NCBI GenBank assembly: GCA_024614665.1
Contig: GCA_024614665.1_4861.1
Reading direction: 5' to 3' (one strand)
Origin: a phage
DNA length: 64,000 nt
The notes under the pieces were generated by a model that searched no databases, had not been told where the DNA came from, and was given only the letters and a program-made list of their open reading frames with translations. Shown here piece by piece: positions 1-64,000 of this stretch. Position numbers and translations under genes: made by a program. Numbering within the stretch: the first letter of the stretch is position 1; every line of letters starts with the position of its first letter.

Positions 1-55
1 TTTCGACGTTAACTTCCGCGATAATAATCTTTTCAGCTGTGGCTAAAAGTGGCAT
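1..55 (-). CDS. hypothetical protein, 5' fragment (gene continues beyond window start)
   Basis: ATG at 53-55 (minus) preceded by AAGGA that overlaps the stop of the upstream gene; open frame runs to window edge (MPLLATAEKIIIAEVNVE...). Confidence 0.4.
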   Translation of the reverse strand, partial: MPLLATAEKIIIAEVNVE

Positions 56-65
56 GTCAAAATCC

Positions 66-908
66 TTATATCGGGAGATAATGAAGGATGAGATTACCGG
101 CGTAGTTGCTGTCCGCAGCTAGCTTGATAATCGCCACACGCTGATAATCGGGGTTGTAACTATCGTTCGGTGTGACTGAAGTTATCCCCATAAATCGTGC
201 ACCTTGGAGTGCAATTTGTTCAGGTTGCGCATTCGCCCCCGTCACATATGCAAACTTTAATGGCACCACTTCATTCAACAACTCAACATCCGCTGCAGTG
301 ATTGCACGGTTGTAAACCCAATCGGTAGTGAACTGTTTTTGCAGTTCAGTCCAATCGTAACCATACGCCACATACTCGGCCTGTGGTTTACTAGCAACCA
401 CGAACGGTGCGATTATTGCGCTGAGGTCAACATCCGCCACCACATCCGCCAAGTTCGGGAAGAACTTCGCAAAGCGTAAACGGAAACCACCTTGCCAGGC
501 CAAGCAACCGGGCTTAATAGTCACATCGATTAACCAGCTTTCTCCCAAATCTTTTACTGACTGGTCAACGATATCATCGGCAACTAAAGACAAGCCGTAT
601 TTCGCATTCAGAAACGGCAACAACTCAGAGAGTTTATTTACCGGGTCGGCAACGACTACCGGTATTACGTTCCTGAACAGAATTTCCATTTCGATACGGT
701 CGTATTCGAGCGTAACGTTGCCTTTGTAGCCCTTGCCGTTCAACCCGTATAAGAGCACACGTGTATTCCGGTCAGCGCCAGGCGTTTGGACAGACTCAGG
801 GAAGCCAGTTGCAACCTGCTCCCATGTGAGTGGATTGGCCGTTAATCCGTTCTGTCGGTTAATAGCATCTAACAACATCTCTTTCGAGGGCTTATCGTAA
901 ATAGACAC
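66..908 (-). CDS. hypothetical protein, 280 aa; paralog of 919..1716 (fiber/structural-like family)
   Basis: ORF track; N-terminal similarity to the neighbouring ORF (K..LL..IN..N...P.T...V..G.PE.V); shared L..L..FN..YGLSL motif. Confidence 0.6.
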   Translation of the reverse strand: MSIYDKPSKEMLLDAINRQNGLTANPLTWEQVATGFPESVQTPGADRNTRVLLYGLNGKGYKGNVTLEYDRIEMEILFRNVIPVVVADPVNKLSELLPFLNAKYGLSLVADDIVDQSVKDLGESWLIDVTIKPGCLAWQGGFRLRFAKFFPNLADVVADVDLSAIIAPFVVASKPQAEYVAYGYDWTELQKQFTTDWVYNRAITAADVELLNEVVPLKFAYVTGANAQPEQIALQGARFMGITSVTPNDSYNPDYQRVAIIKLAADSNYAGNLILHYLPI

Positions 909-918
909 CTATACCCTC

Positions 919-1716
919 CTAGTTGTTAAAGTGTAAGTTGAGGCTACCCTGGAAGTTCGTACATTTATCGGTCAGTTGCACTGACACGACTTTCGCGAAC
1001 GCCGTATTTGCTCCCGGTAAGTCTGCAGGTACGCCGTCGAATACGACAGTGGCACCACGCAAGTTATACGGGGATGGGGTATCTTCAGCCACCCAAATCT
1101 CAGGAACACATTTGTTGAGTTCGATTGCTAACGCCGTGTCATCTACTTCGATACCGACCGCTAAGAGGCTCAGGAAACGAGAGATGTGGCTACAATCGAT
1201 GTCGCGCGAATAGATATACGCCTGACCCAACTGGATGTCCTGGTGATCCGGGTACAGAAGACCGCTCAACTCTGTATTGGTTATTACTTCTGCCAGAGGT
1301 GTAGCAGGTTTCAGCTCGATGACCGCTTGACTTCGCCACTCGTGGGAAGTTTCAACAGCAACGACTGTGTGAGTCTGTCCATCAATGGGGTTATCTTCGA
1401 TATCCTCAGGTAAGATAGACAGATTAAAACGCTCGTTAATCGCCGCTAGTAAGTCGTGCGTGGTATGCACATCTTCATCGCCAAAGGCAACATCGCCTGT
1501 AAGGTAGTCCTCTAATGGACGACGATGATAGTCCACAATCACTTGCGTACCTTCATCACCGCGCATTTTCGAGGTTAGTACCACCTCCGAATCACGACCG
1601 TCTACTGACACAACCTCCGGCAGTCCGATATCAACATCGTCAAAGGTAAGCGGTGGGCTTATCTTATTCTCTTCGTTGATGAGTTTTAGCAGATTCTGTT
1701 TTGAAGTAAAAGACAT
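919..1716 (-). CDS. hypothetical protein, 265 aa; paralog of 66..908
   Basis: ORF track; tandem paralog; palindrome TTAACTCGAGTTAA directly upstream of the ATG. Confidence 0.6.
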   Translation of the reverse strand: MSFTSKQNLLKLINEENKISPPLTFDDVDIGLPEVVSVDGRDSEVVLTSKMRGDEGTQVIVDYHRRPLEDYLTGDVAFGDEDVHTTHDLLAAINERFNLSILPEDIEDNPIDGQTHTVVAVETSHEWRSQAVIELKPATPLAEVITNTELSGLLYPDHQDIQLGQAYIYSRDIDCSHISRFLSLLAVGIEVDDTALAIELNKCVPEIWVAEDTPSPYNLRGATVVFDGVPADLPGANTAFAKVVSVQLTDKCTNFQGSLNLHFNN

Positions 1717-1846
1717 CGCGTTAACTCGAGTTAAGGGATTATTGAGGTCGTAAGATTTTTAGACCTCCTGCCAGCATATTAAAAGCGTAGCGCGTACCAG
1801 AATTTGAACAAGAGCAAACAAAAAAGAAAAGGAAACAAAAAAAGAA

Positions 1847-1872
1847 GGGGAGCCGAAGCTCCCTTTTCTTCA
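1847..1872. terminator. GC hairpin (GGGAGC-CGAA-GCTCCC) with flanking U/A tracts
   Basis: Downstream of gene 1895..2113; T-run on both sides. Confidence 0.5.
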
Positions 1873-1894
1873 CGACTTTATCCTCAATCGCCGA

Positions 1895-2113
1895 TTAACA
1901 GACCCACACAAGGTCGTTATTCTTTGGGCGGTCTTTAACACCGTAGGTTACTTCAACATTATCAATCGTTTTCTCGCCGTCTTTCATTGTCTTCATGAAA
2001 GCTTTGGCTTCTGCTGCAGACATTTTCAGCAGCAGGTCAATCATGTCTGGCTTACGTTTGGCTGCGGTTTCAACAACAGGTTTGATTTCAGATTTGGAGA
2101 ACAGGTTGCGCAT
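1895..2113 (-). CDS. hypothetical small protein, 72 aa
   Basis: ORF with AAGGAAT SD upstream of ATG at 2113; followed by hairpin terminator. Confidence 0.5.
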   Translation of the reverse strand: MRNLFSKSEIKPVVETAAKRKPDMIDLLLKMSAAEAKAFMKTMKDGEKTIDNVEVTYGVKDRPKNNDLVWVC

Positions 2114-2148
2114 GGGATATTCCTTTTTTGTAGATTGTAGGTGAATTG

Positions 2149-2166
2149 GCGGGACTTTGCCCGCCG
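2149..2166. terminator. hairpin GGCGGG-ACTTTG-CCCGCC
   Basis: Between 1895..2113 and 2175..2621; U-tract weak. Confidence 0.3.
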
Positions 2167-2174
2167 GGTTATTA

Positions 2175-2621
2175 TTAGTGTACTTCTTTTTCTAAACGCA
2201 GGCGATGTGTTGCTAAGGCAACCGCACGGTTTTCGAATTCAAGACTGAATGGGCTGATTTGTGCCATGTATTTCTTTACGACATCGTCAGAGACAACTTG
2301 ACGACGATAATCACGAATCATTTCAGCAAAGCTGCTAGTAGGAAGTTCGTCGTATTCGATTTCCATACCACGTTTATTGATGTAGTACGAAGCAATCATG
2401 TCGTTAAACATTACATCGCCGGCTTCACCTAGAGGGAACTCGTCGCGAGTAGGTTCTGTGGTCTGGAACGTGGCTTCTTTGGCGTTGGCGATAATCTCTT
2501 CGAAGTCCTCAGTAGTGAATTCGCTAGGGTCTTGTTTGTTGGCCGCCATCACGATTAGGAAAGAAATCATAATCGGGTTTTTGCTAGCGTACTTAGTAAG
2601 TTCGTTATTCAGAATGTACAT
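2175..2621 (-). CDS. hypothetical acidic protein, 148 aa
   Basis: ORF immediately downstream of class-1 promoter motif and conserved leader with TTAAGGAG SD. Confidence 0.65.
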   Translation of the reverse strand: MYILNNELTKYASKNPIMISFLIVMAANKQDPSEFTTEDFEEIIANAKEATFQTTEPTRDEFPLGEAGDVMFNDMIASYYINKRGMEIEYDELPTSSFAEMIRDYRRQVVSDDVVKKYMAQISPFSLEFENRAVALATHRLRLEKEVH

Positions 2622-2672
2622 GTTAAAACTCCTTAAGATAATGGTCGATTAGATAAGAGTTAATGGTTAACT

Positions 2673-2698
2673 CTCACCTAAGTAATATATATCTGAAA
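2673..2698 (-). promoter_or_regulatory. class-1 promoter-like motif (mRNA sense TTTCAGATATATATTACTTAGGTGAG)
   Basis: One of at least 5 near-identical copies, each about 50-70 nt upstream of a gene start and followed by the conserved leader. Confidence 0.55.
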
Positions 2699-2733
2699 AT
2701 AATTGTAATCGGACTAGACAAAAAAAGAAGAAA

Positions 2734-2757
2734 CCCTACTCCCGAAGGAGTAGGGTG
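2734..2757 (-). terminator. UUCG-loop hairpin terminator
   Basis: CCCTACTCC-CGAA-GGAGTAGGG followed on the minus strand by a U-run; downstream of 2797..3237. Confidence 0.6.
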
Positions 2758-2796
2758 CTGCTTTATTGACCGCTTTTGGGATAAGTGCCTCTCAAG

Positions 2797-3237
2797 TCAA
2801 TCGGCCACGTAATCGCGTAAGAGTTTCCGGGCTGCTACTGTAGCAGAAACTTGCTCTTTATTAGCGTTAATACCGATGCCATTAAAACGTTTTAGTTTGT
2901 CTAAGAAAACGCTAATGTTTTCTTTCGGCATAGGGCGTGGGAACTTACGCAGAAAATAAAGTTGTTCGCGGCCAGGCACCCAACTGAGTACCCAGCACGC
3001 TTTCAGTGTACGGAAGATATCACGGTAGGGTTTCTTCTCTTGAAAGAAGTCCCCTTTTAACTGACAACGGTCTTCAACCATTGCCTGGAGTTGGGTGGCT
3101 ACGTTGGCCATTGCCGACCAGCTGATAAGACGACTACGGTGTTTACCCACGTAGAGACGTCCACCTGTAACACGACGGGACTCCGGATGTACTATTTTGA
3201 CAAACTGTAATCTTTTCTGTTTGCGTGGCTTTAACAT
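2797..3237 (-). CDS. hypothetical basic protein, 146 aa
   Basis: ORF with CTTAAGGAG SD before ATG at 3237; Lys/Arg-rich. Confidence 0.5.
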   Translation of the reverse strand: MLKPRKQKRLQFVKIVHPESRRVTGGRLYVGKHRSRLISWSAMANVATQLQAMVEDRCQLKGDFFQEKKPYRDIFRTLKACWVLSWVPGREQLYFLRKFPRPMPKENISVFLDKLKRFNGIGINANKEQVSATVAARKLLRDYVAD

Positions 3238-3264
3238 TTAAATACTCCTTAAGGGGCTATGACA

Positions 3265-3597
3265 CTACGGCCGTACAGTTAACATTTCTCTCAGATCGGT
3301 CACATCGAGCTTAGCAATCATGGGTGACGTCGTGATGTGTGCGCAACGAGGCTGTACTCGGTACGCCTCAAGTGGAAAAGGTTTGTTAAATGCTTTTATC
3401 TGGTCGCGGCGGAGCTTCTCCATCGCACGTTTGGCTAATGTCCTTTTTAAAGGTGACCACTTCGCTGCTAAACCGAGAATGATAACATCGACGATTAGCT
3501 GGTTCTCTTGATACTCGAATGTACCAATGAGTTTCTTACCTTTATAGAGTCGCGCACGTCCCTGCTGGAACACGACTGACGTTCGTTTCGTTTTCAT
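3265..3597 (-). CDS. hypothetical basic protein, 110 aa
   Basis: ORF track; same strand and spacing as neighbours. Confidence 0.5.
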   Translation of the reverse strand: MKTKRTSVVFQQGRARLYKGKKLIGTFEYQENQLIVDVIILGLAAKWSPLKRTLAKRAMEKLRRDQIKAFNKPFPLEAYRVQPRCAHITTSPMIAKLDVTDLREMLTVRP

Positions 3598-3640
3598 TGC
3601 TTGTGGTTTCCATGGTTAAAGGGAAAACAAACTGTTATTT

Positions 3641-4042
3641 TTACTCATCTTTTACCTCGAAACCGTGACTACGAAAATACTCGATGGCCGCAGAACGTTT
3701 ACCTACGCAGGAGAGTTTTTCATAGAGTAACTCAAGGAGTGTCTTTGGTTCCCAACGCTGCTCTATGAAATAGATTAGGGCACCCAGGTTCCATCCCAAC
3801 ATCTTATCACGCAGATCCGCATCTCGTCGGGCATCTCGTAGCTCGTCTTCGAGTTTCCGGTTCTTAGACTGTTCCTCAGAAAGTAATCGTGTAAGCTTAC
3901 GGCGTTCTTCGAAAGATTCATCGAGATTTCTCTTCCACGCTTCTTTCGAAATTTCCAACTCAGTCTTTGAGAGGCTGAGTTCCAATTCCAGTATTTCTAA
4001 TTGGCGGCGCAACTGTTTTTTCTCCTGAAACAGGCCGAACAT
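3641..4042 (-). CDS. hypothetical coiled-coil protein, about 133 aa
   Basis: ORF; preferred start ATG at 4040-4042 with AAGGAG 6 nt upstream; charged heptad-like sequence. Confidence 0.55.
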   Translation of the reverse strand: MFGLFQEKKQLRRQLEILELELSLSKTELEISKEAWKRNLDESFEERRKLTRLLSEEQSKNRKLEDELRDARRDADLRDKMLGWNLGALIYFIEQRWEPKTLLELLYEKLSCVGKRSAAIEYFRSHGFEVKDE

Positions 4043-4107
4043 GTTTTCTCCTTGCAATAGCTCTATCGATTCTGTTACGAACTTCTGCTAACGATAATGG
4101 TTCCCAC

Positions 4108-4428
4108 TTAAAATCCATTGCGACCTCCCTGTGCGATGTATAACGCACATTTCGCATTGAGTGCTTCGATATTAGCGATAAGTATCATCACCCCGCCGAG
4201 TGTGCGCGGTACGCGAACTGCTTCGTATTCACGCCCTTGCGTCCGGACACAATATTCATCGCCCAGGAACGCGATTTCGTAATACTCAGCACGTAACGGT
4301 ACAAATGACTGTAGCAACATATCTGCGGTTTGATAGTCGTCAGTCAGTTTCCCGCCCTCGAGTAAATATTTCTGAATCTCGTGAATAGTCAGTCCCCGTA
4401 ATGAAATAGACACCGGCTTCTCCTTCAT
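4108..4428 (-). CDS. hypothetical protein, about 100-106 aa
   Basis: ORF; conserved leader element AATCGACCAT and AAGGAG lie at the start region (ATG 4428 or in-frame GTG 4410), inside the 3' end of the upstream gene. Confidence 0.5.
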   Translation of the reverse strand: MKEKPVSISLRGLTIHEIQKYLLEGGKLTDDYQTADMLLQSFVPLRAEYYEIAFLGDEYCVRTQGREYEAVRVPRTLGGVMILIANIEALNAKCALYIAQGGRNGF

Positions 4429-4765
4429 GGTCGATTAATAACAGTTCAGGTGGTACGTCGTAGTCGATGGGTGCGGACTCCTCCATCGCGCCATACAATC
4501 GCTGATAGAACTCTCTGGAAGTTTCCAGGTGCCCTCTTGACACATGTTCGACATGCGGTACATTAGGATGATAAAACTCGCCATAAGTTATCGCTAACTC
4601 AACAAACCATAGACATAGTTCTCTTGGCCCGTATCGGTTATAAAACTTTATCACCCCAACATCAAACATCTTGTTGTAATGCGGTAAATCACGATAACGA
4701 AGTTTTAGTGTACTTACACCGATGCGTTGAAGCTCGATAGAGATAGCTACGTCTATGGTTACCAT
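4340..4765 (-). CDS. hypothetical protein, 141 aa
   Basis: ORF track; 3' end overlaps start of 4108..4428 in another frame. Confidence 0.55.
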   Translation of the reverse strand: MVTIDVAISIELQRIGVSTLKLRYRDLPHYNKMFDVGVIKFYNRYGPRELCLWFVELAITYGEFYHPNVPHVEHVSRGHLETSREFYQRLYGAMEESAPIDYDVPPELLLIDHEGEAGVYFITGTDYSRDSEIFTRGRETD

Positions 4766-4788
4766 TCACAATCACCCTTATCCGCCGA

Positions 4789-5172
4789 TCAGTTAAATCC
4801 GCTGTATTCGTCAATGGTGCCGTCTTTGATGTACACGCCCGGCGTCAGTGCGACTTTACGCGGATCTTTATCAGCACGCTCGCCGTTACACTGGACATTC
4901 CATTCGTTGGTTAAACGTTCCATTTCACGACTTGCATACAGCCGTACATTCGTAACTAACTCGCTGGCTTCGCCCAGGTGCGACGCATGGAGCACGCTGT
5001 TTTCCAGCCCGTAAAGTTTAGCGAGTAGAATCTTGTTAAGTTCTAACGCTGCTTTTGCAACGAGCGCATACCCTTGACGTTGCCCTTCTGTGCTTGCATT
5101 CAGTAACGTCAGCTGATGGTTTTTCATGTGTTCGATTGCCAGTGCTAAGTCGGTGTTCGTTGGCATTTCCAT
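4789..5172 (-). CDS. hypothetical protein, 127 aa
   Basis: ORF track; tightly packed with neighbours. Confidence 0.55.
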   Translation of the reverse strand: MEMPTNTDLALAIEHMKNHQLTLLNASTEGQRQGYALVAKAALELNKILLAKLYGLENSVLHASHLGEASELVTNVRLYASREMERLTNEWNVQCNGERADKDPRKVALTPGVYIKDGTIDEYSGFN

Positions 5173-5492
5173 TAGTATTTATCCTCACGTTTGCTAAACT
5201 CTTCTAACATCTCGTCGTACACATTCCTGGTATCTTTCAATCCCTGGACGGCCGCGTCATAGACGCGACGCGCAGGAGACGTAAGATGGTAGTGTCCAAT
5301 ACGTTCGATGATATCGTGGCACCGGCTAATGTGCGTACAAAGCCTACTCGCGTTAACACCCAGTTTCGCGAGGTCGTGTCTTAACTGCAAGTTATCGGCC
5401 TGTACACGACGGATAGCGGCAGCTAATTCTCGGTTTTCTTCGTACAGTTGTTTTTGTCGCTTGTTAATCAGCGCAAGTAACCAGTTCAACAT
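5172..5492 (-). CDS. hypothetical protein, 106 aa
   Basis: ORF track; start overlaps stop of upstream gene. Confidence 0.55.
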   Translation of the reverse strand: MLNWLLALINKRQKQLYEENRELAAAIRRVQADNLQLRHDLAKLGVNASRLCTHISRCHDIIERIGHYHLTSPARRVYDAAVQGLKDTRNVYDEMLEEFSKREDKY

Positions 5493-5502
5493 CCTGTCCC
5501 CC

Positions 5503-6021
5503 TTAACGCTTCAGATAGATAACGTTATGGTTTTCGTATTTCGCATCTACCCAGGAAAATTCCCAGTAGTGGCGAGGCCGATCAGCAATTTTCATGTCCA
5601 GTTCCAGGATACCATCTAAAGGTACCTGTCTGAGCACTTCTACGATGCTTTGCAGCTCGTTACGAGGACGGTCGTGGATTAACCCCAGATAACGCTCCAA
5701 ACGCTCAGGCGTCGCTACAGTGCGAATATGAGTACGTTTATCGTCATCGTGTAAGTAGAGGAAGTTCGGGGTGCGAGGGACGTACCAGTGCCAGGTACCG
5801 ATGTACGGGCCAGGCTGATAATCAGACAGTTGTTTGATTGCATTCAATACCGACGAACAACGGAAATACCAGATGTCCCATTCATCACGAGGGAACAGTT
5901 CCGCGACTTTCACTTTCAGTGGGTCGATACTAATATCCCCCGCAGCCAATACTTCTGGGGCAACGCCAGATTCTAAAACGTTACGTTCCCGTTTGGTGTA
6001 CAGGTTCATGGTAATATTCAC
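5503..6021 (-). CDS. hypothetical protein, 172 aa
   Basis: ORF; GTG start at 6019-6021 with TAAGGAG 8 nt upstream (alternative ATG at 6009). Confidence 0.55.
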   Translation of the reverse strand: MNITMNLYTKRERNVLESGVAPEVLAAGDISIDPLKVKVAELFPRDEWDIWYFRCSSVLNAIKQLSDYQPGPYIGTWHWYVPRTPNFLYLHDDDKRTHIRTVATPERLERYLGLIHDRPRNELQSIVEVLRQVPLDGILELDMKIADRPRHYWEFSWVDAKYENHNVIYLKR

Positions 6022-6048
6022 TTAATGCTCCTTAGGATTTAAAATAGC

Positions 6049-6333
6049 TTATTGTTTAGCCCAGTATTCGGCCAACGTTTGGTCACCTTTACCGATGCGA
6101 GCGTGAATGCCCATTTTACGCAGGCGGTACAGCTCATGGGACATGGTGTTTAGTTTGATAAGATTTACGTCCGTTGGGCTCTTAAGGCAATCGTCTAATA
6201 CATTAACGAATTTATCCAGCGCCTCTTGCGGAACTTTGCCTTCTGGGTAGTCGTACAGTGTTATCACTTTAAAGGTGTAACCGTCGATATTCGACAACAG
6301 TTTTACAGCTTCACTGATATCGCGATTTATCAT
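6049..6333 (-). CDS. hypothetical protein, about 94-117 aa (start uncertain)
   Basis: ORF track 6049..6402; ATG at 6333 has AGGA upstream and avoids overlap with the upstream gene. Confidence 0.45.
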   Translation of the reverse strand: MINRDISEAVKLLSNIDGYTFKVITLYDYPEGKVPQEALDKFVNVLDDCLKSPTDVNLIKLNTMSHELYRLRKMGIHARIGKGDQTLAEYWAKQ

Positions 6334-6376
6334 CGGCGTCCTATTGAGACGCATTGGTCTGGCAACACGGATTACT

Positions 6377-6709
6377 CTACCCATTAACCACCCCCAAACC
6401 ATTTACAATGGATGTTGCGGGGGCATCCAGGTTATTCATCCATAACGACAGTTTGTTCATCTTCGTCGCGGTTTCAGGACTAGGGTTATTGCGCAAGTCA
6501 CTTAAAGCCATCGCAAACTGGGTTGCCAGGATTTGACTGCCGTAGAAAGCGTTACGGCTTACAGGCAGCGCCTCGAAGCGTGCATCGAAATTGTTTGCTT
6601 GGTTAAGTTCTTTAACGGTGCTCAGAATGGCTTCCTGCATTCGAAGTTCGCCGTCGCCTTCAAGGTCAGTTGCCTGACGCAATACCGCAATGTGATAGAC
6701 TTTGGACAT
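6377..6709 (-). CDS. hypothetical protein, 110 aa
   Basis: ORF downstream of class-2 promoter-like motif; TTAAGGAG SD. Confidence 0.6.
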   Translation of the reverse strand: MSKVYHIAVLRQATDLEGDGELRMQEAILSTVKELNQANNFDARFEALPVSRNAFYGSQILATQFAMALSDLRNNPSPETATKMNKLSLWMNNLDAPATSIVNGLGVVNG

Positions 6710-6782
6710 TTTAATTGCTCCTTAATACATGACATAAGCTCTGATTGAAACGTAAATTTCAGAGGTTCACTGAGATAACATC

Positions 6783-6800
6783 TATCTGAAATAAAATAAA
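6783..6800 (-). promoter_or_regulatory. class-2 promoter-like motif (mRNA sense TTTCAGATAGATGTTATC)
   Basis: Related to class 1 (AGATA.AT.TTA.C) but without the conserved leader; upstream of 6377..6709. Confidence 0.45.
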
Positions 6801-6814
6801 GCGTACCAGCCACC

Positions 6815-6838
6815 CCGAAGGATAGCTGGTATACACTT
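6815..6838 (-). terminator. UUCG-loop hairpin terminator
   Basis: Hairpin after the stop of the 1005-aa gene, followed by U-rich tract and a class-2 promoter. Confidence 0.55.
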
Positions 6839-9800
6839 AATTAGTTTCGAGCGGATCGTCTGGGATAGTAAACGTTATATCGAGTGAAGCTGTCGTGTGG
6901 TCGGGTATTGCCAAGTCACGATAAATATCATGTCCTGGGCCGTGTTCTTTATAGAGGAGATACAACCCGATTGCACGCATCGCTTCTCCAGTATAAAACC
7001 CAAAAGCCTGACCGTTATCCGTAGTAGGGTTTGCCCACGGAGACCAGGCACCGTTAATGGCTTTTCCTGGAATGTCGGTGACGGTGAAGTTGTCACCCAT
7101 CTCCTTCATCCCCATATCCATAATACGGCTCAACCCTTCCACTGTACAGCCAGCCATTGCCGCATAAGCGCTGCCTGCTATCCAGAGCGCACACATATGT
7201 GCTGTGAAATCATTCTCTACCCATACCGGTTTATTTGGTGCCGTAGGGAATTCATTCGGAGTGTGGTTGTCAAAGCGGTCTAAGAACCCTACGAGCCACT
7301 TAGCCCAATTTTCAACGTACTCTACTAGCTCTGGTGGAACCTCTTTACCACGCACAACTAATTCGTACCAACAACGCGCAGCGGCGTTATACGCGCGTGG
7401 CTGATAACCTGCCCACGGATGTCCATCTCCCCAATGGAACGTTGTCCACGTATCTGCCGGTCCGTAAGTGTAGTTATCCCAACGGTTCCAAATATACGCC
7501 GCACAACCTGGACCCAACTCACCTAACTGCGCCTGGTAGTTGGTTTGTGAATCGTGCATAAACCGAATCTGATTTAAGAGCCAGACTTTGTAGCGATCAT
7601 CGGTGTGTATGGTGTACATAAACGGATACTGATAGCCAGGATACGGCATCCCGTGCCATGCACCTAGCTGATACGTTCCTTCCGAATAAATGTTCGAGAA
7701 CGGTATCGTTCCTGGACAATACGCGAGCGAGTCAAGACGGTAATCTTTTATCGTACAATCGCCCACTTTACCCGTAAATGCAGAACCTCCCCGAATTGCG
7801 ATGCGAAACGTTAATGTCCAGCCATCATCTGCATTAAACAGTGGCGGAACATCGTTTACGCAATACCAGCTAAAGTGCGCATTCTCCACAGCCGAATCGG
7901 GCAGTATGGTTACCTGATCGATAGTTGTGTAGTTTGGCGCAGACGGTTTTGTTTCGACATCGGTATCGTGGTCAGGTTGATAGCCCGAGAGTGTTGCGTC
8001 TTCAGGGCGAATAATAACCTGTTTCCATTCCCCGTTAGTCGCGGGCAACATCCACCACCAACGCCACTTGTTGGTATCTTCGAAACGGAAGTTGAAATCG
8101 GCATCAGCACGATAGACAATTGACTGTGGGGGCGCAACTCCAGCATCGGTTAACCAGAAACCGATAATGAAGCCCGCATCGTCGTTCGGGAATAACGCTT
8201 CTACGATTGTGCCTGAACGACCATCGTAGATGTTACTCTCAAACTTCTCCTGCCACGTACACCCACCGTAATCTGAACATGCTCGCGCATCGGCAATGAT
8301 GTAATCTTCACCGTTGACCGGATTAGTCATTCTGGCCAGATGCCCTAAACCGATGTCATGCTGTTCTACCTCCATCGATGTTGATCCCGGAAGCGTACAG
8401 CCGTACCAGTTTACTTCTTCAGTATCCGCTTTAACGGGGTTAATATCCACCATCACTTTACACGCAAGTGCATCACCGTTGTCGCAAACACCGCCATACG
8501 TCACACGTAACTTCGATTGACTGTTTATCCTGAAACGCACGGCTTGCTGTTCCATAAAGTTCTGCACAGCTTTCTCAGAACGGAACACAATATCACCATT
8601 TTCATCACGACTGTAAGCGACCTCAACGGTGCTGGGGTATTTATAGTCGTACGAGATACCATCTGTAAATGGTGTTTCGGCTAACTTAGAGCGACGGAAA
8701 AACTTGTCCTTCGCATCGATATACGTGTATTCGTGCGCTGTATAGAACACCGAGTCTAGTGCGGTTTTATAGCGCGGTTCACCTGTGATACGCCAGAGGA
8801 GATAACAGGCATCAATAAACCACACTTCTGCATCTGCCGCGTTACCCATCTGGTTAACAGACCCTTTTAACGGGGTATGAACCGGACGGTTGTGCCACGG
8901 CTCATTGCGGTCAAACAAATATCCGCCGTGCTCTACAGGTACCTGGGAAGCGTAGTTAATCAAATATACACCGTTAATACTGGTGTCCTTTAATTGTACG
9001 GTTCCTTTCTGGGCATCAGGTAAACCGGATTCGATGACTTCGCCGTCTTGAACCTTCTCACCCGTCCACACAACAAACCAGTCAGGTTCGTACCGCGGAC
9101 CTTTCGAGGTAGAACCACCCCATATTGGGGTATATCCGGTTGGGTCGTTTAACATCCTGTTCCAGTCCACCCACGCTTTTACATCGTAAGGTTTCTCTGG
9201 ATTGGTGATTAAGTAATCAGGGACTTTAGACCAGTCAATTAACCCGTCTTCCGATTCCTTAATTTTCTGTACGTCAGCATTAACCGCGCCCCAGGTAGGA
9301 TGGCCACGATGCGCAGAAAAGAAATTGTTCAGATATTCACCAAAGAACGGTGCGCCTTGGGGTATCTGACAACGCCCGTTCGTAAACGTTACCGGTACAC
9401 ACTTGTAACCACCGTGGGTTGGCTCGGTCGGATGCACCGGATAGTCTGACAGCACCGGTTCTTTACCGTTAACTAGCCAGTTACAAATCCAACGTTGCGG
9501 TGACTCAGGAATGGCCTGACCTGCGTAATAGTAGGTAGCGTACGCTTCCCATGCACGAATCGCCGCATCTAACCACATCTGGTTTTTGGTAGCAATGTAC
9601 ATGTGACAGTAGCCAATAATCAGCAACGATTGGCCTTCTGTGGTGGCGTCACCGTTAGGTTGATACACAGCCATGGAGTCAGCAATGAAATGCCGGTTAT
9701 TAGATAGCACCCCTTCTGGGTTAATCAGATAATGGTCATTGTGGGCGTCGTTTGTGAGACCGGTATTGCGGCGAACAAAGTCCTGATGTCCGTAAGCCAG

Positions 9801-9854
9801 CGACATCGCATAGTTCAACGCATGTCGTTTAGCAGAGATTTTAAATTTGCGCAT
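6837..9854 (-). CDS. large Trp/Tyr/Gly-rich protein, 1005 aa; possibly alpha/alpha-toroid glycoside hydrolase or lyase-like
   Basis: 1005-aa ORF; composition and helix-rich N- and C-terminal segments suggest a carbohydrate-active enzyme; follows small fiber-like paralogs; hairpin terminator downstream. Confidence 0.6.
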   Translation of the reverse strand: MRKFKISAKRHALNYAMSLAYGHQDFVRRNTGLTNDAHNDHYLINPEGVLSNNRHFIADSMAVYQPNGDATTEGQSLLIIGYCHMYIATKNQMWLDAAIRAWEAYATYYYAGQAIPESPQRWICNWLVNGKEPVLSDYPVHPTEPTHGGYKCVPVTFTNGRCQIPQGAPFFGEYLNNFFSAHRGHPTWGAVNADVQKIKESEDGLIDWSKVPDYLITNPEKPYDVKAWVDWNRMLNDPTGYTPIWGGSTSKGPRYEPDWFVVWTGEKVQDGEVIESGLPDAQKGTVQLKDTSINGVYLINYASQVPVEHGGYLFDRNEPWHNRPVHTPLKGSVNQMGNAADAEVWFIDACYLLWRITGEPRYKTALDSVFYTAHEYTYIDAKDKFFRRSKLAETPFTDGISYDYKYPSTVEVAYSRDENGDIVFRSEKAVQNFMEQQAVRFRINSQSKLRVTYGGVCDNGDALACKVMVDINPVKADTEEVNWYGCTLPGSTSMEVEQHDIGLGHLARMTNPVNGEDYIIADARACSDYGGCTWQEKFESNIYDGRSGTIVEALFPNDDAGFIIGFWLTDAGVAPPQSIVYRADADFNFRFEDTNKWRWWWMLPATNGEWKQVIIRPEDATLSGYQPDHDTDVETKPSAPNYTTIDQVTILPDSAVENAHFSWYCVNDVPPLFNADDGWTLTFRIAIRGGSAFTGKVGDCTIKDYRLDSLAYCPGTIPFSNIYSEGTYQLGAWHGMPYPGYQYPFMYTIHTDDRYKVWLLNQIRFMHDSQTNYQAQLGELGPGCAAYIWNRWDNYTYGPADTWTTFHWGDGHPWAGYQPRAYNAAARCWYELVVRGKEVPPELVEYVENWAKWLVGFLDRFDNHTPNEFPTAPNKPVWVENDFTAHMCALWIAGSAYAAMAGCTVEGLSRIMDMGMKEMGDNFTVTDIPGKAINGAWSPWANPTTDNGQAFGFYTGEAMRAIGLYLLYKEHGPGHDIYRDLAIPDHTTASLDITFTIPDDPLETN

Positions 9855-9857
9855 GGC

Positions 9858-10328
9858 TTAGTATCCTGTTCCGCAAATGGCCCCTTTCCAGGTTGTACCG
9901 CCATCCGTAGATGACAAAGACAACACATCCTCGGCGTCTAGCGTGTACGATAACGGAGGTTCTGCACCGTTAGGCCATTTAACCGAAGCCGGCCAGGTGA
10001 TTTTGTTTGCACCGGTACCCTGACGTAGCGTCAGTAATAACTCATATCGCGTACCCGGAACAGGGTCGGTAATAGGTGTGATAGAAAGCGCAGTGGTGGG
10101 GTCACCTAAACGGATAATGAAGTCGTCCGCAATATTGGGATCTATTTCAACGATACCGTCAGCACCGGATAAGTTTTGGATAGGGTTTGCATCTGCCCCG
10201 CCGCCGATTTCACTGAGAGGAAGTTTGTACTCCTTTTCATCAACGCTAATAAGCGCTACTGCGCTCGACTTATCACCGTCGTAAGAATCGAGTTCATGCA
10301 AACGTTTCTTTTTGACTACAGTTGCCAT
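9858..10328 (-). CDS. hypothetical beta-rich structural-like protein, 156 aa
   Basis: ORF track; stop 3 nt before start of the 1005-aa gene. Confidence 0.55.
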   Translation of the reverse strand: MATVVKKKRLHELDSYDGDKSSAVALISVDEKEYKLPLSEIGGGADANPIQNLSGADGIVEIDPNIADDFIIRLGDPTTALSITPITDPVPGTRYELLLTLRQGTGANKITWPASVKWPNGAEPPLSYTLDAEDVLSLSSTDGGTTWKGAICGTGY

Positions 10329-10861
10329 TATGCATCGTCTCCGTAGGTTAACACTGCATCATCACCGATGCATAAAACAGTTTCTTCATCCAGACTTGCC
10401 ACAGCTTCTTTTTCATTAAACGCCGTGAATGTAAAGGTAGCCGTCCAAGCCGGTGAATCGTCACTCATCGGTGCAATCAACGGCTCGTTTGTTGGTGTAA
10501 TAACCCCAGTCGAGATGTCTTCACGTGACAAGTTTAAACCGCACAACTGGTTTACAACCGTCGCTAAATCAGCATAGGTGTCGCCGGGAGCTACAGTAAC
10601 CAGTATCGGTCCTTGCGGGTCGATAATCTTATTAGCGACTAGACGGTCGTAATAGACGGTAACTTTCTTGCCGTTAGGTTTACGTGCTTTCGCAATGTAC
10701 GCTTGCGAGGTACGGGCACTTTCAACACCTAAGTCGATTGGCCCTACTCCGCTTATCACAATCTCGTCAGGCGATAATGACAAGCCGTTATCGTGATTAA
10801 TTAACGCCACGACAAGCGCTTTCGACGAGAGTGTTAGGTCGGGCTGATAGCGGTCTGCCAT
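10328..10861 (-). CDS. hypothetical structural-like protein, about 177 aa; shares ..LAT.VN.L.GLNLS..DI motif with 66..908 and 919..1716
   Basis: ORF; ATG at 10859-10861 with GGAGG 7 nt upstream. Confidence 0.55.
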   Translation of the reverse strand: MADRYQPDLTLSSKALVVALINHDNGLSLSPDEIVISGVGPIDLGVESARTSQAYIAKARKPNGKKVTVYYDRLVANKIIDPQGPILVTVAPGDTYADLATVVNQLCGLNLSREDISTGVITPTNEPLIAPMSDDSPAWTATFTFTAFNEKEAVASLDEETVLCIGDDAVLTYGDDA

Positions 10862-10897
10862 TAACGCCTCCAGAAACAAAAAAATAAGCTACCACAC

Positions 10898-10925
10898 ATA
10901 TGATCGTGTGGTAGCCTACTCGTAC
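10898..10925 (-). terminator. hairpin terminator
   Basis: CTACCACAC-loop-GTGTGGTAG followed by a U7 run on the minus strand. Confidence 0.55.
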
Positions 10926-10929
10926 GCCG

Positions 10930-11325
10930 TTAGTGTAGTGTAGCGCTGTGCACCACAGTTAACCCGCGACGTTTGATCTCATCCGCGATGGATTGCAACA
11001 GCTTATCGTAACCCACCTTTACAAATTCAGGTAAGCCACGGTCAACCATCTCCATCTCGGTGATTTCTTCACGGAAAACTTGACAACAGCCTTCTAAATA
11101 ACGTTTAGCTTCTGTCACGTCATCGACATACCGCGCATAACTCAGGGCGATCGCGTAACCTTCTGCAATAAACGCATACTTCATGAAGACTTCTGGGTCG
11201 AGTTCTTCAACTGCCACGTCTAGACGTGAAGCGGTCTGACGTACAGAGTTACGTAATGATTCAGAAAACAGTGTAGTCGTAACCATATCCTGATTGGGAA
11301 CGGTTTTAGGCATAATCAATTTCAC
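10930..11325 (-). CDS. hypothetical protein, 131 aa
   Basis: ORF track; hairpin terminator at 10898..10925 downstream. Confidence 0.55.
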   Translation of the reverse strand: MKLIMPKTVPNQDMVTTTLFSESLRNSVRQTASRLDVAVEELDPEVFMKYAFIAEGYAIALSYARYVDDVTEAKRYLEGCCQVFREEITEMEMVDRGLPEFVKVGYDKLLQSIADEIKRRGLTVVHSATLH

Positions 11326-11336
11326 GATGACTCTCC

Positions 11337-11720
11337 TTACGATAACTCGCCCATGTAAATTACTTCATAACCGAACCACTCACCGATATCAATAAGGTAA
11401 GAAACTAGCAAGTGGCGATGACAGAATTTCCCCGGTGGGCAATAGCACATTAGTACGACCTCGCCCTGGCGGAGAATCTCTATCAACTTATCAGTGTCTT
11501 CATCAAACAACCGACTAAGTTTCTGCAGGTAGCGTTTGGTATACGCAGCTTCTGCGTCGGGGCCTTTGTCAGACTTCTTGTAGTCCATCAGAAAGTCCCA
11601 GTCAGGTGCCAAATATTTCAGCCCCGACTTAACCGTTATATCCAGCTTTGGCAAATTCCGTTTTTCAGCTATCCGCCACTTCGCCAGTTGGAGCGTCCAC
11701 AGCTTTACATGCTTTGGCAT
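11337..11720 (-). CDS. small protein with C-x-C-x5-C-H-R motif, tentatively DUF488/YeaO-like
   Basis: Pattern K.LAP..(gap)RY..L..(gap)VVLMCYCPPGKFCHRHLL parallels the DUF488 family as I recall it; start ATG at 11720 overlaps the 3' end of the PP-loop gene. Confidence 0.45.
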   Translation of the reverse strand: MPKHVKLWTLQLAKWRIAEKRNLPKLDITVKSGLKYLAPDWDFLMDYKKSDKGPDAEAAYTKRYLQKLSRLFDEDTDKLIEILRQGEVVLMCYCPPGKFCHRHLLVSYLIDIGEWFGYEVIYMGELS

Positions 11721-12672
11721 TATTCGCTCTCTCTTTTTCTTTCTCCTGAAGCGCTTTAAAATGCGGTGCATATTCGCACCACTCTTCTGCTGTAAATGAC
11801 GTGATAAACAGTCTTTCGGTATCTTCGGTTACCGTAAAGGTTGTGTGATTTCTTTTCGGGTCCTTAAAGTTAGCAAAAGTCGGTACGTCCAAACCCATAG
11901 CAGAAATAGCACCACCAAGAGCAGAGCACCATACCCGTCTGTAAGCATCGTTGATTTTAATCTCCCATCCCACAGACGGTGTAATACCAAGACTACGATA
12001 ATTCTGCGACTTTGCCGACGGATGGGCATAAACGATGAGCATGTTATTCTCACGGTCTATCGCGAATTCGTAGTTGTTGTAGTTACTGACCTGCACCAAT
12101 CTACGAATGTCTTCCGGCAACTCCTGCCACATTTCCAGTTTCTCTTTATCCCACGCAGGTGTTAGAAGCGGTGGAACGCGGCCGGCATGATCTTGGAAAT
12201 ACATCAGTTCGCTATAAAGGTTCTTTAAGCGAGCGTACTCGTCTAATGTCCAATCTCCCAGCTCTAGACTATTCTCCAACGCATCTAGCTTATTCCAGCC
12301 AACAACTGCATAGGCGTGGTGCTGTTTGCGTGTAATGTCGCACATCAGTTTAGCGAGGCCGTTAACAACATTGCCTTGCTGAACCAGAGGCGACCAGCCG
12401 TTAGCGTAGCCGGCGCTAACGACAGGCGGAAAGTTCTCTTCCCCGAGCACCGCCCATGTAACACGATCGGTTTGTGCGTGGTATCTGTCCATTAACCGTT
12501 CAACAATGGCCACACTACAAAGAATTTCCATGAAGTTCGCGTTACCTCCATTCCACATGGAGAAATATGCAGGACGGACATGTCGCGCTTCATTGGCCGG
12601 TGCTTTGCACAACAGCTGATACATTATCCAGGTGGAATCCAACCCTGCTGAAAACGAAACAAGCTTTGTCAT
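11665..12672 (-). CDS. PP-loop ATP pyrophosphatase superfamily protein (PAPS reductase / QueC-like), about 335 aa
   Basis: N-terminal SFSAGLDST matches the SGGxDS PP-loop motif; ATG at 12670-12672 overlaps stop of upstream gene (ATGA). Confidence 0.6.
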   Translation of the reverse strand: MTKLVSFSAGLDSTWIMYQLLCKAPANEARHVRPAYFSMWNGGNANFMEILCSVAIVERLMDRYHAQTDRVTWAVLGEENFPPVVSAGYANGWSPLVQQGNVVNGLAKLMCDITRKQHHAYAVVGWNKLDALENSLELGDWTLDEYARLKNLYSELMYFQDHAGRVPPLLTPAWDKEKLEMWQELPEDIRRLVQVSNYNNYEFAIDRENNMLIVYAHPSAKSQNYRSLGITPSVGWEIKINDAYRRVWCSALGGAISAMGLDVPTFANFKDPKRNHTTFTVTEDTERLFITSFTAEEWCEYAPHFKALQEKEKERANNAKACKAVDAPTGEVADS

Positions 12673-13154
12673 TGTTTCACCGTATGTAGAAATTGATAAC
12701 GTGGGGTTTCTTCTGCCACAACATCGAAAGATGGGATGCAAACAATCTTCCCATATCCATCGAGTTCTATACGTGGAGAAATCGTGATGGTGCCTGCACG
12801 CATCACTTCAATCGCTAACGCTTTGAGTGGGCCGTGTGGTGTGAATTCACCGCGGAGTTGAAAGTAACCATCGACAACGCCATAGCAGACGTTCGATACA
12901 TAACCGCAAACGCGTACGAGTTCAATACAACGTATCCGATCAATGGCGGCCTTTACTTCCCCGAACGATTGACACGGTTTAATCACAGGCGCGTCGAATT
13001 CACAGAAAACGTGTCCGCGACGTAATGCTAACGATATCGTTTCGTCGGGACGGGCCGAGTCTTTAAATTCGTCGCACGGTATAGACAGTATCAGTCCACT
13101 CGCGGATGCCACGGTTTGTGCGGGTATTTCCTTAACCTCGGTTTGTAGTTTCAT
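12669..13154 (-). CDS. hypothetical Cys-containing protein, 161 aa
   Basis: ORF track; translationally coupled to the PP-loop gene. Confidence 0.55.
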   Translation of the reverse strand: MKLQTEVKEIPAQTVASASGLILSIPCDEFKDSARPDETISLALRRGHVFCEFDAPVIKPCQSFGEVKAAIDRIRCIELVRVCGYVSNVCYGVVDGYFQLRGEFTPHGPLKALAIEVMRAGTITISPRIELDGYGKIVCIPSFDVVAEETPRYQFLHTVKQ

Positions 13155-13158
13155 TTAT

Positions 13159-13245
13159 TCACTCGATAATTAATGGGGTTAAAATCAAATCCATGTAACC
13201 TAGGGTCAATAGCGCCACTATCTCAATCGGCGTTAAATTCTCCAT
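13159..13245 (-). CDS. possible 28-aa hydrophobic micro-protein (MENLTPIEIVALLTLGYMDLILTPLIIE)
   Basis: ATG overlaps stop of upstream gene (TAATG); AGAGGA SD 6-8 nt upstream; not in ORF track (under 60 aa). Confidence 0.25.
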   Translation of the reverse strand: MENLTPIEIVALLTLGYMDLILTPLIIE

Positions 13246-13454
13246 TAATTTTCCTCTTTGAGTATCATGGCAACCGCTTTACGACACGCATCCACCGCAT
13301 CAGGATAAGTGTCACTGTTCGGGTCTACTCGATCAATGCACATCCTAAACGTGCTGGTTGCGGCCTCTCGACGTTCTGCAGTACGAGTGCTGGTACTGAT
13401 TGCGATATAAATACAAAACAGCACCGCCGCGGCGATAGGCCAACGTAAGTTCAT
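13245..13454 (-). CDS. small membrane protein, 69 aa (one predicted TM helix)
   Basis: ORF track; hydrophobic stretch PIAAAVLFCIYIAI. Confidence 0.45.
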   Translation of the reverse strand: MNLRWPIAAAVLFCIYIAISTSTRTAERREAATSTFRMCIDRVDPNSDTYPDAVDACRKAVAMILKEEN

Positions 13455-14152
13455 CAGTAATCCCCCGTTGCCCCTATCGCAGTCGCTACTTTACTGGCAA
13501 CCTCGTCAACCGGAAGCACCACCTCGTCTTTCTTGCTCACAATCTCTGGTACTTCTTTGACATGTTCAACGGTCACGTCAAACTTCCGAGTATAACCGAC
13601 AAGTAACTTTGCCATATCTGCACGACTAACGAACTGTTGTTCTTCCGACAGATGTAACGACGTATCAAGTAGTCCAGAATGCATGAAGTTTTCAATGAGC
13701 TGGTCTTCTTCCGCTTTGAAGTCGTATCGCTCGTTCGGTGCAGCCACAAATGCATAACCGAAATACTTCCCCTCTTCCTGTTCAGGGCGTAACGATTTAA
13801 CTAACTCCTCAGCGTGTTCGCAGAAGTCCGCCAAAGTATAATCGTCAAGTGTGGCAACTGCGGTTTCTGTTACAATTTCACCGGTGTCGAGTTCAGTGAG
13901 GTGCATCACCCAAAGATGCCATGGTCGCGGTTGGTCGAACAGCCCACCGACTAACATATCTGTGGCGATAGCACGAATACGAGGACTTGCCGTAAAGTGA
14001 AAACCACGGCCCGCGTACGGCCCGAGGCGACGAATCGAACTGCCGATAAACGTGATACGATTCAGAGCGTTTTCAGCGACGGTGTGTGCCGTACGTTCTG
14101 TGGCAACTTTCGGGTTATACTTTTTGTTACGGGGTTTCTTTTGCTTAGCCAT
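13454..14152 (-). CDS. hypothetical protein, 232 aa
   Basis: ORF track; start overlaps upstream stop. Confidence 0.55.
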   Translation of the reverse strand: MAKQKKPRNKKYNPKVATERTAHTVAENALNRITFIGSSIRRLGPYAGRGFHFTASPRIRAIATDMLVGGLFDQPRPWHLWVMHLTELDTGEIVTETAVATLDDYTLADFCEHAEELVKSLRPEQEEGKYFGYAFVAAPNERYDFKAEEDQLIENFMHSGLLDTSLHLSEEQQFVSRADMAKLLVGYTRKFDVTVEHVKEVPEIVSKKDEVVLPVDEVASKVATAIGATGDY

Positions 14153-14622
14153 TAGTTAAAAACCTTTTTGCAAACTGTGTGGAATACTTTACGAATTTCA
14201 CGAAGGGATTGTTCGGTGTGCAGATAACGATACGTTATCTTCCACGCGTTATACGTGTTTTTCAGGGTGATTTCGCTGAGGTCATAAACGAAATCATCAT
14301 CAGGGTACATGAGTCTCGCCATGGATAAATCCCACAATGGTGGAATATCCGCTTTCATTAACTCAGCAACTAGCTCATGCGCTTTGTGCTCAAAGCCAAC
14401 ACCAAGAACAAACACTACATGGAATTCCCCTGGCGAGTTCTTTTTAGAATATGGTCCGTGTCCATGACATGACCACATTGTCGTCGCGCCGGGGTAACGG
14501 CAAATAACTTCACACGCATCCCGTACCCCACGCTCGACCCAACCGTTTACGAGCGCTTCGGATGCCCGTAGTTTAAACCGATCCAAAACTTTCAGATCCA
14601 CGCCACCGTATAAAACTGGCAT
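14152..14622 (-). CDS. hypothetical protein, 156 aa (contains CHGHG)
   Basis: ORF with CTTAAGGAG SD before ATG. Confidence 0.55.
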   Translation of the reverse strand: MPVLYGGVDLKVLDRFKLRASEALVNGWVERGVRDACEVICRYPGATTMWSCHGHGPYSKKNSPGEFHVVFVLGVGFEHKAHELVAELMKADIPPLWDLSMARLMYPDDDFVYDLSEITLKNTYNAWKITYRYLHTEQSLREIRKVFHTVCKKVFN

Positions 14623-14650
14623 CTTTAATTCTCCTTAAGGGTGTCTTCAT

Positions 14651-15103
14651 TTAATGGTTGTGTTCTGTAAAAATTGCGAGTGCGAGCCAGTGCTCCATCA
14701 CGCTTTCCATCACATCTGGGTCAGGCCGATAGTTGAGTCTAAACGTCCAGCTCGGATAACAGAGATTTGCATTGCCTTCGTGACGCAGCCAACTAAAGTT
14801 TAACTGAAAACGTTTCCCGTATTCATGCGGCTGCCATCCTTCTAATAAACGATTAATGTCTTTAAGACCCGCTTCGGTGGCCACAAATGTTAAGCTGTGG
14901 TGTCTACGTGTACGTAGCTTGTCTCCATCTTTGCGAACTTCTCCCGTAAATGCCCAAACAGTTGCGATATTCGGCCATTCGCTAAATGCCCTAATAATTG
15001 CACGCGTTTTAACATCGACTGGTTTTTCAGCATCCAGCGCCCGGATTGTGCGCTGCTTGTACGCGGCCAATTCCGCATCATTGACGACTGAACATTGAAA
15101 CAT
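14651..15103 (-). CDS. hypothetical protein, 150 aa
   Basis: ORF track. Confidence 0.55.
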   Translation of the reverse strand: MFQCSVVNDAELAAYKQRTIRALDAEKPVDVKTRAIIRAFSEWPNIATVWAFTGEVRKDGDKLRTRRHHSLTFVATEAGLKDINRLLEGWQPHEYGKRFQLNFSWLRHEGNANLCYPSWTFRLNYRPDPDVMESVMEHWLALAIFTEHNH

Positions 15104-15136
15104 GGTATACCCCCAAAGGGTTAAAAATAAAAAGAA

Positions 15137-15163
15137 CCCTACCTAACCGAAGTTAGGTAGGGG
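15137..15163 (-). terminator. UUCG-loop hairpin terminator
   Basis: CCCTACCTAAC-CGAA-GTTAGGTAGGG then U-rich tract; downstream of 15169..15474. Confidence 0.65.
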
Positions 15164-15168
15164 ACTAT

Positions 15169-15474
15169 TTAAGCGACAACGCGTTTGCGTTTATCGACGA
15201 CTTTCTTGGTTGCTTTCGCTACCTTCTTAGCGGCAGGGATGGTATCAACCGGGGTGTCGGCTACCAAGGCACGTTCTACGCCGTCTGCGCGTAGAACACG
15301 CAGATTCTTCGCCTGTGGTAAACCTTTGAAAGTGATGGTCAAACCCGCGCGGAGACCTTGATACAGAAACCCTTGCAGGTTCAGTTTCTTGGCGGTTGTG
15401 GTGTCCTCACAACCTTTCTCCACGTACAGCAGAGTTGTACCTGCACGTTTAACAATAGTGTATTGCTTAGCCAT
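15169..15474 (-). CDS. small basic protein, 101 aa, possible nucleic-acid-binding
   Basis: Stand-alone gene between class-2 promoter motif and strong hairpin/U-tract terminator; Lys-rich C-terminus. Confidence 0.6.
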   Translation of the reverse strand: MAKQYTIVKRAGTTLLYVEKGCEDTTTAKKLNLQGFLYQGLRAGLTITFKGLPQAKNLRVLRADGVERALVADTPVDTIPAAKKVAKATKKVVDKRKRVVA

Positions 15475-15509
15475 CTACTTTTTCCTTTCTTTACAGTTAG
15501 GTTCAGTAA

Positions 15510-15528
15510 AATAACATCTATCTGAAAA
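15510..15528 (-). promoter_or_regulatory. class-2 promoter-like motif
   Basis: mRNA sense TTTTCAGATAGATGTTATT; upstream of small basic protein gene. Confidence 0.45.
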
Positions 15529-15566
15529 GTCGTGCGTTAAACCACCAACTCTAAGCGCACATACTA

Positions 15567-15884
15567 TCAGTGGGGTTTAGGCTCGACGTGAAGCTGCCCT
15601 GGGGTATACGCGGTACCTTTTTCATTGGTTGTGTTAGCAACGCACCACATCCACTGTTTAGTTTCTTTGTCTTGCCAAGAAAACAAGATAGAACCCTCGC
15701 GGATTTCAGACGCATCAACTTCGGGATGGAATAACATGAATTCGTTTTCATCGTTGTCCACCACGACATACTGTCCTTCTTCCATACGGTCGAAGTTAGC
15801 GACACCAACGGTAATCGGTTCCGCATCGACAGAAAGAGTCACTTCACGTTTTGGCAGGTCACGATGAATAGCACTTAACCACAT
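15567..15884 (-). CDS. hypothetical acidic protein, 105 aa
   Basis: ORF track. Confidence 0.5.
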   Translation of the reverse strand: MWLSAIHRDLPKREVTLSVDAEPITVGVANFDRMEEGQYVVVDNDENEFMLFHPEVDASEIREGSILFSWQDKETKQWMWCVANTTNEKGTAYTPGQLHVEPKPH

Positions 15885-15954
15885 TCTCTTAATTCCTCAT
15901 TACGTGGGTTGTTTCACATAAGTTAGTGGACTGATGTAAATAAAAAGGGACCCC

Positions 15955-15972
15955 CTTACCCATGGGCAAGGA
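15955..15972 (-). terminator. hairpin terminator
   Basis: Imperfect stem CCTTACCC/GGCAAGG followed by U-rich tract; downstream of 15981..16463. Confidence 0.4.
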
Positions 15973-15980
15973 GGTAGACC

Positions 15981-16463
15981 TTACAGTTGGTTTTCTTCGC
16001 GGTCGTCTGTCAGGACAGCAGCACAGATAAAGCGTGCGAGTTTCAATTTCGCAGCTGCAGTCTCCTCTGCAGATGGATTCGGGTCAACCGGCGCAGCCAA
16101 ATCGACGTCTGCCAGCTCTTCCGCGTATTTCTCAGCAGCTTCATCGAAGCCTGCACGGATACCTGCCAAAAGGTCTTGTACTTCATCGCTTGGCACAGGA
16201 CCATCGATAAGAATCTTCTGAGCGTCAGACGGTTCCACATCAGCAAAGTTCATTTCGTTTAACATGCCAATGCGTTCTGCGTTAGAGGTGATGAGTTGTG
16301 CCAACAGTTTTTCAAAACGGTTGATATGTTCATCGTCCAACGGTTGACCGGTCAGTAGCTCGTAGTAGCGGGCCATAAGTGTGTTCGCGTCGGCCCCTTC
16401 CTCATGACGCACGCCTAAATCAAAATCGTGCTGAGGGAGCTGACCTAATTCGATCATATCCAT
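15981..16463 (-). CDS. strongly acidic protein, about 160 aa
   Basis: ORF; ATG at 16461-16463 with GAGG SD; very high Asp/Glu content. Confidence 0.55.
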   Translation of the reverse strand: MDMIELGQLPQHDFDLGVRHEEGADANTLMARYYELLTGQPLDDEHINRFEKLLAQLITSNAERIGMLNEMNFADVEPSDAQKILIDGPVPSDEVQDLLAGIRAGFDEAAEKYAEELADVDLAAPVDPNPSAEETAAAKLKLARFICAAVLTDDREENQL

Positions 16464-16503
16464 AGTTAACCTCAACGGTGTTTAAGGGTCATACAATGGC
16501 GAA

Positions 16504-16782
16504 TTACGCCGTTACCGGAACAGGGGTGATTAACAGCTCCCCTTCCACCTCACGTAACTGATAACCGTGCATAACGTTGTAGGATTTAATGCCGTCGCGT
16601 TGTTTGGCTTTCGCGACGAGTTTTTCCAACACGCGACTATGTGCACGCGTCATCTCTTCTTTCGAATAAACAACTTGGAGTACGTGCTGTTCGTCAATAA
16701 CGGCACGGAACTGCATTACATCACCGTCTTCAACGTTGTAAACGACTTCTTTAGACTTCGACACTGTACGATTAATTTGCAT
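16504..16782 (-). CDS. hypothetical protein, about 92 aa
   Basis: ORF; ATG at 16780-16782 with GGAG SD. Confidence 0.5.
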   Translation of the reverse strand: MQINRTVSKSKEVVYNVEDGDVMQFRAVIDEQHVLQVVYSKEEMTRAHSRVLEKLVAKAKQRDGIKSYNVMHGYQLREVEGELLITPVPVTA

Positions 16783-17584
16783 TATTTTCTCCATTAGTAG
16801 TTTTCAGGGCACGTCCGTACACATAACTTTCGGGTAGCCAACCGTTTTCTAATAACCACATTGCGGCTGGCCCCCCAGTATATTGGTGGTAAGTGTAAAC
16901 TAATTCATCCCCCACCGGTAATTCAGACTGGATACAGTGCATCAACAGTCCGAACTCCTCTCGAGTTAGAGCAACCACCCCTTCTGCGGTAAACCATCCA
17001 CCAATAACCCATCGATGCCCACGGTGCGAAAGCACTGTCAACTTGTAGCTATCAGCGTTTCGCCACGACATCAGCCTCCCGCCCGTAACGAGCGTTGAGT
17101 AGATAGAGCTTGTACCGTAAAGCATCCTAACCCAATCCAAGAACGCTTTCTTACTATCGAACAACGAACTGACATCCCCACAGAAATCCTCATCGTGGCT
17201 AGGCACCGATGAATTAATTTTGCGATAGTTTACCGTTTCGCAACAAAAGCCCATGCGTCCATATTCGTCCCCCTCCGAACGAGTAAAATGCATCGCGTAG
17301 TTACACCCCGCTGAACGGAGTAAAGCATCCGCAAGCGAGGTTAACTGGGCGTCTAAAGCACGAACCATGTTGATAACTTCTAACATGTATCCGTGGTCCA
17401 GACAGAGCACGATCGCGTCTGGCGCAACTGTGTCCCGACTGAACACTTCAAAGATTCGGTAATAAAGACGACGTTCATCTTGTAACGTGGAAGGATCGAT
17501 ATCATTTAACAACGATAACGCCTTACGGTCTTCCAACCACGTTCGGTCCAGAATCCTCTCCGTGCGTTCGATAACTCTCAGCAT
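16772..17584 (-). CDS. hypothetical protein, 270 aa
   Basis: ORF track. Confidence 0.55.
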   Translation of the reverse strand: MLRVIERTERILDRTWLEDRKALSLLNDIDPSTLQDERRLYYRIFEVFSRDTVAPDAIVLCLDHGYMLEVINMVRALDAQLTSLADALLRSAGCNYAMHFTRSEGDEYGRMGFCCETVNYRKINSSVPSHDEDFCGDVSSLFDSKKAFLDWVRMLYGTSSIYSTLVTGGRLMSWRNADSYKLTVLSHRGHRWVIGGWFTAEGVVALTREEFGLLMHCIQSELPVGDELVYTYHQYTGGPAAMWLLENGWLPESYVYGRALKTTNGENNAN

Positions 17585-17593
17585 ATTCTCTCC

Positions 17594-18397
17594 TTACGCA
17601 AGGGTGTAATGATGCGTGATTACACGATACTCCAACCCTTCGATAGAAGGAAGCTCGTGCTCTATCGCAACACCCATGTTGACCTTTTTACCTTTCTGTC
17701 CCGCCAAATGCAAAATAGCGTGGTAGTGTTTTAGAAACTCTACCGAGTAAGCAACCGGGTCAAAAGTTTGGCAGCAGAATTGCTCAGTAATGATACTCTT
17801 CGGGAATTCCTTATAAAGCATTAATGAGAACGGTTTCTGGCCGTGCAGCCCCACAAACGCAGAGACAAAACCATTTGCTAACTCGCCCAACATCTCTCGC
17901 GTTCCTGCGTCTTTTAGCGTAGGTCGCATCAGATAGCAAATATCTTGGGTTTGTTCTAATGACAATGTCTCCAACGGGACAACTGATGGGTCTGACGTAA
18001 AACCGTATTTCGGACTAACAGTAATCTCCACACGTTTCGTTACAGCTTCGAACCCCAGACGCTGGTATAGTGCTGCGTGTTCGGTGTCGTGCGGGAAACA
18101 GGTAATATCAAGCATCTGCACTTCCAGGAGTCGCGTTAAACGCTTCCACTCGTGGAACAGGGGCTCGGAGAGCACGTGCAGCTCGTAGATGTAGTAAACA
18201 ATACCTGAACGACATCCACGAAAATACATTTGCGCACGACCGCTATTGCTCAACACTAACCAATGATCGTCTTCTTGGTCTGCGACGGGTCGCAAATCTT
18301 GAATCCGTTCGCGGAGTTGCCCCAAGGTGGTCAATCGACCACTAAACTCTACGGTCAGGTCATTTTTGTCCATACCGTATAGATTAAATAGTTGCAT
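17594..18397 (-). CDS. hypothetical protein, 267 aa; weak GNAT-like C-terminal motif
   Basis: ORF track; HAALYQRLGFEAV resembles a GNAT motif but the match is weak. Confidence 0.5.
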   Translation of the reverse strand: MQLFNLYGMDKNDLTVEFSGRLTTLGQLRERIQDLRPVADQEDDHWLVLSNSGRAQMYFRGCRSGIVYYIYELHVLSEPLFHEWKRLTRLLEVQMLDITCFPHDTEHAALYQRLGFEAVTKRVEITVSPKYGFTSDPSVVPLETLSLEQTQDICYLMRPTLKDAGTREMLGELANGFVSAFVGLHGQKPFSLMLYKEFPKSIITEQFCCQTFDPVAYSVEFLKHYHAILHLAGQKGKKVNMGVAIEHELPSIEGLEYRVITHHYTLA

Positions 18398-18406
18398 GTT
18401 GGTACC

Positions 18407-19225
18407 TTATAGGGTGCCGATTAGCTCTGTCACCGCTTTACGCTTATTCGCATCCGCAGACATATATCGACCTACCTGAACTTCGCGCCAAGTAAAGCCG
18501 TAATAAATATCGCGTGTGAGTAACGTATCTGCGTTTGACAGAACGACCTTATTGCCATCGGCAGCTTGTTGTTTTAAAAGTTTCGCTAACTCGCGGTGGT
18601 CAGCTTGTGAAAATTCTTTGCTGTGATACTGCGCGTGTTTAGCCGTATCCGAAAGTGGGATGTAAGGCGGGTCAGCGTATATCACAGCGTTAGATGGGCA
18701 CTTATTTAGGATGTCGCGGAAGTCCGCGCAGAGTAGTTCGACGTTGGTTTCCGAACAACGTTTTGCCCACGCCAGAATTTCCTCTTCAGGGAAATAGACA
18801 CCGTTCGGATGTTGACCATAGGGCACGTTAAACCCACCCGACTGATTGTATCTGCACAAACCATTGTAACCATGACGTGTAAGATACAGGAACATCGCGG
18901 CGCGCTGGAGATTAGGTTTCCCCGTGGTTGCTTCGCTGTTAAATCCCTCGCGTCGTTCCATGTAGAGACCGCGGTCCGTCCCATTTGCAAAGAGCGCCTT
19001 TGCTTCCAGAATCAGCGCTTCCGGACGATCGCGCGCCATGGTCAGTAACTCGATTAAGTCCGGGTTCGTGTCGCCGAGAATATAGTTCGGGTATTTAGTG
19101 TTTAAAAACACTGACCCTGCACCCACAAACGGTTCAACGAAATACTCAGCATCTGGAAGCACCTGTAGCAGCTCGGGAAGTACGCGACTCTTACCACCCA
19201 TCCATTTTAAAATTGGTCTTATCAC
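18407..19225 (-). CDS. dam: DNA N6-adenine methyltransferase, Dam family
   Basis: N-terminal KWMGGKSRVL and FVEPFVGAGSV (SAM-binding) plus DPPY catalytic motif. Confidence 0.85.
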   Translation of the reverse strand: MIRPILKWMGGKSRVLPELLQVLPDAEYFVEPFVGAGSVFLNTKYPNYILGDTNPDLIELLTMARDRPEALILEAKALFANGTDRGLYMERREGFNSEATTGKPNLQRAAMFLYLTRHGYNGLCRYNQSGGFNVPYGQHPNGVYFPEEEILAWAKRCSETNVELLCADFRDILNKCPSNAVIYADPPYIPLSDTAKHAQYHSKEFSQADHRELAKLLKQQAADGNKVVLSNADTLLTRDIYYGFTWREVQVGRYMSADANKRKAVTELIGTL

Positions 19226-19231
19226 CCGTTA

Positions 19232-20230
19232 TCATCCTCTCATGCCAGATTGAAACATATCACTAATAGTCAGCCTGGTTGTAGTCTCCACCGGAATGCT
19301 AGGTTCTTCTTTCAGCACACGATCGGCGCGGTTCCCATTCACCCGTTTCCAGCTAATAAGTTCAGGATCGCGTTTCAGCGTTAGTGTACGTAGTACCTGC
19401 TTGCAACGTAAGATGTTGCCATACAGGTGATTTGCTGGATCATTATCAGCAGCTGTTTCAATATAGACTTGGTCGGAATGACGTTGTGCGAAATCGAACA
19501 GCGCGCCCATTAGCCGGCGGCCAATGCCACGTTTACGGTGCGTGGGTGCAACGGTTAAACCAGAAAGTTCAACGACGCCTGGTGTAACCAAGCGCATCTG
19601 GGCAATACCGACGATATCATGACCGTCTCGCCAAATTGCAGTCTCCACATTAGCGTGCTGAATTCTTGCTATTACTGTTTCTGCTAACGGACCAATGTGT
19701 GTATAGTAGCCACGCATATCGTATTCTAGCTCTTCGCAAATTGCACCGCTAATCAAATTCAGGATAACGTCTTTATCATCCTTGGTAAGTTCTGCGTATG
19801 CATCACCAGAAATAATCTTGATTTCCGGTGCGGTTATTACTTTGTCAAACAGTTTGGAATGACATGCCCAAACGATATCTGAAAGAACAAACCCTTTTTC
19901 GACCAGTTTTTGTTCAACATCGTCAGTAGGTGCTGGACACGACATATATTCGAATCCGGTATGGTCGAGCACAAGGGCCAAACCAACTTTATCGAACGCC
20001 CCAGGTACAAACTCCTCAAAATAGTGACAGGTTAGTGTAGGGTCACCGTGTCGATAGGTGGCCACTAAATAACCCTCCCAGGTTTCTTTATTCTTCACCA
20101 CGTAAACAGAATAAGTCTCGTCCTTTAGAAACTCTTTTAGGCGGCGTGCTCGTACAGTATCGGTACCGACGTTATTTCGGAACTCGGCAGTGCGGATGCT
20201 GGTGCGAAACAATTTAGCCACAGTTTTCAT
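19232..20230 (-). CDS. protein with C-terminal GNAT N-acetyltransferase domain, about 333 aa
   Basis: GNAT motif A in RKRGIGRRLMGALFDFA; ATG at 20228-20230. Confidence 0.65.
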   Translation of the reverse strand: MKTVAKLFRTSIRTAEFRNNVGTDTVRARRLKEFLKDETYSVYVVKNKETWEGYLVATYRHGDPTLTCHYFEEFVPGAFDKVGLALVLDHTGFEYMSCPAPTDDVEQKLVEKGFVLSDIVWACHSKLFDKVITAPEIKIISGDAYAELTKDDKDVILNLISGAICEELEYDMRGYYTHIGPLAETVIARIQHANVETAIWRDGHDIVGIAQMRLVTPGVVELSGLTVAPTHRKRGIGRRLMGALFDFAQRHSDQVYIETAADNDPANHLYGNILRCKQVLRTLTLKRDPELISWKRVNGNRADRVLKEEPSIPVETTTRLTISDMFQSGMRG

Positions 20231-20292
20231 TGTAATGCCCTCAAAAGGTATTGCTGTCACAACATGAGGATAATGCGTAAAAAGACAAAAAA

Positions 20293-20316
20293 TTAAGGGG
20301 TCCGAAGACCCCTTAA
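20293..20316 (-). terminator. UUCG-loop hairpin terminator
   Basis: TTAAGGGGTC-CGAA-GACCCCTTAA immediately after the stop at 20320. Confidence 0.55.
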
Positions 20317-20319
20317 TGA

Positions 20320-20976
20320 TTACAGTTCCGGTTTGGAGGCAAGCGCCGTCCAAGTTTCGGAATGTTTGACACTGACGTGCGCTAAGCGATTCACCATGAA
20401 CGCAAATTTGTCCATATGTTTCTGCACTTCGTTATCAGTCAGATTGCCAGCGATAACTTTACCGTCTTTGGTCAGCACGATATAGCCGTGGTTGTTGTCT
20501 ACCGTAGTGAACGCCACATCAATCGTAACCGGGTACAGTTTCACCAGCGTCGGCAGAATATGACCAACACGATCGGCCATACCCGCAAGCTGGCCACAAA
20601 GGTCGGCTTTATCCTGCATGAACAAACGCAACATCGCTACTGCAAACACCGGATAGATGTTTTCGATTTGCGTGTCGTAACGAGACAGACCGATAACTTC
20701 ATCACCGCGGGTCAGCACCATGTTGTTCAGATGTGCGCCTTTATAGATGGTAAAGCGTACGTCGCTACCAAGGTTAACCGCAACGATTTCCTGACCAAGG
20801 TCAATCGGATATTCGCGCTCGATGTGAATTGTTTTCAGACGTTCACTGATTGGTACAATTACATCCGGCTTCGGAATGCTAGATGTATGCGTGGATTCAG
20901 TGGTACGCGTTTTTGTGGATTTAACCACGCTGCTTGCCGTTGAATCTTTTGCTACAGTTTTAGGGGCCTTCGCCAT
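20320..20976 (-). CDS. hypothetical protein with Ser/Thr-rich disordered N-terminus, about 218 aa
   Basis: ORF; ATG at 20974-20976 with TAAGGAGTAT SD; hairpin terminator at 20293..20316. Confidence 0.55.
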   Translation of the reverse strand: MAKAPKTVAKDSTASSVVKSTKTRTTESTHTSSIPKPDVIVPISERLKTIHIEREYPIDLGQEIVAVNLGSDVRFTIYKGAHLNNMVLTRGDEVIGLSRYDTQIENIYPVFAVAMLRLFMQDKADLCGQLAGMADRVGHILPTLVKLYPVTIDVAFTTVDNNHGYIVLTKDGKVIAGNLTDNEVQKHMDKFAFMVNRLAHVSVKHSETWTALASKPEL

Positions 20977-20998
20977 GATATACTCCTTATGGGTTATA

Positions 20999-21388
20999 TT
21001 AGTTATCCCAGAAAGCTGCTTCTGGAAAGTCGTGTTCAAATGCCCGACGGTCATTCTCTACACGGTTTAAATGTGTCGGTAAAGACACGCAGTTATTACA
21101 GATACAAAGTTCTTTATCTCCCTGACTGGGGTCAAAGTCGTACCATTTCCACTCAACAGTATCCCGTTTCGGGAAGGTACCTTTGCAATCGTCGCAGACC
21201 ACTTCCTCCGCTGCAATTTCAGCCTGCAGTTTTTCCCAGCAGTTCTCGCACATGTAATACGTTTCGCGGCCCCATGGGTCGCACTCTGCCGTATAACGTG
21301 GAGCTATAGAGCCCACTTTAAGATGTTTGCATCGTTCATCCTCTTCCGTCATCACGCGACGGGTGATACCATTTACAAACCAATTCAT
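20999..21388 (-). CDS. Cys-rich zinc-finger protein, 129 aa
   Basis: Multiple CxxC pairs (CENC, CDDC, CICNNC). Confidence 0.55.
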   Translation of the reverse strand: MNWFVNGITRRVMTEEDERCKHLKVGSIAPRYTAECDPWGRETYYMCENCWEKLQAEIAAEEVVCDDCKGTFPKRDTVEWKWYDFDPSQGDKELCICNNCVSLPTHLNRVENDRRAFEHDFPEAAFWDN

Positions 21389-21399
21389 ACGTTTGCTCC

Positions 21400-21765
21400 C
21401 TACATCACTGCAGAAGGTTTACGTGCCATGACTTTAAGTCCCGTATCTCGTACCCGGATAGGACAATTATTCATGTAATCAATGCAGGATTCTATTTTGA
21501 AGCTGTGTCGACATTTACCGTTGATGGAACGGTAAACGATTTCGTAATTCAGGCGCAGTGTGTCGGCAACACGCATCAGAGTTTCGATAGTTACGGCTTT
21601 CTCACGTTCATTTTTAATCGCAGAGATTTGTGACGGTGAGCAGCCTACTAATAACGCGATGTCTTTCTGCGTAACGTCCTTCGCAGTAACACGCGTAATA
21701 ATGTAAGAAAGACGAACCAAAAACGTTTTCTTTGCCAACACAACGGCTTGATGTTTAAAACGCAT
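21400..21765 (-). CDS. helix-turn-helix DNA-binding protein (XRE-like), 121 aa
   Basis: QKDIALLVGCSPSQISAIKN resembles an HTH; first gene after class-1 promoter and conserved leader. Confidence 0.55.
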   Translation of the reverse strand: MRFKHQAVVLAKKTFLVRLSYIITRVTAKDVTQKDIALLVGCSPSQISAIKNEREKAVTIETLMRVADTLRLNYEIVYRSINGKCRHSFKIESCIDYMNNCPIRVRDTGLKVMARKPSAVM

Positions 21766-21814
21766 TAGAATACTCCTTTAGATTAATAGTCGATTAGAGA
21801 GTTTAACGACAACT

Positions 21815-21840
21815 CTCACTAAGGTAATATATATCTGAAA
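21815..21840 (-). promoter_or_regulatory. class-1 promoter-like motif
   Basis: Plus-strand CTCACTAAGGTAATATATATCTGAAA; upstream of HTH gene. Confidence 0.55.
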
Positions 21841-21896
21841 TTTAGTGGACTGGAAGCAAAAAGCATAGGACTGTTCTGATCTGTAAAAAAGACAAT

Positions 21897-21922
21897 ACCC
21901 TCTTACCCGAAGGTAAGAGGGG
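21897..21922 (-). terminator. UUCG-loop hairpin terminator (identical copy at 49098..49123)
   Basis: CCCTCTTACC-CGAA-GGTAAGAGGG downstream of tmk. Confidence 0.6.
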
Positions 21923-21927
21923 TACAA

Positions 21928-22551
21928 CTAACCTGCCAGAATACGTTCAACGATACGCGCGGCTTGTAACGCTATATCGTCGTCAGCCGTAACGCGCATC
22001 AGCGGGAACTTATCGCCGCCATCTGTGGTGATGTGGAAAGCAAAACGGTAGTGGTCGCGTAACGCGTCCCAATCAGTCTGTGAGCGCAGATACTTCGCTG
22101 TCAGTACCTCATCATCCCAGTTCTTGCCCTGGGCTTCTGCGCGCTTCTTAAAGCGTTCTGTGGCGGTTTCGTAGGATACATCGGTTGCCACGTAAAGTTT
22201 CGGTGTGTTAATGTGGTCTAATACCCGTGAACGGAAAACTTCCCCTTTACCATCGACGCCTTGGTAGACAATAGTCGATTGACAAAAACGGTCAAAAATA
22301 ACGACATCGTGCTCTGGCACAACGAAATCCATCGTGTATTGGAAATCCAGACACATCGCTTTAGCAATGCGTTCGTTAGAAGCGTGCTGGATAACCAGAG
22401 AACGTGCACTAATACCGGCTTCAGTGGTATTCGTCGGGTGATTGACGATGATGACATTAACGCCAGCGGAGCGCAACATCGCTTGAATCATTTTCGCGAG
22501 TGTTGATTTGCCAGAAAAGTCCGGACCATCCAGCGCCACTGAGTTTAACAT
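21928..22551 (-). CDS. tmk: thymidylate kinase (dTMP kinase)
   Basis: P-loop LDGPDFSGKST near N-terminus and DRFCQSTIVYQG matching the Tmk DRxxxSTxAYQG motif; ATG at 22549-22551. Confidence 0.75.
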   Translation of the reverse strand: MLNSVALDGPDFSGKSTLAKMIQAMLRSAGVNVIIVNHPTNTTEAGISARSLVIQHASNERIAKAMCLDFQYTMDFVVPEHDVVIFDRFCQSTIVYQGVDGKGEVFRSRVLDHINTPKLYVATDVSYETATERFKKRAEAQGKNWDDEVLTAKYLRSQTDWDALRDHYRFAFHITTDGGDKFPLMRVTADDDIALQAARIVERILAG

Positions 22552-22627
22552 TTTATTCTTCCCCAAAAGTTTAATTAATTGTAGTGGTGTCACAATATAG
22601 CGACCATACGTAAAGAAAAAAATAATG

Positions 22628-22648
22628 GGCACTCCGAAGAGCGCCCAA
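22628..22648 (-). terminator. UUCG-loop hairpin
   Basis: GGGCACTC-CGAA-GAGCGCCC (imperfect stem) downstream of 22654..23268. Confidence 0.4.
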
Positions 22649-22653
22649 TAAAC

Positions 22654-23268
22654 TCACTTCACAAGCAGTATCTGCTTGCCAGCGATCCGTACCTCATCCC
22701 AGTTTAGATGTCTTGCAGCTGCACTAACTAAATCAACGCAGTTTGCCTCAGCAATCCAATCTTGACAAACACTCCGAATGAATTCAGGCTGCAGTAGAGC
22801 CATTGGCGTTGACTCTGAATAATCCTCTGGGGAGGGAATACGTGCAAAGTCCACCATCTGCTCCAGTTTACGAAGTTGTGTATGGAAGCGATAATAAAGA
22901 GTTTCTGTATGGCTTTCGCCGTTCTCTTCAACGAGAGTAATATTGATTGCGATACCAGTACGAGTATAGTCGTTTTTATCAACTTTGTACGTGGATGCGC
23001 TTAAGTTATAACCAAAGAACTTTATACCTACCTCGGCGTCAAACTCATCGTTGAGAATTTCGGTATACATATTGCTCAATTCGTGGGTACACGGACGAAC
23101 GTCGTAATAGTCGTCGCCTTCGAAAGGTGCGTATTGTGTATCTGGTAGAAGATTATTAAAAATCCAGTTTGGTAAACGTTGACGAAACTCTTCAGCAATC
23201 TTACGACGTTCGTCTGAATCGGTAGTGGTTGAGAGTGCAATGGCCGCGTCTACAATATTAGTAATCAT
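22654..23268 (-). CDS. hypothetical protein, 204 aa
   Basis: ORF downstream of class-1 promoter and conserved leader. Confidence 0.6.
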   Translation of the reverse strand: MITNIVDAAIALSTTTDSDERRKIAEEFRQRLPNWIFNNLLPDTQYAPFEGDDYYDVRPCTHELSNMYTEILNDEFDAEVGIKFFGYNLSASTYKVDKNDYTRTGIAINITLVEENGESHTETLYYRFHTQLRKLEQMVDFARIPSPEDYSESTPMALLQPEFIRSVCQDWIAEANCVDLVSAAARHLNWDEVRIAGKQILLVK

Positions 23269-23309
23269 AGTGAGTTCCTTAATGGTCGATTAAAAGAATA
23301 GGTCGTAGT

Positions 23310-23336
23310 CTCACTAAAGTAATATATATCTGAAAA
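23310..23336 (-). promoter_or_regulatory. class-1 promoter-like motif
   Basis: Plus-strand TCTCACTAAAGTAATATATATCTGAAA; directly after a terminator hairpin. Confidence 0.55.
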
Positions 23337-23348
23337 ATAATAGAGTCG

Positions 23349-23370
23349 ACCCACTCCCGAAGGAGTGGGT
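23349..23370 (-). terminator. UUCG-loop hairpin terminator
   Basis: ACCCACTCC-CGAA-GGAGTGGGT followed directly by a class-1 promoter. Confidence 0.6.
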
Positions 23371-23375
23371 ATAAC

Positions 23376-23972
23376 TCACTGATGATCAACTTTCGGTTCA
23401 GACCACTCGGGGACTGGCGGAAGTTTAATATCAGTTGCGTATTCTGAAGGCACTGCGAGTGTGGTAAAGCCACGACATGCTAAATAATGCTGCATTCGTG
23501 CTGCCTGATTCGGTGTATCGGTGATCACCAAATGGGTCTTACGCATAAGTGCGAGTACCGCCTGTCCTTCTTGCGGCGTAGGTGTACGTGGATGCTTACT
23601 GATAATGCTCATTAACCAGTCACGCGCAATACCACCTACATTACAACTGGCCTCACGCAAATCAACCACACCTTCACCTTCACCCACCACCTGTTTGGTG
23701 GAGTTAGGATAAAAGCGATACGGTGCACGACGACGCTTACGACGTACTTCTGAAATAGCACGTCCAAGTATCATCTGTGCGTGTTTAACACTACAACCGT
23801 CCACCGGTCTACGCATGTTCGTTACTAAACAGGCAATTTCTAACACCTTACCGATTTGATAGCGACGCTTAAAGCCATGACGACTTATGTCTACGTATTC
23901 TGGAAGATTGCCGTTTTTATTGATGTTTGCAACCGTAATCAAAAACAGCGAATCGAGAATCATCTCAGACAT
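23376..23972 (-). CDS. hypothetical protein, about 198 aa
   Basis: ORF; hairpin terminator at 23349..23370. Confidence 0.55.
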   Translation of the reverse strand: MSEMILDSLFLITVANINKNGNLPEYVDISRHGFKRRYQIGKVLEIACLVTNMRRPVDGCSVKHAQMILGRAISEVRRKRRRAPYRFYPNSTKQVVGEGEGVVDLREASCNVGGIARDWLMSIISKHPRTPTPQEGQAVLALMRKTHLVITDTPNQAARMQHYLACRGFTTLAVPSEYATDIKLPPVPEWSEPKVDHQ

Positions 23973-23984
23973 CACAGTTTCCCC

Positions 23985-24356
23985 TTAAAACCCCGCAACG
24001 ACTGCAGACATAAAGTCATGAACGACTTTACGTTGTTCTGCAAGCGGGTAGCCAAATTTAGTAATGTCGTGCATCCACCGAACCCGGTGAGTCCGACCAT
24101 CGTGACTGAATGTGGAGCGCAGTACCAGGAAATAATCCGCACTGACTCGAAAATGTAACGAGCAGCTGCCATGTTTGGCTCGCACGGTCAACTGAATACG
24201 CTTTACACCGCCGCCTAAATACTTAGCGTCGATGTCGACCTGGTCAACCTCCGACACAGCCCGTAAGGCTTGCGCGACGTCTTCCAGGTCCCCGTTCTTG
24301 CTCACATTAGCGCCATGGAGCGCTGCGGTACAGAGTTGAAGCTCTCGATAGAACAT
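23985..24356 (-). CDS. hypothetical protein, 123 aa
   Basis: ORF track; 5' region overlaps the upstream ORF. Confidence 0.45.
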   Translation of the reverse strand: MFYRELQLCTAALHGANVSKNGDLEDVAQALRAVSEVDQVDIDAKYLGGGVKRIQLTVRAKHGSCSLHFRVSADYFLVLRSTFSHDGRTHRVRWMHDITKFGYPLAEQRKVVHDFMSAVVAGF

Positions 24357-24910
24357 CCTTCTAGTCTCCTGTCCCTCCCATAGTTCAAGGGATTTTTATA
24401 ATACCAATCTTCATGCACAGGAGTCACGCGGATATACCGGCTGTAAAACAACAAGTATTTGTAAAAGGTATCAATACTGACGTCTTTGTCCACTGATAAG
24501 AGGTAGTTTAAAGACGGGTCGTCTGGGAACGACACAAAGATACCGGTGAAGTGCGCATCGGCGTAGGGACCATTAAACGGTGTCACTTCACACTTCAGGC
24601 AAGGTAAGCCAACCTGAAACGCGTTCTGTCCTGTCCAGTAGATTCCACGAGTGGTTGCATCGCGTGTTTTCCCATCGGGACGACAAACAATCCCTGCCAT
24701 AAAACTGGAGCGTTGACTTGGGTCAGCCGCGTTTAAGAACCGGATTATTCTGTCTACTGAAAAATATTTTAACGTGCCGGGTGGTATTTGCCAGAACTGT
24801 CCCATCGCACGTACCACCTTCCAACCAGGGCGATTTCTTGCCCCAAAACGCTTTACACAAAAAGTATATCGCGAGCCAGTCTGATGCGGCACGCTGCGGA
24901 CAGCTACCAT
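24302..24910 (-). CDS. hypothetical protein, 202 aa
   Basis: ORF track; abuts stop of the GNAT gene. Confidence 0.5.
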   Translation of the reverse strand: MVAVRSVPHQTGSRYTFCVKRFGARNRPGWKVVRAMGQFWQIPPGTLKYFSVDRIIRFLNAADPSQRSSFMAGIVCRPDGKTRDATTRGIYWTGQNAFQVGLPCLKCEVTPFNGPYADAHFTGIFVSFPDDPSLNYLLSVDKDVSIDTFYKYLLFYSRYIRVTPVHEDWYYKNPLNYGRDRRLEGCSIESFNSVPQRSMALM

Positions 24911-24911
24911 G

Positions 24912-25379
24912 TTAAAGCTCCTTTACCATATCCTGGTATTCAGTTCGAAAACCGAAACGTTCATAAAACGCAATAGCACGGTCGTTATTACCGAGCACGT
25001 TAAGCTGCATCCATGCGCAGCCTTTTGATTTGCCGTAATTTTCTACGGCTTCAATTAACTCATGACCGACGCCTTGAGAGCGAACTGATTCATCTACAAA
25101 GAAGTTATATACCCAGAGGAAACGTTGTCCCTTTTTGGTGTAGCCAAAGGTGATGAAACCAACAGCCACACCACGGTCATCAACGGCGCAAGCGCACAGC
25201 GTACCTTCACCCCAAACCTCCTCCAGTTTTGAGATTTGATTAAACCCTTCACGACCGTTTAAGTCGGCAAGTTTTATTTTCTGATCGTCGTATAACTTGT
25301 TGTGTAGTCCTAACAAGTCCGCGTAGTATTTCTTTCCATACGGAGAGTTGGGCTTGGTGACAAAAACAATTTTCATCAT
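24912..25379 (-). CDS. GNAT family N-acetyltransferase, 155 aa
   Basis: VDESVRSQGVGHELIEAV (motif A) and AIAFYERFGF (motif B). Confidence 0.75.
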   Translation of the reverse strand: MMKIVFVTKPNSPYGKKYYADLLGLHNKLYDDQKIKLADLNGREGFNQISKLEEVWGEGTLCACAVDDRGVAVGFITFGYTKKGQRFLWVYNFFVDESVRSQGVGHELIEAVENYGKSKGCAWMQLNVLGNNDRAIAFYERFGFRTEYQDMVKEL

Positions 25380-26509
25380 TTCACCTCAGCCAACGACTGT
25401 TTTGTCCATTCCATTAGACCCTCCGCCACACGTACCAATGCTGTGGTAAATGCGTCTTCCATCGCCATTGCATTGCGGTAGCGCAAAGTGGCTTCTTTCA
25501 GCTCATCCCCTTCCAGGTTCTTAAGCTCGGACTTCATCGCTTCCACTTCTTCGTAGATACCAGTGTAGCCTACAACACGGTTCTTTGTTCCGCGCGCAGC
25601 AATAGATTTGATAAGTGCTTCCACAGCCTCTATTGCTTTCCCACACTGATGCATATCCAGCGATTTAATGGTTTCACCATAATCGCCATCACGCGCAATT
25701 GCCCAACTGATCTTACCATTATGGTGCTCAACCACAACGATATTTCCAGGAACAGGAAAAGCTTCCACCTTTTTAAAGGGATCGATGATGCCAAGCAGTC
25801 CAGCGGCACGCTTAACTGCCCAGTTTGTGGACTTGCTGATTTGTTTTAAGCCCGGCCCTTCGAATGCTTTGCTTTTCTTCAGAGCAGTGCGTGTGTAAAC
25901 CGTGTACTTTTGCACGACGCCTTCGTACGCATTTGTTTGTTTAGAGAACTGAACACACGCTTCAAAATCGGGTCTATCTTCAAAACAAATTTTAGACGTC
26001 CAGCTGCTCGTGTGAACGTCAACTGCAGCGAGTGTTTTGTGGTCATCTAGCAGCGACATTCGCGTTTTAAGCTTATTGAGCTTACGTTCCATGAAAGCAG
26101 CTTTCGAAGTTATTTCTTTCAAATGGTCGGCTTGTTCTTTCGCTAGCGCTTCCGCGAAATCGTAAAAGCGTAATGCGAGCTTTTTCGAAAGTTTACCCGC
26201 GCCCTTTGCGGTTGCACCTAGTCCAGCACCCACTAGCTTTCCAGCGCCTTTAACAGCTTTCGCAGTAATGCGCCCTGCTGCGCGATGGATGCCAGCCCGC
26301 GGGTCGGTATCAGTCATAAACTGAGCACGCTCCATCGCTTCACGCGATTCACGAGCAACCAACATATCTTCACCGTCGTCGGTTAAGCACCAACGCTGAC
26401 GAATCGCGCAAACCGCAGGGAAGTCGGGCTTAACTCCCAGACCTTCGAGTGCGACCAGGCGATCGTAGTCGTCAGTCAGGACTTCTAAATCTAAATCGAG
26501 CGTCGACAT
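25376..26509 (-). CDS. hypothetical protein, 377 aa
   Basis: ORF track; ATGA overlap with the GNAT gene. Confidence 0.55.
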   Translation of the reverse strand: MSTLDLDLEVLTDDYDRLVALEGLGVKPDFPAVCAIRQRWCLTDDGEDMLVARESREAMERAQFMTDTDPRAGIHRAAGRITAKAVKGAGKLVGAGLGATAKGAGKLSKKLALRFYDFAEALAKEQADHLKEITSKAAFMERKLNKLKTRMSLLDDHKTLAAVDVHTSSWTSKICFEDRPDFEACVQFSKQTNAYEGVVQKYTVYTRTALKKSKAFEGPGLKQISKSTNWAVKRAAGLLGIIDPFKKVEAFPVPGNIVVVEHHNGKISWAIARDGDYGETIKSLDMHQCGKAIEAVEALIKSIAARGTKNRVVGYTGIYEEVEAMKSELKNLEGDELKEATLRYRNAMAMEDAFTTALVRVAEGLMEWTKQSLAEVK

Positions 26510-26519
26510 CCCCTGCTCC

Positions 26520-26792
26520 TTATATCTGCGTCAAAGTATAGTAATAGTTGCGATGTGGCCAGCGAACACACAAGGCAAATATCTCTCCCGTATCCGGTGT
26601 GGTGTAGACCGTCTGAATTGGGTCATTTTCTTGTGGCGCGACTTTCGAATCAAAACCGTGACGTTCCAGGTAATCGAAAAACTCATCTTCGGTGCCTGGG
26701 AACAGACGAAGGCTGGTCACCTTCTTAATGGGTTTTGACGGCGTAGGGAAGAGCGCTTCCCACAAACGACGTGCTAAACTGGTAGTTTGCAT
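26520..26792 (-). CDS. hypothetical protein, 90 aa
   Basis: ORF track. Confidence 0.45.
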   Translation of the reverse strand: MQTTSLARRLWEALFPTPSKPIKKVTSLRLFPGTEDEFFDYLERHGFDSKVAPQENDPIQTVYTTPDTGEIFALCVRWPHRNYYYTLTQI

Positions 26793-26822
26793 AATAGCGA
26801 CCTCTGATTAAAGGCAACGTGG

Positions 26823-27422
26823 TCATAATAAGCACAAGCTCTCAAGCCACAGATGTCCTTCAAGCGCATGGTGGTAACAAGGAATACCACACTGCTTAGC
26901 GTATTTCACGCCCATGGCAGTACCGCCGGTCGGATTACCTTGTTTATCTAAAGGCGCAGAGTAATAGACTGCGTCTACAGGCGTTGCTAAATCATCGCCC
27001 ATAATTATATTCAGATTACGCCCGTGAAGCGCCCAGGCGAACTCCTGGAGCTTTTCTGGCGCGGGATGAAGCTTACCCACTATCTCACGATAGCGGTCGT
27101 CCTGAGGGATTACACGGAACTCTACGTTGGGGTTCTGTTTCTTGAGCCAAAGCTTTTTCTCATCGGGTAAATAGCAGATGAACTCGTCATCCCACACCAC
27201 TTTCTTGCCAGTGTTCTGGTCTATTGTATTCGCCCACTGTCGGGCAAATCGGAATTGCAATTGGTCTGGGCCACACCAGCAGCCGCCAGAAGAAAAATGA
27301 ATCGTGTAGCCTTTGGCGTGCAGCGCATTAAACCCACGTAACAATCGCATGTACATTTCAGACATGGTATCTTCATCAGTCTTCCGAGAACCGATTACCG
27401 CAATTTTATAAATCTTTTTCAT
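26823..27422 (-). CDS. DprA/Smf-like (SLOG superfamily) Rossmann-fold protein, 199 aa
   Basis: IAVIGSR ... SSGG ... GPDQ arrangement resembles the DprA/LOG nucleotide-binding core. Confidence 0.45.
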   Translation of the reverse strand: MKKIYKIAVIGSRKTDEDTMSEMYMRLLRGFNALHAKGYTIHFSSGGCWCGPDQLQFRFARQWANTIDQNTGKKVVWDDEFICYLPDEKKLWLKKQNPNVEFRVIPQDDRYREIVGKLHPAPEKLQEFAWALHGRNLNIIMGDDLATPVDAVYYSAPLDKQGNPTGGTAMGVKYAKQCGIPCYHHALEGHLWLESLCLL

Positions 27423-27462
27423 GGACTTACCTCCTATACGGAGTGGACGATTCGTAAGAAAA

Positions 27463-27489
27463 AATAAATACCTACCCTCGCTAAACGGG
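27463..27489 (-). terminator. hairpin terminator
   Basis: CTACCCTCGC-TAAACG-GGCGAGGGTAG then U-run; downstream of 27503..28120. Confidence 0.55.
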
Positions 27490-27502
27490 CGAGGGTAGTG
27501 TC

Positions 27503-28120
27503 TTAAACAAACTCACGATAACGAAAACCGTTAAGCTTCGAGATAGTCACTTCTTCTAACAGCTTACGCCCCCAGAAACCAGCCAGGTCGTATTCCAGAC
27601 CAGGCAGCGTTGTCTTGGTTAAGTCTTGGCCGATATGGTACGGTAGCGTAATGCGTGTGCGTGATTCGTAAACAAATGATTCGCATTCATAGACGAGGAC
27701 GTATCGATCGGTCGGGATGTCATACTCCACGTGGCATTGCGCGGGGTTTTCCCACGCCTTACTTACAACGATGCCGCGTTCTGCACACGCCGATTCAAAA
27801 CTAGCCATTGCAGGTTCAGACCATACGCGCAAATCGGCCGGTTTACCTTTCGACAAATCAAACCATGTGAGATGTTCAGGCTTCAACGTGATGATATCAT
27901 TGAGGCTCAATTTGCGGTAACGCACAACCACATAGTCGTCCGGCTTACTCTTATTAGTCAGCAAAGCACTTACACGACCGTCTGGTTCCGGCGGACCATA
28001 ACTCTCCACACGGATACGTTCTGTGGTCAGGGGCGTATAAACGGTTTCGGCATTAAAAGCATTGACTAAATCGAGCAAGGTTTGACTGTGATGGTGGTTA
28101 AAGTCAATAACAAAAGACAT
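27503..28120 (-). CDS. hypothetical protein, 205 aa
   Basis: ORF track; hairpin terminator downstream. Confidence 0.55.
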   Translation of the reverse strand: MSFVIDFNHHHSQTLLDLVNAFNAETVYTPLTTERIRVESYGPPEPDGRVSALLTNKSKPDDYVVVRYRKLSLNDIITLKPEHLTWFDLSKGKPADLRVWSEPAMASFESACAERGIVVSKAWENPAQCHVEYDIPTDRYVLVYECESFVYESRTRITLPYHIGQDLTKTTLPGLEYDLAGFWGRKLLEEVTISKLNGFRYREFV

Positions 28121-28181
28121 GCCTCGCTCCTGGTATTTGATTAAGGGGGGTCATAATACTTCACAGGAAAATAATAAACAG

Positions 28182-28203
28182 TATAGGGGCCGAAGCCCCT
28201 ATA
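28182..28203 (-). terminator. UUCG-loop hairpin terminator
   Basis: TATAGGGGC-CGAA-GCCCCTATA downstream of the secreted protein gene. Confidence 0.55.
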
Positions 28204-28211
28204 CGCTGTGT

Positions 28212-28601
28212 TTAGTAATCGTACAAAGGATACCGCGCGGAAATTTCTTTACCTACCCAAAAAGTTAACCGTAGGTTATTAACTCTGCAGTGTGTTCGTA
28301 CTGACGGGGCAATTGTCGCTTTAACTTTCGACGAACACGTACCCGCATCTATTGGCTGGTACGTCTTGCGCTTTGTGTTAACGAGATAAAAGCCACCACC
28401 TGGACACAGTTCAGAACGTCCGTAGTTAACCACGGCAAACTCACCATTTTCCACCGTCACGACTGGTTCATCTTTGTCGCTGAATTTCACAGGTGCGTCA
28501 GTTTCCCACATTGGTTTGTATTGCGGGAAGTCCTGAACAGTAAACGCGTATACTGACGTAGTAACGCAAATTATAAACACAGCTAATACAGCACGCATCA
28601 T
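28212..28601 (-). CDS. secreted/periplasmic protein with N-terminal signal peptide, 129 aa
   Basis: MMRAVLAVFIICVTTSVYA hydrophobic leader with A-x-A-like cleavage context; four Cys in the mature part. Confidence 0.55.
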   Translation of the reverse strand: MMRAVLAVFIICVTTSVYAFTVQDFPQYKPMWETDAPVKFSDKDEPVVTVENGEFAVVNYGRSELCPGGGFYLVNTKRKTYQPIDAGTCSSKVKATIAPSVRTHCRVNNLRLTFWVGKEISARYPLYDY

Positions 28602-28603
28602 AT

Positions 28604-29080
28604 CTAGTCCTCTTCCAGATAGGGTAGAAGCCAGTCCATTTTCTCCAAACGGTGAATCATGTTGCGAGTGTTTGGCGATACCTGTAAGGCATCGTGGAAC
28701 TGTTTTTTGAAGTGATGCCAGTGATAAGAGAAAGGTTTAGTTGGATAGCCCGCTTCCTTGAGAACCTCTTCCCATTCCAACTTCTGGATAAGGTGTTCGT
28801 CAACCAAAACCACAACTAAAGCCTTCCAGGCACTCCGACGAAAATGCCGGGACAACCGATGTTTTAAATCGGCATAACTTTTTCTTTTACTGGACCGTAT
28901 TGCTGGTGAAGTCTTACTGTGATGAAAAGAACGTCTCGTAAGATTCAGAATCTTAACAGGAGTACCCCTAAGCGAACTGTCTGCAATATTCAGTTCATGC
29001 TGAGGAACAAGCTCCACACGGCGGATGACGTTTATACGGGTTCCATCCGTATCTCGTGTTTCGTAAGCAACACGTATCAT
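28604..29080 (-). CDS. hypothetical basic protein, 158 aa
   Basis: ORF track. Confidence 0.5.
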   Translation of the reverse strand: MIRVAYETRDTDGTRINVIRRVELVPQHELNIADSSLRGTPVKILNLTRRSFHHSKTSPAIRSSKRKSYADLKHRLSRHFRRSAWKALVVVLVDEHLIQKLEWEEVLKEAGYPTKPFSYHWHHFKKQFHDALQVSPNTRNMIHRLEKMDWLLPYLEED

Positions 29081-29097
29081 TATACACTCTCGCTCGT

Positions 29098-29583
29098 TTA
29101 GACGAATTGACCTTCTGCCATCGAAAGAAAAATGGGAACGCTTTCAGCGTAATGAGTTAAAAGCTTTTCCTCCGGTGGCGTGTGTGACGAAATAACATTG
29201 TAGTTCGTCATACGAAAATACCGTTGGCCGTCAGCAGCAATATACCATCGGTCAATCTGGAAGCCTTGTTGGTGAAAGAATCCCAGCGCAGGAATATTAG
29301 TCGGGTGAACACGACAGCTGATGTGTTTACGATCGGAGTTCTGTTGAAGGTACTTAAGCATAAATCTACCGACGCCGCCGCGTCGCGATTCCTCGGGCAC
29401 AACCATATAGACCAAATGGCCAGGTTCCCATGCCATGATTCCCCGCACGATATCATCCTCAACAAACATCGTGAGTTTAATAGGCTCCTCACGAATACTG
29501 TTTAAGTCGCGTACCCATTCAACCAGTTCAGGATAAACGTTCGCAGGAATCTTATCCTCGACCACATTAATAACAAGCATCAC
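29098..29583 (-). CDS. GNAT family N-acetyltransferase, 161 aa
   Basis: VPEESRRGGVGRFMLKYL (motif A) and ALGFFHQQGF. Confidence 0.7.
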   Translation of the reverse strand: MMLVINVVEDKIPANVYPELVEWVRDLNSIREEPIKLTMFVEDDIVRGIMAWEPGHLVYMVVPEESRRGGVGRFMLKYLQQNSDRKHISCRVHPTNIPALGFFHQQGFQIDRWYIAADGQRYFRMTNYNVISSHTPPEEKLLTHYAESVPIFLSMAEGQFV

Positions 29584-30218
29584 TTCTCTCCACTAAGCAG
29601 GTATCTGGCTTCTGCCAATGATAGGGACGGTTTTAACAGCATGTGCAGCGGCAGGATTGTTGAACGGTGAAACTGTGCCGGTGTTTTTGCCAGGTATTCC
29701 AGATAGCGATTGACCGACATTTCTTGCCAATCGATAGTAGGACGAACCCAACTTATCTGTAACCATTTCCCCAATGAGACGTCACGCTTACCGCGTGGCA
29801 TAATTATACTTAACTTGTACCCGTGGTCAAACTGACGCGGCGGATGACCTGGCTCCCAAGGAACCTCGGGACCTGGCGCATCTGTGAGAAATCCTTCTTT
29901 AATTAACACATTTCTGATGGTAGCGAATATCCGTCCTCGTTGCGCGGTGATCTCTTTGACGTGTGCCATGGCATTTAGTTTACGTTTGGTAATCGCGGTA
30001 GAAAGAGCACTAACAAATTGCCCCTCGACATACGGCGCATTCAAACAGCTACGAAACGGCACGACGTAAAACGCTTCCCACAACACTTCTTCAGCTGCCG
30101 ACAATAACAACGCTTCTTTCTCAGCAGCAGTAAAATCCACAGATAACATTTTAGTAAATGAGCCTAATATAGCGCTAAACGGTAGTAGTACAGACCGTTG
30201 ACGAAACTGTAATTGCAT
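29580..30218 (-). CDS. hypothetical protein, 212 aa
   Basis: ORF track; overlaps the GNAT start by 4 nt. Confidence 0.5.
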   Translation of the reverse strand: MQLQFRQRSVLLPFSAILGSFTKMLSVDFTAAEKEALLLSAAEEVLWEAFYVVPFRSCLNAPYVEGQFVSALSTAITKRKLNAMAHVKEITAQRGRIFATIRNVLIKEGFLTDAPGPEVPWEPGHPPRQFDHGYKLSIIMPRGKRDVSLGKWLQISWVRPTIDWQEMSVNRYLEYLAKTPAQFHRSTILPLHMLLKPSLSLAEARYLLSGEK

Positions 30219-30282
30219 TTTTTATATTCCTTTTGGTCTTGCTTACACAGTAATTTACATAGACGTAATAAAAAAATAAGAA

Positions 30283-30310
30283 GCCTCTTCTCCCAAAGGA
30301 GAAGAGGGCT
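30283..30310 (-). terminator. hairpin terminator
   Basis: GCCTCTTCTCC-CAAA-GGAGAAGAGGGC with U-run; downstream of 30314..30886. Confidence 0.6.
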
Positions 30311-30313
30311 TAA

Positions 30314-30886
30314 TTACACTTTAGATGCGGTAGTCTGTTGCTTCGCGTTGCTCTTGTTCAGCTTATACTCAACGACTTTGGCACCAATGGCCATCGAATT
30401 GTAAGCAAGCGTCTTAATCGGCCATGTGAAGAACACGGCCTGAGCAAACAAAGGTAAGAGCGCCACAATCAACACATCCGTCAATTCTTGCGGATAGTGC
30501 AGGTGTGTATCCCAGGCCATTGCTGCGGAGACCAGTACGGTGGTAAGCACCAGTAAAGCGATAAGGACTTTCTGAGGACCTTTTAAATTCGGCCACAGGG
30601 TCAATAACGTTTCTTTGGCAAGTTTTTCATTCATACTCTCCACAGCTGCTTTCGCCTGTGATTCAAACGTCTTCGCCATATTCCCAACCTGTTCAAGAAT
30701 CAGGGGGCGTAGTGACGTAAGAATCACGTTAGCAGGTTTAGTGACATCAATTACAACATCACTTCCCAAAGCGGTCTGAGCGGCTGTTTTTAGTCGGGCG
30801 CTCTCTTCCAGGCTTAATTTATTGGTGCCCGCCTGGATAAGAACATCCAACACATCCGTCGAAGCTTCTTGCAAAGACTGCGACAT
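30314..30886 (-). CDS. membrane protein with two C-terminal TM helices, 190 aa
   Basis: Hydrophobic segments VLIALLVLTTVLVSAAMAW and VLIVALLPLFAQAVFFTW. Confidence 0.55.
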   Translation of the reverse strand: MSQSLQEASTDVLDVLIQAGTNKLSLEESARLKTAAQTALGSDVVIDVTKPANVILTSLRPLILEQVGNMAKTFESQAKAAVESMNEKLAKETLLTLWPNLKGPQKVLIALLVLTTVLVSAAMAWDTHLHYPQELTDVLIVALLPLFAQAVFFTWPIKTLAYNSMAIGAKVVEYKLNKSNAKQQTTASKV

Positions 30887-30888
30887 CG

Positions 30889-31539
30889 CTATTTCCTCCG
30901 GCGTCTTCCTTTCCGCTTACCGGCCTTAGCTTTAGGAACCTTAACCTTGGGCGGAAGGAGACTATTTAGGTTTAATAAGTTGACCCTGACGAAGATATTA
31001 CCCACCGCCACGGCATCGATACTGTGTTCATCCAATACCGATAAGTCGCACCTGGTATGGTTCGCGTAGAGTTTGGTCACCGCTTGTTGCATATGCGATT
31101 TATCTGTACCCTTTGCTTCCACACCAACGTACGACTTCACAATAATAGGATTAAACCCATGGAGATATTTTTCGGGAAACACGTCCCAAAGCGTTCGCCG
31201 CAACATCAGTTGCAACTCCACCCCAGACTCGTACGCTGAGAGCTTAGCTCTTCGCATGAATGGAGTTTCGGTAGCGACAAAAGTCGGCCTTGCCAGTTTT
31301 AAAAACTCGCGAAAGCGTTCTTCTAATTCCACCAAACGCGCATCACGTTTCCCTACGCACTCGCCAAAGGCGCTATTGTGCGTAGGGTCCGCAACATGAG
31401 CCGTTCCCGCCCAGACAACTTCACCTTGAGGTTGGCCAAATTCCCAGTCGATAACCGCCATCCCAAGATGGGCGGTACCGGGGTCAACAGCCGCAATCCT
31501 CACCATACTGTCGGGTAACCTCGGCTCAGGAATCAGCAT
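30889..31539 (-). CDS. RuvC-like Holliday junction resolvase with polybasic C-terminal tail
   Basis: IAAVDPGT (Asp 1), FVATETPF (Glu) and EHSIDAVAVG (Asp 3/4 region) in RuvC order; tail KAKAGKRKGRRRRK; TGATG coupling to upstream gene. Confidence 0.6.
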   Translation of the reverse strand: MLIPEPRLPDSMVRIAAVDPGTAHLGMAVIDWEFGQPQGEVVWAGTAHVADPTHNSAFGECVGKRDARLVELEERFREFLKLARPTFVATETPFMRRAKLSAYESGVELQLMLRRTLWDVFPEKYLHGFNPIIVKSYVGVEAKGTDKSHMQQAVTKLYANHTRCDLSVLDEHSIDAVAVGNIFVRVNLLNLNSLLPPKVKVPKAKAGKRKGRRRRK

Positions 31540-32426
31540 CAGTTAGCTGTCCCTAAGAACCACGGTGCTGGCTGGCCGATACGGATGGTCAGTGACAGAC
31601 GATCGTTGGTCTGTGCCAGGTTAGTGAACAGTGAGATGTAGTACAACGCTTGCACACCGATAGCTTCGTCGTAGCTGAACTGCGAACCGGTAGCCGACTC
31701 ACCCGTTTCAGGGGTATCAACGCCAGAGCACAGCGCAATTTCAGAGATAATCGAACTACGTGGTGTGCCACGTAGAATCGCCGTCACGTTCATGTATTCC
31801 TGAACATCAAACTCAGTCCATGGAATCACCAGGTCTGCGCCCGATTCAACATAACGACCGTCGGGGATCTCTACAGTGCCGTCATCGTCGTAATCGTAGT
31901 CTGGGAGTTCTTTCGGTACCGGGTTCAGTTCCGCATCGGTATAGACGAAATCTTTGACGGTTTCAACACCGTTTTCGCGAGTGATATCCAGGTCAGTGGT
32001 CTTCACTGCGCGCATATCGATACGTTTCAGATAGTACGCCCAGTAATCCCGCGCGCCGATAGTTTCACGAGTACGGAAAGCGTACTGTTTACGTTGCTCA
32101 TCAGATAAGTCATTATCCAATGTACGCAGTACCAATGGAACGCGCGAGAACATCCCTGACGTAATCGGGGATTTCGCGACAGGAACAACGTCTGCCACAA
32201 CATCAGACTGATCAACAATGTGTCCGCGATTGCCTACGCACATGTATCCTAAATGCGGGCGTGTAGCGCCATCGGGCACTTTCGAGGTCATGAGTTTATA
32301 AAACTCGTTCATCGTGGATTTCTGTGGGTACTGCACGTCAGCGCCTGTCAATAACGCGGTCGTAAGTCGCATCGCGTTAAGAGTCACTGTTGACAGTTTA
32401 CCATCGTAAACTTTGGTGTTAGCCAT
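31539..32426 (-). CDS. hypothetical protein, 295 aa
   Basis: ORF track. Confidence 0.55.
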   Translation of the reverse strand: MANTKVYDGKLSTVTLNAMRLTTALLTGADVQYPQKSTMNEFYKLMTSKVPDGATRPHLGYMCVGNRGHIVDQSDVVADVVPVAKSPITSGMFSRVPLVLRTLDNDLSDEQRKQYAFRTRETIGARDYWAYYLKRIDMRAVKTTDLDITRENGVETVKDFVYTDAELNPVPKELPDYDYDDDGTVEIPDGRYVESGADLVIPWTEFDVQEYMNVTAILRGTPRSSIISEIALCSGVDTPETGESATGSQFSYDEAIGVQALYYISLFTNLAQTNDRLSLTIRIGQPAPWFLGTAN

Positions 32427-32946
32427 TTAAAAATTCTCCTGGGCGAAACCCGTCGAGTGCCCGTTTAGTTACCAGCTGCGCCAGCTTACGGGGAGTTGGG
32501 TCAACAAAAGTAATCGCAATCGTGCCTTTGAAAGATAGATGGTGCGGGATTAAGCGCGCCTCATACGATTCCATTTCTGGGGTAATCGGTTCAACCATGA
32601 TATCGTAGGTGTCGAGCTGGAGACCCAGCTCATCGACAATATACGGAACTAATTCATGGCTCCATTCCACCGCACCTTTCGGGACTTCAACCGTTACGTC
32701 TTTAAGTAACTTGTTTAAGTCCGCACGAGTCAGGTAAAACTCTTGGGTGCCGTGTACTCCATTTACAAAGCGCGCCGCAACTTTAGACTCCACGCCTTTA
32801 GCGCGTCGCTCTGCTTGGGTCAGCGGCCACACCCCACGTGGGTTAAACTCGTAGTTATTTTCACTATACGATAACTTAAAAACGTAATTGATTCTCTCAA
32901 CCAGAATCTGTTTCGGGGTTTTTGATAAATCTATACGGTATCCCAT
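32419..32946 (-). CDS. hypothetical protein, 175 aa
   Basis: ORF track. Confidence 0.55.
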   Translation of the reverse strand: MGYRIDLSKTPKQILVERINYVFKLSYSENNYEFNPRGVWPLTQAERRAKGVESKVAARFVNGVHGTQEFYLTRADLNKLLKDVTVEVPKGAVEWSHELVPYIVDELGLQLDTYDIMVEPITPEMESYEARLIPHHLSFKGTIAITFVDPTPRKLAQLVTKRALDGFRPGEFLNG

Positions 32947-32953
32947 AAGTCAC

Positions 32954-35137
32954 TCACTTTGGTAATTGGTCTAGCCGGAAGCCATCCATGTCACGGTCGG
33001 CCACGCGCTCGGCAAGCGTCCACTCCTCAAATGACGTCCGCACACGGACAACGTCGATAGGCGGCTGTACCATATCGACCACAACATCCTGCTCGACCTT
33101 CACACGGATACCAGGGTAGACATTCATCCGCAACTTAATACGTTGCGGGATTGCCATTTCCTTTATCACGGGAGCGACAGGGATGGGCTTATCCGTCGTC
33201 ATGAATGAACTACGGCTCACACGCTGCACGTCTGTCAGAGGGTAAATGATATTTGTTGTATCGGCAGCCTCTGTGAGAATATCATCCAGAATCGGGATGA
33301 CTGGGTCGGTGACATCGTAGGTGTCAGAACCCATACGTGCGGCAAAATGGACAGTATACGACGAGAGTTTCGTCATTAACCGCACCATCGCGCGTTGTAT
33401 TTCAGCTTGTGAGACAGACGCACGTGTTTCCAGATTAGTGGCCACGTTTAGAGCGTCGGTGGCGATGTCCTGCCAGGTTTCCGCGGAGACTAACTCGTAA
33501 TCAAAACCAAACGTTTTAAAGAACTCGTCGTAATCGCGGTAAGGTAGGTCAAGATCGCACTTATAGTCACGGTAATGGTAGGTAAACAGCATTGTGCCGG
33601 CAGCACGGTCGGCTAGCTTGTGTCGATTATACGAGTAACGGTAACGACGACGCTTCTGCACCATGATTTCGCTAATTTCATCGTACAACTCATCTGCAGA
33701 CATCAAATTACCGATAACTTCATGATGCGTGTCCGTGTAATAGTTAATCAACGCATTAAAACGGCCGGGCCATGAACTTGGCAGATGCTGTTCCATCTCA
33801 TCAAAACCAACCCAGCGTTTGATTAGCACACCAAACACATTCCACACCGGGATTTTATCCAGTGCTACGCCAGAATAACCTTTGAAGCTCGCATACAAGA
33901 ACAGTGCCAGCAGCTCTTTTGAAGTGAGCTTTAGCGTGTCCCCGTTCGTTGGGTTAAGAATTTCGTGGTAAATGTTGTACTGTCCACGTGCCACGATATG
34001 CATCCACTCGTTGAACAAGCCATGCATAAATTCCCAACGTTCGATGGCCTCTGGGTCAATCGCCGTTACCTCAACTAACTTCGTTGGCAGGTTCGGATAC
34101 TGCGTCAAGCTCAAACGCCGATCGAGGTCTTCCTGATAGTCAGGTTCGTGCACTGGGTTATTGTACGCCAGATTGATTTCTTTCTGGATGATGTCAGTTG
34201 TGCTAACAATGTCCAGGTCACGGCCCGAGTCACGTTCAGTATAGTTAAGCGACGACTGGTAGCCGATCGGGAGTGGTGTCAGGTCATCGTCGCTGCCCGT
34301 CGTCGGGTCGTGAATCTGCTGGGCGACCTTATATCCAACAGCAGGCATACCCCAACCTGTCAGCAGGGTGTCAATCATCCAAGTAAAGATTTCTTCCTTA
34401 CCAGAGTTACGTTCCCAGTAACGGATATTGCGATACAGTGTGAATTTCTGCTTGAGGGTCAGGTACGGCATGAACTCGTGCAGTTCTTGGTGCGAAGCCA
34501 AGAACTCGGTCACGTAGTAGGAGTGCGTTTCGGTCGTAAACTGTAATCGTTTGCGGATGTACATGATAAGCCCCGGCCACACCGGGTACTGCTGCATGTA
34601 AAAGGCCAGTACGAAACAGTCGTTGTGAACTTTCCAGCCATCGGCCATGAAACGTACATGTGCCGCACGAATAAAGTTCTCAATATGTGTAATTAACGAC
34701 GTCTCCTGCGGTTCAACTAAAGCAGGATCGTAATACAAAATTGAGCAGTCATCGACACGTATCGCGTATGCAACATCAATCGGATTGAAAGTGCCGCGAA
34801 TGTATACTGCGTAGTCCGGATACTCGGCGATTAAGTCATCGATATACTCCGGGTTAGAACGATATACGTTTGAGGTCTTTTTATGACGGGAGAGGTTCTG
34901 CGTCGTTAACTCTATCTGCTCTTGCGTGTCGAGTGACGTAATGTATATCGGCTTGTCGATTGCATGTCGTTTACCTGCTAAGTGTAGGTAATACCGCCAC
35001 GTCTCACGGTTCTCGGAAACGAAACCGCCGTTTTTGGTTATTGCCAGGTTCATCTGTTGGGCGATGCTCTCTGATTTGACAATCAGGGATTTCGCTAACT
35101 GGATAGCCTGGTCACGAAAAATGTTAAATCTCTGCAT
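32954..35137 (-). CDS. large hypothetical protein, about 727 aa
   Basis: Long ORF; ATG at 35135-35137 (track uses TTG at 35149); diverges head-to-head from the 913-aa plus-strand gene. Confidence 0.6.
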   Translation of the reverse strand: MQRFNIFRDQAIQLAKSLIVKSESIAQQMNLAITKNGGFVSENRETWRYYLHLAGKRHAIDKPIYITSLDTQEQIELTTQNLSRHKKTSNVYRSNPEYIDDLIAEYPDYAVYIRGTFNPIDVAYAIRVDDCSILYYDPALVEPQETSLITHIENFIRAAHVRFMADGWKVHNDCFVLAFYMQQYPVWPGLIMYIRKRLQFTTETHSYYVTEFLASHQELHEFMPYLTLKQKFTLYRNIRYWERNSGKEEIFTWMIDTLLTGWGMPAVGYKVAQQIHDPTTGSDDDLTPLPIGYQSSLNYTERDSGRDLDIVSTTDIIQKEINLAYNNPVHEPDYQEDLDRRLSLTQYPNLPTKLVEVTAIDPEAIERWEFMHGLFNEWMHIVARGQYNIYHEILNPTNGDTLKLTSKELLALFLYASFKGYSGVALDKIPVWNVFGVLIKRWVGFDEMEQHLPSSWPGRFNALINYYTDTHHEVIGNLMSADELYDEISEIMVQKRRRYRYSYNRHKLADRAAGTMLFTYHYRDYKCDLDLPYRDYDEFFKTFGFDYELVSAETWQDIATDALNVATNLETRASVSQAEIQRAMVRLMTKLSSYTVHFAARMGSDTYDVTDPVIPILDDILTEAADTTNIIYPLTDVQRVSRSSFMTTDKPIPVAPVIKEMAIPQRIKLRMNVYPGIRVKVEQDVVVDMVQPPIDVVRVRTSFEEWTLAERVADRDMDGFRLDQLPK

Positions 35138-35148
35138 CGGAGACCCCA

Positions 35149-37890
35149 ATGGAAGATATTAGTAAATTAACGGGCGACCCCGCGGTAGCTGCCATACTGC
35201 GTAAGTCCACGAGCCCGTCGGCTCAGCAGCAACGCGGTAAGCGTGAAGATGGCGGTGTTACACCAACCCGTACAGAACTCACAGGTATCGCGAGTAGCCG
35301 CATTCGCACCGTTAAAAATGCCGAACGTATCTTTGATGCGCTCCCTGAGTTAGAGGTCATTGTTACCATCGCGACCTCCTCGCTCCTGTCCACAAAAGAT
35401 TTGATTAACACCACGCTGATTTACGACAACGTGGCGGATATCCCGATCGACCTGCGTCAACAGTTGTTAGAACCCGTGCGTGATTTCCATGACCACACGC
35501 GCCAGTTGCCCAACAAACTGTATCAGTGGATTTACGATGCACTGAAATCCAAAGGTGCGAGCCCAGTGTTGCTGATTTCAGATACCGGATTCGATGAACT
35601 CTTCGGCTTAAAGCCGTCTGTTGCAACCGAATCACTGCGCCGGAGCCAATCTGACTTCTTTGAACGTCAGTTGGGTATTCTAGGCAAGATTGGCGGTGAG
35701 AACAAACCGAAGGTTGGTGTAGAAAGTATTCTGGGCCGTGCACGTGGCGCTGACAAGCCCACCAAGCCACAAACCATTAAACTTAACTTTGCATCAGCCC
35801 CTAACAGTCCGTTTAAAGCAGACGGTATGTTAGCTTCCCTGGATATCGTTATCACCGACAACCCGCGTATTACCCTGTTACCAGAGGCTTATCGCCGTGT
35901 GGCACAGGAGAATGCTCGTACCGGCCTGTTCGGGCAGTTAGAGCAGTACGCATATGAACAACCTTCTACACCGACAGGTGCGTCAGCGTATAACGCTGAC
36001 CAGTTCACCGACAGCGAACAAGAGAAGGCAAAACTCGGTTTAATCAACATTGGCGACCTCAACGAAGCGTACCAGAAAACGCCTGAGCAAAAGCTTTACG
36101 GCGAAGTACCGAAGATGAGTTTCTCCGATGCTAACAAAATCGAATACACGGAACGATTACTGCCAGCAGAGTCCACACTCCCGCTCGTTATCGGCGACGA
36201 TGTTCGTAACCCCATAGGTTATCTGGCCATCGTTGACGAAATGGGTAACTTCATTAACTCGCGCTCCACACTTTACGGTGATGCGAACTTCATGAACTAC
36301 CTGAACAACGACGGTATGGTGGATTCAACAATCAACCGTGCAAATCTGGGGATGGGCAACACAACCCGAATCACACCAGACATTGCTAACCGCTTAACAG
36401 CGCGTTATGGTGAGATTGCTGAAGATCAGCTGACAAAAGCGTTGGGTGAGGCGTTGGGGGGTGCTGAGATTAGCATGACGGTAACCGAAACGTTCAGCCG
36501 TATCATGTTAGCGCGCCATCTGGCAAAACGTCATACGCAGGTTATTTATATTCCTGCGGAAAACCTTTGCTACTTCGCCACGGACTTTGATGAAGATGGC
36601 ATCGGTGTATCTATTACCGAACGTTCGTTCGTTATCTCTACTGTCCGTATGGCACTGTTGTTCGCTACCATGAACTCTGCGGTGTTAAACTCTGCGCGTC
36701 ACATGCAGTACGACATTGAGTTGGCACCAGATGACATGAACGGTCAGAAAACAATTGACCAGTTGAAAACAGACATCATGAACTCCTATAACCGTCGTCA
36801 ACCGATGTGGGGGGACATGAACGACACCTGGGCAATGACGACAAACGCAGGTATTGCGTTCAACGTTATCGGTAACGACTACTACGGTAGTACCAAAGTG
36901 TCTGTGTCGGATACCACGCCGGATTATAAATATCCGGATAAGGATTTCGACGAAGGTCTGTTACGCCGTACTTGCCATATCGCTGGTGTTGACCCTGACC
37001 TGGTAATGACCCCGGAGAACATCGAATTCGCTTCACAGATTTTCTCTAAATCGTTGCTGGTCACGCAACAAGTTGTTAAGAAGCAAGAGATTCTCTCTAA
37101 GCCACTGACGCGTTATGTAGTCAATGGGATGTTGGCCTCCCCGTCGTTACAATCAGCGATGATTAAAATCATTGCAGAGTATATCAATGCTAACGGCAAT
37201 GGGATGACTACTGACCAGGTTACGAAAAAGGTCTCTGAGTATCTGGCTGCCTTCATCAACGGTATGAAAGTAACCTTACCACCACCAGACACCTCAGCAG
37301 CAGCTTCGCAGATGGAGTTGTTCGATAAACGTACTGAGTTCTTTGAGAAGCTGGCTGATCTGGTTGTAACGGATGACATTGCTGCGCAACTTCAGCAGGA
37401 AGGCATCTCGATGGACCCGAACGATCTGAAGACGATGATCAAATCCTTCTATACGCGCAACTGGCTGCGTAAACAAGGCATTGAAACCGACTTCTTCGAT
37501 CTGGTTTACGACGATAAATCTCGTCAAGACAACATTACCATGATGACTGATGAAGCGATGGCTGCTTCGAAGACGCTGATTCAACTGGCGAAACGCTTTA
37601 CAGGTCGTCTGGAAACGTTGGCGAAAAATGCTGACCTTGACCCTAACGAATCTGCTGGCGGATTCAGTGGTGGTTTTGATGCGGGCGGTGACACCGGTGG
37701 CGGTGAAGGAGATCTCGGTGGTGGGGGTGACGATGATTTAGACCTCGATCTCGATACGGATGACGGAACCGACGGGGATAGTACAGGGGAAACGACTGAG
37801 TCGACCGAAACCACGGATACAACCACCGAGGGAACGGAAGGCACAGAAGACGAAGGGACTACCGACGACAACCCAGACAACGTCCTCTAA
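35149..37890 (+). CDS. large hypothetical protein, 913 aa, with acidic low-complexity C-terminal tail
   Basis: Long plus-strand ORF; GGAG SD 6 nt before ATG; C-terminal Gly/Asp/Thr/Glu-rich tail; UUCG hairpin plus U-tract terminator at 37918..37956. Confidence 0.65.
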   Translation: MEDISKLTGDPAVAAILRKSTSPSAQQQRGKREDGGVTPTRTELTGIASSRIRTVKNAERIFDALPELEVIVTIATSSLLSTKDLINTTLIYDNVADIPIDLRQQLLEPVRDFHDHTRQLPNKLYQWIYDALKSKGASPVLLISDTGFDELFGLKPSVATESLRRSQSDFFERQLGILGKIGGENKPKVGVESILGRARGADKPTKPQTIKLNFASAPNSPFKADGMLASLDIVITDNPRITLLPEAYRRVAQENARTGLFGQLEQYAYEQPSTPTGASAYNADQFTDSEQEKAKLGLINIGDLNEAYQKTPEQKLYGEVPKMSFSDANKIEYTERLLPAESTLPLVIGDDVRNPIGYLAIVDEMGNFINSRSTLYGDANFMNYLNNDGMVDSTINRANLGMGNTTRITPDIANRLTARYGEIAEDQLTKALGEALGGAEISMTVTETFSRIMLARHLAKRHTQVIYIPAENLCYFATDFDEDGIGVSITERSFVISTVRMALLFATMNSAVLNSARHMQYDIELAPDDMNGQKTIDQLKTDIMNSYNRRQPMWGDMNDTWAMTTNAGIAFNVIGNDYYGSTKVSVSDTTPDYKYPDKDFDEGLLRRTCHIAGVDPDLVMTPENIEFASQIFSKSLLVTQQVVKKQEILSKPLTRYVVNGMLASPSLQSAMIKIIAEYINANGNGMTTDQVTKKVSEYLAAFINGMKVTLPPPDTSAAASQMELFDKRTEFFEKLADLVVTDDIAAQLQQEGISMDPNDLKTMIKSFYTRNWLRKQGIETDFFDLVYDDKSRQDNITMMTDEAMAASKTLIQLAKRFTGRLETLAKNADLDPNESAGGFSGGFDAGGDTGGGEGDLGGGGDDDLDLDLDTDDGTDGDSTGETTESTETTDTTTEGTEGTEDEGTTDDNPDNVL

Positions 37891-37917
37891 ACAAAAAAAA
37901 GAAAAAGAAATAAGGTT

Positions 37918-37956
37918 TACCTCTCCCTTCGGGGAGAGGTACCTTTTCTTTTTTTA
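37918..37956. terminator. bidirectional UUCG hairpin terminator with U-tracts on both strands
   Basis: ACCTCTCCC-TTCG-GGGAGAGGT then TTTTCTTTTTTT on plus; A-run before it serves the convergent minus gene. Confidence 0.65.
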
Positions 37957-38256
37957 ATCTTCTGTAGCAGCTTTAGGTTTATTAACCAGTTCGTCGAGCA
38001 TGATACCAATCGCCAGAGGGTCGTTCTGGAAAGGTTCTAGCTTTTCCAATACCTTTGTATCCTTTGCTGCTTTTAACGCCTTCAGGAGGCCTTTACGGGC
38101 GTTATAGAAGATTTGCCAGCGACGCCCATGACTGATCGCGGTTTTGGCTTTGTGGAAGTCGGCTAAGAAAGCTTCAGTCGCTTTGTTTTCAGGTAACTCA
38201 AAGCGAAAACGCACACTACGCTCAAAATCCATGTTGACAACAATGAACTTTACCAT
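37954..38256 (-). CDS. hypothetical protein, 100 aa
   Basis: ORF track. Confidence 0.5.
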   Translation of the reverse strand: MVKFIVVNMDFERSVRFRFELPENKATEAFLADFHKAKTAISHGRRWQIFYNARKGLLKALKAAKDTKVLEKLEPFQNDPLAIGIMLDELVNKPKAATED

Positions 38257-38290
38257 GCTCGAACCTCATTATAGAGCTACTCTATAATAA

Positions 38291-38557
38291 TTACGCCAGT
38301 GTAATGTGGTACTTATCAATGTCAGGGAATCGCTCTTTGATCATCCCGCAGAACATATCTAGCACCGGATCAGTTTTTGCGGCCTTCTCCATCTCAGGAA
38401 AAACGCTACGCAGTGGCACGCCAGGGTTCTGCCCTGCCGTTTTCTTAAGCTCTTCTTTATACTTTGCCAACAGAGATTTAACCCCAGCTGTCTTCGGGAA
38501 GCCACACCCTGCGACCCCATCGTTTTCAAAATAGATTACTGCTTCAACACTAGACAT
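38291..38557 (-). CDS. hypothetical protein, about 88 aa
   Basis: ATG at 38555-38557 with AAGGAG SD. Confidence 0.5.
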   Translation of the reverse strand: MSSVEAVIYFENDGVAGCGFPKTAGVKSLLAKYKEELKKTAGQNPGVPLRSVFPEMEKAAKTDPVLDMFCGMIKERFPDIDKYHITLA

Positions 38558-38596
38558 TTTAATACTCCTTTTCATGATAAAATAAAAAATAATAAT

Positions 38597-38615
38597 AGGA
38601 GACCCGAAGGTCTCC
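38597..38615 (-). terminator. UUCG-loop hairpin terminator
   Basis: GGAGACC-CGAA-GGTCTCC with U-rich tract; downstream of 38623..40299. Confidence 0.55.
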
Positions 38616-38622
38616 GTATTAC

Positions 38623-40299
38623 TTAGTACAACACTGGTGCAGTTTTCTCACCATTGCTCAGAAGCAAGTAAGTGTGCTGCGGCAGCTGCATCAATACAAT
38701 TGCATGTGGCACGTTTTCCTGTACTGCTTCGTAGATAGACACAACCGGGTCTGCGGTATTGCCCAGAGACGCTACCGTAACTACGTCGTGTTTATCAACA
38801 GAATGGTACATGCCTGGAATCACGATGGTGAACTGGCTCTGAATCAGATTAACCACCTTGCCAGAATCGCTCAGCTTGATAGTCAGTTTGCGCAGAGAGT
38901 TTGCTACCATCAGGAACAGGTCACGGAACCAGTCTTCATATTCACTTACGCCGTTGTCGCCAGCGGTTGCTGTGAACAGATCTTTTACGAAGAAATCAAT
39001 ATCGCTGATTTTCCGTTCGAAATCGATAGCTTTGAACTTCGGCACATCTTTACCACGCTTAGTGCCCAGCGACAGCGCGTTGTGTACCAGGAAAGTGATA
39101 TTCGCCAGGTACGCATTAGCAAAGCGAGAAATTTCACTGATAACCACTTCTGCTTCGCTGCTGTTCGCAATCGCATATTCGTGCAGTTCTTTCGTGTTCT
39201 TACGCAGTTCATCGATCGTGCGTTTCACCTTAGCCATGATAGTTTCAACATCTTCTACCAACGCCAAGTTGTCGAGATCGGATTTCAGTGCGTCGTGCTT
39301 AGCAACGAATTGTTTCATGCGTTCGCACATGTCAGTGTTAACACCGACCAGATACGCGCGATAGCTATCCCGTGCACGCACAATCAGGTCAGCCCCGTCG
39401 TAGAAAACAACCTCTTCATTACCGTTAAAGATATCTTGCAACGGTGTAGCCCAATCACGCGTTTCCGCGTAAACAGATTGCTTAATGCGACTGTTAGCTT
39501 CCTTCGCTGGAATCGACATTTTAAGCTCGGGGGTTTTCAGCTCGTGAAGTGCGTAGTCTTCCATCAAATCAATCTCCTGCAGAATGTTGTTAATTGGGCC
39601 ATTGGTAGTGTCCTTCTCGGTTTCTTCTGTTGCGCCGAGTGGGGAAAGCACTGGGTTATTAACTGTAGCGTTAGACACCGGCATTGGTTGTACAGGCACC
39701 TGTGCTGGTTCAGGCTGGGGCTGTTGTGCTGTGGCTGGGACTACTTGCGCCGGTTGTGGGTTCAGGATAGGATCACTAACCAGGTTAAGACCTGCACCGC
39801 CAGCAATCACGGTTAGTGCCGCATCTGTGTTACCAATCTTAACACCGCCGGATGGCGCAGAAGACATGGTCAGGCCATCAGTAACACGGACACCGCCAGA
39901 ACTGTTACCGCCCAGTAACCCGCCTGCGTTGCTACCACCACCTAAACCACCACTGCCACCCAAACCGCCGGACTGCTGAGAACGAATTTCGGCAAGAATC
40001 TTACCGACTTGTTCCCAAGCATTAACCAGTTTGGTGTGACGATCGTCGTTATACGCGTCGCCCGCGTTATGCACCTGCTGATAGGCAGCTGCTTTATACG
40101 CGTCGACCGCATATGCGATAACCTGTGCTTCACTACCCCCTTTGGATGCTGCCCATGCCGCAACATACGTCGCAATCTTTAACGCCTGATCTGGCGGAAT
40201 GCTACGACTACGCATCACGTTATTCAACTGCGACAGTACCGCGTCCTGATCGAGGTGTTTAACGATGACGTTTTTGATTTGTTCAACAGTAATGCTCAT
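38623..40299 (-). CDS. hypothetical protein with internal Gly-rich and Pro/Gln-rich linker, 558 aa
   Basis: Long ORF; CTTAAGGAGTATT SD context; two folded regions joined by low-complexity linker. Confidence 0.6.
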   Translation of the reverse strand: MSITVEQIKNVIVKHLDQDAVLSQLNNVMRSRSIPPDQALKIATYVAAWAASKGGSEAQVIAYAVDAYKAAAYQQVHNAGDAYNDDRHTKLVNAWEQVGKILAEIRSQQSGGLGGSGGLGGGSNAGGLLGGNSSGGVRVTDGLTMSSAPSGGVKIGNTDAALTVIAGGAGLNLVSDPILNPQPAQVVPATAQQPQPEPAQVPVQPMPVSNATVNNPVLSPLGATEETEKDTTNGPINNILQEIDLMEDYALHELKTPELKMSIPAKEANSRIKQSVYAETRDWATPLQDIFNGNEEVVFYDGADLIVRARDSYRAYLVGVNTDMCERMKQFVAKHDALKSDLDNLALVEDVETIMAKVKRTIDELRKNTKELHEYAIANSSEAEVVISEISRFANAYLANITFLVHNALSLGTKRGKDVPKFKAIDFERKISDIDFFVKDLFTATAGDNGVSEYEDWFRDLFLMVANSLRKLTIKLSDSGKVVNLIQSQFTIVIPGMYHSVDKHDVVTVASLGNTADPVVSIYEAVQENVPHAIVLMQLPQHTYLLLSNGEKTAPVLY

Positions 40300-40330
40300 T
40301 GTAAATAATACTCCTTAAGAGATGTAATAA

Positions 40331-42109
40331 TTAGCGGCCGATTTTAGCAATGTCTTCTTCGGTCGGTCTGATGTACGGGTCCAGTTTAGGATTCCGCATC
40401 ATTACCAAACTTGGGTTGGTCTTCATGTACGGGTTGAGGATGTTTGCCTTAAACGGTGCCGACTTAGGAATATAGTAGACGTTACCGCATTCCAGATGCG
40501 ACGCGGATGCGTGCTTAGTACGGTCGTTCAAGTTAACGGTCTTGCCTCCTTTCTTCGAACGCTTAGCATCGGTTTCGGTTTGACCGATGGCGTGCGTAGA
40601 CACTGCCAATACCATTGATTCTGTAGAGGCATTGAAGAAACTGATACCGCCGTTGCTCGTAATGGTGCGCATCACCAGATTGAGCACGATCTGTTTGTTC
40701 AGTGCGTCTCGAATAGACTTCGCCGCTGTCTCTGGAGTCCGATGTTCCAACTGCCCCAGCTTCCAACGTATTTTCGAGATCGTTGTGGTAAAGCCACGTT
40801 GACCCAACAGTAGGTAATCGGTTACCGTGAGACGTTTTCCGTACATAGACGGAATATCATCTTGCTTGGTAAGTCGAGTGCGTACCATCAGCTGCGTGGT
40901 ATACCAGAGGAAATCAAACATATCCAAATCATCAGGGATGGACGGATCGTTTGCCATCAGCTCACCACGGAAGGTGCTGTTGACATAGCGTTCACATTCC
41001 TGGAAGTGGCTGTCCATACTGCGACTCAGTTCGATATCCGAAGGCTTCAGTCCGCGAATACTGCGGCCCAACACTTCACGCCAAGACGCTGCAGAGTTGA
41101 GGTTTGCAATATCTTCGTCCATTGCCATTTCATTAATCTGTGTAAACAGCCCCGGTAGTGTTGGTGCACGACCGTTCTTACTGTTCTGTTTACCTGCGTA
41201 GTAGTGCGCTGCTTTGAAGAACGCAGCAGTCGCTACCAGCAACAGATGTTCGTTTTGATCCCAACGCCCTGCATCGGTGTTAGGCATATCTTCACGTTTA
41301 ACCAACAATACGTACTGGATGGTCTTCGCGAGTTGTGGCTCACCAGATTGAATCACCACATACTTCGTTAAGTCCACATCACGCACTTTAATCGCTGGCC
41401 AAATCGCCACATCAACGCCCGCATAACGCTTCACGGCTTGTTTAAAGCCATAACGCCCAAAGAGCCAATACATCAGTGGCTTCTCATCTGTGTCGTGTCC
41501 AATCTGTCCAGTGGAGACAAACAGATTCGATGTACCCGGCAAGAACAGCTGCTCAGGGCGACCATTCACCAGAATCTTCGTTGGTTTCTTACAGAACTTG
41601 ATAGACACCTTGCGAGTGAAGTCAAAGTTAATAAAGATACCGCCGTGCTCACGACATATACCAGGTTGATGGATTACAGGTGCTACGTGGTACGTTGTAC
41701 CATAGTAGTTCATTAAGCCGCCACGACGAATAAACGGCAGGCTCATTGGTCGTTGCACCGGGCGAGGATCACCTGGAACTCGGAACGAGGCCATTACCAT
41801 ATACGTGTCAGTGGATGAGATGTTAATAATTGACCGGCCACGATTATTTCGTGAATTGTTATCCGACTTCGATAACTTAAAGATAAAAGCTTCAAACGGC
41901 GACATTTGGCGACAACCTAATACCGTTAACCCTTCTGGTAATTTCGGGTTATCGATTTCATCATACGTCAACTCACGACGTAGAATGGTTGCCACACGAT
42001 CATGTATCCCATCTTTAGCTTGTGTGTACCCAACTCCTTCTGCAATTGCACGATTAAAAGGCACTATTTCGCCTGCCTCTTTAATCTTCCTAATCGCATC
42101 TTTAAACAC
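40331..42109 (-). CDS. large hypothetical protein, 592 aa
   Basis: Long ORF track. Confidence 0.6.
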   Translation of the reverse strand: MFKDAIRKIKEAGEIVPFNRAIAEGVGYTQAKDGIHDRVATILRRELTYDEIDNPKLPEGLTVLGCRQMSPFEAFIFKLSKSDNNSRNNRGRSIINISSTDTYMVMASFRVPGDPRPVQRPMSLPFIRRGGLMNYYGTTYHVAPVIHQPGICREHGGIFINFDFTRKVSIKFCKKPTKILVNGRPEQLFLPGTSNLFVSTGQIGHDTDEKPLMYWLFGRYGFKQAVKRYAGVDVAIWPAIKVRDVDLTKYVVIQSGEPQLAKTIQYVLLVKREDMPNTDAGRWDQNEHLLLVATAAFFKAAHYYAGKQNSKNGRAPTLPGLFTQINEMAMDEDIANLNSAASWREVLGRSIRGLKPSDIELSRSMDSHFQECERYVNSTFRGELMANDPSIPDDLDMFDFLWYTTQLMVRTRLTKQDDIPSMYGKRLTVTDYLLLGQRGFTTTISKIRWKLGQLEHRTPETAAKSIRDALNKQIVLNLVMRTITSNGGISFFNASTESMVLAVSTHAIGQTETDAKRSKKGGKTVNLNDRTKHASASHLECGNVYYIPKSAPFKANILNPYMKTNPSLVMMRNPKLDPYIRPTEEDIAKIGR

Positions 42110-42120
42110 ACCGGCCTCCC

Positions 42121-43125
42121 TCAGAGAATCATCCCAACGAGTGCTACCCCTGCAGCCAAATACGCGGGAATGGATTTCAAGAACTCCGAGCTATCTTTTC
42201 GCTGATAAGCTCGGGACTCGTATTGGTCTTTACGAACATCGGAACGCAACTTAAGCTCATTCGTCTGGATTGCGTTAAGGGTGTTAATCCTCTCCTTCTC
42301 CAGCGCCAGATTATTAAGTTGCGTACGATAATCGAGGTCTTGCCGATTCTTTTTCTCATCGAGATCTTGCAACTTGGCCTGATACGTGGCTTCCAGCTTC
42401 GCACGAACATCTCGCAACTCTGGAATGTTATCGAGCCACCGATAACGCCTCGCTTCTTCTTCAGATGCAAACGCCCGGAACGGGGACATCGGGTCATCGA
42501 AAGCGTACATTATCATTTTACCCCCTTCGACACACTCCGCACCACCGATTACCATGTAAATACCCTCGTCGTAATACTTCGATCGAATCGGTTCGACTTC
42601 CAACATCGTTGTATAGAACCTCAGCCACTTTAAAGGTGCTGGGTCTTCGTACTTCTGCACAACTACCACGCCCAAGGCAAATTCTTTACGATCCCCTCCT
42701 GGCTTACCAATAACCTCAGAATCGAGTTTTACTGGTTGAGTAGAGAAAGCCATTCCTAGCTTTTTCAACACCACCAAGTCGCCTCGCATTAACGCACCGA
42801 TATCATCAACTACATACATCAGCGTTGTTTCGCCGTTCGTAGTTAATTCCTTACATATCTGCGCATACTGCTTTGGCGAATGTGCGTCGCGCAAACCAGA
42901 TAGGTTAGCACCGTTCGCAAACACCGTATAGGTCACGTAAATCACAATCCCAAATTCCGCCGCTGTGGTGGACGACGGGGCTAAAACAAAATGCCCGCCA
43001 CTGAGTTCAGTGACGTAAATGGGAAACCCGGTATTATTTTCGTACGTGATAGTCTTCGACACGGCACCACGGTGCATGGGCCGCTGGGTTAGCGTTGGCT
43101 GAACGTCTAAATCATAACGGTTCAT
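42121..43125 (-). CDS. protein with coiled-coil region and C-terminal TM anchor, about 335 aa
   Basis: ATG at 43123-43125; C-terminal IPAYLAAGVALVGMIL; downstream of class-2 promoter motif. Confidence 0.55.
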   Translation of the reverse strand: MNRYDLDVQPTLTQRPMHRGAVSKTITYENNTGFPIYVTELSGGHFVLAPSSTTAAEFGIVIYVTYTVFANGANLSGLRDAHSPKQYAQICKELTTNGETTLMYVVDDIGALMRGDLVVLKKLGMAFSTQPVKLDSEVIGKPGGDRKEFALGVVVVQKYEDPAPLKWLRFYTTMLEVEPIRSKYYDEGIYMVIGGAECVEGGKMIMYAFDDPMSPFRAFASEEEARRYRWLDNIPELRDVRAKLEATYQAKLQDLDEKKNRQDLDYRTQLNNLALEKERINTLNAIQTNELKLRSDVRKDQYESRAYQRKDSSEFLKSIPAYLAAGVALVGMIL

Positions 43126-43166
43126 TGAGCATCCCAGTAATAATACCAAAAGAATTATTCACGTAG

Positions 43167-43183
43167 ATAATATCTATCTCAGA
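43167..43183 (-). promoter_or_regulatory. class-2 promoter-like motif
   Basis: mRNA sense CTGAGATAGATATTATC; upstream of 42121..43125. Confidence 0.4.
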
Positions 43184-43191
43184 TTACTTTG

Positions 43192-43216
43192 GGCACGGGT
43201 TCATACCCAGTGCCCG
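43192..43216 (-). terminator. hairpin (imperfect)
   Basis: GGGCACGGGT...ACCCAGTGCCC downstream of 43231..43929. Confidence 0.35.
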
Positions 43217-43230
43217 TAACGTAAAAAACT

Positions 43231-43929
43231 TTAGGGTATTAGGCGTTGGGCTATTTCGCGGAGTTGGTCGCGGGTTAAATCAGCCAACTTCTGGTCGCCG
43301 AAGCCCAACTTCAGACCCAGCTCGTACCCAGCTTGCGGATACGTGTTCGTGTTTGCTACTGAGAGGAGTGCATCGGCTATCTTTACCATCGTTAACTCGA
43401 GAGACGCATACGGGGCGGGGATCGGCTGATTCACGATTTGGTAATTATAACGCACTGCGGCGTTATCGTAGTCAAACTCCATCCTTCTGCCGAGAACGTT
43501 AAACGACTCCGCAGAATAACTACCAAATGGGTGATTGGCTTTTTCCCACAAATCTTTCCGTTCAGTAAACCCAGTCGCGAAGTTCTGACGTATGGTGTCG
43601 AATATTTGCGTTGCCTGGCTAGGGTGTATATTTTTCAGCTCATTGTAGTCGTAGTCGGCGATGGAATATAGAGTGAACACAACACCGTTTATATTTAACT
43701 GCGGATAATCCATCCGCAGACTGTCATCACCTTGTAAATGAAGTTCCCACATCCTTACCCACTGCAATATCGCGCTTACCGCATCGTGACTGAGATAAAA
43801 ATTAGTAGGTTCTTCAGGATTTTCACGGAAGGGAACAGAGCATTCCGATACAAAAAAGCCGGCTGCCATAAATCCTCTGCCGTCGAACATAGGCGCAACT
43901 AATCTTGATTTTTCTAAATTGATTACCAT
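43231..43929 (-). CDS. hypothetical protein, 232 aa
   Basis: ORF with TTAAGGAG SD; downstream of class-2 promoter motif. Confidence 0.6.
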   Translation of the reverse strand: MVINLEKSRLVAPMFDGRGFMAAGFFVSECSVPFRENPEEPTNFYLSHDAVSAILQWVRMWELHLQGDDSLRMDYPQLNINGVVFTLYSIADYDYNELKNIHPSQATQIFDTIRQNFATGFTERKDLWEKANHPFGSYSAESFNVLGRRMEFDYDNAAVRYNYQIVNQPIPAPYASLELTMVKIADALLSVANTNTYPQAGYELGLKLGFGDQKLADLTRDQLREIAQRLIP

Positions 43930-43970
43930 TACTGTCTCCTTAAGTTAAAACCGAACGACTCTCTCCCTAA

Positions 43971-43989
43971 GATAATATCTATCTATAAA
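43971..43989 (-). promoter_or_regulatory. class-2 promoter-like motif
   Basis: mRNA sense TTTATAGATAGATATTATC; upstream of 43231..43929. Confidence 0.4.
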
Positions 43990-44006
43990 TTTTTAGAAAA
44001 AAAGAA

Positions 44007-44030
44007 AAAGCTTACTCCCCGAAGGGAGTA
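44007..44030 (-). terminator. UUCG-loop hairpin terminator
   Basis: GCTTACTCCC-CGAA-GGGAGTAAGC with U-run; downstream of the 766-aa gene. Confidence 0.65.
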
Positions 44031-44064
44031 AGCTAATCTTAGGCAACGTAATCCTTACGGATTA

Positions 44065-46365
44065 TTAGCCGCCAGCGCCTTCACCGCCAGTACCTGGCTG
44101 GGTAGCACCGCCGCCAACATCACCAGCATTACCACCGTCAGTACCGCCGGTGCCGTTGGAAGTAGTAGTGACGTTGAACGCCAGTTTCTCTTCCACGAAC
44201 TTGGTGATACCTTTAATCCAGATCAGACCAGTGATCGGGCAGTGGCAGATGTGCGCGTTACGAGGCTGTACTGCCAGCTCTTTGCTGGTAGCGCCGTTAC
44301 GCTGGATGTTGATGTTGGTTACCATGATCGGAGACCAGAAGTGGTTACCCCAGTTCAGAACACAGTAAGAACCATCATCAGCGGTTGGAACTTTCAGAAC
44401 CCACTGCAGGCGGCGAGTCCAGCTGCCGTCAGCTTCGTTCTTCACACGCCAGCGGTCATCGTTGGTGGTGATAACTTCGTACTCGTAGCGATCGCCCAGC
44501 AGACGCTGGTCGCCCTGAACCAGCAGCAGCATTGCAGCAGTCGGTTCGTCAGTTGCGATAACAACTTTCGGCAGTGCGTTCGGGTCCGCAGTCAGCAGGC
44601 GCAGAGCCGGCATGAAGCGAGAGTCCTGGATAGCACGAGTTACCTGGTCACCGATACGCTGTACCAGACCCTGACGGGCGTTGATGAGCGCATCTTTGGT
44701 ATCCAGAGACTGGATCACTTTGTCCACTTCGTAGTCGCTTTCGCTGTACCACGGAGCAACCCAGTGACGGCCCAGGCCGCGGATAGCAGGTTTGTCCCAC
44801 GGAGTGATCATGGACGCAGCTGCGTTCTTAACCGCTTCGGTGTAAGACAGAGTCTGAGTGATAGCCAGCATTTCGTTACGGATGTTAACCGCAGAAACGA
44901 GGTCGTCCAGACGTTCGGTGTCGTCGTATTCAACGCCAACCGGAGATTTGGTCATGATCGGAGAACCGTACTGCAGTTTGTAGTTCTCTTGTTCCCAAAT
45001 CGGGTCGAGCAGAAGGCCCTGGGTTCTCCGGTTCTCGTTGGTACGAGTACCGTCGAAGCGCCAGCCCAGCAGCTCCAGTTTCAGGTTGTCGATGATGACT
45101 TTGCCGGTGCCGCTTTCGATATCAACAGCAGTACCAGTTGCATCGTACAGACCTTCGATTTCCAGAGACGGTGCAGTCACGTCAACACGACCAGAGAACT
45201 GACCGTTGGTGAACAGAGACATGCTGATGTTCATGGAATAACGAATGGTGTAATCGTTCTGTGCCAGAGCGGCCAGTGCCGGGATTTCAGCACCTTTCCA
45301 GTCCAGAGACTTGGCGTTCAGGGAGAACACAGTGCGACGGAACTGCAGGACCAGCTCACGACCATCACCTTCAGGAGGACGCTGGAAGGTAGCGAACTGC
45401 ATGTCGCGTACGTTCAGTTTGATCAGCGCACCATCTTTCGCTTCTTCGCTCGGCTTACGCACAGACAGCAGCAGGCTACCCAGCGCTGCACCCGGTGCGA
45501 TTTCGTCGGTTTCATCGTAACCTTCCTGCACGATACCCGGATGGGCAGACAGCTGGAACAGGTTCAGACGACGCTCAGAGAAGCTCAGGTAGTTGGTCGG
45601 ATACGCCGGCACACGACCCAGCTGAACGTTTTCGTTTTCGATGATGTCTTCGGATACGAAGAACTTCGCGTTCTCACCGGTTTCCATCACGTAAGGTACG
45701 ATACGGATAGCATCGTCCTGCAGGACTTTGTGGTTAGACAGCGCGTTATGCAGCGGCTGACGGTTGTCTTCAACCACGTCTTTGGTCAGCAGGGCGTTCA
45801 GGATACCACGAGTTACAGTAGTAACTTTGGTACGAACGGTGATGCCGACGTCGTTGGTGTCCACAGTGATGGTCGGGAACAGGGTTTCTGCAAACTTGGA
45901 TTGAGTTTCCAGAGCACGCACGTTCAGCGTCCAGGTCAGACCCAGGTTTTTGTCCAGGTCTTTGTTGGTGTAGTATTCGGTTGCGACCAGCGGAGTTTTA
46001 CCGTAGTCAGCAGCCAGGGATGCTGCACCAGAAATAGCGATCGGCATATAGCTGGCGTATTCCGGCTTCGCGCTCTCAGCAGCAACACGGGTCATGAAGT
46101 CATCTTCGTGACCGGCAGCAGCCAGAATCATCGCAGAAGCAACCTGAGCAGCGTGGCTCATGGTTTTGCCAGGGTTTACAGCTTCGTAGTGCTGCTGAGC
46201 AGTGTCACGCAGGTTGGTGAAGCCGGCAGCATTTTTACGTACAGATTCGCCAACGGCTACGGTTTGCCATACGTCATTAGCGGAAGAGCCTGCCTTGGCA
46301 GCAGCGACCAGAGCATTGCCCTGCTGAACCAGCTGGTCCAGACTAGCGATACGGGTATCTTTCAT
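44065..46365 (-). CDS. highly expressed large structural-like protein (candidate major capsid or tail sheath), 766 aa, Gly-rich C-terminus
   Basis: Strong codon bias (few stops on the opposite strand, giving a 715-aa shadow ORF); flanked by promoter motif and hairpin terminator. Confidence 0.65.
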   Translation of the reverse strand: MKDTRIASLDQLVQQGNALVAAAKAGSSANDVWQTVAVGESVRKNAAGFTNLRDTAQQHYEAVNPGKTMSHAAQVASAMILAAAGHEDDFMTRVAAESAKPEYASYMPIAISGAASLAADYGKTPLVATEYYTNKDLDKNLGLTWTLNVRALETQSKFAETLFPTITVDTNDVGITVRTKVTTVTRGILNALLTKDVVEDNRQPLHNALSNHKVLQDDAIRIVPYVMETGENAKFFVSEDIIENENVQLGRVPAYPTNYLSFSERRLNLFQLSAHPGIVQEGYDETDEIAPGAALGSLLLSVRKPSEEAKDGALIKLNVRDMQFATFQRPPEGDGRELVLQFRRTVFSLNAKSLDWKGAEIPALAALAQNDYTIRYSMNISMSLFTNGQFSGRVDVTAPSLEIEGLYDATGTAVDIESGTGKVIIDNLKLELLGWRFDGTRTNENRRTQGLLLDPIWEQENYKLQYGSPIMTKSPVGVEYDDTERLDDLVSAVNIRNEMLAITQTLSYTEAVKNAAASMITPWDKPAIRGLGRHWVAPWYSESDYEVDKVIQSLDTKDALINARQGLVQRIGDQVTRAIQDSRFMPALRLLTADPNALPKVVIATDEPTAAMLLLVQGDQRLLGDRYEYEVITTNDDRWRVKNEADGSWTRRLQWVLKVPTADDGSYCVLNWGNHFWSPIMVTNINIQRNGATSKELAVQPRNAHICHCPITGLIWIKGITKFVEEKLAFNVTTTSNGTGGTDGGNAGDVGGGATQPGTGGEGAGG

Positions 46366-46377
46366 TTCAAGTTTACC

Positions 46378-46902
46378 TTATTTAGATAAATGACATGCGT
46401 ACAACTGCGTCAGCACTTCGTGCGCAGCAAACTGCGTCGACGTACTGAACGTATCATCCACGACACGAGTCTTGGGACGCATATATTTAAAAAGTTCTGC
46501 GCAGAACATCTTTTTCGCAGCGTGGTCTTCACTTAAAGAAAAACCCGGTCCGGATTTAGCTTCTGCAAAAGACGCCACAACAACATCGCCACGTTGTGAG
46601 AACACCCAACGTAAACGACCGTCGAATGATTCCCCATATAAATCAGCAAGGGTTTCATTCGTACCTTTCTCAACCAGGTTTAAGACCTGGTCATAATAAA
46701 GAGTCGGAAGTGCAGGTGGTGCCATAATCGATTTATAAATCGAAATAGGGTCACTCACTGGCAGTATGATGGAACTAAAGCCCGACGAGCAGTCATATAA
46801 CCAGTTAAAGAAGCTTGCTTGGAGTTCCTCCAACTTTTTAACGCCAGCCCCTTTATCTATGTTAGATTGAACTTCCCACGGTGGACTAAAACGAATTTGC
46901 AT
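46378..46902 (-). CDS. hypothetical protein, about 174 aa
   Basis: ATG at 46900-46902; start only 14 nt from the ATG of the divergent plus-strand gene. Confidence 0.5.
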   Translation of the reverse strand: MQIRFSPPWEVQSNIDKGAGVKKLEELQASFFNWLYDCSSGFSSIILPVSDPISIYKSIMAPPALPTLYYDQVLNLVEKGTNETLADLYGESFDGRLRWVFSQRGDVVVASFAEAKSGPGFSLSEDHAAKKMFCAELFKYMRPKTRVVDDTFSTSTQFAAHEVLTQLYACHLSK

Positions 46903-46916
46903 TTTAAGGATGCTCC

Positions 46917-48479
46917 ATGAATAGTAAAATGATGTTGATAACCGCCTTAGCCGCACTGTATACAGAATCTATGCTGACGGACCCTAGCAAGGATCATGAT
47001 GTCATAAGAAAAGTTCTGATGCAGATCAAGCTTCCGGAATATGCGGAAGATGGCGAAGAGCGCTTTGCACTCATCGAGATCAAGGACATTATCACATCTA
47101 TCATAGACGGCGGCATGGAATACGACCACGCGAGCGTTATGAAGCGCTTGAAGCTGGCCACCACTCAAGTACGTCCTCTATACGATACGATTACCAAATT
47201 CCTCGAAGACGATTTGCCCGAGGAAGAAGACAAACGTACCGAGCATCTTAATCGACAACTGTCTCAATATTATTTCCAATTACGTCAATGTTTACAGAGC
47301 GTCGAACTCAAAACAAAAATGGGTCGCGCGTTCGGAGCATTGAATGGAACTGAGACACGTGTTGATCTGAACACCGCAGTGCTCGAACTCAAAGAGGCGC
47401 TATCTACGTTCGGTGAACGCTCTCATAATAAGATTCCATCACTGGTCGGTGAGCTGGTTACAGATAATCGGGCTCCGTTTGTTAAAGTGTTCGACTCGAT
47501 TAACAAGAAAGCAGCAGGTAATGGTTTGCAGACGGGCTGGAAAGCCATTAACCAAATGCTCGGTTGTAACAAAGGGATTACCGAAGAACTGTGGCTAATG
47601 CCGGCGTTACCTTTTAACTGTAAGTCTTTGTTCAGTCTCTTGCTGAGCTTATCGATTCCTATCTTCAACACGCCTGAGAAAGTAATGGCGGATGTGAAGG
47701 GCACACTGCAACCAATTATTCTTGACTTGAGTTTAGAAAACGAACTCGACGTTAACTTAGCTTACGGCTATCAAGCTCTGTACGGTCATTTTGAAGGACA
47801 AGTTCCACAGATGACCATTTCACAGGATGCAACCGCTGAAGAGAAGTTAGCACACACAACAGCAATGTCTGATTACCTCTGTGGTAAGATTCGCGCAAAC
47901 GGTTGGGACTACGTTTTCCAAAAGCACACCAACTCCGATTTTAAAGTGCACTACATCAACGACCTTATTCTCGACTTACGTCGTCGCGGTTATCATGTTG
48001 TTGGCATTCGCGCAGACTACTTAGGCACAATCAGCAAAGCAGGACACGGCAACGGTATTGCCGGGAGTGATATCAAAGAAATTTATCGTATTGCTCGTAA
48101 CATTCAAGTGGTGCGCAACCGTGGGTTCTTAATTGCCCCACACCAGATTTCCCCAGAAGGTAAGCGCTTAAAAGCGTTAGACCCGGTAGGTTTCTGTAAG
48201 AACTTACCTGGTCGTGGTCTTTACGATAGTTGTTCGAGCCTTGATAACGAGGCCGATGGTGAAATGTATTTTAACAAGCGTGTGGTCAACGGCCATAGCT
48301 TCTTAGAAGTTCAACGCGGTAAGCACCGCACCATTATCGATACTAAAGAATCTTATCACTACACAGTGATACCTTTCCAGGATGTTGGCATCCTGCCTTG
48401 GGATTGTGATAAAGAAGAAACCGTAACAGCGTCGTCTATCAACTTCTTCACCGGTGGAATGGGTGATGATTTGTTCTAA
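46917..48479 (+). CDS. large hypothetical protein, 520 aa
   Basis: Long plus-strand ORF; AAGGA SD 6 nt before ATG; hairpin 48489..48508 after stop. Confidence 0.6.
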   Translation: MNSKMMLITALAALYTESMLTDPSKDHDVIRKVLMQIKLPEYAEDGEERFALIEIKDIITSIIDGGMEYDHASVMKRLKLATTQVRPLYDTITKFLEDDLPEEEDKRTEHLNRQLSQYYFQLRQCLQSVELKTKMGRAFGALNGTETRVDLNTAVLELKEALSTFGERSHNKIPSLVGELVTDNRAPFVKVFDSINKKAAGNGLQTGWKAINQMLGCNKGITEELWLMPALPFNCKSLFSLLLSLSIPIFNTPEKVMADVKGTLQPIILDLSLENELDVNLAYGYQALYGHFEGQVPQMTISQDATAEEKLAHTTAMSDYLCGKIRANGWDYVFQKHTNSDFKVHYINDLILDLRRRGYHVVGIRADYLGTISKAGHGNGIAGSDIKEIYRIARNIQVVRNRGFLIAPHQISPEGKRLKALDPVGFCKNLPGRGLYDSCSSLDNEADGEMYFNKRVVNGHSFLEVQRGKHRTIIDTKESYHYTVIPFQDVGILPWDCDKEETVTASSINFFTGGMGDDLF

Positions 48480-48488
48480 CGAACACTG

Positions 48489-48508
48489 GGGAGCTTAGGC
48501 TCCCCTAC
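48489..48508 (+). terminator. hairpin after plus-strand gene (weak U-tract)
   Basis: GGGGAGC-TTAG-GCTCCCC 10 nt after stop of 46917..48479; no U-run, so possibly leaky. Confidence 0.35.
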
Positions 48509-48571
48509 GGGCAGTTTATGCGTCCTGCCAAGATCAAAAAAAAAATACGACGAACTATTTATATGCATGGA

Positions 48572-48598
48572 ATTACCCGAGTGTTCCAGCACTCGGGT
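48572..48598. terminator. hairpin ACCCGAGTG-TTCCAG-CACTCGGGT
   Basis: Perfect 9-bp stem between the plus gene end and small ORF B; A10 run at 48538..48547. Confidence 0.4.
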
Positions 48599-48613
48599 AA
48601 GAGTTATTTCATG

Positions 48614-48760
48614 TTAACTTTTGTTTAGTAGTATTTCACCTCCTAAACCCTTGATACGACGAACAGTGTTCTGCTTGGGCGCAGTCAACTGTTGTACACG
48701 TTGGTTGAATTGGGTTTGCTTAACGTAATAGTTAAGTATTTGCGAACGTAGTTGTTCCAT
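48614..48760 (-). CDS. small Gln-rich protein, 48 aa (MEQLRSQILNYYVKQTQFNQRVQQLTAPKQNTVRRIKGLGGEILLNKS); paralog of 48873..49019
   Basis: AAGGAGG SD 7 nt before ATG; conserved C-terminal IKGLGG(D/E)I..NK shared with tandem neighbour; absent from ORF track at full-length start. Confidence 0.5.
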   Translation of the reverse strand: MEQLRSQILNYYVKQTQFNQRVQQLTAPKQNTVRRIKGLGGEILLNKS

Positions 48761-48845
48761 GTAGTGCCTCCTTAGGCAGGTTGTTAATATATCGCTGCGC
48801 TGTGGTGGTACACAATGCACCGATATACTGTCACGGGAGTTAAAA

Positions 48846-48866
48846 GGGGTGCTCGAACACCCCTGG
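48846..48866 (-). terminator. hairpin between the two small paralogous ORFs
   Basis: GGGGTG-CTCGAA-CACCCC directly downstream of small ORF A. Confidence 0.45.
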
Positions 48867-48872
48867 TTAGTG

Positions 48873-49019
48873 TTACTTCTTATTGAAGATGATGTCACCT
48901 CCTAGTCCTTTAATGGTACGGGTGGAAGTCTGCGGTTGGCGGGTAACCTCTTGCAGACGTTGTTGAAAAGCGACATGTTTCAGCTGTTGCTGACGCAGTT
49001 GTTGCATAAAGGTATTCAT
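48873..49019 (-). CDS. small Gln-rich protein, 48 aa (MNTFMQQLRQQQLKHVAFQQRLQEVTRQPQTSTRTIKGLGGDIIFNKK); paralog of 48614..48760
   Basis: GAGG SD before ATG at 49017-49019; tandem paralog; not in ORF track (under 60 aa). Confidence 0.5.
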   Translation of the reverse strand: MNTFMQQLRQQQLKHVAFQQRLQEVTRQPQTSTRTIKGLGGDIIFNKK

Positions 49020-49044
49020 GTTAACCTCTAAGTGGATGTGAATA

Positions 49045-49080
49045 AGCTCTCTCCTTCGGGAGAGAGCGCCTTTTATTTTC
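49045..49080 (+). terminator. plus-oriented UUCG hairpin terminator
   Basis: GCTCTCTCC-TTCG-GGAGAGAGC followed on the plus strand by GCCTTTTATTTTCTTTTCGG; faces the minus terminator at 49098..49123. Confidence 0.5.
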
Positions 49081-49097
49081 TTTTCGGAAAATAAATA

Positions 49098-49123
49098 TAA
49101 AACCCTCTTACCCGAAGGTAAGA
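49098..49123 (-). terminator. UUCG-loop hairpin terminator (identical to 21897..21922)
   Basis: CCCTCTTACC-CGAA-GGTAAGAGGG with U-run on the minus strand; downstream of 49133..49993. Confidence 0.6.
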
Positions 49124-49132
49124 GGGATACTA

Positions 49133-49993
49133 CTACGGTTTATAATCAACTTCGTTGATCTTACCGCAAGCCGGACAAGCAATGTTCATTGTCTGCGAAG
49201 TGTAGCGATGTGTTCTCGGTACCGTTGCGACATGATTGCGGTTACAGCCGGAACACGTCCAACCGACCACTGGTGCCTTCGATTGTTTCGGGGCAGGAGT
49301 GTCTTCTTTTAACAATGCGACTACCGCGTGAAATTTACGAAGTTCTGCGTTAACATGCGCTTCCCAGTCGGCGTCCAAACGCGCCGTGAACCAACGTTGA
49401 ATCTTCTGGCCAAGGCCGTCTTGATTTTCTTCTTCATGGGACATCACAAACTTGAGATTTGCGCGACCCCACTGCACAACGTTCTCTACTTTAATCCCGT
49501 CTACGGTGTCGCTGATTGGCGTATAGTTAAAAGTTGGATAGGTGAGATAACAAGCTTCAGCTGTTGCAAAGACCGTATTGCCTTCAAACAGCGCCATGGC
49601 CTCATCGCCCTTAGCATCCTTCTGTGCGGCTTCCAATCGTGGGCAATGGAAACCTTCAAGTTGCTGGATTTTGGTCGTTAGCGCATTGATACCCTGCAGC
49701 ACAGCGATACGCTTTTTGCTGTCTGTAATGGTTGCCATTACCTTGCACAACGCGCGCGAGATAGCGCTATACATTGACGTTTTGCGGTTTTCATCGAGGA
49801 AACGCTCTTGCTGCTCCAGGTCGTAAGAAGACAGGCCGTAGCTCTGCCCTTCGACCAACACGACGTAAGTACGACGTTTGTCGCGGTCCAGCTGGACAAT
49901 GGCCGCATCGGTTAACGGATCGCTAGCCAATACTTCGTGGTCGGGAGGTAGGGGGAAATCTGAACTTTTGATGAAATCAGTAATGCTGTACAT
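49133..49993 (-). CDS. hypothetical protein with C-terminal zinc ribbon, 286 aa
   Basis: CSGCNRNH ... CPACG near C-terminus; hairpin terminator 49098..49123. Confidence 0.55.
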   Translation of the reverse strand: MYSITDFIKSSDFPLPPDHEVLASDPLTDAAIVQLDRDKRRTYVVLVEGQSYGLSSYDLEQQERFLDENRKTSMYSAISRALCKVMATITDSKKRIAVLQGINALTTKIQQLEGFHCPRLEAAQKDAKGDEAMALFEGNTVFATAEACYLTYPTFNYTPISDTVDGIKVENVVQWGRANLKFVMSHEEENQDGLGQKIQRWFTARLDADWEAHVNAELRKFHAVVALLKEDTPAPKQSKAPVVGWTCSGCNRNHVATVPRTHRYTSQTMNIACPACGKINEVDYKP

Positions 49994-49995
49994 TT

Positions 49996-50418
49996 TTAGT
50001 CCTTAAGAGAGTTAATAAAGTCATCTAAACTAATATCACGGAATGGGAAGTAAACACCTTCAAGCGGAATCGTGTAGTGTTCACTAATGGCACGTTGCCA
50101 ATCCAGAACAGTTGCAGGGTAGTTCACAACCTCAAAGTTAGGATGCGTAATTGGCGGAATTGCGTTGTAAACATAGCCGTTAATATTTTTCGATGGGAAC
50201 GCTGCACGGAACTTCGGCTCCATGTAGAACATTTCCTCTTTTACTTCCTGGCCTTCCCAGAAACGATAACCGCCCTTACCGTCAGGAATATAAATCGCCT
50301 TGTCACGGGGTATAGGGGAATCCTTGGATAGCGGAACAAATCGTCCGTACTGGTCAAGGACCATCCAGTCGGTGTCATTCTTTAAATACTTTTGGAGCTT
50401 CTCATTAATCATTTTCAT
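49996..50418 (-). CDS. hypothetical protein, about 140 aa
   Basis: ATG at 50416-50418 with AAGGAA SD. Confidence 0.5.
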   Translation of the reverse strand: MKMINEKLQKYLKNDTDWMVLDQYGRFVPLSKDSPIPRDKAIYIPDGKGGYRFWEGQEVKEEMFYMEPKFRAAFPSKNINGYVYNAIPPITHPNFEVVNYPATVLDWQRAISEHYTIPLEGVYFPFRDISLDDFINSLKD

Positions 50419-50440
50419 GTTCCTTAGGCAAAAAATAATA

Positions 50441-50459
50441 CCACCCGTAGGTGGTATTA
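50441..50459 (-). terminator. hairpin terminator
   Basis: ATACCACC-CGTAG-GTGGTAT downstream of 50471..50659. Confidence 0.5.
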
Positions 50460-50470
50460 AATTAGCTATA

Positions 50471-50659
50471 CTACTTCTTCCCGAGTTCCCCACGGAACTT
50501 CGCCAGCTCTTCTTTCCAGTCCGGCTTCGGTAGTGCGCTTTTCGGCCCCACGATAAACGTACGTTCTGAGGTTTGCGGATTCACCTCTACCGTTTCGTTA
50601 TCTTCCACTTCGCGAAGCATGATTCCGTTTTTACCATCGTAATTAACTAAAACACCCAT
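50471..50659 (-). CDS. hypothetical small protein, 62 aa
   Basis: TAATG overlap with upstream gene; hairpin terminator downstream. Confidence 0.45.
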   Translation of the reverse strand: MGVLVNYDGKNGIMLREVEDNETVEVNPQTSERTFIVGPKSALPKPDWKEELAKFRGELGKK

Positions 50660-50841
50660 TAGTAAATCTCCTGCTGCATTGGAAATACATTACCTGTCGG
50701 TGAGACAAGTAAAACTTGCGCGGTAACGTGAACGATTTCTTCTTCGTCCTGACGACGAACACTGTTAGTGAGATTATCCCACTCACGTTTAACACGCGGG
50801 TGAGATAAGAACTCGGCAAACTGCGCATCAGAAAAGTCCAT
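50659..50841 (-). CDS. hypothetical small protein, 60 aa
   Basis: ATG overlaps stop of the upstream membrane micro-protein (TAATG). Confidence 0.45.
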   Translation of the reverse strand: MDFSDAQFAEFLSHPRVKREWDNLTNSVRRQDEEEIVHVTAQVLLVSPTGNVFPMQQEIY

Positions 50842-50984
50842 TAGCCGCGACCTGTACACATGGCAACAGAGTTACCGTTATCGATGCACTTATTGTAATC
50901 TTGAGTTACAGTGATAGACAGTACCGCGAAAGCAACAACAGCAACGATGGCAAAGATGGCACGTTTATGGTTACGAGTTAACAT
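50841..50984 (-). CDS. small membrane protein, 47 aa (MLTRNHKRAIFAIVAVVAFAVLSITVTQDYNKCIDNGNSVAMCTGRG)
   Basis: First gene after class-1 promoter and conserved leader (AAAGGAGTATTGCC before ATG); one TM helix; not in ORF track. Confidence 0.5.
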   Translation of the reverse strand: MLTRNHKRAIFAIVAVVAFAVLSITVTQDYNKCIDNGNSVAMCTGRG

Positions 50985-51034
50985 GGCAATACTCCTTTAG
51001 ATTAATAGTCGATTGAGTTGATAGATTGTCTTCT

Positions 51035-51060
51035 ATCACCTAGGTAATATATATCTGAAA
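51035..51060 (-). promoter_or_regulatory. class-1 promoter-like motif
   Basis: Plus-strand ATCACCTAGGTAATATATATCTGAAA; upstream of small membrane gene. Confidence 0.55.
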
Positions 51061-51078
51061 TTATTTTTATTCAGAGTA

Positions 51079-51196
51079 CACCCTCTATAACGCTCTCAAA
51101 CGCGTTTTGAGAGCTTTTATCACTATAGAGGGTCGTTCTACCGTTAGAGTGGCTTTAGAAGGTTGTGAGTGCGTTTAGAGGGCTAAAATAAAGAGA
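51079..51196. promoter_or_regulatory. structured non-coding element: nested 9-bp inverted repeats followed by four TTAGAG(G)G-like direct repeats
   Basis: CCCTCTATA (51082-51090) pairs with TATAGAGGG (51124-51132); inner GCTCTCAAA (51092-51100) pairs with TTTGAGAGC (51106-51114); TAGAG repeats at about 51126, 51145, 51156, 51176. Confidence 0.45.
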
Positions 51197-51222
51197 CCTG
51201 GTCTCACAAGGAGACCAGGCAC
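51197..51222 (-). terminator. hairpin terminator
   Basis: CCTGGTCTC-ACAAG-GAGACCAGG then U-rich tract; downstream of 51227..52024. Confidence 0.55.
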
Positions 51223-51226
51223 ACAT

Positions 51227-52024
51227 TTACATCAAATCCAGGCTCTGTGAGACCGCAACTTCCGGTTCACTGATGCCGCTGGTCACTGACAATGTAAAGC
51301 GACGATCGTTAATCACTTCAACTGCTTCGCTCGCACGCAGTGAATACTTGTCGGCGATTGGCAGTACACTGTTATCGTTCTGCGGCGGCAGAATCTGTGC
51401 CGGGAACGGAATGTACGAGTTGAAAGTGATATACGGACCGACTTGCATCATCGGGAACACTTCGTTCACGTTATTCGACATCCCTTCATCCGAAGAGATA
51501 ACGGAGTGACGCAGACAGGCACGCAGGCCAACGGTGTACTCCGGATCGCGCGATTCGCCGATCAGTGCGAAACGGAACACATTGAAATCGTAGTCGTCTG
51601 CAGCGAAGTGCTCTGGCAGGATACGCTGTACGTATTCAGGGTAAGTGGTCACGTCACCCGGAATAACATTCACGGCGAGTTTCTGTGCCAGGAAATACGC
51701 ATTCGCGAAACCGTACTGACCCGCCAGCGCAGCTGAAATCGGTGCAGTGGTTACGCAGTGCAGGAACAAGTGATAACCCAGCCCGCCTTTATCTTCGATT
51801 GCCAGGTCCTTCTTACTCTGCACACCGTCAGCAGTATAAATAACTGCCACTGTCTTATCCAACGTCGATGCCATGACAAAATCCAACTGCACCTCACCGC
51901 TCTGCGGTAGTACCTTAACCAGGCGATCCCAGAGCTTGGTCGGTTTGGTGAAGTTAGCGGCTTCGTACGCATCAATGTCGAGAACAGTTTGGCCGGTCAT
52001 GCGAAAGGTGTGAATCGCTTTCAT
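51227..52024 (-). CDS. hypothetical protein, 265 aa
   Basis: ORF with CTTAAGGAA SD; hairpin terminator 51197..51222. Confidence 0.55.
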   Translation of the reverse strand: MKAIHTFRMTGQTVLDIDAYEAANFTKPTKLWDRLVKVLPQSGEVQLDFVMASTLDKTVAVIYTADGVQSKKDLAIEDKGGLGYHLFLHCVTTAPISAALAGQYGFANAYFLAQKLAVNVIPGDVTTYPEYVQRILPEHFAADDYDFNVFRFALIGESRDPEYTVGLRACLRHSVISSDEGMSNNVNEVFPMMQVGPYITFNSYIPFPAQILPPQNDNSVLPIADKYSLRASEAVEVINDRRFTLSVTSGISEPEVAVSQSLDLM

Positions 52025-52067
52025 TGCAATATTTTCCTTAAGGTTACTTACGGGTCATACTAGATGA

Positions 52068-53381
52068 CTAAGCTGTAAATTTTTCATCTTTGAGCCAAAG
52101 ACTCAGTTGTGATTGGGTGTTATAGCGTCCTGATGCCATCGTTTGACCGTCGACAGCGGACTGGAACACTTCACCCACCAACGTGCCGTAGCGGGTATAG
52201 ACCCCATACTCGTTGGCAAAAACGTATTTTACTGGCATACCGGGATATAGGATGCCGTGCGTTGAACGGTTCCAGGTTGTTTGCACAATCGTACCCAGAC
52301 CCATCTCCAGTTTAGACCGCTGCGGTTTATCAGTATCACTAAAGTGTTTATCAGGATCGATTGGTGCGTTAACCACGCCGCCTGGATACGCAGCAGGGTC
52401 GGCCTGCGCCACAAACTTATCAGGTGTGGTCATACTGATGTCGCCAGGCGTAAATGAACTACTACGCCCATCCAACACACGTACAGACCCTACCCGGTAA
52501 CCCGTACCGTGGTTAAGCGCGGCCTGGTCACGGTATTCCAAACTACTGGTGTCGCCGCCACAAATCAGATAGATAACATTACCCGCAATATCGGTGGTGC
52601 GGTCAATGTGAGCAGCCTGTTCACGAGGCAGATTATAGATGACCAGTTTAGGCTTCGTTGTGTTATTAAACTTCAACGAGTCCCAAGGTCGATACAGATA
52701 CCATCGTTGTAGGTATTGGAAGACCCCAATACCTTTGCTGTAAACACCGTAATGGTTCTGCAGATAATCAAACACGCTTAAGAAGTCTTCGGAGTCTGGT
52801 ATAACGATGTCCCGATATGCCTGCTGTTCTTCTTCATCGTATTCAATCCCTTTCAACTGCCCCTCTGCAGCCACCCCTTCCGGCAACGTATCCGCCAGTA
52901 TCGAGCGTGCCACTGTTAACCCATCTGTTTCGTGGTAGATGCCGCCCACTTGACGATTACGCAGGAACCACATCGACTCATCCATCAGCTCCAATGTTAC
53001 CAAAGCGATAGATTTCTCATCAGACTGACTCAAGAACATCGTCGGTGTTTCCGCGTTGTGGTCGCGGTTATTTATCACGATGCCGCGGTAGTTAAAGACC
53101 CCCGCGATTTTCTGTCCACGACGCAATAACAGCTTTACCTTCAAATCCCCTTCTGCGGACGACGTGATCATTCGCATGTGGCTGTAGGGTATAGCCAAGG
53201 TGAGATGTGTCAATAAACAGATATCACGCGTAAAGTGACCGGTGTGAATGATAGACAGCATCTTCAACACCGTCACTGGGGCACCGTGTACCGTGAGGAA
53301 TATCCCGTAGTCGATAGCCGGTAACCCCCGAGCATTAGCGATGTGACCGTTCGCCATCTGTTGTAACCGACCAAACGACAT
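52068..53381 (-). CDS. hypothetical protein, 437 aa (possible structural module)
   Basis: ORF track; part of four tightly coupled genes 52068..56755. Confidence 0.55.
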   Translation of the reverse strand: MSFGRLQQMANGHIANARGLPAIDYGIFLTVHGAPVTVLKMLSIIHTGHFTRDICLLTHLTLAIPYSHMRMITSSAEGDLKVKLLLRRGQKIAGVFNYRGIVINNRDHNAETPTMFLSQSDEKSIALVTLELMDESMWFLRNRQVGGIYHETDGLTVARSILADTLPEGVAAEGQLKGIEYDEEEQQAYRDIVIPDSEDFLSVFDYLQNHYGVYSKGIGVFQYLQRWYLYRPWDSLKFNNTTKPKLVIYNLPREQAAHIDRTTDIAGNVIYLICGGDTSSLEYRDQAALNHGTGYRVGSVRVLDGRSSSFTPGDISMTTPDKFVAQADPAAYPGGVVNAPIDPDKHFSDTDKPQRSKLEMGLGTIVQTTWNRSTHGILYPGMPVKYVFANEYGVYTRYGTLVGEVFQSAVDGQTMASGRYNTQSQLSLWLKDEKFTA

Positions 53382-53920
53382 TAGCGACCTCCTCGGGCTC
53401 TATAAGCGTACTCAATACGTTTCATAATCGTATCATTAAAACGGTGGAGTTTAGACTCCAGGCGGACCTGCCCAAATAACGACTGAACACAGTCCGCCAT
53501 CGTTGCCGTGGGTTTCTTGAAATACCCGTAGCGGTTAGCCACAGGAAACAGTTTCGAAGCCAGCACATTGAACTGACGCAACCCTTCGATAGGGACTTCC
53601 CGGTAAATCAGCGTCGGGTTCTCCAGATAGTTCAGCCAGTCCGCAAGGTGTTCCATAATCCACCCGTACACTTTAATCCCGTCATGCGGGTCGTGTACAT
53701 CTAACGCACCACCGGTCGCTAAATACTCAGCAGCTTCTGAGGGGTGCAGATAGATAGGCTTCATGTTCAGTAACAACGCTTGTCGTTTCTTCGGGTCTTC
53801 TGGCAAGAACAATCCGTGTTCCTGACTGGCGTAGGTTGTGATGGTTGCGTATTCCGGTACCCGGAAGAACACCCACGCTTTAAACAGCATAAATGCTGCA
53901 CTGCGCTTCTTCTCCGACAT
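53381..53920 (-). CDS. hypothetical protein, 179 aa
   Basis: ORF track; overlapping start/stop with neighbours. Confidence 0.55.
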   Translation of the reverse strand: MSEKKRSAAFMLFKAWVFFRVPEYATITTYASQEHGLFLPEDPKKRQALLLNMKPIYLHPSEAAEYLATGGALDVHDPHDGIKVYGWIMEHLADWLNYLENPTLIYREVPIEGLRQFNVLASKLFPVANRYGYFKKPTATMADCVQSLFGQVRLESKLHRFNDTIMKRIEYAYRARGGR

Positions 53921-53922
53921 TA

Positions 53923-55278
53923 CTACCTCGCGTATTTCAAAATCACGTAGACCATCGGGACGTAATAGAACTGACTGTCCTTCGGTAAAGCCAGCACCAA
54001 TTCTGCTAAACGCGCAGCCACTTCACTAGGTACCGGTTGTTTGTTCAGATACAGGTACAAACAATGCTCCAGAACCGAGCTGTACGAGCCGCTATAGAAC
54101 GTTTCGCTTAACAGGTAGGGTTTATACGTCAACGGCAGAAAAGCCACCATATCCTCGCCTGCGTTGCCCTGATACTCAGGGAACATAACCGGTTCAAATG
54201 CTTCGAACTCTGGCCATTCCCCATCGTACGTTGCCAACTGACGAATCTGTGATGTAAAGAAGCGCGTTGAACTGAACTGTGACCACGCGATGGTGTTGCG
54301 GGTCTGCATCGTTCTGAAAGTGCGCGGGTTAACTGCGCTGCATTCTTTCTCGACGTACGGTAGTAGTCCTGGCTGTTGATTTAACAACACCGTGAACAGC
54401 GTTTCGATATCTTGCACAGGTTTCGGCGGGTGTGGGTAAATACGGATATCTTTACCAACGGTTCGAAGGCCGATAGCCTTCACAAACATCGCCAAGAAGA
54501 CGTCGTAGTAGCCGCCTGCCTTTAACCCGTCGAGTTTCCAGTCGTGTGGATAAGCAAGAGTTTCTAAACTGGTATCGTAGAAGCGACGGACAAACGTCGT
54601 CTCAATGTCCTTAATGCGGTCTCCCAGCTCCAGGAACGTACGATACTCGTTGGGGGTCAGTAAGGTATCACCACCGGTCCACGCACGCTCACGGACGTAA
54701 TGGAGCGTTCTGACGGTACACAGACGAATCGTCTCTGCAATCTGCGGTGTAATCTCGTACAACATCGTGTAACGTATCTGGTACGTTGCAATTTTGTTGT
54801 TCGACATTCGGGTAACGGCAGTGATGTTAAACAGTCCGTGTCGATGGTCGCCTATCGGCGCAACAAAGAAGTCACCCTCGTTCGGTGTAATCGATGCTAC
54901 CAGGGTCGACGTCCCGGTCAGTTCGAAAGTCTTACGTTGTTCGTCCTGCGTACGGTCGAGCGGTGCGTTAACACGTAATGACAGATTAACAATCTTAAGC
55001 AGCTGTTGCGTAGGGCTGTCATTCTGAGTATCGAACATCGTCTTCGGATCGTTGCGACCCGACAACGCGTGATAAAAATCAACCGGCCATTCAGAACCTT
55101 CGTTGTATTGCAGGAGATACTGTTTCGGAATCCTGTCGAAGTCCGTTACCGTGGTGCGGGTTGGAATCGTTACCAAGTTGCTGGCTTCTTTTACCCCGTC
55201 CTGCGGTTTATTGATAATCGGAATCTCAGGTTCAACAGGAACGAATTTAGTATCACCCCTCTTGTTCGCCTTGAGCAT
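53923..55278 (-). CDS. hypothetical protein, 451 aa
   Basis: ORF track. Confidence 0.55.
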   Translation of the reverse strand: MLKANKRGDTKFVPVEPEIPIINKPQDGVKEASNLVTIPTRTTVTDFDRIPKQYLLQYNEGSEWPVDFYHALSGRNDPKTMFDTQNDSPTQQLLKIVNLSLRVNAPLDRTQDEQRKTFELTGTSTLVASITPNEGDFFVAPIGDHRHGLFNITAVTRMSNNKIATYQIRYTMLYEITPQIAETIRLCTVRTLHYVRERAWTGGDTLLTPNEYRTFLELGDRIKDIETTFVRRFYDTSLETLAYPHDWKLDGLKAGGYYDVFLAMFVKAIGLRTVGKDIRIYPHPPKPVQDIETLFTVLLNQQPGLLPYVEKECSAVNPRTFRTMQTRNTIAWSQFSSTRFFTSQIRQLATYDGEWPEFEAFEPVMFPEYQGNAGEDMVAFLPLTYKPYLLSETFYSGSYSSVLEHCLYLYLNKQPVPSEVAARLAELVLALPKDSQFYYVPMVYVILKYAR

Positions 55279-56755
55279 TATCGGCTCCTCTGATGGCTAT
55301 AATCGTGGTATTAAATTGCGTCAACAGGACACGGCGATAGAACTTCGTGATTTCATCAATCACACTTGGTGGTAACACAGGTTTATCCCACCACCAATCC
55401 GGGCAATCCCAATCTGGGAATAACCACTCAATAAGCACTTTTGCCGCTTTTGGATAAAGATGCAGTGGCCATAAGTCCAGATTACGCCAGTCGTGTATTG
55501 CCGACTCTGTTAAGTAGTACGCTTTCTCGACATGAACTTCACGGTTACGTAGCGAGAAAACACCGTTCTCCCAATGATAGAAACGCGGTTCAATAATTTG
55601 ACCGTTCTCGAACAATTCCATACGGATAATGCCCGTCTGACCTGTCGGGTCTATCGTGCGACAGTGCTCGATATAAGGAACCACGTCGGCATTCCAGACA
55701 TACGGTAAATCATCGATACTACAAACCTCAGGGTCGATCATGTTTTCTTCACCGAAGGCTACATCGGTGCCGAACACATGCAGAAGCTTTGCTTTTAGCG
55801 GCGAGTGTGTACGTTCGAACTGTTCTGTCGGTGACAGCAGATACGGTAGGCGTAAGAACTGGCGAGATTCATTAATCCACCAAGTGCCGTCGAGGTTCTT
55901 TTGCTGTTGGTGACGTTGCACACCCTCTTCATTACTCACAAACGGTGGGTCTATCTCAGGCCACCATTCATCAGGCAACGGTGTTTGGTTGATGATGTAC
56001 GGGTAGGTAATCACCACCTCTTCGGGTCGCTGATACGAGAAGCGTATAACGAAGCTGGTCTCGTAATGGTTTTCGTCGTTATCCCAGGTAGGAGAGATAA
56101 CATCGTAAACCGTCTCGATACGGGTTGGTGCATAACGCACCGCTAAGACATTCTGGCCACCGGCGACATTGCCTGTGGTGAAAACGTCGGGTGTGAAATG
56201 TGCCTTTAGATAGGCTTTAAAGTCATCGTATTTCGGCACACGGGTCCCTGCGGCAATATAGCATTCGTTCAATAGCTTAAGCGCAGGTTTTGGAATCAAG
56301 TAATACGCTTCGGATTCCGTCATGGTCGAATAGCGACCCATGTCGATAAGTGAATCCAGGCGGTTCGCCCAACGTAACAATTCGTCGCGTGATGGGCCGA
56401 CACGCCGGAGCGTGATGGTCACGTTATACATTACGCGGACAGGAGCAGCGCGTACTTGGTCTTCGGGGTTATGGAAGAATGGAATCTCTGCCGCTAACCC
56501 AACTTGACGGTTAATGCGTGCACGTTCATCACGTTCTTCTTCCACTTCGACGTAGACACGGTTCGGTGCTGAATAGTCCACCGGTGTCTCATCGCCGAGC
56601 GTAGAGCCTGGCTGATGGGCGGTGTTGAAGCTATCCGTGAAAACAACACTGGCACGTTCAATACCAGATTCGTTTAGCACACGTTCTACGACGCCGTCGA
56701 CCACAGCTTTGCGCATGGTCTTGTCCAACGATGGAATTTCAAAATACTGTTGCAT
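55253..56755 (-). CDS. hypothetical Trp-rich protein, 500 aa
   Basis: ORF track. Confidence 0.55.
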   Translation of the reverse strand: MQQYFEIPSLDKTMRKAVVDGVVERVLNESGIERASVVFTDSFNTAHQPGSTLGDETPVDYSAPNRVYVEVEEERDERARINRQVGLAAEIPFFHNPEDQVRAAPVRVMYNVTITLRRVGPSRDELLRWANRLDSLIDMGRYSTMTESEAYYLIPKPALKLLNECYIAAGTRVPKYDDFKAYLKAHFTPDVFTTGNVAGGQNVLAVRYAPTRIETVYDVISPTWDNDENHYETSFVIRFSYQRPEEVVITYPYIINQTPLPDEWWPEIDPPFVSNEEGVQRHQQQKNLDGTWWINESRQFLRLPYLLSPTEQFERTHSPLKAKLLHVFGTDVAFGEENMIDPEVCSIDDLPYVWNADVVPYIEHCRTIDPTGQTGIIRMELFENGQIIEPRFYHWENGVFSLRNREVHVEKAYYLTESAIHDWRNLDLWPLHLYPKAAKVLIEWLFPDWDCPDWWWDKPVLPPSVIDEITKFYRRVLLTQFNTTIIAIRGADNAQGEQEG

Positions 56756-56805
56756 TAGCTGTCCCTCGTTGTAGTCATATCACTGGCCTAAAACGCAAAA
56801 AAAAG

Positions 56806-56826
56806 AAAGGGAGCCGAAACTCCCTT
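56806..56826 (-). terminator. hairpin terminator
   Basis: AAGGGAG-CCGAAA-CTCCCTT then U8 on the minus strand; downstream of 56833..57162. Confidence 0.55.
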
Positions 56827-56832
56827 CGTGTT

Positions 56833-57162
56833 TTAGTGGGCCAGCCAAGCCAGCTGCCACTTCTTACATTTTATTCCGCTGTGTCCAACCGGATTGCGGA
56901 TAATGTCCATCGTTTGCCCGACAACGAATTCAATCATCTTGTCTGATAACCTTTTACCCATCGCGATAGAGAGGGCTGTAACTTGATCAGGGTCATCGAT
57001 GTTCGCATAGACCGGCTCATTACTGCCGAAGATAAGATAGAAGGAACCCTCGCACGCCACGATTGAGGTCAGTGGCACGATACACCCGGTATACTCTCTC
57101 GCCAGTTCAGCCGCATTTGGGGTTACTTCCATTACGTAACCTTTAACAGATTTCTTTTCCAC
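56833..57162 (-). CDS. hypothetical protein, 109 aa
   Basis: GTG start with GGAG SD directly after the DHFR stop (TAA-A-GTG); alternative ATG at 57130-57132. Confidence 0.45.
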   Translation of the reverse strand: MEKKSVKGYVMEVTPNAAELAREYTGCIVPLTSIVACEGSFYLIFGSNEPVYANIDDPDQVTALSIAMGKRLSDKMIEFVVGQTMDIIRNPVGHSGIKCKKWQLAWLAH

Positions 57163-57163
57163 T

Positions 57164-57715
57164 TTAAACTCCAGCGATACGATTTAAAATTTGATACGTC
57201 CAACGGTGCGTGTGTTTCTGGCCGTCGGGTAAATGAGTCATGGTGTAGTCGACTTGAAAAACATCTCTGTCGATTTCTGGGAAGAATGCATCTGCACCTT
57301 CAACAGCAATGTCAATACGCGATAGATAAATACGATCCGCACGAGCGAGGGTTTGTTGATAAACTGATGCGCCGCCAATAATCATCACCTCTTGCTCTTT
57401 TCCGGTATCTTTCTCGATACGTTCCAGAGCTTTGATGGCTAAATCAATACTCGTGTGAAACGTCACCAAACGCATGTCGGTGTGTTCTTCCCGGCCATTG
57501 ATGTACCCTTCTGGGTTACGAGTAACAATTAAGTTACCGCGGTTAGGCAAAGGACGACAACCTAACGATTCCCAGGTCTTACTACCCATGATAACGTTCT
57601 TCCCTGTGGTAATTGCCTTAAAGTTAGCCAGGTCGGCAGGCAGACGCCACGGCAGTTCATTGTTTTTACCGATGGCGTTGTTGCGGTCCATCGCGACGAT
57701 AATAGAGAGTTTCAC
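57164..57715 (-). CDS. frd: dihydrofolate reductase
   Basis: MKLSIIVAMDRNNAIGKNNELPWRLPADL and IMGSKTW match the DHFR N-terminal NADPH/folate-binding signature; size 183 aa. Confidence 0.85.
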   Translation of the reverse strand: MKLSIIVAMDRNNAIGKNNELPWRLPADLANFKAITTGKNVIMGSKTWESLGCRPLPNRGNLIVTRNPEGYINGREEHTDMRLVTFHTSIDLAIKALERIEKDTGKEQEVMIIGGASVYQQTLARADRIYLSRIDIAVEGADAFFPEIDRDVFQVDYTMTHLPDGQKHTHRWTYQILNRIAGV

Positions 57716-58086
57716 GGTTTGCTCCTACGGGCTTTAGATAATTCTTTCATTGCGTGGCGTAAATGGCGACTAAATTCAAGACGGCTATACGAGAATGTCA
57801 CCGGATAGTCCAGAATCACCGACAGTGATACCGTTCTGGCATCCACTTCGACCAACAGACTGTTCGTACAGCAACCTGCAAACATCCCACTACCAACCAA
57901 CGGCCTCTTAAGCCTAATAGTTAGCGTACCAAGCCATTCCCTGTCGCCGAGCAGCAACAAGGCCTCTGCCAGGTCTTCTTCAACTACCGCTAGACAGTAT
58001 TCGACATCTCGTACACGGAGGCGAATCTGCGGTTCTACGTTTGCGATTTCTGGCGTCATCTCAAATTTAAATTTATCGGTCATCAA
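57712..58086 (-). CDS. hypothetical protein, 124 aa
   Basis: ORF track; ATGA overlap with DHFR start. Confidence 0.5.
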   Translation of the reverse strand: MMTDKFKFEMTPEIANVEPQIRLRVRDVEYCLAVVEEDLAEALLLLGDREWLGTLTIRLKRPLVGSGMFAGCCTNSLLVEVDARTVSLSVILDYPVTFSYSRLEFSRHLRHAMKELSKARRSKP

Positions 58087-58101
58087 ACAATCCCAAAAAA
58101 G

Positions 58102-58124
58102 AAGGTGGCATGTTAGGCCACCTT
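58102..58124 (-). terminator. hairpin terminator
   Basis: AAGGTGGC-ATGTTAG-GCCACCTT then U-run; downstream of 58131..58676. Confidence 0.55.
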
Positions 58125-58130
58125 ATTAAA

Positions 58131-58676
58131 TCATTGAACCATACGCTGCGCGTCGTAAGACGGTGCGAGGTTCACAACACGACCATGTAGAGTTTGCTCT
58201 GCTTCGTCTAACAGGTCATCGCGTACGAGCGTCTGGCGAATGTAAAGCGTTGCACGTATCCCCTCAGCGCTGTAAGGCGCGGTGACCATTTTGGTCTGGT
58301 AACCATCAATCGTCACCGGAACACGCTCACCGTTACGACGAACAAAATGCTCCAACTTACCGTAATCGTGACTACAGACTTTAGACATGTCGGACAATCC
58401 CGCATCGATTAAGTATTTCCAAAGACCGATGATGCTCTCCGAGCAATGTTTGTTAAGTTCACCTTCGACGACAAACTCGTACCCACCGTACGTTAGAATG
58501 TGCGTGCCTGCTGCACGACGATCACATTCTAAAATGAATACGCCCAGACCAATCATAACTGGACGCGGGATTGTCATGACACTGGTACTAAATTGCAGCG
58601 TAGTAACCTCATCCCAAAGGGGCGATGATTTATCGTTACTTACGCTAATAATATCTTTAAGATTGACACGTTTCAT
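58131..58676 (-). CDS. hypothetical protein, 181 aa
   Basis: Preceded by conserved leader TAATCGACCATTAATCTTAAGGAGTATTTATA and AAATATTAC promoter variant. Confidence 0.6.
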   Translation of the reverse strand: MKRVNLKDIISVSNDKSSPLWDEVTTLQFSTSVMTIPRPVMIGLGVFILECDRRAAGTHILTYGGYEFVVEGELNKHCSESIIGLWKYLIDAGLSDMSKVCSHDYGKLEHFVRRNGERVPVTIDGYQTKMVTAPYSAEGIRATLYIRQTLVRDDLLDEAEQTLHGRVVNLAPSYDAQRMVQ

Positions 58677-58726
58677 TATAAATACTCCTTAAGATTAATG
58701 GTCGATTACATACGGTTTCAGGCTAA

Positions 58727-58739
58727 CGTAATATTTACG
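58727..58739 (-). promoter_or_regulatory. class-1 variant (AAATATTAC) overlapping the stop codon of the upstream gene
   Basis: Followed by the full conserved leader before gene 58131..58676. Confidence 0.35.
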
Positions 58740-59496
58740 CTGCTGGTTCTTCAGCGGTTTTCACTTCAACTGGTTTCATCAGCGAGTTCGCACAGTCGAA
58801 GATAGCATCCAGGAAACCACGGAACGGCTTCATGGCTTCACGCTGGGCGTTCTGACGTTCTTCTTCAATTGCTTCTTCTTGCGCCTGAATTTCTTCAGCA
58901 GTCAGCTCCGGGTGTTCCGTCATGCTTTCTGCCAGGGTCATCACTTTCGGCTGCGCATTCCGAATCGGAATACGGCGGATGACCTTGGTGATATTCCCGA
59001 GCTTCATGCCACCCAGCGCGGTTTCGAACAGCGTACCGAAATCTTGCAGTGGGTCTTCGCTGATTTCCAGTACCGCCGGAGTCGCAACCAGACCAAAGGC
59101 AATGACCAATTCAACAGCAGTGTCAGTGACGTGCACAGCGAACGGGGTGTCTTCCATCTGCAGGTAATTGTTACCATTATAGGTCACCGGAATGAATTTG
59201 ATTTCTTCCCCTTTCTTCAGGCGCAGTGTGTCGACTGCGGCTTTGTACTGAACTTCGTACAGTTCCGGTTTAACACCGTCAACGTTATCCAGTGTAAAGA
59301 GCAGGTCGCCAACCGCCATACGGCGCGGCAGTTTGCGTTTGTTGATTTCGCGCAGCCAGACTTGTAAGCCGGTGAATTGAATTGGGGACAGTATAATTTT
59401 AAAGCCGTTGGTTGCTTGCAGGATAGCACCGTCGTCTTCGCTACGTTCGATAGAGCCATTAGCCAGAGTAAGCAGATTGATAGTTTTCATTTTCAT
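58735..59496 (-). CDS. hypothetical protein, 253 aa
   Basis: Downstream of class-1 promoter motif and leader. Confidence 0.6.
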   Translation of the reverse strand: MKMKTINLLTLANGSIERSEDDGAILQATNGFKIILSPIQFTGLQVWLREINKRKLPRRMAVGDLLFTLDNVDGVKPELYEVQYKAAVDTLRLKKGEEIKFIPVTYNGNNYLQMEDTPFAVHVTDTAVELVIAFGLVATPAVLEISEDPLQDFGTLFETALGGMKLGNITKVIRRIPIRNAQPKVMTLAESMTEHPELTAEEIQAQEEAIEEERQNAQREAMKPFRGFLDAIFDCANSLMKPVEVKTAEEPAA

Positions 59497-59537
59497 ATTC
59501 CTTAAGTGATAGTCGGTTAAAAGATTACCAATGCAAT

Positions 59538-59563
59538 CTCACCTAGGTAATATATATCTGAAA
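59538..59563 (-). promoter_or_regulatory. class-1 promoter-like motif
   Basis: Plus-strand CTCACCTAGGTAATATATATCTGAAA; upstream of 58735..59496. Confidence 0.55.
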
Positions 59564-59598
59564 TCTTTTCTAATCTGAGACAAAAAAAGAAAGGGTAA

Positions 59599-59620
59599 AT
59601 CCCCCACCGAAGTGGGGGAT
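59599..59620 (-). terminator. UUCG-loop hairpin terminator
   Basis: ATCCCCCAC-CGAA-GTGGGGGAT then U-rich tract; downstream of paralog B, followed by class-1 promoter. Confidence 0.6.
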
Positions 59621-59632
59621 TCGCCAGTCTAA

Positions 59633-60892
59633 TTACTTAGACTTTTCGTACGCACCGATACCGGCGCTGATGTAGCCGTTAACGCCGGCGATCAGGTTTT
59701 TCTGGCCAGTTGCAACGCAACGTTCGGTCCAGGAGATGTACTGGTTCGCAACGGTGATTGCACGACGTGCAACACGGACGTTGGAAGTCAGTTCAGCGTT
59801 GTCGTCGATCTTCACGCCGTCGATACGTTTCAGCAGCGCCTCAATAGCCCGCTCGTACGATTCTTGAGCCTGGTTATTTTTGTGGTACGCTTTCACGTTC
59901 TCTTCGACTGCTTTACCCAGCTGGTTGAAGAACGCAACCAGAGAAGACAGCGTCTGAGCAGACGGAGTAGAAACAGATTTTTCTACGCTGCCTTCAGCAT
60001 CGATAACGGTGAAGGAAGCTTCCAGGTCATCCCCGTTCACTTTCACGTCAGCTTTACCGATCTGGTTACCCAGCAGTTGAACTTCGCCCGCTTTGCCTGC
60101 AGTGGCTTTGTTAACCGCTGCTGCGAAGCCGCTGTTCAGTTTCCCGCCTTCAACTGCGCTGACCATGCTGGTTGCAGCTTTGACCACTGCATCCTGCTCG
60201 CCGTAGATGCTGCCGATAGTAGACAGAACACCTTTCAGGACGTTGATGTCGTTACCGACGAACTTACCACCGGTGGTCAGGTTCTTAATGAACCCACCGC
60301 TAACGGTGTCTTTCTTCTGCTTGCCCAGGCCACGCAGAGCCGCGTCATATTTCTTAGCGCGCGCCTGAATGGATTTACCCTGGTTGCTGAACTTGAGCCA
60401 GCGATCTTTGATTTTACGGCCTTGTTCTTTCAGCCAGTCGAAGATACGCTGCAGGAACGCTTTGATGTCGTCCCACAGTGATTCACGAGCAACCTGACGG
60501 CGTTTACGTGCGCCGTAAGATTCCTGCGCAACGCTTACGCGGTGATCGAATGCCCAACGTTTACGGATAGATTCCTGCGCAACGTCCAGCTGCTCAGCAG
60601 CTTCGTCAGGCATATCTTCTTCCACTTCCATTGGCTCTTCGCCATCTTCGCCTTCGCCGTCAGCAGCGGCTTCAGCAGCATCAACTGCATCCAGCTGTGC
60701 ATCAGTTTCGTCACCGTCTTCTGCCAGCACGTCTGCTTCTGCGTCCAGCTGGTCGATCGGTTTGGTGTCATGCTCGATGTCGGCCAGGGTACCTTCCACG
60801 GACTCAGCCGGCAGCTCGATGCCATCTGGAACGACAGTGCCTGCGCCTTCGACAGATTCACGAGCGAGTTTACTTTTTACAAAGTTAGCCAT
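59633..60892 (-). CDS. paralog B of tandem pair, 419 aa; acidic N-terminal third, Lys-rich middle; putative abundant virion or scaffold-like protein
   Basis: First 15 residues (MANFVKSKLARESVE) and C-terminal GIGAYEKSK identical to 60970..62247; strong codon bias. Confidence 0.6.
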   Translation of the reverse strand: MANFVKSKLARESVEGAGTVVPDGIELPAESVEGTLADIEHDTKPIDQLDAEADVLAEDGDETDAQLDAVDAAEAAADGEGEDGEEPMEVEEDMPDEAAEQLDVAQESIRKRWAFDHRVSVAQESYGARKRRQVARESLWDDIKAFLQRIFDWLKEQGRKIKDRWLKFSNQGKSIQARAKKYDAALRGLGKQKKDTVSGGFIKNLTTGGKFVGNDINVLKGVLSTIGSIYGEQDAVVKAATSMVSAVEGGKLNSGFAAAVNKATAGKAGEVQLLGNQIGKADVKVNGDDLEASFTVIDAEGSVEKSVSTPSAQTLSSLVAFFNQLGKAVEENVKAYHKNNQAQESYERAIEALLKRIDGVKIDDNAELTSNVRVARRAITVANQYISWTERCVATGQKNLIAGVNGYISAGIGAYEKSK

Positions 60893-60908
60893 CTTTTTCT
60901 ATCCTCTA

Positions 60909-60929
60909 GGCGGTACGCCGTGTACCGCC
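60909..60929 (-). terminator. hairpin between the tandem paralogs
   Basis: GGCGGTAC-GCCGT-GTACCGCC immediately upstream of the SD of 59633..60892; may attenuate or structure the inter-paralog region. Confidence 0.4.
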
Positions 60930-60969
60930 ATTAATGATTTGTCAACTGACGTTCAGTACGTAAAGCGGA

Positions 60970-62247
60970 TTAAGCTTTAGACTTTTCGTACGCGCCAATA
61001 CCAGCGCCGATGTAGCCGTTCAGGCCGCTGATAACAGTGTTACCAACGTGAGCCACAGCACGGTTCAGAGTCTGGTAGTTACGCACAGCCTGGTCAGCTG
61101 CAGTGCGTGCATTACGCAGCGCTTCCCACTCGCCTTCGTCGTTGGATTTTTTCAGAGCGGCAGCAGCTTTGGCAGCAGCCTCTTCCAGTTTCTCAACGTC
61201 AGCATCGTAGCTGCGGAAGTCTTGCAGGACTTTCTCGAAGCCTTTACCGATAACGTCCAGGGCAGACGCAGCAGATGCCAGTGCAGAAATAGCCGGAGTA
61301 GCGATTTCTTTCGTTTCAGAAACGTCACCCGTCGACAGGAAGGCCACTGCGGTGAATTCCTGACCGCCTGCCAGAGTTTTGGTGCCGGTCTGTACATAGG
61401 CGTTGCCTGGCAGTGCCAGAACTTTCTGACCGCCTTCGCCGTCTTCGAATTGCGGCAGTGCGCGCAGTTTCTTCGCAGCGGTACCAAACAGGGCAACGTC
61501 AACAGCGCCTTTAGCAGCGGTTGCGGTACCGTCTGAAGTTTTGGTGATCGCTACAGCAGAGTCAGCCGCCTGAGAGGACAGCTTGTTGATAGCATCTTTC
61601 GCTTTACCGCCGGTCAGCTCTTTCGCGATAGCGATAGAGTTGGCCACATCGAATTCACCTTCGATAGACAGTTTGCTAATAAAGCCACCAGAAATGTTTT
61701 CTTTCTTCTGTTTGCCGAGCTTACGCAGCATCTCCTGGTAAGCTTTCGCACGTTTCTGCGCGGACTTACCAACGTTGATGTACTTCAGTTTCAGCTCTTT
61801 CGCTTTCGCGATAACTGCTTTACACAGTTCAACGAAGCGTTCGAACAGATCTTTCAGGGTTTCTTTCCAGCCTTCCTGAGCTGCTTTGGTCATGCCACGG
61901 CCACGGCGATAAGATTCGCGTGCCAGTTTGGTACGATCGATAGCCCAACGTTTACGGATAGATTCCTGCGCCACTTCGGTGTGAGCGATGGCTTCTTCAG
62001 GCATCTCTTCACCGTTTTCGATTTTTTCGTCAGCAGCGTCGATAGCAGCTTCGGTACGCTCGGTATCAGCAGCCAGAGTTTCCTGGTCACCATCGAGCTG
62101 TTCCAGCTGACCGTCGATAGACGCAACTTCTGCCAGCTGAACGTCGATGTTCTCTTCTGCCGGTTCAACGTTGCTCAGACCGTCGATTACGTCGCCGGTA
62201 GCTTCAACGGACTCGCGGGCGAGTTTACTTTTTACAAAGTTTGCCAT
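60970..62247 (-). CDS. paralog A of tandem pair, 425 aa
   Basis: Tandem duplicate of 59633..60892 with conserved termini and diverged middle. Confidence 0.6.
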   Translation of the reverse strand: MANFVKSKLARESVEATGDVIDGLSNVEPAEENIDVQLAEVASIDGQLEQLDGDQETLAADTERTEAAIDAADEKIENGEEMPEEAIAHTEVAQESIRKRWAIDRTKLARESYRRGRGMTKAAQEGWKETLKDLFERFVELCKAVIAKAKELKLKYINVGKSAQKRAKAYQEMLRKLGKQKKENISGGFISKLSIEGEFDVANSIAIAKELTGGKAKDAINKLSSQAADSAVAITKTSDGTATAAKGAVDVALFGTAAKKLRALPQFEDGEGGQKVLALPGNAYVQTGTKTLAGGQEFTAVAFLSTGDVSETKEIATPAISALASAASALDVIGKGFEKVLQDFRSYDADVEKLEEAAAKAAAALKKSNDEGEWEALRNARTAADQAVRNYQTLNRAVAHVGNTVISGLNGYIGAGIGAYEKSKA

Positions 62248-62303
62248 TTGTTTCGGTTCCTTTGGTTATAACCCAATTACACGCCCCTAGATAAGGGGCC
62301 CCC

Positions 62304-62861
62304 TTAGGGACGTGCGATTTTTAAAAACACTGCTAACGACGAGATCATATCGGATAACCCGTTCGGACGTGTCAACCAACGTGCCAGCAGTTCGTGGTCT
62401 GCATAAGATAATAGACGCCGGTCAGGCGTGTACGTCTGATGCGCAGTTCCCATTTGGCGAACTTGCCCACTACGGCCGTAAGCCGCAGCAAGAAGTCGTG
62501 AGCCCAGGGAACCGGTTCGCTCTACTTGCTTGGTAGAGTGGATATCGTTCATGTACGATACCAGAAGAACGGACCACTGTCCTGTTGACACTGTACGGCG
62601 TTTACCGTCAAGTATGAACGATGCAGTTTCGTTATAGAACGTATTAAACGTAAAACCGACCTGCGGATATTCGTCATATAATACTTGTTGGACAGAGTCA
62701 GCGCCCATCATGCGGAAATACGGCAGCACGACGGCTGCAGCTTCCAGGGTTTCATGTATCAGTTCGTCGTCATGAACCAGCACGGGGTTTTGGGTCAGTT
62801 TCGCCATGTAGTTTTTAATCAACTTCTCGGCGAGGTTAAAATTCTGGTCATTGTCAAACAT
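62304..62861 (-). CDS. hypothetical protein, 185 aa
   Basis: ORF track. Confidence 0.55.
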   Translation of the reverse strand: MFDNDQNFNLAEKLIKNYMAKLTQNPVLVHDDELIHETLEAAAVVLPYFRMMGADSVQQVLYDEYPQVGFTFNTFYNETASFILDGKRRTVSTGQWSVLLVSYMNDIHSTKQVERTGSLGSRLLAAAYGRSGQVRQMGTAHQTYTPDRRLLSYADHELLARWLTRPNGLSDMISSLAVFLKIARP

Positions 62862-62884
62862 GAGACTCTCCTGATAATACGGCC

Positions 62885-63817
62885 TTAAACCAGACCGTAT
62901 TTTTTCTCCAGACGTTCACGTTTGTACTTGAGTTCCATCAAGCGCTTTTCGTGCGCTTCGATGAGTTTCTCAATGTGCACGTCCCCTTCACCGGCAGCCA
63001 GTTGTTTCTTGTACAACAGAATACGCAGTTCAGTCGCTTTCGCGGCTTCCACGCACTCGTCATAACGATCCATTTGCCATTCTGCAATATTCAGACGCAC
63101 GCGGTAGACGATCGACAGCGGGAACGGGACGGAGGACATGCCCAGCGGGTCAGTGGTGTTCGAACCGAACTGCTGAACCAATTGGCTATATGTCTCTTCG
63201 TCAAACACCGCTTCGGGTATCTCAGCGTAGTCTGCTTTCAGTTTGGTAATGGGGGTTGCCAGGACGCGCACCGCAATACAGAAAGACGTCTTACGAGTTT
63301 GCAGATACTGAAGGTCTTTCGGACCGATTCCCTTCACTGCAATGTTCGAGTCTTGTACAGCGGCAATCTCTTCGGCCGTGATGTAGTTAATCAGGGTGCT
63401 AGCGTAACCGACGAAGAATTCGATCATATCCAGCAACTGCAACACGGTTTGTTTGTTGAACGTTAGAGATGATGTCACCAACGTCTTCCCGATGTCACGG
63501 TCGATACACTGCTCCAGGAAAGGTCGCAGCGCCTGTACGTTCTGCATAGACGCGATGACGTACTCCAGCATACTTGCGTTACGTAACCCTTTAACTTCCA
63601 AACCGGAGCTATGCAGGTACTTAACGATTTCAGTAGAAAGGTCTGCAACAGGCTTCGCTTTAAATGGCTTACCCTGGATACTTCCTACCAGTTCCTGGAG
63701 GTTCTGGAACTGTGGCTCTAACGCAGCAATCGAGTCGCAGTTAGATGACAGTTGATTTTTTAAGTTGGTGGCTTCGAAGCTCGGCAGCAACATCGCCAAC
63801 ATATTCGGAATCGGCAT
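62885..63817 (-). CDS. hypothetical protein, about 310 aa
   Basis: ATG at 63815-63817 with AAGGGGA SD (track start is further upstream). Confidence 0.55.
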   Translation of the reverse strand: MPIPNMLAMLLPSFEATNLKNQLSSNCDSIAALEPQFQNLQELVGSIQGKPFKAKPVADLSTEIVKYLHSSGLEVKGLRNASMLEYVIASMQNVQALRPFLEQCIDRDIGKTLVTSSLTFNKQTVLQLLDMIEFFVGYASTLINYITAEEIAAVQDSNIAVKGIGPKDLQYLQTRKTSFCIAVRVLATPITKLKADYAEIPEAVFDEETYSQLVQQFGSNTTDPLGMSSVPFPLSIVYRVRLNIAEWQMDRYDECVEAAKATELRILLYKKQLAAGEGDVHIEKLIEAHEKRLMELKYKRERLEKKYGLV

Positions 63818-63827
63818 TCTTTTCCCC

Positions 63828-64000
63828 TTACAGTACCGGATTCGCGCCAGCGCGATAGGCATCGATGATTTTGTTTACATCGCCGCTACCGGACTTCGCC
63901 TTGCTAAAGTCTGATTTGTCGAGTTCCTGAGACCCGGTCTGACCACGCGTATAAATGGTTACACGGTTCCAGGTCTGGTCGACAACCACGTAGTAAACAG
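63828..64000 (-). CDS. hypothetical protein, 3' fragment (gene starts beyond window end)
   Basis: Open minus-strand frame from window edge to TAA at 63828-63830 (...DVNKIIDAYRAGANPVL*). Confidence 0.4.
   Translation of the reverse strand, partial: VYYVVVDQTWNRVTIYTRGQTGSQELDKSDFSKAKSGSGDVNKIIDAYRAGANPVL

Follow-up and report, generated by a model that had tools for sequence, protein, structure and literature searches.

Where does transcription of a phage helicase gene end when the next genes lie on the opposite strand, and does it cross them in antisense before it stops? The question arises in a 64,000-nt window (the whole stretch of phage DNA analyzed here) that is 99.6% identical to Salmonella jumbo phage SPN3US and corresponds to the reverse complement of ~52.4-116.5 kb of its record. 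SPN3US belongs to the phiKZ-related genus Seoulvirus, and work on nucleus-forming phages with RNA polymerases of their own uses SPN3US-like jumbo phages as a genetic model. Of the genes in the window, ~85 are on the minus strand, and the plus strand has just two. One of the two, the helicase gene gp73, stands in the order MCP gp75 (minus), gp74 (minus), gp73 (plus), gp72 and gp71 (minus) and gp70 (minus), a numbering that we confirmed. In phiKZ, the helicase gene is likewise reversed beside the capsid genes but is then followed by small genes of its own orientation. The genes that frame the question are:

35149-37890, plus strand: virion protein gene, the second plus-strand gene of the window
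46917..48479, plus strand: gp73, DnaB-like helicase (Pfam PF20307, E = 1e-124), stop codon at 48477-48479
48614..48760, minus strand: gp72, 48-aa basic protein (phrog_18219, E = 7e-27; pI 10.6)
48873..49019, minus strand: gp71, 48-aa basic paralog of gp72 (phrog_18219, E = 1e-27; pI 11.6)
49133..49993, minus strand: gp70, 286 aa, last gene of the upstream minus-strand operon

Among the papers searched, we found no transcriptome of SPN3US, of Seoulvirus or of its phage group. We compared the island downstream of the helicase gene across Seoulvirus, Machinavirus, Erskinevirus, Derbicusvirus and Wellingtonvirus phages and uncultivated contigs. An Rfam 15 scan of 46-51 kb gave nothing above the gathering score, and its sub-threshold matches to miRNA models were caused by the hairpins. 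A first-pass annotation of this DNA had pointed to three such hairpins: one without a U-tract just past the helicase gene, a plus-oriented UUCG hairpin with a U-tract beyond the small genes and, facing it, a minus-strand terminator. All three elements are present, with coordinates off by a few bases only. The first of them, which we call hp1, and the spacer block behind it are:

48488-48505, plus strand: hp1, GGGGAGC-TTAG-GCTCCCC, 9 nt past the helicase stop, no U-tract
48516..48523, plus strand: motif TTATGCGT, consensus TTATGYGT, present in 12 of 13 lineages, with the strongest conservation of any spacer block

Inspection of the hp1 flanks on both strands (TACGGGCAG on plus and AGTGTTCG on minus) agrees with the earlier description, in that a U-tract follows in neither direction. 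As an intrinsic terminator, hp1 thus lacks the U-tract (tail UACGGGCAGUUUAUG), and its terminator score is negative on both strands. The stem is maintained by compensatory changes at 5 of 6 pairs in 13 lineages. The plus-strand loop of most lineages is UUCG, UCCG or UACG, with an inversion in L150, and hp1 appears to lean toward folding in plus RNA. The motif TTATGYGT is similar to two phiKZ elements, the tail motif TTATKYYGT of terminators and the TATG promoter. Candidate roles for TTATGCGT are a TATG-type start site and a terminator tail set at a distance from its hairpin, and hp1 together with TTATGYGT might itself form a spaced terminator of the phiKZ type. Across the whole window, neither TTATGYGT nor TATGACC is enriched overall. 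We rejected a small plus-strand open reading frame that starts at the ATG of TTATGCGT (48518-48628), because the A-tract varies from A7 to A11 and shifts its frame, conservation is limited to 'MRP' and the SNU29 version has a stop after nine codons. A missing U-tract is no proof of read-through, since in phage 201phi2-1 only 52 of 132 mapped 3' ends look intrinsic.

Beyond the small genes lies a compact module of three palindromes:

49046-49067, plus strand: hpA, GCTCTCTCC-TTCG-GGAGAGAGC, UUCG loop; with its U-tract, the element extends to 49084
49072-49095, either strand: hpB, AU-rich inverted repeat TTTATTTTC-N6-GAAAATAAA, made of the opposing U-tracts of hpA and hpC
49103-49126, minus strand: hpC, CCCTCTTACC-CGAA-GGTAAGAGGG, UUCG loop on the minus strand; with its U-tract, the element covers 49088..49126

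The hairpin hpA lies 566 nt (~570) beyond the helicase stop codon and is the plus-oriented UUCG hairpin with a U-tract that had been placed there. It is a stable, GC-rich stem-loop of 9 bp with six G-C pairs, a UUCG loop and a folding energy of -16.5 kcal/mol, and its plus-strand tail reads GCC-TTTTATTTTCTTTT (T-tract 49071-49084; also given as UUUUAUUUU). The U-tract UUUUAUUUUCUUUU sits behind the 3-nt GCC spacer, which lowers the classical terminator score; a score so sensitive to a 3-nt spacer cannot place hpA fairly. Other reversed-gene terminators of SPN3US have a spacer and tail of this design as well. All seven stem variants of hpA are fully paired, and the plus-side T-tract is always present. 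As a plus-strand element, hpA resembles an intrinsic terminator and would behave like a genuine one.

On the other side of the module, hpC has a 10-bp stem, a terminator score of d = +29.6 and a minus-strand tail, UUUUAUAUUUAUUUU (49102-49088), that give it the makeup of an intrinsic terminator on the minus strand; the element begins 7 nt past the gp70 stop. By sequence, hpC is the gp70 operon's canonical terminator on the minus strand and stands tail to tail with hpA; the face-to-face arrangement described earlier therefore holds. Between the two hairpins, the T-tract and the A-tract are exact inverted repeats (one match in the window against 0 expected) whose arms change together, as TTATTTTTC / GAAAAATAA in SNU29, TTTATTTTTTC / GAAAAAATAAA in L026 and CTTTAACTT / AAGTTAAAG in L020 and L021. 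Searching IMG/VR with the hpB palindrome returned 112 matches, nearly all of them chance, in AT-rich genomes. The module is not a single-hairpin bidirectional terminator: it consists of two separate hairpins, of which hpC is without a U-tract on the plus side and hpA has a weak tail on the minus side.

Such hairpins are far from chance level. Perfect hairpins of 9 bp or more number 21 in the window, whereas 100 dinucleotide shuffles give an expectation of 0.89; a plus-side T-tract follows 3 of them (0.02 expected) and a minus-side T-tract 13 (0 expected). Folding of the island in silico, which the first-pass annotation had put forward as a check on the plus strand, is far better than for shuffled sequence, yet this is so on both strands (z = -10 and -7) and is due mainly to the palindromes. 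Like hp1, hpA and hpC are conserved with compensatory changes, and the elements of the island are real and conserved. One further structure, hp2 (GGCAG...CTGCC), was dropped when it proved not to be conserved. The first-pass annotation did not include the hairpin termed hp3 below, the hairpin at 48845-48864, the imperfect hairpin at 48779-48838 or the hpB inverted repeat.

We assigned hairpins to strands by the asymmetry between G·U pairs on one strand and A·C mismatches on the other and by loop orientation. Because a MAFFT alignment of the hpA-hpB-hpC module mis-registers stems of unequal length, we counted pairing sequence by sequence instead. Five of the eight hpC stem variants carry G·U on the minus strand where the plus strand would have an A·C mismatch (~5 kcal/mol), at differing stem positions, and the loop is UUCG on the minus strand in all eight. 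Both features point firmly to folding of hpC in minus RNA. The assignment of hpA to plus RNA is weaker and tentative. It comes from one Machinavirus variant in which two stem pairs are G·U on plus but not on minus RNA (-4.9 kcal/mol) and from the loop, for which three stem variants have UUCG on the plus strand and none has it on the minus strand. A caution is that loop orientation in hp1 and hp3 changes from relative to relative.

If hpA ends plus-strand transcription, the helicase gene is the obvious source, and the other reversed genes of the phage serve as controls. The virion protein gene ends in a single bidirectional terminator 28 nt past its stop (37918-37941), and eight more reversed-gene ends have a U-tailed hairpin (6.4, 14.4, 28.6, 41.2, 46.6, 137.5, 138.8 and 160.0 kb of the record). 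A hairpin with a U-rich tail thus lies within ~70 nt of the stop at 9 of the 10 reversed-gene ends examined, the helicase gene being the sole exception. Several of these tails (TAC-TTTTATTTT, CC-TTTTATTTT, TACC-TTTTATTT and GGC-TTTATTT) share with GCC-TTTTATTTT at hpA the design of a 2-4 nt spacer ahead of TTTTATTT. Away from reversed genes, terminator-like hairpins in antisense orientation number three in 166 kb, and two of the three (hpA and 51092-51114) lie no more than 2.7 kb downstream of the helicase gene.

Relatives that lack the small genes offer a second control. Their spacers run from hp1 through TTATGYGT and the A-tract to a plus-strand U-tract terminator, which follows soon after hp1 in phiEaH2, Asesino, ChrisDB, Caitlin, L022, Kwan and L029; in CR5 and Phobos, which lack hp1, the plus tail is weak. 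Kwan has a face-to-face terminator pair without any small gene. With a plus terminator past hp1 in these relatives, plus transcripts evidently pass hp1, which is probably not the final stop. Together with the nine other reversed ends, these spacers make hpA look like the helicase-side terminator displaced by the phrog_18219 cassette, and hpA is plausibly that terminator. Between the helicase stop and hpA, there is no other canonical plus-strand terminator. One lineage complicates the picture: in L026, a full plus terminator precedes the A-tract, yet a perfect hpA with UUCG loop and U-tract persists beyond the small gene. Retention of hpA despite this upstream terminator indicates that hpA is not simply the helicase terminator and that it travels with the cassette.

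An internal start of plus-strand transcription would account for the retention of hpA in L026. The elements that bear on this possibility are:

46858..46861 (G at 46861), plus strand: TATG, candidate core of the helicase promoter, with CTTTTTAAC at about -25; inside the gp74 coding sequence
48536..48545, either strand: A10 tract (U10 on the minus strand), A7 to A11 across all lineages
48562..48565, plus strand: second conserved TATG, candidate internal start, in 14 of 14 cassette-bearing islands
48573-48600, either strand: hp3, 11-12 bp, between the A-tract and the gp72 stop; plus tail GAGUUAUUUC

Promoters of phiKZ have TATG at late start sites and an AT-rich element near -24 in middle promoters (PMC7598289). 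By the late-promoter rule, the TATG at 46858..46861 may be the helicase promoter, and the block CTTTTT(A/T)AC-N-ATCTATG in which it lies (CTTTTTAAC-N-ATCTATG) is invariant before the helicase gene in 18 of 18 lineages. In the gaps upstream of genes in the window, TATG occurs 16 times on the sense strand and twice on the opposite strand. The internal TATG of the cassette islands stands 12-16 nt past the A-tract, whose center is 19.5-24.5 nt upstream of the G, and the A-tract-TATG element (48536-48565) has the sequence features of a phiKZ-type promoter in all 14 (PMC7598289). The surrounding bases have diverged among these islands, the TATG is absent from eight of nine cassette-less lineages and, in L019-L021, its spacing is kept relative to the A-tract and not to the hp3 analog. 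The element could thus be an internal antisense promoter, and its conservation and match to the phiKZ rules make an antisense RNA of ~515 nt, from ~48565 to ~49080, a serious candidate.

Either route into the small genes would lead past hp3. All ten of its stem variants are paired, but its loop flips between lineages and a variant in SNU6 favors the minus strand, which leaves strand assignment from sequence uninformative. A scan ranks hp3 as terminator-like on the plus strand, its plus tail is borderline terminator-like and reads GAG-UUAUUUCAU, close to the phiKZ motif TTATKYYGT, and the tail is not U-rich in SNU29 and L026. Judging by stem, tail and scan rank, many plus transcripts may stop at ~48610.

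The genes that such RNA would cross, gp71 and gp72, are real phrog_18219 genes by sequence and have the C-terminal motif KGLGG[DE]I in common. Their presence and copy number vary among close relatives: SPN3US has both, whereas the single gene of Lh1B is of the gp71 type and that of SPAsTU of the gp72 type. Scans of IMG/VR and metagenomes with the small protein found close relatives only. We rejected a reading of the locus as a type I toxin-antitoxin system, because the proteins are basic and hydrophilic (GRAVY -0.87 and -0.76 for gp71 and gp72; maximum 15-residue hydropathy 0.27; no hydrophobic stretch in gp72) and so do not qualify as hydrophobic membrane-active toxins. Two structures lie between the paralogs:

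48779..48838, minus strand: long imperfect hairpin in the gp72 leader, -20.9 kcal/mol on minus versus -17.0 on plus, only in phages with both genes
48845..48864, minus strand: hairpin after gp71, tail UUUAAC; between the paralogs, it probably acts as a weak terminator or as an attenuator

We also discarded an early-promoter reading of the small-gene leaders, for which the best candidate was a weak 12/15 match upstream of gp72; upstream of gp71, the minus strand has neither an early-promoter nor a TATG motif.

The reading that we prefer, and to which we give about an even chance, is that plus-strand RNA, coming from the helicase side, runs antisense to gp72 and gp71 before stopping at hpA, and that it arises by read-through, by an internal start or by both. 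The phrog_18219 cassette would be lodged between the helicase gene and the terminator that ends helicase-side plus transcription. RNA could enter the cassette as helicase mRNA that runs past hp1, which has no U-tract, or from a start at the A-tract-TATG element (48536-48565). A fraction might stop at hp3, and the remainder would lie antisense across gp72 and gp71, both ribosome-binding sites included, until its release at hpA and the U-tract (49046-49084). The gp70 operon would be ended from the opposite side by hpC (49126-49088), and hpA, hpB and hpC together would form a tail-to-tail boundary between convergent transcription units. The antisense read-through proposed in the first-pass annotation is in this respect strengthened by the plus-like character of hpA and its tail, the plus terminators past hp1 in cassette-less relatives and the position of the helicase gene as lone exception among ten; it is weakened by hp3, which may stop some transcripts, by the earlier terminator of L026 and by the internal TATG, which offers another source for the same RNA. 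The reading presumes that the phage RNA polymerases obey these signals and that some RNA would pass hp1 and hp3. Any antisense effect on gp71 and gp72 expression, and with it the control of the paralogs that had been suggested, is speculative.

Helicase transcripts could instead end early, at hp1 with TTATGYGT or at hp3, through termination that needs no U-tract, through a weak U-tract or by trimming back to a stable hairpin. The hairpin hpA would then be a fail-safe insulator against rare read-through into the gp70 operon, and antisense RNA would be negligible. Several observations suit this account: hp1 lies directly past the stop codon and is conserved with compensatory changes, TTATGYGT is similar to the terminator tail of phiKZ, as is TTATTTCAT behind hp3, the scan flags hp3 as a plus-strand terminator, mapped 3' ends in 201phi2-1 are mostly non-canonical and L026 has its full terminator ahead of the cassette. 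However, the plus U-tract terminator past hp1 in cassette-less relatives (weak in CR5 and Phobos) would be needless if hp1 sufficed, the hp3 tail is without U-richness in two lineages and the perfect stem and U-tract of hpA in every cassette lineage suggest regular use. We regard an early end as somewhat unlikely.

Unlikely, too, is that the island is a self-contained mobile cassette with sense and antisense products. Here, one strand would encode the 48-aa phrog_18219 protein and the other a dedicated cis-antisense RNA, which would start from an A-tract/TATG promoter, fold into hp3 at its 5' end and extend over the one or two small genes as far as hpA, with hpA, hpB and hpC insulating the cassette from the gp70 operon. 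This arrangement would account for the passage of hpA with the cassette in L026, beside the helicase gene's own terminator.

The module might also belong to the minus strand, as an expression unit of the small gene in which the palindrome is promoter or operator, hpA is a 5'-leader stem-loop that stabilizes gp71 mRNA and the plus-side T-tract is incidental. The hpA-hpB-hpC module is constant upstream of the small gene in cassette-bearing islands and, as L026 illustrates, moves with the cassette. With hpC as strong as its score implies, gp71 would need a promoter of its own within 68 nt. The AT-rich spacer CTTTTATTTTCTTTGCGAAAATAAATA is near-invariant across genera though the stems have changed; such tight retention exceeds what U-tracts normally need, hints at another role and leaves room for a minus-strand promoter or operator. 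The perfect hpB palindrome, with its co-varying arms, is as expected of a dimer-binding site, and a TCACA motif is conserved between hpA and the ribosome-binding site. Against this, A·C mismatches make the Machinavirus hpA 4.9 kcal/mol weaker on the minus strand, hpA has its UUCG on the plus strand while the minus-strand terminators of the genome have theirs on minus, and the minus strand upstream of gp71 is devoid of early-promoter and TATG motifs. We consider this reading quite improbable. It is highly improbable that the hairpins serve at the DNA level, as palindromes that delimit the cassette and favor its recombination, gain, loss or inversion, with little transcriptional role: the cassette does differ in presence and copy number among close relatives, the hp3 and hp1 loops are inverted between relatives and L026 resembles a cassette insertion at the A-tract, but selection on the RNA is indicated by G·U pairs and UUCG loops that are specific to one strand, and the hairpin-plus-U-tract design also stands behind ordinary genes genome-wide.

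If plus transcripts do cross the small genes and stop at hpA, the locus would offer a natural test of polymerase stop signals (a hairpin alone, one with a weak tail and one with a U-tract). It would also present a convergent replication gene with a cassette lodged in its 3' region, and a candidate antisense RNA opposite genes for small proteins whose family is conserved and of unknown function. Annotation of transcription units in Seoulvirus, Machinavirus and genera related to them should benefit from the TTTTATTT tails, the early-promoter consensus and TATG with its sense bias.

Overlapping convergent transcripts, long antisense 3' untranslated regions and 'excludons' are known from Listeria and Staphylococcus. 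As in excludons, the mRNA of one gene would extend antisense over its opposite-strand neighbors, allowing mutual interference or RNase III cleavage; unlike them, the overlap is predicted from sequence and belongs to a phage with its own multisubunit RNA polymerases. Single-hairpin bidirectional intrinsic terminators, in which an A-tract, a hairpin and a U-tract follow one another, are reportedly found in bacteria, and they are present at other convergent junctions of SPN3US. The predicted function at our locus is the same, in that convergent transcription would be stopped from both sides, but the design is split into two one-way GC-rich hairpins whose U-tracts meet as a third, AU-rich palindrome. 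Morons and the mobile regulatory cassettes of T4-type phages, such as PeSL, are said to be comparable elements. They share with the island a small gene that is bracketed by stem-loops and variably present among relatives; here, however, no repeated promoter-stem-loop unit flanks the gene, and the flanking hairpins differ from each other.

Cis-antisense RNAs of phages include lambda OOP and P22 sar. If the A-tract-TATG element is a promoter, SPN3US would likewise have a dedicated antisense RNA, of ~515 nt and with its own terminator, although this candidate would span whole genes instead of a short target region and its promoter is putative. Antisense RNAs also occur in PAK_P3 and phiKZ (PMC10914365). 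Terminators of phiKZ, mapped by ONT-cappable-seq, are hairpins followed by TTAT, and 9% are antisense to annotated genes (Putzeys et al. 2024; PMC10914365). Its bidirectional termination regions have opposite sites 23-183 nt apart between the ends of two convergent genes (PMC10914365). The SPN3US pair resembles these regions in having two opposite signals close together, hairpins with TTAT-containing tails and a phage family with its own RNA polymerases. The predicted release sites of hpA and hpC, as distinct from mapped ends, lie a few nucleotides apart, with hairpin centers separated by 58 nt, in keeping with the phiKZ spacing. The pair differs in its location, upstream of a small gene and between gp70 and gp71, which have the same minus orientation. 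Because convergent terminator regions and antisense terminators are already documented in phiKZ, the SPN3US locus is a new instance and not a new kind of system, and its novelty is the unusual split layout of three hairpins.

A clear early-promoter consensus, TTTCAGATATATATTACYTAGGTGAGA, recurs on the minus strand of the window. Each copy sits between a minus-strand terminator hairpin, shortly upstream, and a conserved leader, AATCGACYATTAATCTWAAGGAGT, downstream; the core of the consensus is kept in Erwinia and Cronobacter relatives.

Early-promoter copies and associated or comparable hairpins (window coordinates unless stated)
2690, 21832, 23327, 51052 and 59555 (motif 5′ ends), minus strand, copies of early-promoter consensus TTTCAGATATATATTACYTAGGTGAGA
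Some 40 nt past the terminator at 44009-44034 in the minus sense, minus strand, variant of TTTCAGATATATATTACYTAGGTGAGA
51092-51114, plus strand, plus-oriented hairpin with tail UUUUAUCAC, nested in inverted repeat ACCCTCTATA/TATAGAGGGT
51197-51219, minus strand, terminator opposing the hairpin at 51092-51114
48779-48838, gp72 leader, long imperfect hairpin, more stable on the minus strand
23743-23762 of the SPN3US record (locus L155), a further orphan terminator-like hairpin, pointing the opposite way to the genes around it

A second face-to-face hairpin pair lies at 51080-51130 and 51185-51219, where the surrounding genes are on the minus strand only. The pair stands immediately ahead of an early promoter, and relatives carry elements resembling it. 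The orphan hairpin of the SPN3US record lies 20 nt past the stop codon of a plus-strand gene of that record.

The leader hairpin of gp72, one of two small minus-strand paralogs, includes GATATATTAAC, which matches the early-promoter core at 12 of 15 positions. The small gene is itself polymorphic in copy number, as seen when window 48611-48864 is set against loci L002 and L005: about 250 bp are absent at this position in many Seoulviruses, Lh1B has only the gp71-type gene, and SPAsTU has only the gp72-type gene. The hairpin following the helicase stop codon (hp1, 48488-48505) and the one between the A-tract and the gp72 stop codon (hp3, 48573-48600) vary in another manner, their stems being unchanged between close relatives and their loops reverse-complemented (TTAG versus CTAA in hp1, the latter in L150; TTACAG versus CTGTAA in hp3). 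These reversals suggest palindrome-mediated loop inversion.

The neighboring gp70 closes at its C-terminus with a zinc-ribbon-like CxxC...CxxC segment (49133-49270), and the protein has a weak PHROG match to phrog_6417, annotated 'translational regulator' (E = 0.002). In phiKZ, a gap of about 680 bp without annotation (NC_004629 114629-115313; locus L036 3630-4314) lies between PHIKZ117.2 and 117.3, within the reversed helicase-side gene block.

At the other end of the helicase gene, its start codon and that of gp74 are arranged head to head with only 14 nt between them (46858-46917), and an invariant TATG, the candidate helicase promoter, sits within the gp74 coding sequence. The 5′ regions of the two genes must therefore be mutually antisense, and the promoter for gp74 and the MCP must fall within the helicase gene. 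Across the window, TATG, frequently as TATGAC(C), is found in gene-upstream gaps 24-36 nt ahead of start codons (for example, those at 28120, 52024, 16463, 15884, 6709 and 58676), in the sense orientation 16 times versus twice in antisense, with an AT-rich stretch or TTTAC ~22 nt farther upstream. The TATG and its upstream AT-rich or TTTAC element make up a candidate signature for middle or late promoters in this phage group.

Follow-up and report, generated by a model that had tools for sequence, protein, structure and literature searches.

The 64,000-nucleotide stretch of phage DNA considered here (the window) encompasses a compact operon of the early type, in which a promoter and a structured leader are followed by three tightly packed cistrons and a terminator-like hairpin (Table 1); comparative evidence supports this operon reading, which had been put forward in the original prediction. 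Such a three-gene architecture is standard for the early regions of phiKZ-like phages. The noteworthy component is the product of the first gene, gp66, which, judging from its sequence and those of its homologs, appears to be a clade-wide early mini-protein, predicted to face the periplasm, that carries a cysteine-loop motif and has no characterized relative.

By nucleotide identity (98–99%), the window belongs to an SPN3US-like jumbo phage of Seoulvirus, a group of phiKZ-related, nucleus-forming jumbo phages (PMC13282480). The 1.4 kb around the operon show 99.0% identity with Proteus phage 7 and 98.3% with Salmonella phage SPN3US, and close matches to this region were found in 39 jumbo-phage records, each of ~240 kb. 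Relative to the SPN3US record, the window is in reverse-complement orientation, which places the three genes, denoted A, B and C, on the minus strand. They correspond to SPN3US_0066, 0067 and 0068 (gp66–gp68) and, as such, are already known from GenBank, where each is annotated as “hypothetical protein”; in Salmonella phage JN03, all three open reading frames (ORFs) are unannotated. The genes that flank the operon are hypothetical or structural, along with a helicase. In the literature, we found neither a study of SPN3US gp66–68, which are not mentioned in the papers on SPN3US genetics and proteomics, nor an SPN3US transcriptome or any transcript mapping for SPN3US-like phages.

Table 1 Features of the gp66 operon and its surroundings (coordinates of the window)
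Feature	Coordinates	Strand	Basis
Intrinsic terminator of the upstream 265-aa gene (SPN3US gp65 homolog)	51186..51220	-	Stem 51220..51196 and U-rich tail; -17.5 kcal/mol, z = -5.7
Putative early-type (virion RNA polymerase) promoter TTTCAGATATATATTACCTAGGTGA	51036..51060	-	17-mer TTTCAGATATATATTAC at 51060..51044
5'-terminal leader stem-loop, GAUAGA/UCUAUC	51019..51038	-	Folding
Putative translation-initiation region	50992..51012	-	TCGACTAT at 51012..51005, then Shine-Dalgarno (SD) sequence AAGGAG at 50997..50992
Gene A (SPN3US gp66; PHROG 8574), 47 aa, predicted single-pass membrane protein	50841..50984	-	Sequence and homologs
Gene B (SPN3US gp67; PHROG 14868), 60 aa, predicted soluble protein	50659..50841	-	ATG overlaps the gene A stop
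Gene C (SPN3US gp68; PHROG 16804), 62 aa, predicted soluble protein	50471..50659	-	ATG overlaps the gene B stop
Terminator-like hairpin and U-run closing the unit	50430..50459	-	Stem 50459..50436, then TTTTTT; -17.4 kcal/mol, z = -4.8

Comparison of homologous sequences indicates that genes A, B and C are real genes under purifying selection. Searches with tblastn recovered gene A from 63 phage records, and genes B and C from 46 and 41 records, always at the syntenic position. For A, B and C, codon comparison of diverged homologs gave median pN/pS values of 0.49, 0.33 and 0.49, respectively, with pS close to saturation (0.5–0.9). Each of the three ORFs matches a PHROG family of the function-unknown type. 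The alternative, that the three ORFs arose by chance within a non-coding leader or spacer, could appeal to their very short length and to the missing annotation in JN03, but is effectively refuted by the comparative data, namely conservation of the frame in as many as five genera, where pN falls far short of the near-saturated pS, synonymous variation of codons under the invariant gp66 motif, an SD sequence for each ORF and a PHROG family for each, so that its probability is negligible. The statement in the original prediction that the first gene falls below the cutoff of the ORF track reflects a size threshold only; gp66 is annotated in SPN3US and in most of its relatives. For gene B, a GTG-extended, 66-aa form was considered and rejected because the homologs begin with M[DT]FSD, which corresponds to the 60-aa form starting at ATG.

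The 17-mer TTTCAGATATATATTAC that heads the operon is present in the window in 5 exact copies, all on the minus (coding) strand, and every one of these stands 57–65 nt upstream of an SD sequence and ATG; when up to 3 mismatches are allowed, 7 matches are found against the 0.19 expected. In every relative checked, that is, in five genera and one metagenomic contig, the homologous operon is likewise headed by this 17-mer. The early promoters of the phiKZ group are AT-rich motifs centered near -10 that are recognized by the virion RNA polymerase (PMC7598289), and the published forms include TATATTAC in phiKZ and TTTRARR-BTATATTACDWHDGTG in 201phi2-1, with similar ones in OBP and N1M2 (PMC7058600). 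The window promoter TTTCAGATATATATTACCTAGGTG matches these forms both in the core TATATTAC, which sits within an AT-rich block, and in the flanks, with TTTCA-RR before the core and ..GTG after it; what had been called a class-1 promoter is, by its sequence, a phiKZ-group early promoter of the virion RNA polymerase. Since the motif is centered near -10 in this group (PMC7598289), we infer that transcription starts near 51039, at an early stage of infection. The likeness to phiKZ-group early operons extends to the many promoter copies per genome, which head clusters of small genes of unknown function, and to the hairpin terminators between units. On the upstream side, a 135-nt spacer separates the terminator of the preceding gene from the 17-mer, and this terminator forms the upstream boundary of the transcription unit.

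The leader is conserved along with the promoter. In 18 of the 20 distinct promoter copies from the window and the related phages, a hairpin is found in identical register within the first ~30 transcribed bases (mean z = -2.35), while the stems themselves differ in sequence from copy to copy (GAGAGTT/AACTCTC, GATAGA/TCTATC, GAACGA/TCGTT and others). The combination of a constant register with varied stem sequences indicates that the promoter and the leader together represent a genuine conserved architecture of early transcripts. The second element of the leader, (A/T)TCGACYAT, located just 5' of the SD sequence, is present upstream of six cistrons in the window and, among the related loci, lies 12–22 nt before the start of the gene A homolog in 12 of 12 (Seoulvirus, Machinavirus, Wellingtonvirus and Erskinevirus); it is kept upstream of gene A even where this gene is the second to fourth cistron. 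With a 17-mer far in excess of chance, a conserved stem-loop, the TCGACYAT element and the SD sequence, the promoter-and-leader part of the original prediction is borne out. No Rfam family matched the region, and the fixed leader of 57–65 nt with its 5' stem-loop and TCGACYAT element sets these units apart from the phiKZ-group early promoters, being absent from the published descriptions examined.

The three cistrons are joined by two TAATG junctions, both of which were correctly called: the gene A stop TAA (50843-50841) has one base in common with the gene B ATG (50841-50839), and the gene B stop (50661-50659) shares one base with the gene C ATG (50659-50657). These overlaps are real but unremarkable in this genome because one-base overlaps are routine: across 50 kb of the SPN3US sequence, 7 of the 59 junctions between same-strand genes are of this type. 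In the relatives, the junction is either TAATG or TAAGATG. Translational coupling is plausible from the geometry of the junctions. Gene C is equipped with a strong SD sequence, AGGAG, which lies within gene B at a distance of 8 nt from the start codon, whereas that of gene B is weak (AGGT, at 9 nt), so gene B may lean on coupling more than gene C does.

The hairpin that closes the unit consists of a 10-bp stem and a 4-nt loop followed by UUUUUU. The terminator claimed after the third gene therefore holds as far as a strong hairpin with a U-run is concerned; the boundary of the unit, however, is a structural one, given that the ribosome-binding site of the next gene (the gp69 homolog, with its start at 50413) lies within ~15 nt of the hairpin. 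Such proximity implies either that the terminator is leaky or partial, or that the next gene has an unrecognized promoter overlapping the terminator. In SPAsTU, Huxley and pEa_SNUABM_6, the same arrangement of hairpin, U-run and ribosome-binding site is found upstream of the gp69-like gene, whichever gene stands before it.

The gp66 family comprises ~32 clusters at 90% identity, all of 45–51 aa, from Seoulvirus, Machinavirus, Wellingtonvirus and Erskinevirus; in addition, Derbicusvirus carries at the syntenic site a diverged 45-aa form (…GYEQCRANG[HY]S..MTCN[KR]), which lacks an annotation in Cronobacter phage CR5. The hosts of these five genera are Salmonella, Escherichia, Proteus, Erwinia and Cronobacter. 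Beyond the isolates, gp66 was found on 12 IMG/VR contigs, only jumbo-phage contigs of 150–250 kb, and only three further sequences (P0046, P0047 and P0044) came from a profile search covering 1.84 billion representatives, another candidate, P0045, being rejected as a low-complexity artefact. Among these, P0044 is a 381-aa metagenomic protein with multiple transmembrane (TM) segments and four tandem AYxxCIGNGxSxxQC repeats, encoded on a 1.9-kb contig. A look-up of the genomic context of two diverged members, P0030 and P0032, returned short contigs only. The search of bacterial and archaeal genomes (one genome per species, 185,579 species) yielded no gp66 homolog; its only match, in an Undibacterium metagenome-assembled genome, falls within a 751-aa gene but in a different frame, and was dismissed as a chance hit.

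In all lineages, the early promoter that precedes gene A is the same, but the position of the gene in the operon varies. The description of the operon as led by the 47-aa gene fits the SPN3US lineage; elsewhere, small genes come first, with 1–4 other cistrons between the early promoter and gene A in 15 of 16 related loci (3 or 4 in Derbicusvirus). Machinavirus and Derbicusvirus have gene A but lack genes B and C, and in Huxley and pEa_SNUABM_6, the terminator directly follows gene A. Because gene A is found without B and C, the latter are not its obligate partners or antidotes, and a toxin–antitoxin pairing of A with either of them was rejected on this ground. By this distribution, the 47-aa protein is the evolutionary core of the operon. 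Genes B and C are distributed among the phages independently of A, and no relatives of their products were detected outside these phages; we consider gp67 and gp68 to be, in all likelihood, small cytoplasmic early proteins that are not obligate partners of gp66. The AlphaFold2 model of the gene B protein includes two helices and a β-hairpin (pLDDT 75, pTM 0.29), and a Foldseek search of viral structures with this model gave no match at E ≤ 0.001. Searches of Pfam, NCBIfam, PADLOC and PDB sequences produced nothing significant for the proteins A, B and C, and none of the three matched superinfection-exclusion or defence families (PADLOC, Pfam Imm).

The call of a single TM segment in the 47-aa product is confirmed across the family. 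In gp66 itself, the hydrophobic stretch is 19 residues long, with a mean Kyte–Doolittle value of 2.67 and flanking charges of +3 on the N side and 0 on the C side. All 33 members analyzed share this layout: an N-terminus of 6–9 residues with a net charge of +2 to +4, a hydrophobic 19-mer (mean Kyte–Doolittle value 1.8–2.9) and a near-neutral C-terminal tail of 20–23 residues (-1 to +2). Under the positive-inside rule, the basic N flank and the near-neutral C tail point to a signal-anchor with N-in/C-out topology, which would place the tail in the periplasm.

The distribution of conservation along the protein is uneven. The motif D29-Y-x-x-C33-x-x-N-G-[NH]-S-x-x-x-C43-T-G-R-[GS] is located at the very C-terminus, with C33, G37, S39, C43, T44, G45 and R46 invariant across the family; pN/pS is 0.22 for the C-terminal 19 residues vs 0.65 for the N-terminus together with the TM segment. 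Thus, conservation within gp66 is lowest in the TM segment and highest in the predicted periplasmic tail. In the AlphaFold2 model built with the family alignment (pLDDT 90), a helix at residues 4–35 is followed by a turn at 36–39 (N-G-N-S) and a second helix at 40–44. Each helix carries one cysteine, so that the hairpin looks as if stapled by a predicted C33–C43 disulfide, which is feasible only on the periplasmic side of the membrane.

A local resemblance to plant thionins is compatible with such a fold. All 12 matches in the Foldseek search of the PDB with the gp66 model were non-significant, and 4 of these were to crambin or viscotoxins, with alignments of 21–23 residues, rmsd of 0.8–2.0 Å and E values of 6–9; the Pfam Thionin profile (PF00321) produced sub-threshold matches in 2 of the 33 members (best E 0.056) and for P0044 scored 20.2 bits, short of the gathering score of 23.6. 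In crambin, with the sequence F-N-V-C16-R-L-P-G-T-P-E-A-L-C26, the Cys16–Cys26 disulfide joins the two helices. The likeness of gp66 spans only ~22 residues and consists of the local pattern [FY]-N-x-C-[RI]-x-x-G-x5-C, with the C-x9-C spacing of crambin. In contrast, thionins are secreted eukaryotic peptides with 3–4 disulfides and β-strands that lack a TM anchor, whereas gp66 has only two conserved cysteines; with all signals below significance, membership of gp66 in the plant thionin family was rejected. The non-significant resemblance may, by analogy, support the geometry of a stapled hairpin and is no evidence of common family membership.

The general explanation that we consider, on balance, somewhat probable is that the operon is an early unit in which the periplasmic loop of gp66 serves in envelope takeover or immunity. 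The virion-packaged phage RNA polymerase would start at the TTTCAGATATATATTAC promoter and produce a leader of ~55 nt, with a stabilizing or protective 5' stem-loop first and an open, unstructured ribosome-binding region last; the three small genes would then be translated in tight succession, each stop having one base in common with the following start, up to the hairpin and U-run terminator. The gp66 protein would span the inner membrane, leaving its short basic N-terminus on the cytoplasmic side and exposing the last ~20 residues to the periplasm; there, C33 and C43 would become oxidized and so staple a short helix-turn-helix at the surface of the membrane. The working part would be this tethered loop rather than the span, and it would bind, very early in infection, a specific partner in the periplasm or at the membrane surface. 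The parts of this scheme with good support are the early-type operon with its virion RNA polymerase promoter, the leader with its 5' stem-loop, the three real and closely spaced cistrons, and a bitopic first product with a conserved mini-domain predicted to be periplasmic; the recognition function of the loop is the inferred part. The loop is the likely recognition part because selection acts on it and not on the span, the motif is constant across hosts and the family is restricted to one clade.

Two versions of this role, both drawn purely by analogy, agree best with the observations. In the first version, gp66 would exclude superinfecting relatives by acting on their injection apparatus, in the manner of T4 Imm and Sp and of T5 Llp, which are small early phage envelope proteins that block superinfection from the periplasmic side. 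Like these, gp66 is small, appears to be early and is predicted to be anchored to or exported across the inner membrane; furthermore, Llp is disulfide-containing and lipid-anchored, which is reminiscent of a lipobox-bearing subset of gp66 sequences (see below). However, no homology between gp66 and these proteins was detected, and gp66 is much smaller, with an ectodomain of only ~20 residues. Superinfection exclusion specifically is, in our assessment, possible but doubtful. In the second version, gp66 would silence a host envelope sensor or a division protein, as MgrB does with PhoQ. MgrB is a 47-aa enterobacterial regulator of the PhoQ sensor kinase, located in the inner membrane, in which two conserved cysteines in the tail are essential. 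It shares with gp66 the length of 47 aa, the basic N-terminus, the single TM segment with the N-in/C-out orientation predicted for gp66 and the short periplasmic tail with two cysteines, and the logic would be the same: a mini-domain that is held in the periplasm by a tether and acts on a membrane protein. The differences are that the two proteins show no sequence similarity, that the spacing of the cysteines and the motif are distinct, and that gp66 is phage-encoded and of the early type. None of the family members matched the MgrB profile (Pfam PF13998) even at E ≤ 10, and neither sequence nor fold comparisons linked gp66 to Imm, Sp, Llp or MgrB.

Instead of anchoring the protein, the hydrophobic stretch might be a cleavable or lipoprotein signal, in which case the active form would be a free or lipid-anchored, disulfide-cyclized peptide of ~20–27 residues in the periplasm or at the outer membrane, for example, an Llp-like receptor blocker. 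The succession of n-, h- and polar regions fits a signal peptide, small residues are available at -3/-1 in many members, several members have possible signal peptidase sites, a lipobox-like motif [AV][ALT][AG]C (e.g., LAC[SA]) is found inside the hydrophobic stretch of 11 of the 33 members, and the UniRef label of the Kwan protein is “Lipoprotein.” However, neither the cleavage sites nor the lipobox cysteine are conserved across the family, the unbroken hydrophobic run of 18–19 residues is long for a cleavable signal, and AlphaFold2 predicts one continuous helix that extends from the TM segment into the motif. Because the lipobox is not conserved, the lipoprotein was rejected as the general form of gp66. 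Judging from these sequence features, the loop might be released or lipid-anchored rather than TM-tethered, although we consider this rather unlikely.

An assay of toxicity or membrane depolarization was proposed in the original prediction, implying a membrane-damaging activity for the 47-aa protein, and such an activity is not favored by the results. In this case, gp66 would be a Hok/TisB-like or thionin-like peptide causing early host shut-off by depolarizing or permeabilizing the membrane. The similarity to Hok/Gef proteins is indeed apparent in the size (~50 aa), the basic N-terminus, the single N-terminal TM segment and the cysteine-bearing C-terminal region in the periplasm, and the faint thionin signals described above, in the profile search and in the structural comparison alike, point in the same direction. 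Yet, none of the 33 members matched the Hok_Gef profile (Pfam PF01848) at E ≤ 10, and no mok-like or antisense-RNA control is evident: there is no promoter-like site antisense to the start of gene A, and the sole sigma-70-like match on the plus strand (50412-50439) lies outside the gene. The thionin signals, for their part, are all below significance. More importantly, the conservation pattern, with a variable TM segment and a constrained tail, is the reverse of that which a pore or a depolarizer would show, and argues for specific periplasmic recognition over a Hok-like depolarizing toxin; no antidote partner is conserved with gene A, and the long cycle of a giant phage depends on an energized host. 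Hence, a damaging peptide is unlikely.

A role in lysis timing, be it as a holin, an antiholin akin to T4 RI or a spanin, is more improbable still. As a small single-TM phage protein with a predicted periplasmic domain, gp66 would not be out of place in such a role; T4 RI is likewise made early and acts through its periplasmic domain, and the lipobox-like sequence in some members is reminiscent of o-spanins. On the other hand, the gene follows the early promoter in all lineages, neither an endolysin nor any other lysis gene is present within ~7 kb on either side, there is neither a charged cytoplasmic C-terminal tail of the holin type nor an adjacent or embedded i-spanin, and PHROG 8574 carries no lysis annotation. 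The lack of lysis neighbors combined with the early-type promoter led us to reject the assignment of gp66 to a lysis cassette.

The thionin resemblance also allows for a very improbable reading, in which the gp66 loop would be a thionin-like helical hairpin that binds lipid headgroups on the outer face of the inner membrane and is used very early to remodel or mark the membrane, for example, that of the early-infection vesicle. This vesicle is derived from the inner membrane, is the first to hold the injected genome and has a lumen that is topologically periplasmic. If true, this reading would make gp66 the first phage-encoded membrane factor of the early vesicle and would reveal an unexpected thionin-type motif in a bacterial virus.

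Returning to gp66 as the putative periplasm-facing factor of an early unit, it is no surprise in kind, small early membrane proteins being familiar among phages, but it is a good experimental target. At the level of the genome, the combination of the promoter, the 5' stem-loop and the TCGACYAT leader provides a usable definition of early transcription units for genome annotation. Nucleus-forming jumbo phages are intensively studied, yet the action of their earliest gene products on the envelope is almost wholly unexplored, and few of their small early proteins are, like gp66, conserved across five genera. Its motif is tiny and sharply defined, and can be synthesized and mutated, which makes it a tractable handle on exclusion, envelope takeover and the biology of the early vesicle. 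Should the loop of ~20 residues bind a conserved target in the enterobacterial envelope, it would also be of interest to the field of antibacterial peptides.

A stem-loop in fixed register lies where early transcripts are predicted to begin; of the 20 promoter copies compared in the window and the related loci, 18 have z below -1 (mean z -2.35). The stem sequences vary from copy to copy, a pattern suggesting that selection maintains the structure, either to stabilise the mRNA or in connection with the polymerase. A variant promoter-like 17-mer was also detected, in two identical copies; it may be a promoter of a second class or an early promoter of lower strength.

Many cistrons of the early operons carry the motif (A/T)TCGACYAT immediately 5' of the Shine-Dalgarno sequence, 12-22 nt ahead of the start codon, whether or not the cistron adjoins a promoter. 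The motif also precedes the homologs of gene A, which encodes the small Cys-loop membrane protein, in the related loci L004-L015; it is kept across four genera and is missing from Derbicusvirus. Possible roles are to enhance translation, to provide a site for a regulator or for processing, or to serve as an internal promoter. The C-terminal tail of the gp70 homolog contains a zinc-ribbon-like CxxC…CxxC arrangement and weakly matches PHROG 6417, "translational regulator" (E 0.002), a match that may be relevant to this conserved TIR element.

Sequence features of the window related to early expression
Feature	Window position	Strand
Variant promoter-like 17-mer TTTCAGATAGATGTTAT, two identical copies	6791..6775; 15527..15511	minus
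TCGACYAT copies	2648; 21793; 23289; 51012; 58705	minus
TCGACYAT-type variant CCGACTAT	59516	minus
gp70 homolog, 286 aa	49133-49993	minus
Early-transcript stem-loop	~30 nt 3' of every early promoter (for example 51038..51019)	minus
Long imperfect palindrome ACCCTCTATAG…GCTCTCAAAACGCGTTTGAGAGC…TATAGAGGGT	51080-51133 (inner hairpin 51092-51114)	minus
CTCTAAA-like direct repeats, three or four, ahead of the palindrome	51125-51180	minus

The spacer that separates the gp65 terminator from the early promoter holds the CTCTAAA-like repeats and the long palindrome (fold z = -3.2), for which Rfam yielded no match; given that relatives hold one to three additional genes at this site, the palindrome may be a remnant, or else a regulatory or terminator structure. 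At the downstream end of the operon, in several lineages (window 50413-50436; L004, L010, L015), about 15 nt separate the terminator U-run from the start of the gp69-like gene's ribosome-binding site, a spacing which implies that transcription reads through the terminator or that an unrecognised promoter overlaps with it.

The 45-aa gene-A homolog of Cronobacter phage CR5 (NC_021531, ~5847-5981) is present but unannotated, and genes A, B and C all lack annotation in Salmonella phage JN03; both gaps are attributable to ORF size cut-offs. In LR535901-LR535917, several SPFM assemblies, the region is matched solely by 3-22 short tblastn or megablast pieces, a fragmentation that indicates frameshift-ridden assemblies, probably not genuine gene loss.

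P0044, a 381-aa multi-TM protein encoded on a metagenomic contig (SRR21621036_403000; locus L038, 448-1593), contains four tandem AY[NDS]xCIGNG[NA][ST]xxQC repeats that closely resemble the phage Cys-loop (hhalign probability 84% over 19 columns). The presence of these tandem repeats suggests that the Cys-loop is an autonomous mini-fold that is in use outside phages too.

Follow-up and report, generated by a model that had tools for sequence, protein, structure and literature searches.

The window analysed here, a 64-kb stretch of phage DNA, is oriented as the reverse complement of an SPN3US-like jumbo phage (SPN3US is a giant Salmonella phage), and the element described below is located between the homologues of gp65 and gp66 (SPN3US numbering). 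The features flanking the element are the following.

51227..52024, minus strand: gp65 homologue (265 aa), the upstream gene, with 100% amino acid identity to SPN3US gp65
51186..51222, minus strand: intrinsic terminator that closes the gp65 transcription unit (10-bp stem, then a T-run)
51035..51060, minus strand: early promoter of the class TTTCAGATATATATTACCTAGGTGA, with the conserved motif AGATATATATTACyT..GTGA
51020..51037, minus strand: stem-loop GATAGA...TCTATC at the predicted 5' end of the early transcript
50841..50984, minus strand: gp66 homologue, a 47-aa hydrophobic protein and the first gene of the early operon

The gp65 homologue, for which no Pfam family was found, is the final gene of a run containing virion structural genes, and the terminator hairpin of its transcription unit was kept, with sequence changes, in all relatives compared. 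The early-promoter motif occurs five times in the window and seven or eight times in SPN3US, always ahead of a gene start. Jumbo-phage early promoters have been described (PMC7598289) as AT-rich motifs of ~10 nt, strongly conserved ahead of operons presumed to be early, and the motif at 51035-51060 has these features of an early (virion RNA polymerase) promoter; its use by the virion RNA polymerase is presumed from that review. The stems found at the other copies of the promoter differ in sequence while retaining complementarity. The small homologues of gp66-gp70, as well as the basic protein encoded at 15169-15474, are without a Pfam family. Both a terminator scan, with its call at 51196-51220 on the minus strand, and the copies of the promoter motif bore out the position between a terminator and an early promoter that was first noted from the letters of the DNA, and the element indeed encodes nothing obvious, with no ORF or Rfam family present in it and nothing found in a tRNA scan.

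The sequence-only reading of this interval had pointed to two nested 9-bp perfect inverted repeats, capable of forming a cruciform, and to four direct repeats. These features are laid out as follows.

51080-51089 and 51124-51133: outer inverted repeat, 10 bp, perfect (ACCCTCTATA / TATAGAGGGT)
51092-51100 and 51106-51114: inner inverted repeat, 9 bp, perfect, with a 5-nt loop (GCTCTCAAA / TTTGAGAGC)
51126, 51145, 51156 and 51176: starts of the TAGAG-type repeat cores

The outer repeat is perfect as described, its length being 10 bp and not 9 bp; the inner repeat is nested within it, and the four TAGAG-type repeats were recovered at spacings of 19, 11 and 20 bp. The window contains 37 perfect inverted repeats with arms of 9 bp or more and loops of up to 40 nt, as compared to 8.1 +/- 2.9 in shuffles, and three nested pairs of such repeats were seen in the window versus 0 in 100 shuffles. 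The sequence TAGAGGG occurs 4 times in the window against 3.7 expected, with 3/4 of the copies inside the ~100-bp element; neither TAGAGGG nor GCGYTNNAGAG is enriched window-wide, and their clustering alone is significant.

Examination of related genomes spoke against the cruciform-capable structure as the selected feature. The perfect outer arm is a minority allele, reading CTATAG in the window versus CTAAAG in five relatives; in these, position 51120..51133 reads CTTTAGAGGG and the outer palindrome is broken. The inner arms carry uncompensated changes in MET_P1_082, SPFM2 and SPFM16, with 2/9 inner pairs lost in MET_P1_082. In other jumbo genera (ChrisDB, SNUABM9, Caitlin, Asesino, phiEaH2, Machina, Wellington, SPAsTU, SNUABM29, SNUABM4/6/11 and L078/L080) the palindrome is absent and the repeat array is kept. 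The palindromes, taken literally, are therefore not conserved among related genomes, whereas the underlying repeat element is strongly conserved.

As judged from these comparisons, the conserved feature is a ~40-bp array composed of an A-tract and three units of 10-11 bp, with the unit consensus sequences CGCTYAGAAY, GCGWTWYAGA and GCGTTTTAGAGGGTA (general type GCG-YT-n-AGAG). In the window, four or five units in inverted orientation lie directly against three sense-strand ones. We scored the units with a position weight matrix made solely from arrays of other phage genera and applied to the whole window.

51076..51123, minus strand: core element, A-tract plus three sense units, reading towards the early promoter; in order, GTGATAAAA, unit 1 GCTCTCAAAAC (51114 to 51104), unit 2 GCGTTTGAGA (51103 to 51094), unit 3 GCGTTATAGAGGG (51093 to 51081), then TGTAC
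51102..51114, plus strand: inverted unit GCGTTTTGAGAGC, 10.5 bits, the right arm of the inner palindrome, overlapping sense unit 1
51120..51133, plus strand: inverted unit TCACTATAGAGGGT, 6.5 bits, the right arm of the outer palindrome
51141..51163, plus strand: two weaker inverted units, CCGTTAGAGTGG and GGCTTTAGAAGG, the second with 7.2 bits and the first below the 6-bit threshold
51171..51183, plus strand: inverted unit GCGTTTAGAGGGC, 15.2 bits, the top-scoring site of the 64 kb with both strands counted

The nested palindromes arise because sense units and inverted units sit head-to-head, and are, on this reading of the layout, a by-product of back-to-back array copies. The two best matches to the matrix in the whole window both fall inside the element, and four matches of at least 10 bits occur within 120 bp, a number reached in 0/30 Markov genomes. 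A search with nhmmer, using a profile built from jumbo relatives, matched the window at 51133-51078 (E = 1.4e-9). A profile of non-jumbo elements only, whose members had been gathered with patterns from SPN3US site 2 (units 2-3), returned 51119-51079 on the minus strand (E = 4.1e-8) as its sole significant match in the window. Among close relatives the unit at 51171..51183 is invariant, bar one change in MET_P1, and the weaker inverted units at 51141..51163 are partly variable. The spacing of the units, 10-11 bp, corresponds to about one helical turn, and units are present on both strands in the window, so that a DNA-binding site fits better than an RNA. Each of the three core units carries its own position-specific consensus, and the units may therefore be non-equivalent binding sites.

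The array lies at the equivalent locus in several genera, where the intergenic DNA around it is unalignable and gp65 is just 47-58% identical, suggesting that the array is either under selection or recently exchanged. By manual count across the jumbo relatives it follows a terminator and lies 19-30 nt upstream of the early promoter, a distance that grows up to ~480 nt where an Nlig-Ia gene is inserted between the two; this variable distance disfavours an activator of fixed geometry. At least three genera include both carriers and non-carriers of this optional solo Nlig-Ia gene, which, wherever it occurs, fills precisely the interval from array to early promoter, with clean junctions, and in five jumbo phages the array ends 8-22 nt before its ATG. 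We considered whether this optional gene encodes a DNA-binding protein or a homing endonuclease and rejected both, as it corresponds to a solo Nlig-Ia NAD-binding domain. In the jumbo contigs L078 and L080 the gp66 homologue likewise follows the array and the promoter. SPN3US carries a second copy of the array at 137.5 kb, spanning 137,540-137,581, which is followed by a terminator and not by a promoter, and this copy is kept in Erskinevirus and other Seoulvirus phages without any cassette. Within the window, the array was found at just one of the five early promoters and does not belong to the repeated promoter cassette.

Near-identical arrays were also found in the left terminal repeats of T5-like phages, in Felix O1-like phages, by the origin of IncX plasmids, in a Mob plasmid and in phage-like islands, and their occurrence in such unrelated elements implies horizontal movement. 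A set of 19 arrays, drawn from jumbo phages, phages of the T5-like and Felix O1-like groups, plasmids (IncX and Mob) and islands, aligns with the window sequence without a gap in the core. The consensus across elements is TAAAA-nCnCTCAGAAn-GCGTTACAGA-GCGTTTTAGAgGGTAT, in which the columns GC..AG.GCGT are invariant. The sites are noncoding and located at boundaries of transcription units, between terminator and promoter in the window and comparably in T5-like phages, IncX plasmids and islands; in other elements, sigma-70-like promoters lie 40-130 nt further downstream of the array. Two arrays are found in IncX1 within ~0.8 kb of the plasmid's origin; they follow rep, the 22-bp iterons, two DnaA boxes and a hairpin of the ColE1 type that we take to be a primosome assembly site, and the array of the Mob plasmid is situated ~190 bp upstream of rep. 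In T5-like phages the array comes after a hairpin and T-run, read as the terminator of the last pre-early gene, and before an SOS-box-like palindrome and DnaA boxes. In some elements the array ends 8-22 nt before a start codon (a 65-aa ORF in L037/L041 and a DnaB-like ORF in L077), and it may therefore be transcribed there; in Felix O1-like phages and in contig L044 the downstream genes converge on it.

In T5-like phages the array falls in the untranslated part of the left terminal repeat that in T5 has been named 'Repeat Region 3', the region of the injection stop signal (Davison, bioRxiv 10.1101/866236). Many named repeats and DnaA boxes are given for this terminal repeat in the available part of that preprint, and this array is not among them. 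A description of the array was likewise absent from the accessible portions of the literature that we searched on SPN3US promoters, the T5 injection stop signal, Felix O1 repeats and exact 14-17-mers of the array, so that as a cross-element family it apparently has no name so far. The exact two-unit pattern occurs in 11 contigs among representative genomes of 185,579 species, as compared to ~4 estimated by chance, and the BLAST matches in E. coli were plasmids or unannotated island-like DNA. This rarity disfavours an operator of the host chromosome, with the proviso that BLAST is blind to degenerate operator sites, so that a host factor may still be involved.

The window element is most likely a protein-binding DNA array. 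With a probability of roughly 45%, we read it as a cis-acting array that marks or controls the boundary between the gp65 terminator and the gp66 promoter. The SPN3US-like lineage has added four or five units of opposite orientation abutting the three-unit core. A sequence-specific protein would occupy the core units head-to-tail, one for each turn of the helix, and in this lineage it would also span the inverted sets as a higher-order complex with two-fold symmetry. Once bound, the array would act at this boundary, from the terminator of the gp65 structural genes to the early promoter of the gp66 operon, possibly as an operator or roadblock affecting how often transcription starts at the promoter or reads through into it. 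Of the three roles that were proposed at the outset, the regulator-binding array is the one that fits the comparative data; a replication origin and a small structured RNA were left unsupported, as discussed below.

Arrays of phased repeats bound by small dimeric or winged-helix proteins are well known, including the 11-bp repeats of R1 parC bound by ParR, the heptads bound by the pSM19035 omega protein, the Cox boxes of P2, and the direct repeats bound by regulators of the OmpR/PhoB/ArcA type. The present array shares with these a unit of about one helical turn, at least three units in tandem, a tolerance of both direct and inverted orientation, and a location by promoters and, in plasmids, by maintenance or replication functions. 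It differs from them in that a neighbouring cognate gene is lacking, the units are distinct, and the sequence is common to unrelated phages and plasmids. The pi-protein iterons of R6K/IncX are likewise tandem repeats in a replication region, but they are separate 22-bp repeats near rep, whereas the array units are half as long and no Rep is shared with the phages. The likeness to T5 is also partial, since jumbo phages, unlike T5, do not inject their DNA in two steps. In phage T4, PeSL cassettes consist of an early promoter and a stem-loop; the promoter adjacent to the array (and not the array itself) resembles these, as a repeated promoter followed by a stem-loop of variable sequence and flanking optional genes, although the promoter type differs, here being presumably of the virion RNA polymerase class. 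Finally, boxA, the NusB/NusE site, reads CGCTCTTTAACAA in rrn and CGCTCTTA in the lambda nut sites, and by inspection the reverse complements of units, CGCTCTGTAACGC and CGCTCTAAAACGC, share CGCTCT..AAC with it. However, this likeness is found on the antisense strand relative to the flanking genes, and the U-run, which is important for NusB/E binding, is replaced in the array; use of Nus factors is not known for the RNA polymerases of jumbo phages.

No sigma-70 promoter (-35/-10 with 16-18 nt spacing) was found in 50800-51400, and manual reading of the array consensus revealed no consistent -35/-10 pair and no sigma-E, sigma-54 or sigma-28 motif. DnaA, LexA and IHF boxes near the arrays showed weak enrichment over non-independent loci (~2-fold for DnaA). 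Set beside the consensus sequences of the marbox, Fis, IHF, Lrp, PhoP, OmpR, ArcA and boxA, the array resembles each in part only. An accessory site for Xer recombination (cer/psi-type), which would have an XerC arm, a spacer of 6-8 bp and an XerD arm beside it, was rejected outside one plasmid family: a core site, with 1 mismatch in total, is present in the 5.7-kb Mob plasmid only, and L022, a member of the SPN3US clade identical to the window over the stretch, has 9 mismatches to it. A CRISPR mini-array was discarded as well, the units being contiguous, with none of the unique ~30-nt spacers of such arrays, and their likeness to the Cas9-repeat GTTTTAGAGCTA limited to 9-13 nt.

It is unlikely, in our estimate, that the array acts at the level of RNA, as a 5' leader or 3' tail influencing translation or stability (for example through U-rich or Shine-Dalgarno-like repeats recruiting S1 or a repressor), with the inverted copies in the window folding the transcript into a long hairpin. 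The array does mostly read in the direction of the flanking genes, lies 8-22 nt before ATGs with unit 3 giving a Shine-Dalgarno-like GAGG, and sits in a window region that folds well (z = -4.6); but in the window, in T5-like phages and in islands it is outside the predicted mRNA, downstream of the terminator and upstream of the promoter, and the convergence of genes on it in Felix O1-like phages and L044 also argues against such a role. By inspection, members do not share a hairpin register. Neither palindrome shows compensation for the changes in its arms, and no helix was found to be maintained through paired substitutions. Searches against Rfam retrieved a chance miRNA match alone for the window region (E = 0.88) and nothing at E <= 0.1 for seven loci with canonical arrays. 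The small structured RNA suggested at first thus has neither an Rfam match nor a conserved or covarying helix behind it. A hairpin between units 1 and 2 (ATCGC...GCGAT) was also rejected, as A-U to U-A swaps were few and equally many members break the pairing. For a structural palindrome, be it a DNA cruciform or a bidirectional or antisense terminator that halts antisense transcription, we see very little chance: the nested perfect palindromes did not occur in 100 shuffles, and the terminator scan called the inner hairpin (51092-51114) with TTTTAT as terminator-like on the plus strand, but the nearest plus-strand gene end is 2.6 kb away, the hairpin is absent or weakened in relatives, and the outer-arm allele, the pairs lost in MET_P1_082 and the palindrome-free genera described above all speak against it.

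A replication origin or origin-accessory site, with iteron-like repeats next to an AT-rich transcribed region, also appears improbable. Over the whole SPN3US genome, cumulative GC and AT skew track gene orientation and show no inflection near 65 kb, the element lying at 65.3 kb, and the second copy at 137.5 kb means that the element occurs at least twice and is not unique in that genome, unlike what is expected of an origin. Units of 10-11 bp contrast with the 17-22 bp of classical iterons, of which IncX has separate, genuine ones; the Nlig-Ia insertion separates the array from the promoter and its AT-rich surroundings; DnaA boxes are enriched just ~2-fold, over non-independent loci; and no Rep-like gene that could serve as cognate initiator was recognised by Pfam among the neighbouring proteins. 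Set against this, an AT-rich stretch and a promoter adjoin the repeats, a layout that recalls lambda ori and T4 oriE/oriF; in T5-like phages DnaA boxes lie nearby; and the plasmid members are found beside replication functions (IncX1 and the Mob plasmid), so that an origin-accessory role may apply given the plasmid copies next to origins. We likewise give little credence to a functionless hitch-hiking or recombination-linker sequence, a conserved left flank of an exchangeable Nlig-Ia cassette that would be kept through homologous exchange in the flanks when phages co-infect a cell. The presence or absence of Nlig-Ia in at least three genera with clean junctions at the array would fit such a linker, as would the horizontal movement implied by near-identical arrays in unrelated elements; however, gene-less lineages of four genera keep the array amid diverged surroundings, the units were amplified in the SPN3US lineage, and the 137.5-kb copy is conserved in the absence of any cassette.

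Regarding the protein that would occupy the protein-binding array, the product of 21400-21765 (the gp101 homologue) is a helix-turn-helix protein of the Cro/C1 type that may bind the array locally. Its homologues occur in jumbo phages only, and it therefore cannot explain the arrays in T5-like phages or plasmids. A more tentative reading, doubtful but possible, is that the ~40-bp array is a hitherto unrecognised cis-element, a DNA or RNA signal, kept by unrelated virulent phages (SPN3US-like jumbo, T5-like and Felix O1-like), by IncX and small plasmids and by phage-like islands of Enterobacterales via one conserved host component; this could be a factor of the nucleoid, of replication or of transcription, or a defence protein that is decoyed, with the window holding an amplified and inverted version specific to its lineage. 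The aba DNA element, which neutralises BstA, is a model for such a decoy. From the biology of this phage group, a host binder would seem hard to square with the DNA of a nucleus-forming jumbo phage.

The eye-catching palindrome is thus secondary, and the focus shifts to the repeat units themselves. The cis-regulatory DNA of nucleus-forming jumbo phages is little known beyond the early-promoter motif, and the array is a conserved candidate adjoining one such promoter. The same 40-bp sequence recurs at well-studied sites without an assigned function, among them the T5 injection-stop-signal region and the origin side of IncX plasmids, and its recurrence at such sites points to a shared mechanism, which may involve a host factor, a decoy for defence proteins or an element that marks boundaries.

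Over the 601 bp around the element, the window shares 99.8% identity with Enterobacteria phage SEGD1 and 99.2% with Salmonella phage SPN3US, both 240-kb jumbo phages of Seoulvirus, in reverse orientation, and in SPN3US numbering the element lies between gp65 and gp66. Since the flanking genes, like nearly all genes of the window, are on the - strand, we took this strand as the reading strand of the element, along which the locus is arranged as follows.

52024 to 51227, - strand: gp65 homologue, 5' of the element
51220 to 51196, - strand: strong intrinsic terminator with T-run (terminator scan)
About 115 nt between terminator and promoter: non-coding DNA, the element
51060 to 51035, - strand: early-promoter motif TTTCAGATATATATTACCTAGGTGA
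Downstream of the promoter, - strand: short stem-loop, conserved AATCGACTATTA box and Shine-Dalgarno sequence
Start at 50984, - strand: gp66 homologue, 47 aa

A sequence-only reading had described nested palindromes and four direct repeats here, and all the features it described were found. The inner inverted repeat (51092-51100 / 51106-51114) is perfect over 9 bp; the outer one (51080-51089 / 51124-51133) is also perfect, but spans 10 bp and not 9 bp. The window contains three nested pairs of perfect inverted repeats 9 bp or longer, 100 shuffles contain none, and the pattern is not due to chance. The four TAGAG-type repeats (cores at 51126, 51145, 51156 and 51176) are present as well, but what had been taken for + strand direct repeats are extra, inverted copies of the unit of a sense-strand array, whose ~40-bp core consists of an A-tract and three units of 10-11 bp (units 1-3). 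TAGAGGG is not over-represented in the window (4 copies versus 3.7 expected), with three of the four copies inside the element's 100 bp.

The palindromes are not conserved in relatives, where their arms are altered without compensation or, at greater distance, no palindrome exists. Window CCCTCTATAG reads CCCTCTAAAG in five close relatives (SPN3US, MET_P1_082, SPFM2, SPFM16 and SaP7), none with a matching change in the opposite outer arm, so that the window's perfect outer palindrome represents a single-base minority allele. In the inner arm GCTCTCAAA is replaced by GTGCTCAAA in MET_P1_082 and by TTTGAGGGC in SPFM2 and SPFM16, likewise without a compensating change. Distant relatives, whose gp65 proteins are 47-58% identical and whose intergenic DNA is unalignable outside the array, carry instead 3-4 sense-strand direct repeats in tandem (for example GCGCTTAGAGA GCGTCTGAGG GCGTTATAGAGGGT in ChrisDB), which the window sense strand, GCTCTCAAAAC GCGTTTGAGA GCGTTATAGAGGGT, matches unit by unit in the alignment. 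Complementarity of unit 1 with unit 2 arises from three substitutions and gives the inner palindrome; in the outer one, unit 3 is opposed to an inverted unit.

Directly after the gp65 terminator, the Seoulvirus phages SPAsTU (L006:1952-2122, - strand) and SNUABM29 (L012:1985-2160) have a degenerate second sense-strand array reading GCAGTTAGAC TGCTTACAGC AGTTTTATTCC, and the SPN3US clade has inverted units in the same position. Paired arrays thus seem to be common and to differ only in relative orientation.

A gapped position weight matrix was built from 25 units of non-Seoulvirus arrays. Scanned over both strands of the 64 kb, it has its top two matches inside the element (51171-51181, + strand, 15.2 bits; 51082-51093, - strand, 14.7 bits). 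It also places four matches scoring 10 bits or higher in a span of 120 bp; this is the maximum in the SPN3US genome and was reached by none of 30 Markov-simulated genomes. With nhmmer, a profile of the arrays of ten relatives had its sole significant window match at 51133-51078 (- strand, E = 1.4e-9). A profile of non-jumbo members only gave one significant window site (51119-51079, - strand, E = 4.1e-8) and recovered both known array copies in SPN3US. Its members had been gathered with patterns derived from the second SPN3US copy, units 2-3; neither the A-tract nor unit 1 formed part of these patterns, and window unit 3 does not fit them. The profile's weak secondary match at 14058-14073 (+ strand, 16 nt, E = 0.011) is probably due to chance.

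The second canonical array of SPN3US lies outside the window at 137,543-137,580 (ACGCTTTTAGAGA GCGTTACAGA GCGTTTTAGAGGGT; E = 5e-7), flanked by the stop codon of gp158 and a bidirectional terminator, in a region also matched by BLAST in other Seoulvirus and in Erskinevirus phages. It is preceded by ATTTATCATCT (SPN3US section L009:37525-37581, SPN3US 137,525-137,581), and Machinavirus arrays are preceded by a related ATTTATCGTCT. Degenerate copies (~240,035-240,075 and ~240,166-240,190) occur in ~1.7 kb of non-coding DNA at the SPN3US record ends, also outside the window. These ends (SPN3US sections L011:39882-40413 and L007:1-1185) hold an AT-rich palindromic stretch, positions 101-210, between GCGTGCGCGTGCGCAC-type GC-rich repeats, and are a stronger origin or packaging-region candidate than the element itself.

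BLAST of the second SPN3US copy retrieved upwards of 100 unrelated phages with 85-94% identity across 28-39 nt, such cross-element matches being short and the loci inspected being non-independent samples. In T5-like phages AAACGCGTTAGAATGCGTTACAGAGCGTTTTAGAGC lies within the left terminal repeat, in its untranslated part, just 3' of a hairpin and T-run, which we interpret as terminating the last pre-early gene. This untranslated region is discussed as the T5 injection stop signal in a preprint (Davison, bioRxiv 10.1101/866236). In T5-like saus132 (L027:1495-1690, left terminal repeat), an SOS-box-like palindrome, ACTGTATAAATATACAGTA, lies within 30 nt of the array and is followed by DnaA boxes, TGTGGATAA. 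In the Felix O1-like phage radambza, four units lie in repeat-rich non-coding DNA annotated only as 'repeat_region'. IncX1 plasmid p54PM3 (L056:2080-3340) carries two arrays ~180 bp apart. On one side of them is its origin region (rep, iterons of 22 bp, two DnaA boxes and a ColE1-like hairpin, which we take to be a primosome assembly site), on the other the promoter of the stbDE toxin-antitoxin genes. A tRNA-Gly-integrated island with a capsid gene has 5-6 units ~100 nt upstream of a sigma-70-like promoter. The 5.7-kb Mob plasmid pSTEC2018_607-j has one array ~190 bp upstream of rep, abutting (L028:5497-5565) a near-perfect XerC/XerD core, GGTACGTACAA-GAGGAG-TTATGGTAAAT. No XerC/XerD core was found at any other array scanned, and a Xer site was rejected as the general identity, the core being limited to one plasmid family.

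Exact two-unit patterns occur in 15 and 34 IMG/VR contigs, with a few contigs common to both sets, and in 11 contigs among representative genomes of 185,579 species, where ~4 are expected by chance (estimate). BLAST matched 1010 of 72,556 PLSDB plasmids (E <= 1), mostly of 30-50 kb and with one typed, as IncX1, and 916 of 5,426 complete E. coli genomes, a loose count because E was allowed up to 10. Twenty arrays from all sources align without a gap in the core, giving the consensus TAAAA-nCnCTCAGAAn-GCGTTACAGA-GCGTTTTAGAgGGTAT with invariant columns GC..AG.GCGT. A name or description of the array was not found in the literature searched, which excluded most subscription journals; six exact array 14-17-mers had no occurrence in indexed papers, and the array is absent from the parts consulted of the Davison preprint on T5 untranslated repeats and of the Felix O1 genome paper.

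Among the jumbo phages compared, the gp65-gp66 locus occurs in three states. In Derbicusvirus (Phobos, CR5, EarlPhillipIV) there is no array, and the early promoter comes immediately after the terminator. In Machina, Wellington, phiEaH2, Asesino, ChrisDB, SNUABM9, Caitlin, the SPN3US clade and jumbo-phage contigs L078 and L080, the array ends ~19-30 nt (hand count) 5' of the promoter. In SPAsTU, SNUABM29, SNUABM11, SNUABM6 and SNUABM4, an ORF of 131-137 aa lies between the two (L006:1557-1961, - strand; L012:2149-2544; L014:2108-2503; L017:2132-2545; L018:2155-2565). Its ATG is 8-10 nt 3' of unit 3 in SPAsTU, SNUABM29 and SNUABM4, and its annotated start appears to be inside the array in SNUABM11 and SNUABM6. 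This ORF encodes a solo Nlig-Ia domain (PF22745, E = 1e-22 to 1e-28), a phage-specific stand-alone NAD-binding domain (PMC9503650), rather than a DNA-binding protein or homing endonuclease; in two records it is annotated as 'putative DNA ligase'. In each of at least three genera it can be present or absent, the array being retained either way. Some Seoulvirus, Machinavirus and Wellingtonvirus members have the gene exactly between array and early promoter, and others lack it.

The 'class-1 promoter' noted beside the element belongs to a set of five near-identical motifs in the window, each within a promoter and stem-loop cassette.

2600-2700, - strand: cassette with promoter copy at 2689
21740-21842, - strand: cassette with promoter copy at 21831
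23240-23337, - strand: cassette with promoter copy at 23326
50965-51062, - strand: cassette with promoter copy at 51051
59465-59565, - strand: cassette with promoter copy at 59554

SPN3US has 7-8 copies of the motif, and these, like the window copies, all lie upstream of a gene start. The virion RNA polymerase of jumbo phages uses early promoters described as an AT-rich, highly conserved motif of ~10 nt (PMC7598289), and by analogy the motif flanking the element fits such a promoter. Each copy, AGATATATATTACyT..GTGA, is followed by a 6-8-bp stem-loop, a conserved AATCGACyATTA box and a Shine-Dalgarno sequence; the stems vary between copies with complementarity kept (GAGAGTTAA/TTAACTCT, GAGAGTT/AACTCTC, GATAGA/TCTATC, AGATTGC/GTAATCT), and the cassette is reminiscent of the T4 PeSL elements. 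SPFM2 (L023) has a 27-bp tandem duplication of the promoter, CAGATATATATTACCTAGGTGATAGAAG, aligned to window 51035-51060, and SPFM16 has a different sequence 3' of the promoter.

Our tentative reading, with a probability of roughly 0.45, is that the element may be a sequence-specific DNA-binding site, a boundary or operator at the early promoter. Such a site fits better than an RNA or a cruciform because the units repeat every 10-11 bp, and also because both unit orientations are tolerated, the array lies outside the predicted transcripts (after the terminator and before the promoter) and no pairing is conserved. On these grounds an RNA-level leader or tail element is unlikely, even with the array co-oriented with genes and start codons 8-22 nt 3' of unit 3 in some members. 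The small structured RNA suggested earlier had no Rfam match at the window element, and seven loci with canonical arrays gave no Rfam family; neither a tRNA at the element nor a sigma-70 promoter in it was found. A structural palindrome or terminator is very improbable. The terminator scan does call the inner hairpin, with a T-run, on the + strand, but no gene is there for it to terminate and the hairpin is not conserved.

The plasmid and T5 neighbourhoods of the arrays would suit an origin-accessory site, which we consider distinctly unlikely; the GC skew gave no origin signal for the replication origin that had been proposed. A functionless cassette flank or recombination linker is improbable too, and the strong conservation of the array amid otherwise divergent spacers again favours a DNA-binding site. 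The window's Cro/C1-type HTH protein is the gp101 homologue; its homologues are restricted to jumbo phages, so that it is ruled out as the binder for the whole array family, although it could be a local binder.

If the array is a DNA-binding site, a putative protein would occupy it with one protomer per helical turn. The core three-unit array would read towards the early promoter, the inverted set would be a lineage-specific expansion, and the two together would likely initiate assembly of a larger symmetric complex. The position of the element, where a structural-gene unit meets an early operon, is suggestive of a boundary or an operator, and when bound the array could stop read-through or tune the early promoter. 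The variable promoter distance (19-30 nt; ~480 nt with Nlig-Ia) argues against a fixed-geometry activator, and no promoter lies 3' of the second SPN3US array. Phased short-repeat binding arrays are of a familiar kind; for a single specific 40-bp sequence to recur in virulent phages, plasmids and islands unrelated to one another is unusual, and the sequence appears undescribed in the literature searched.
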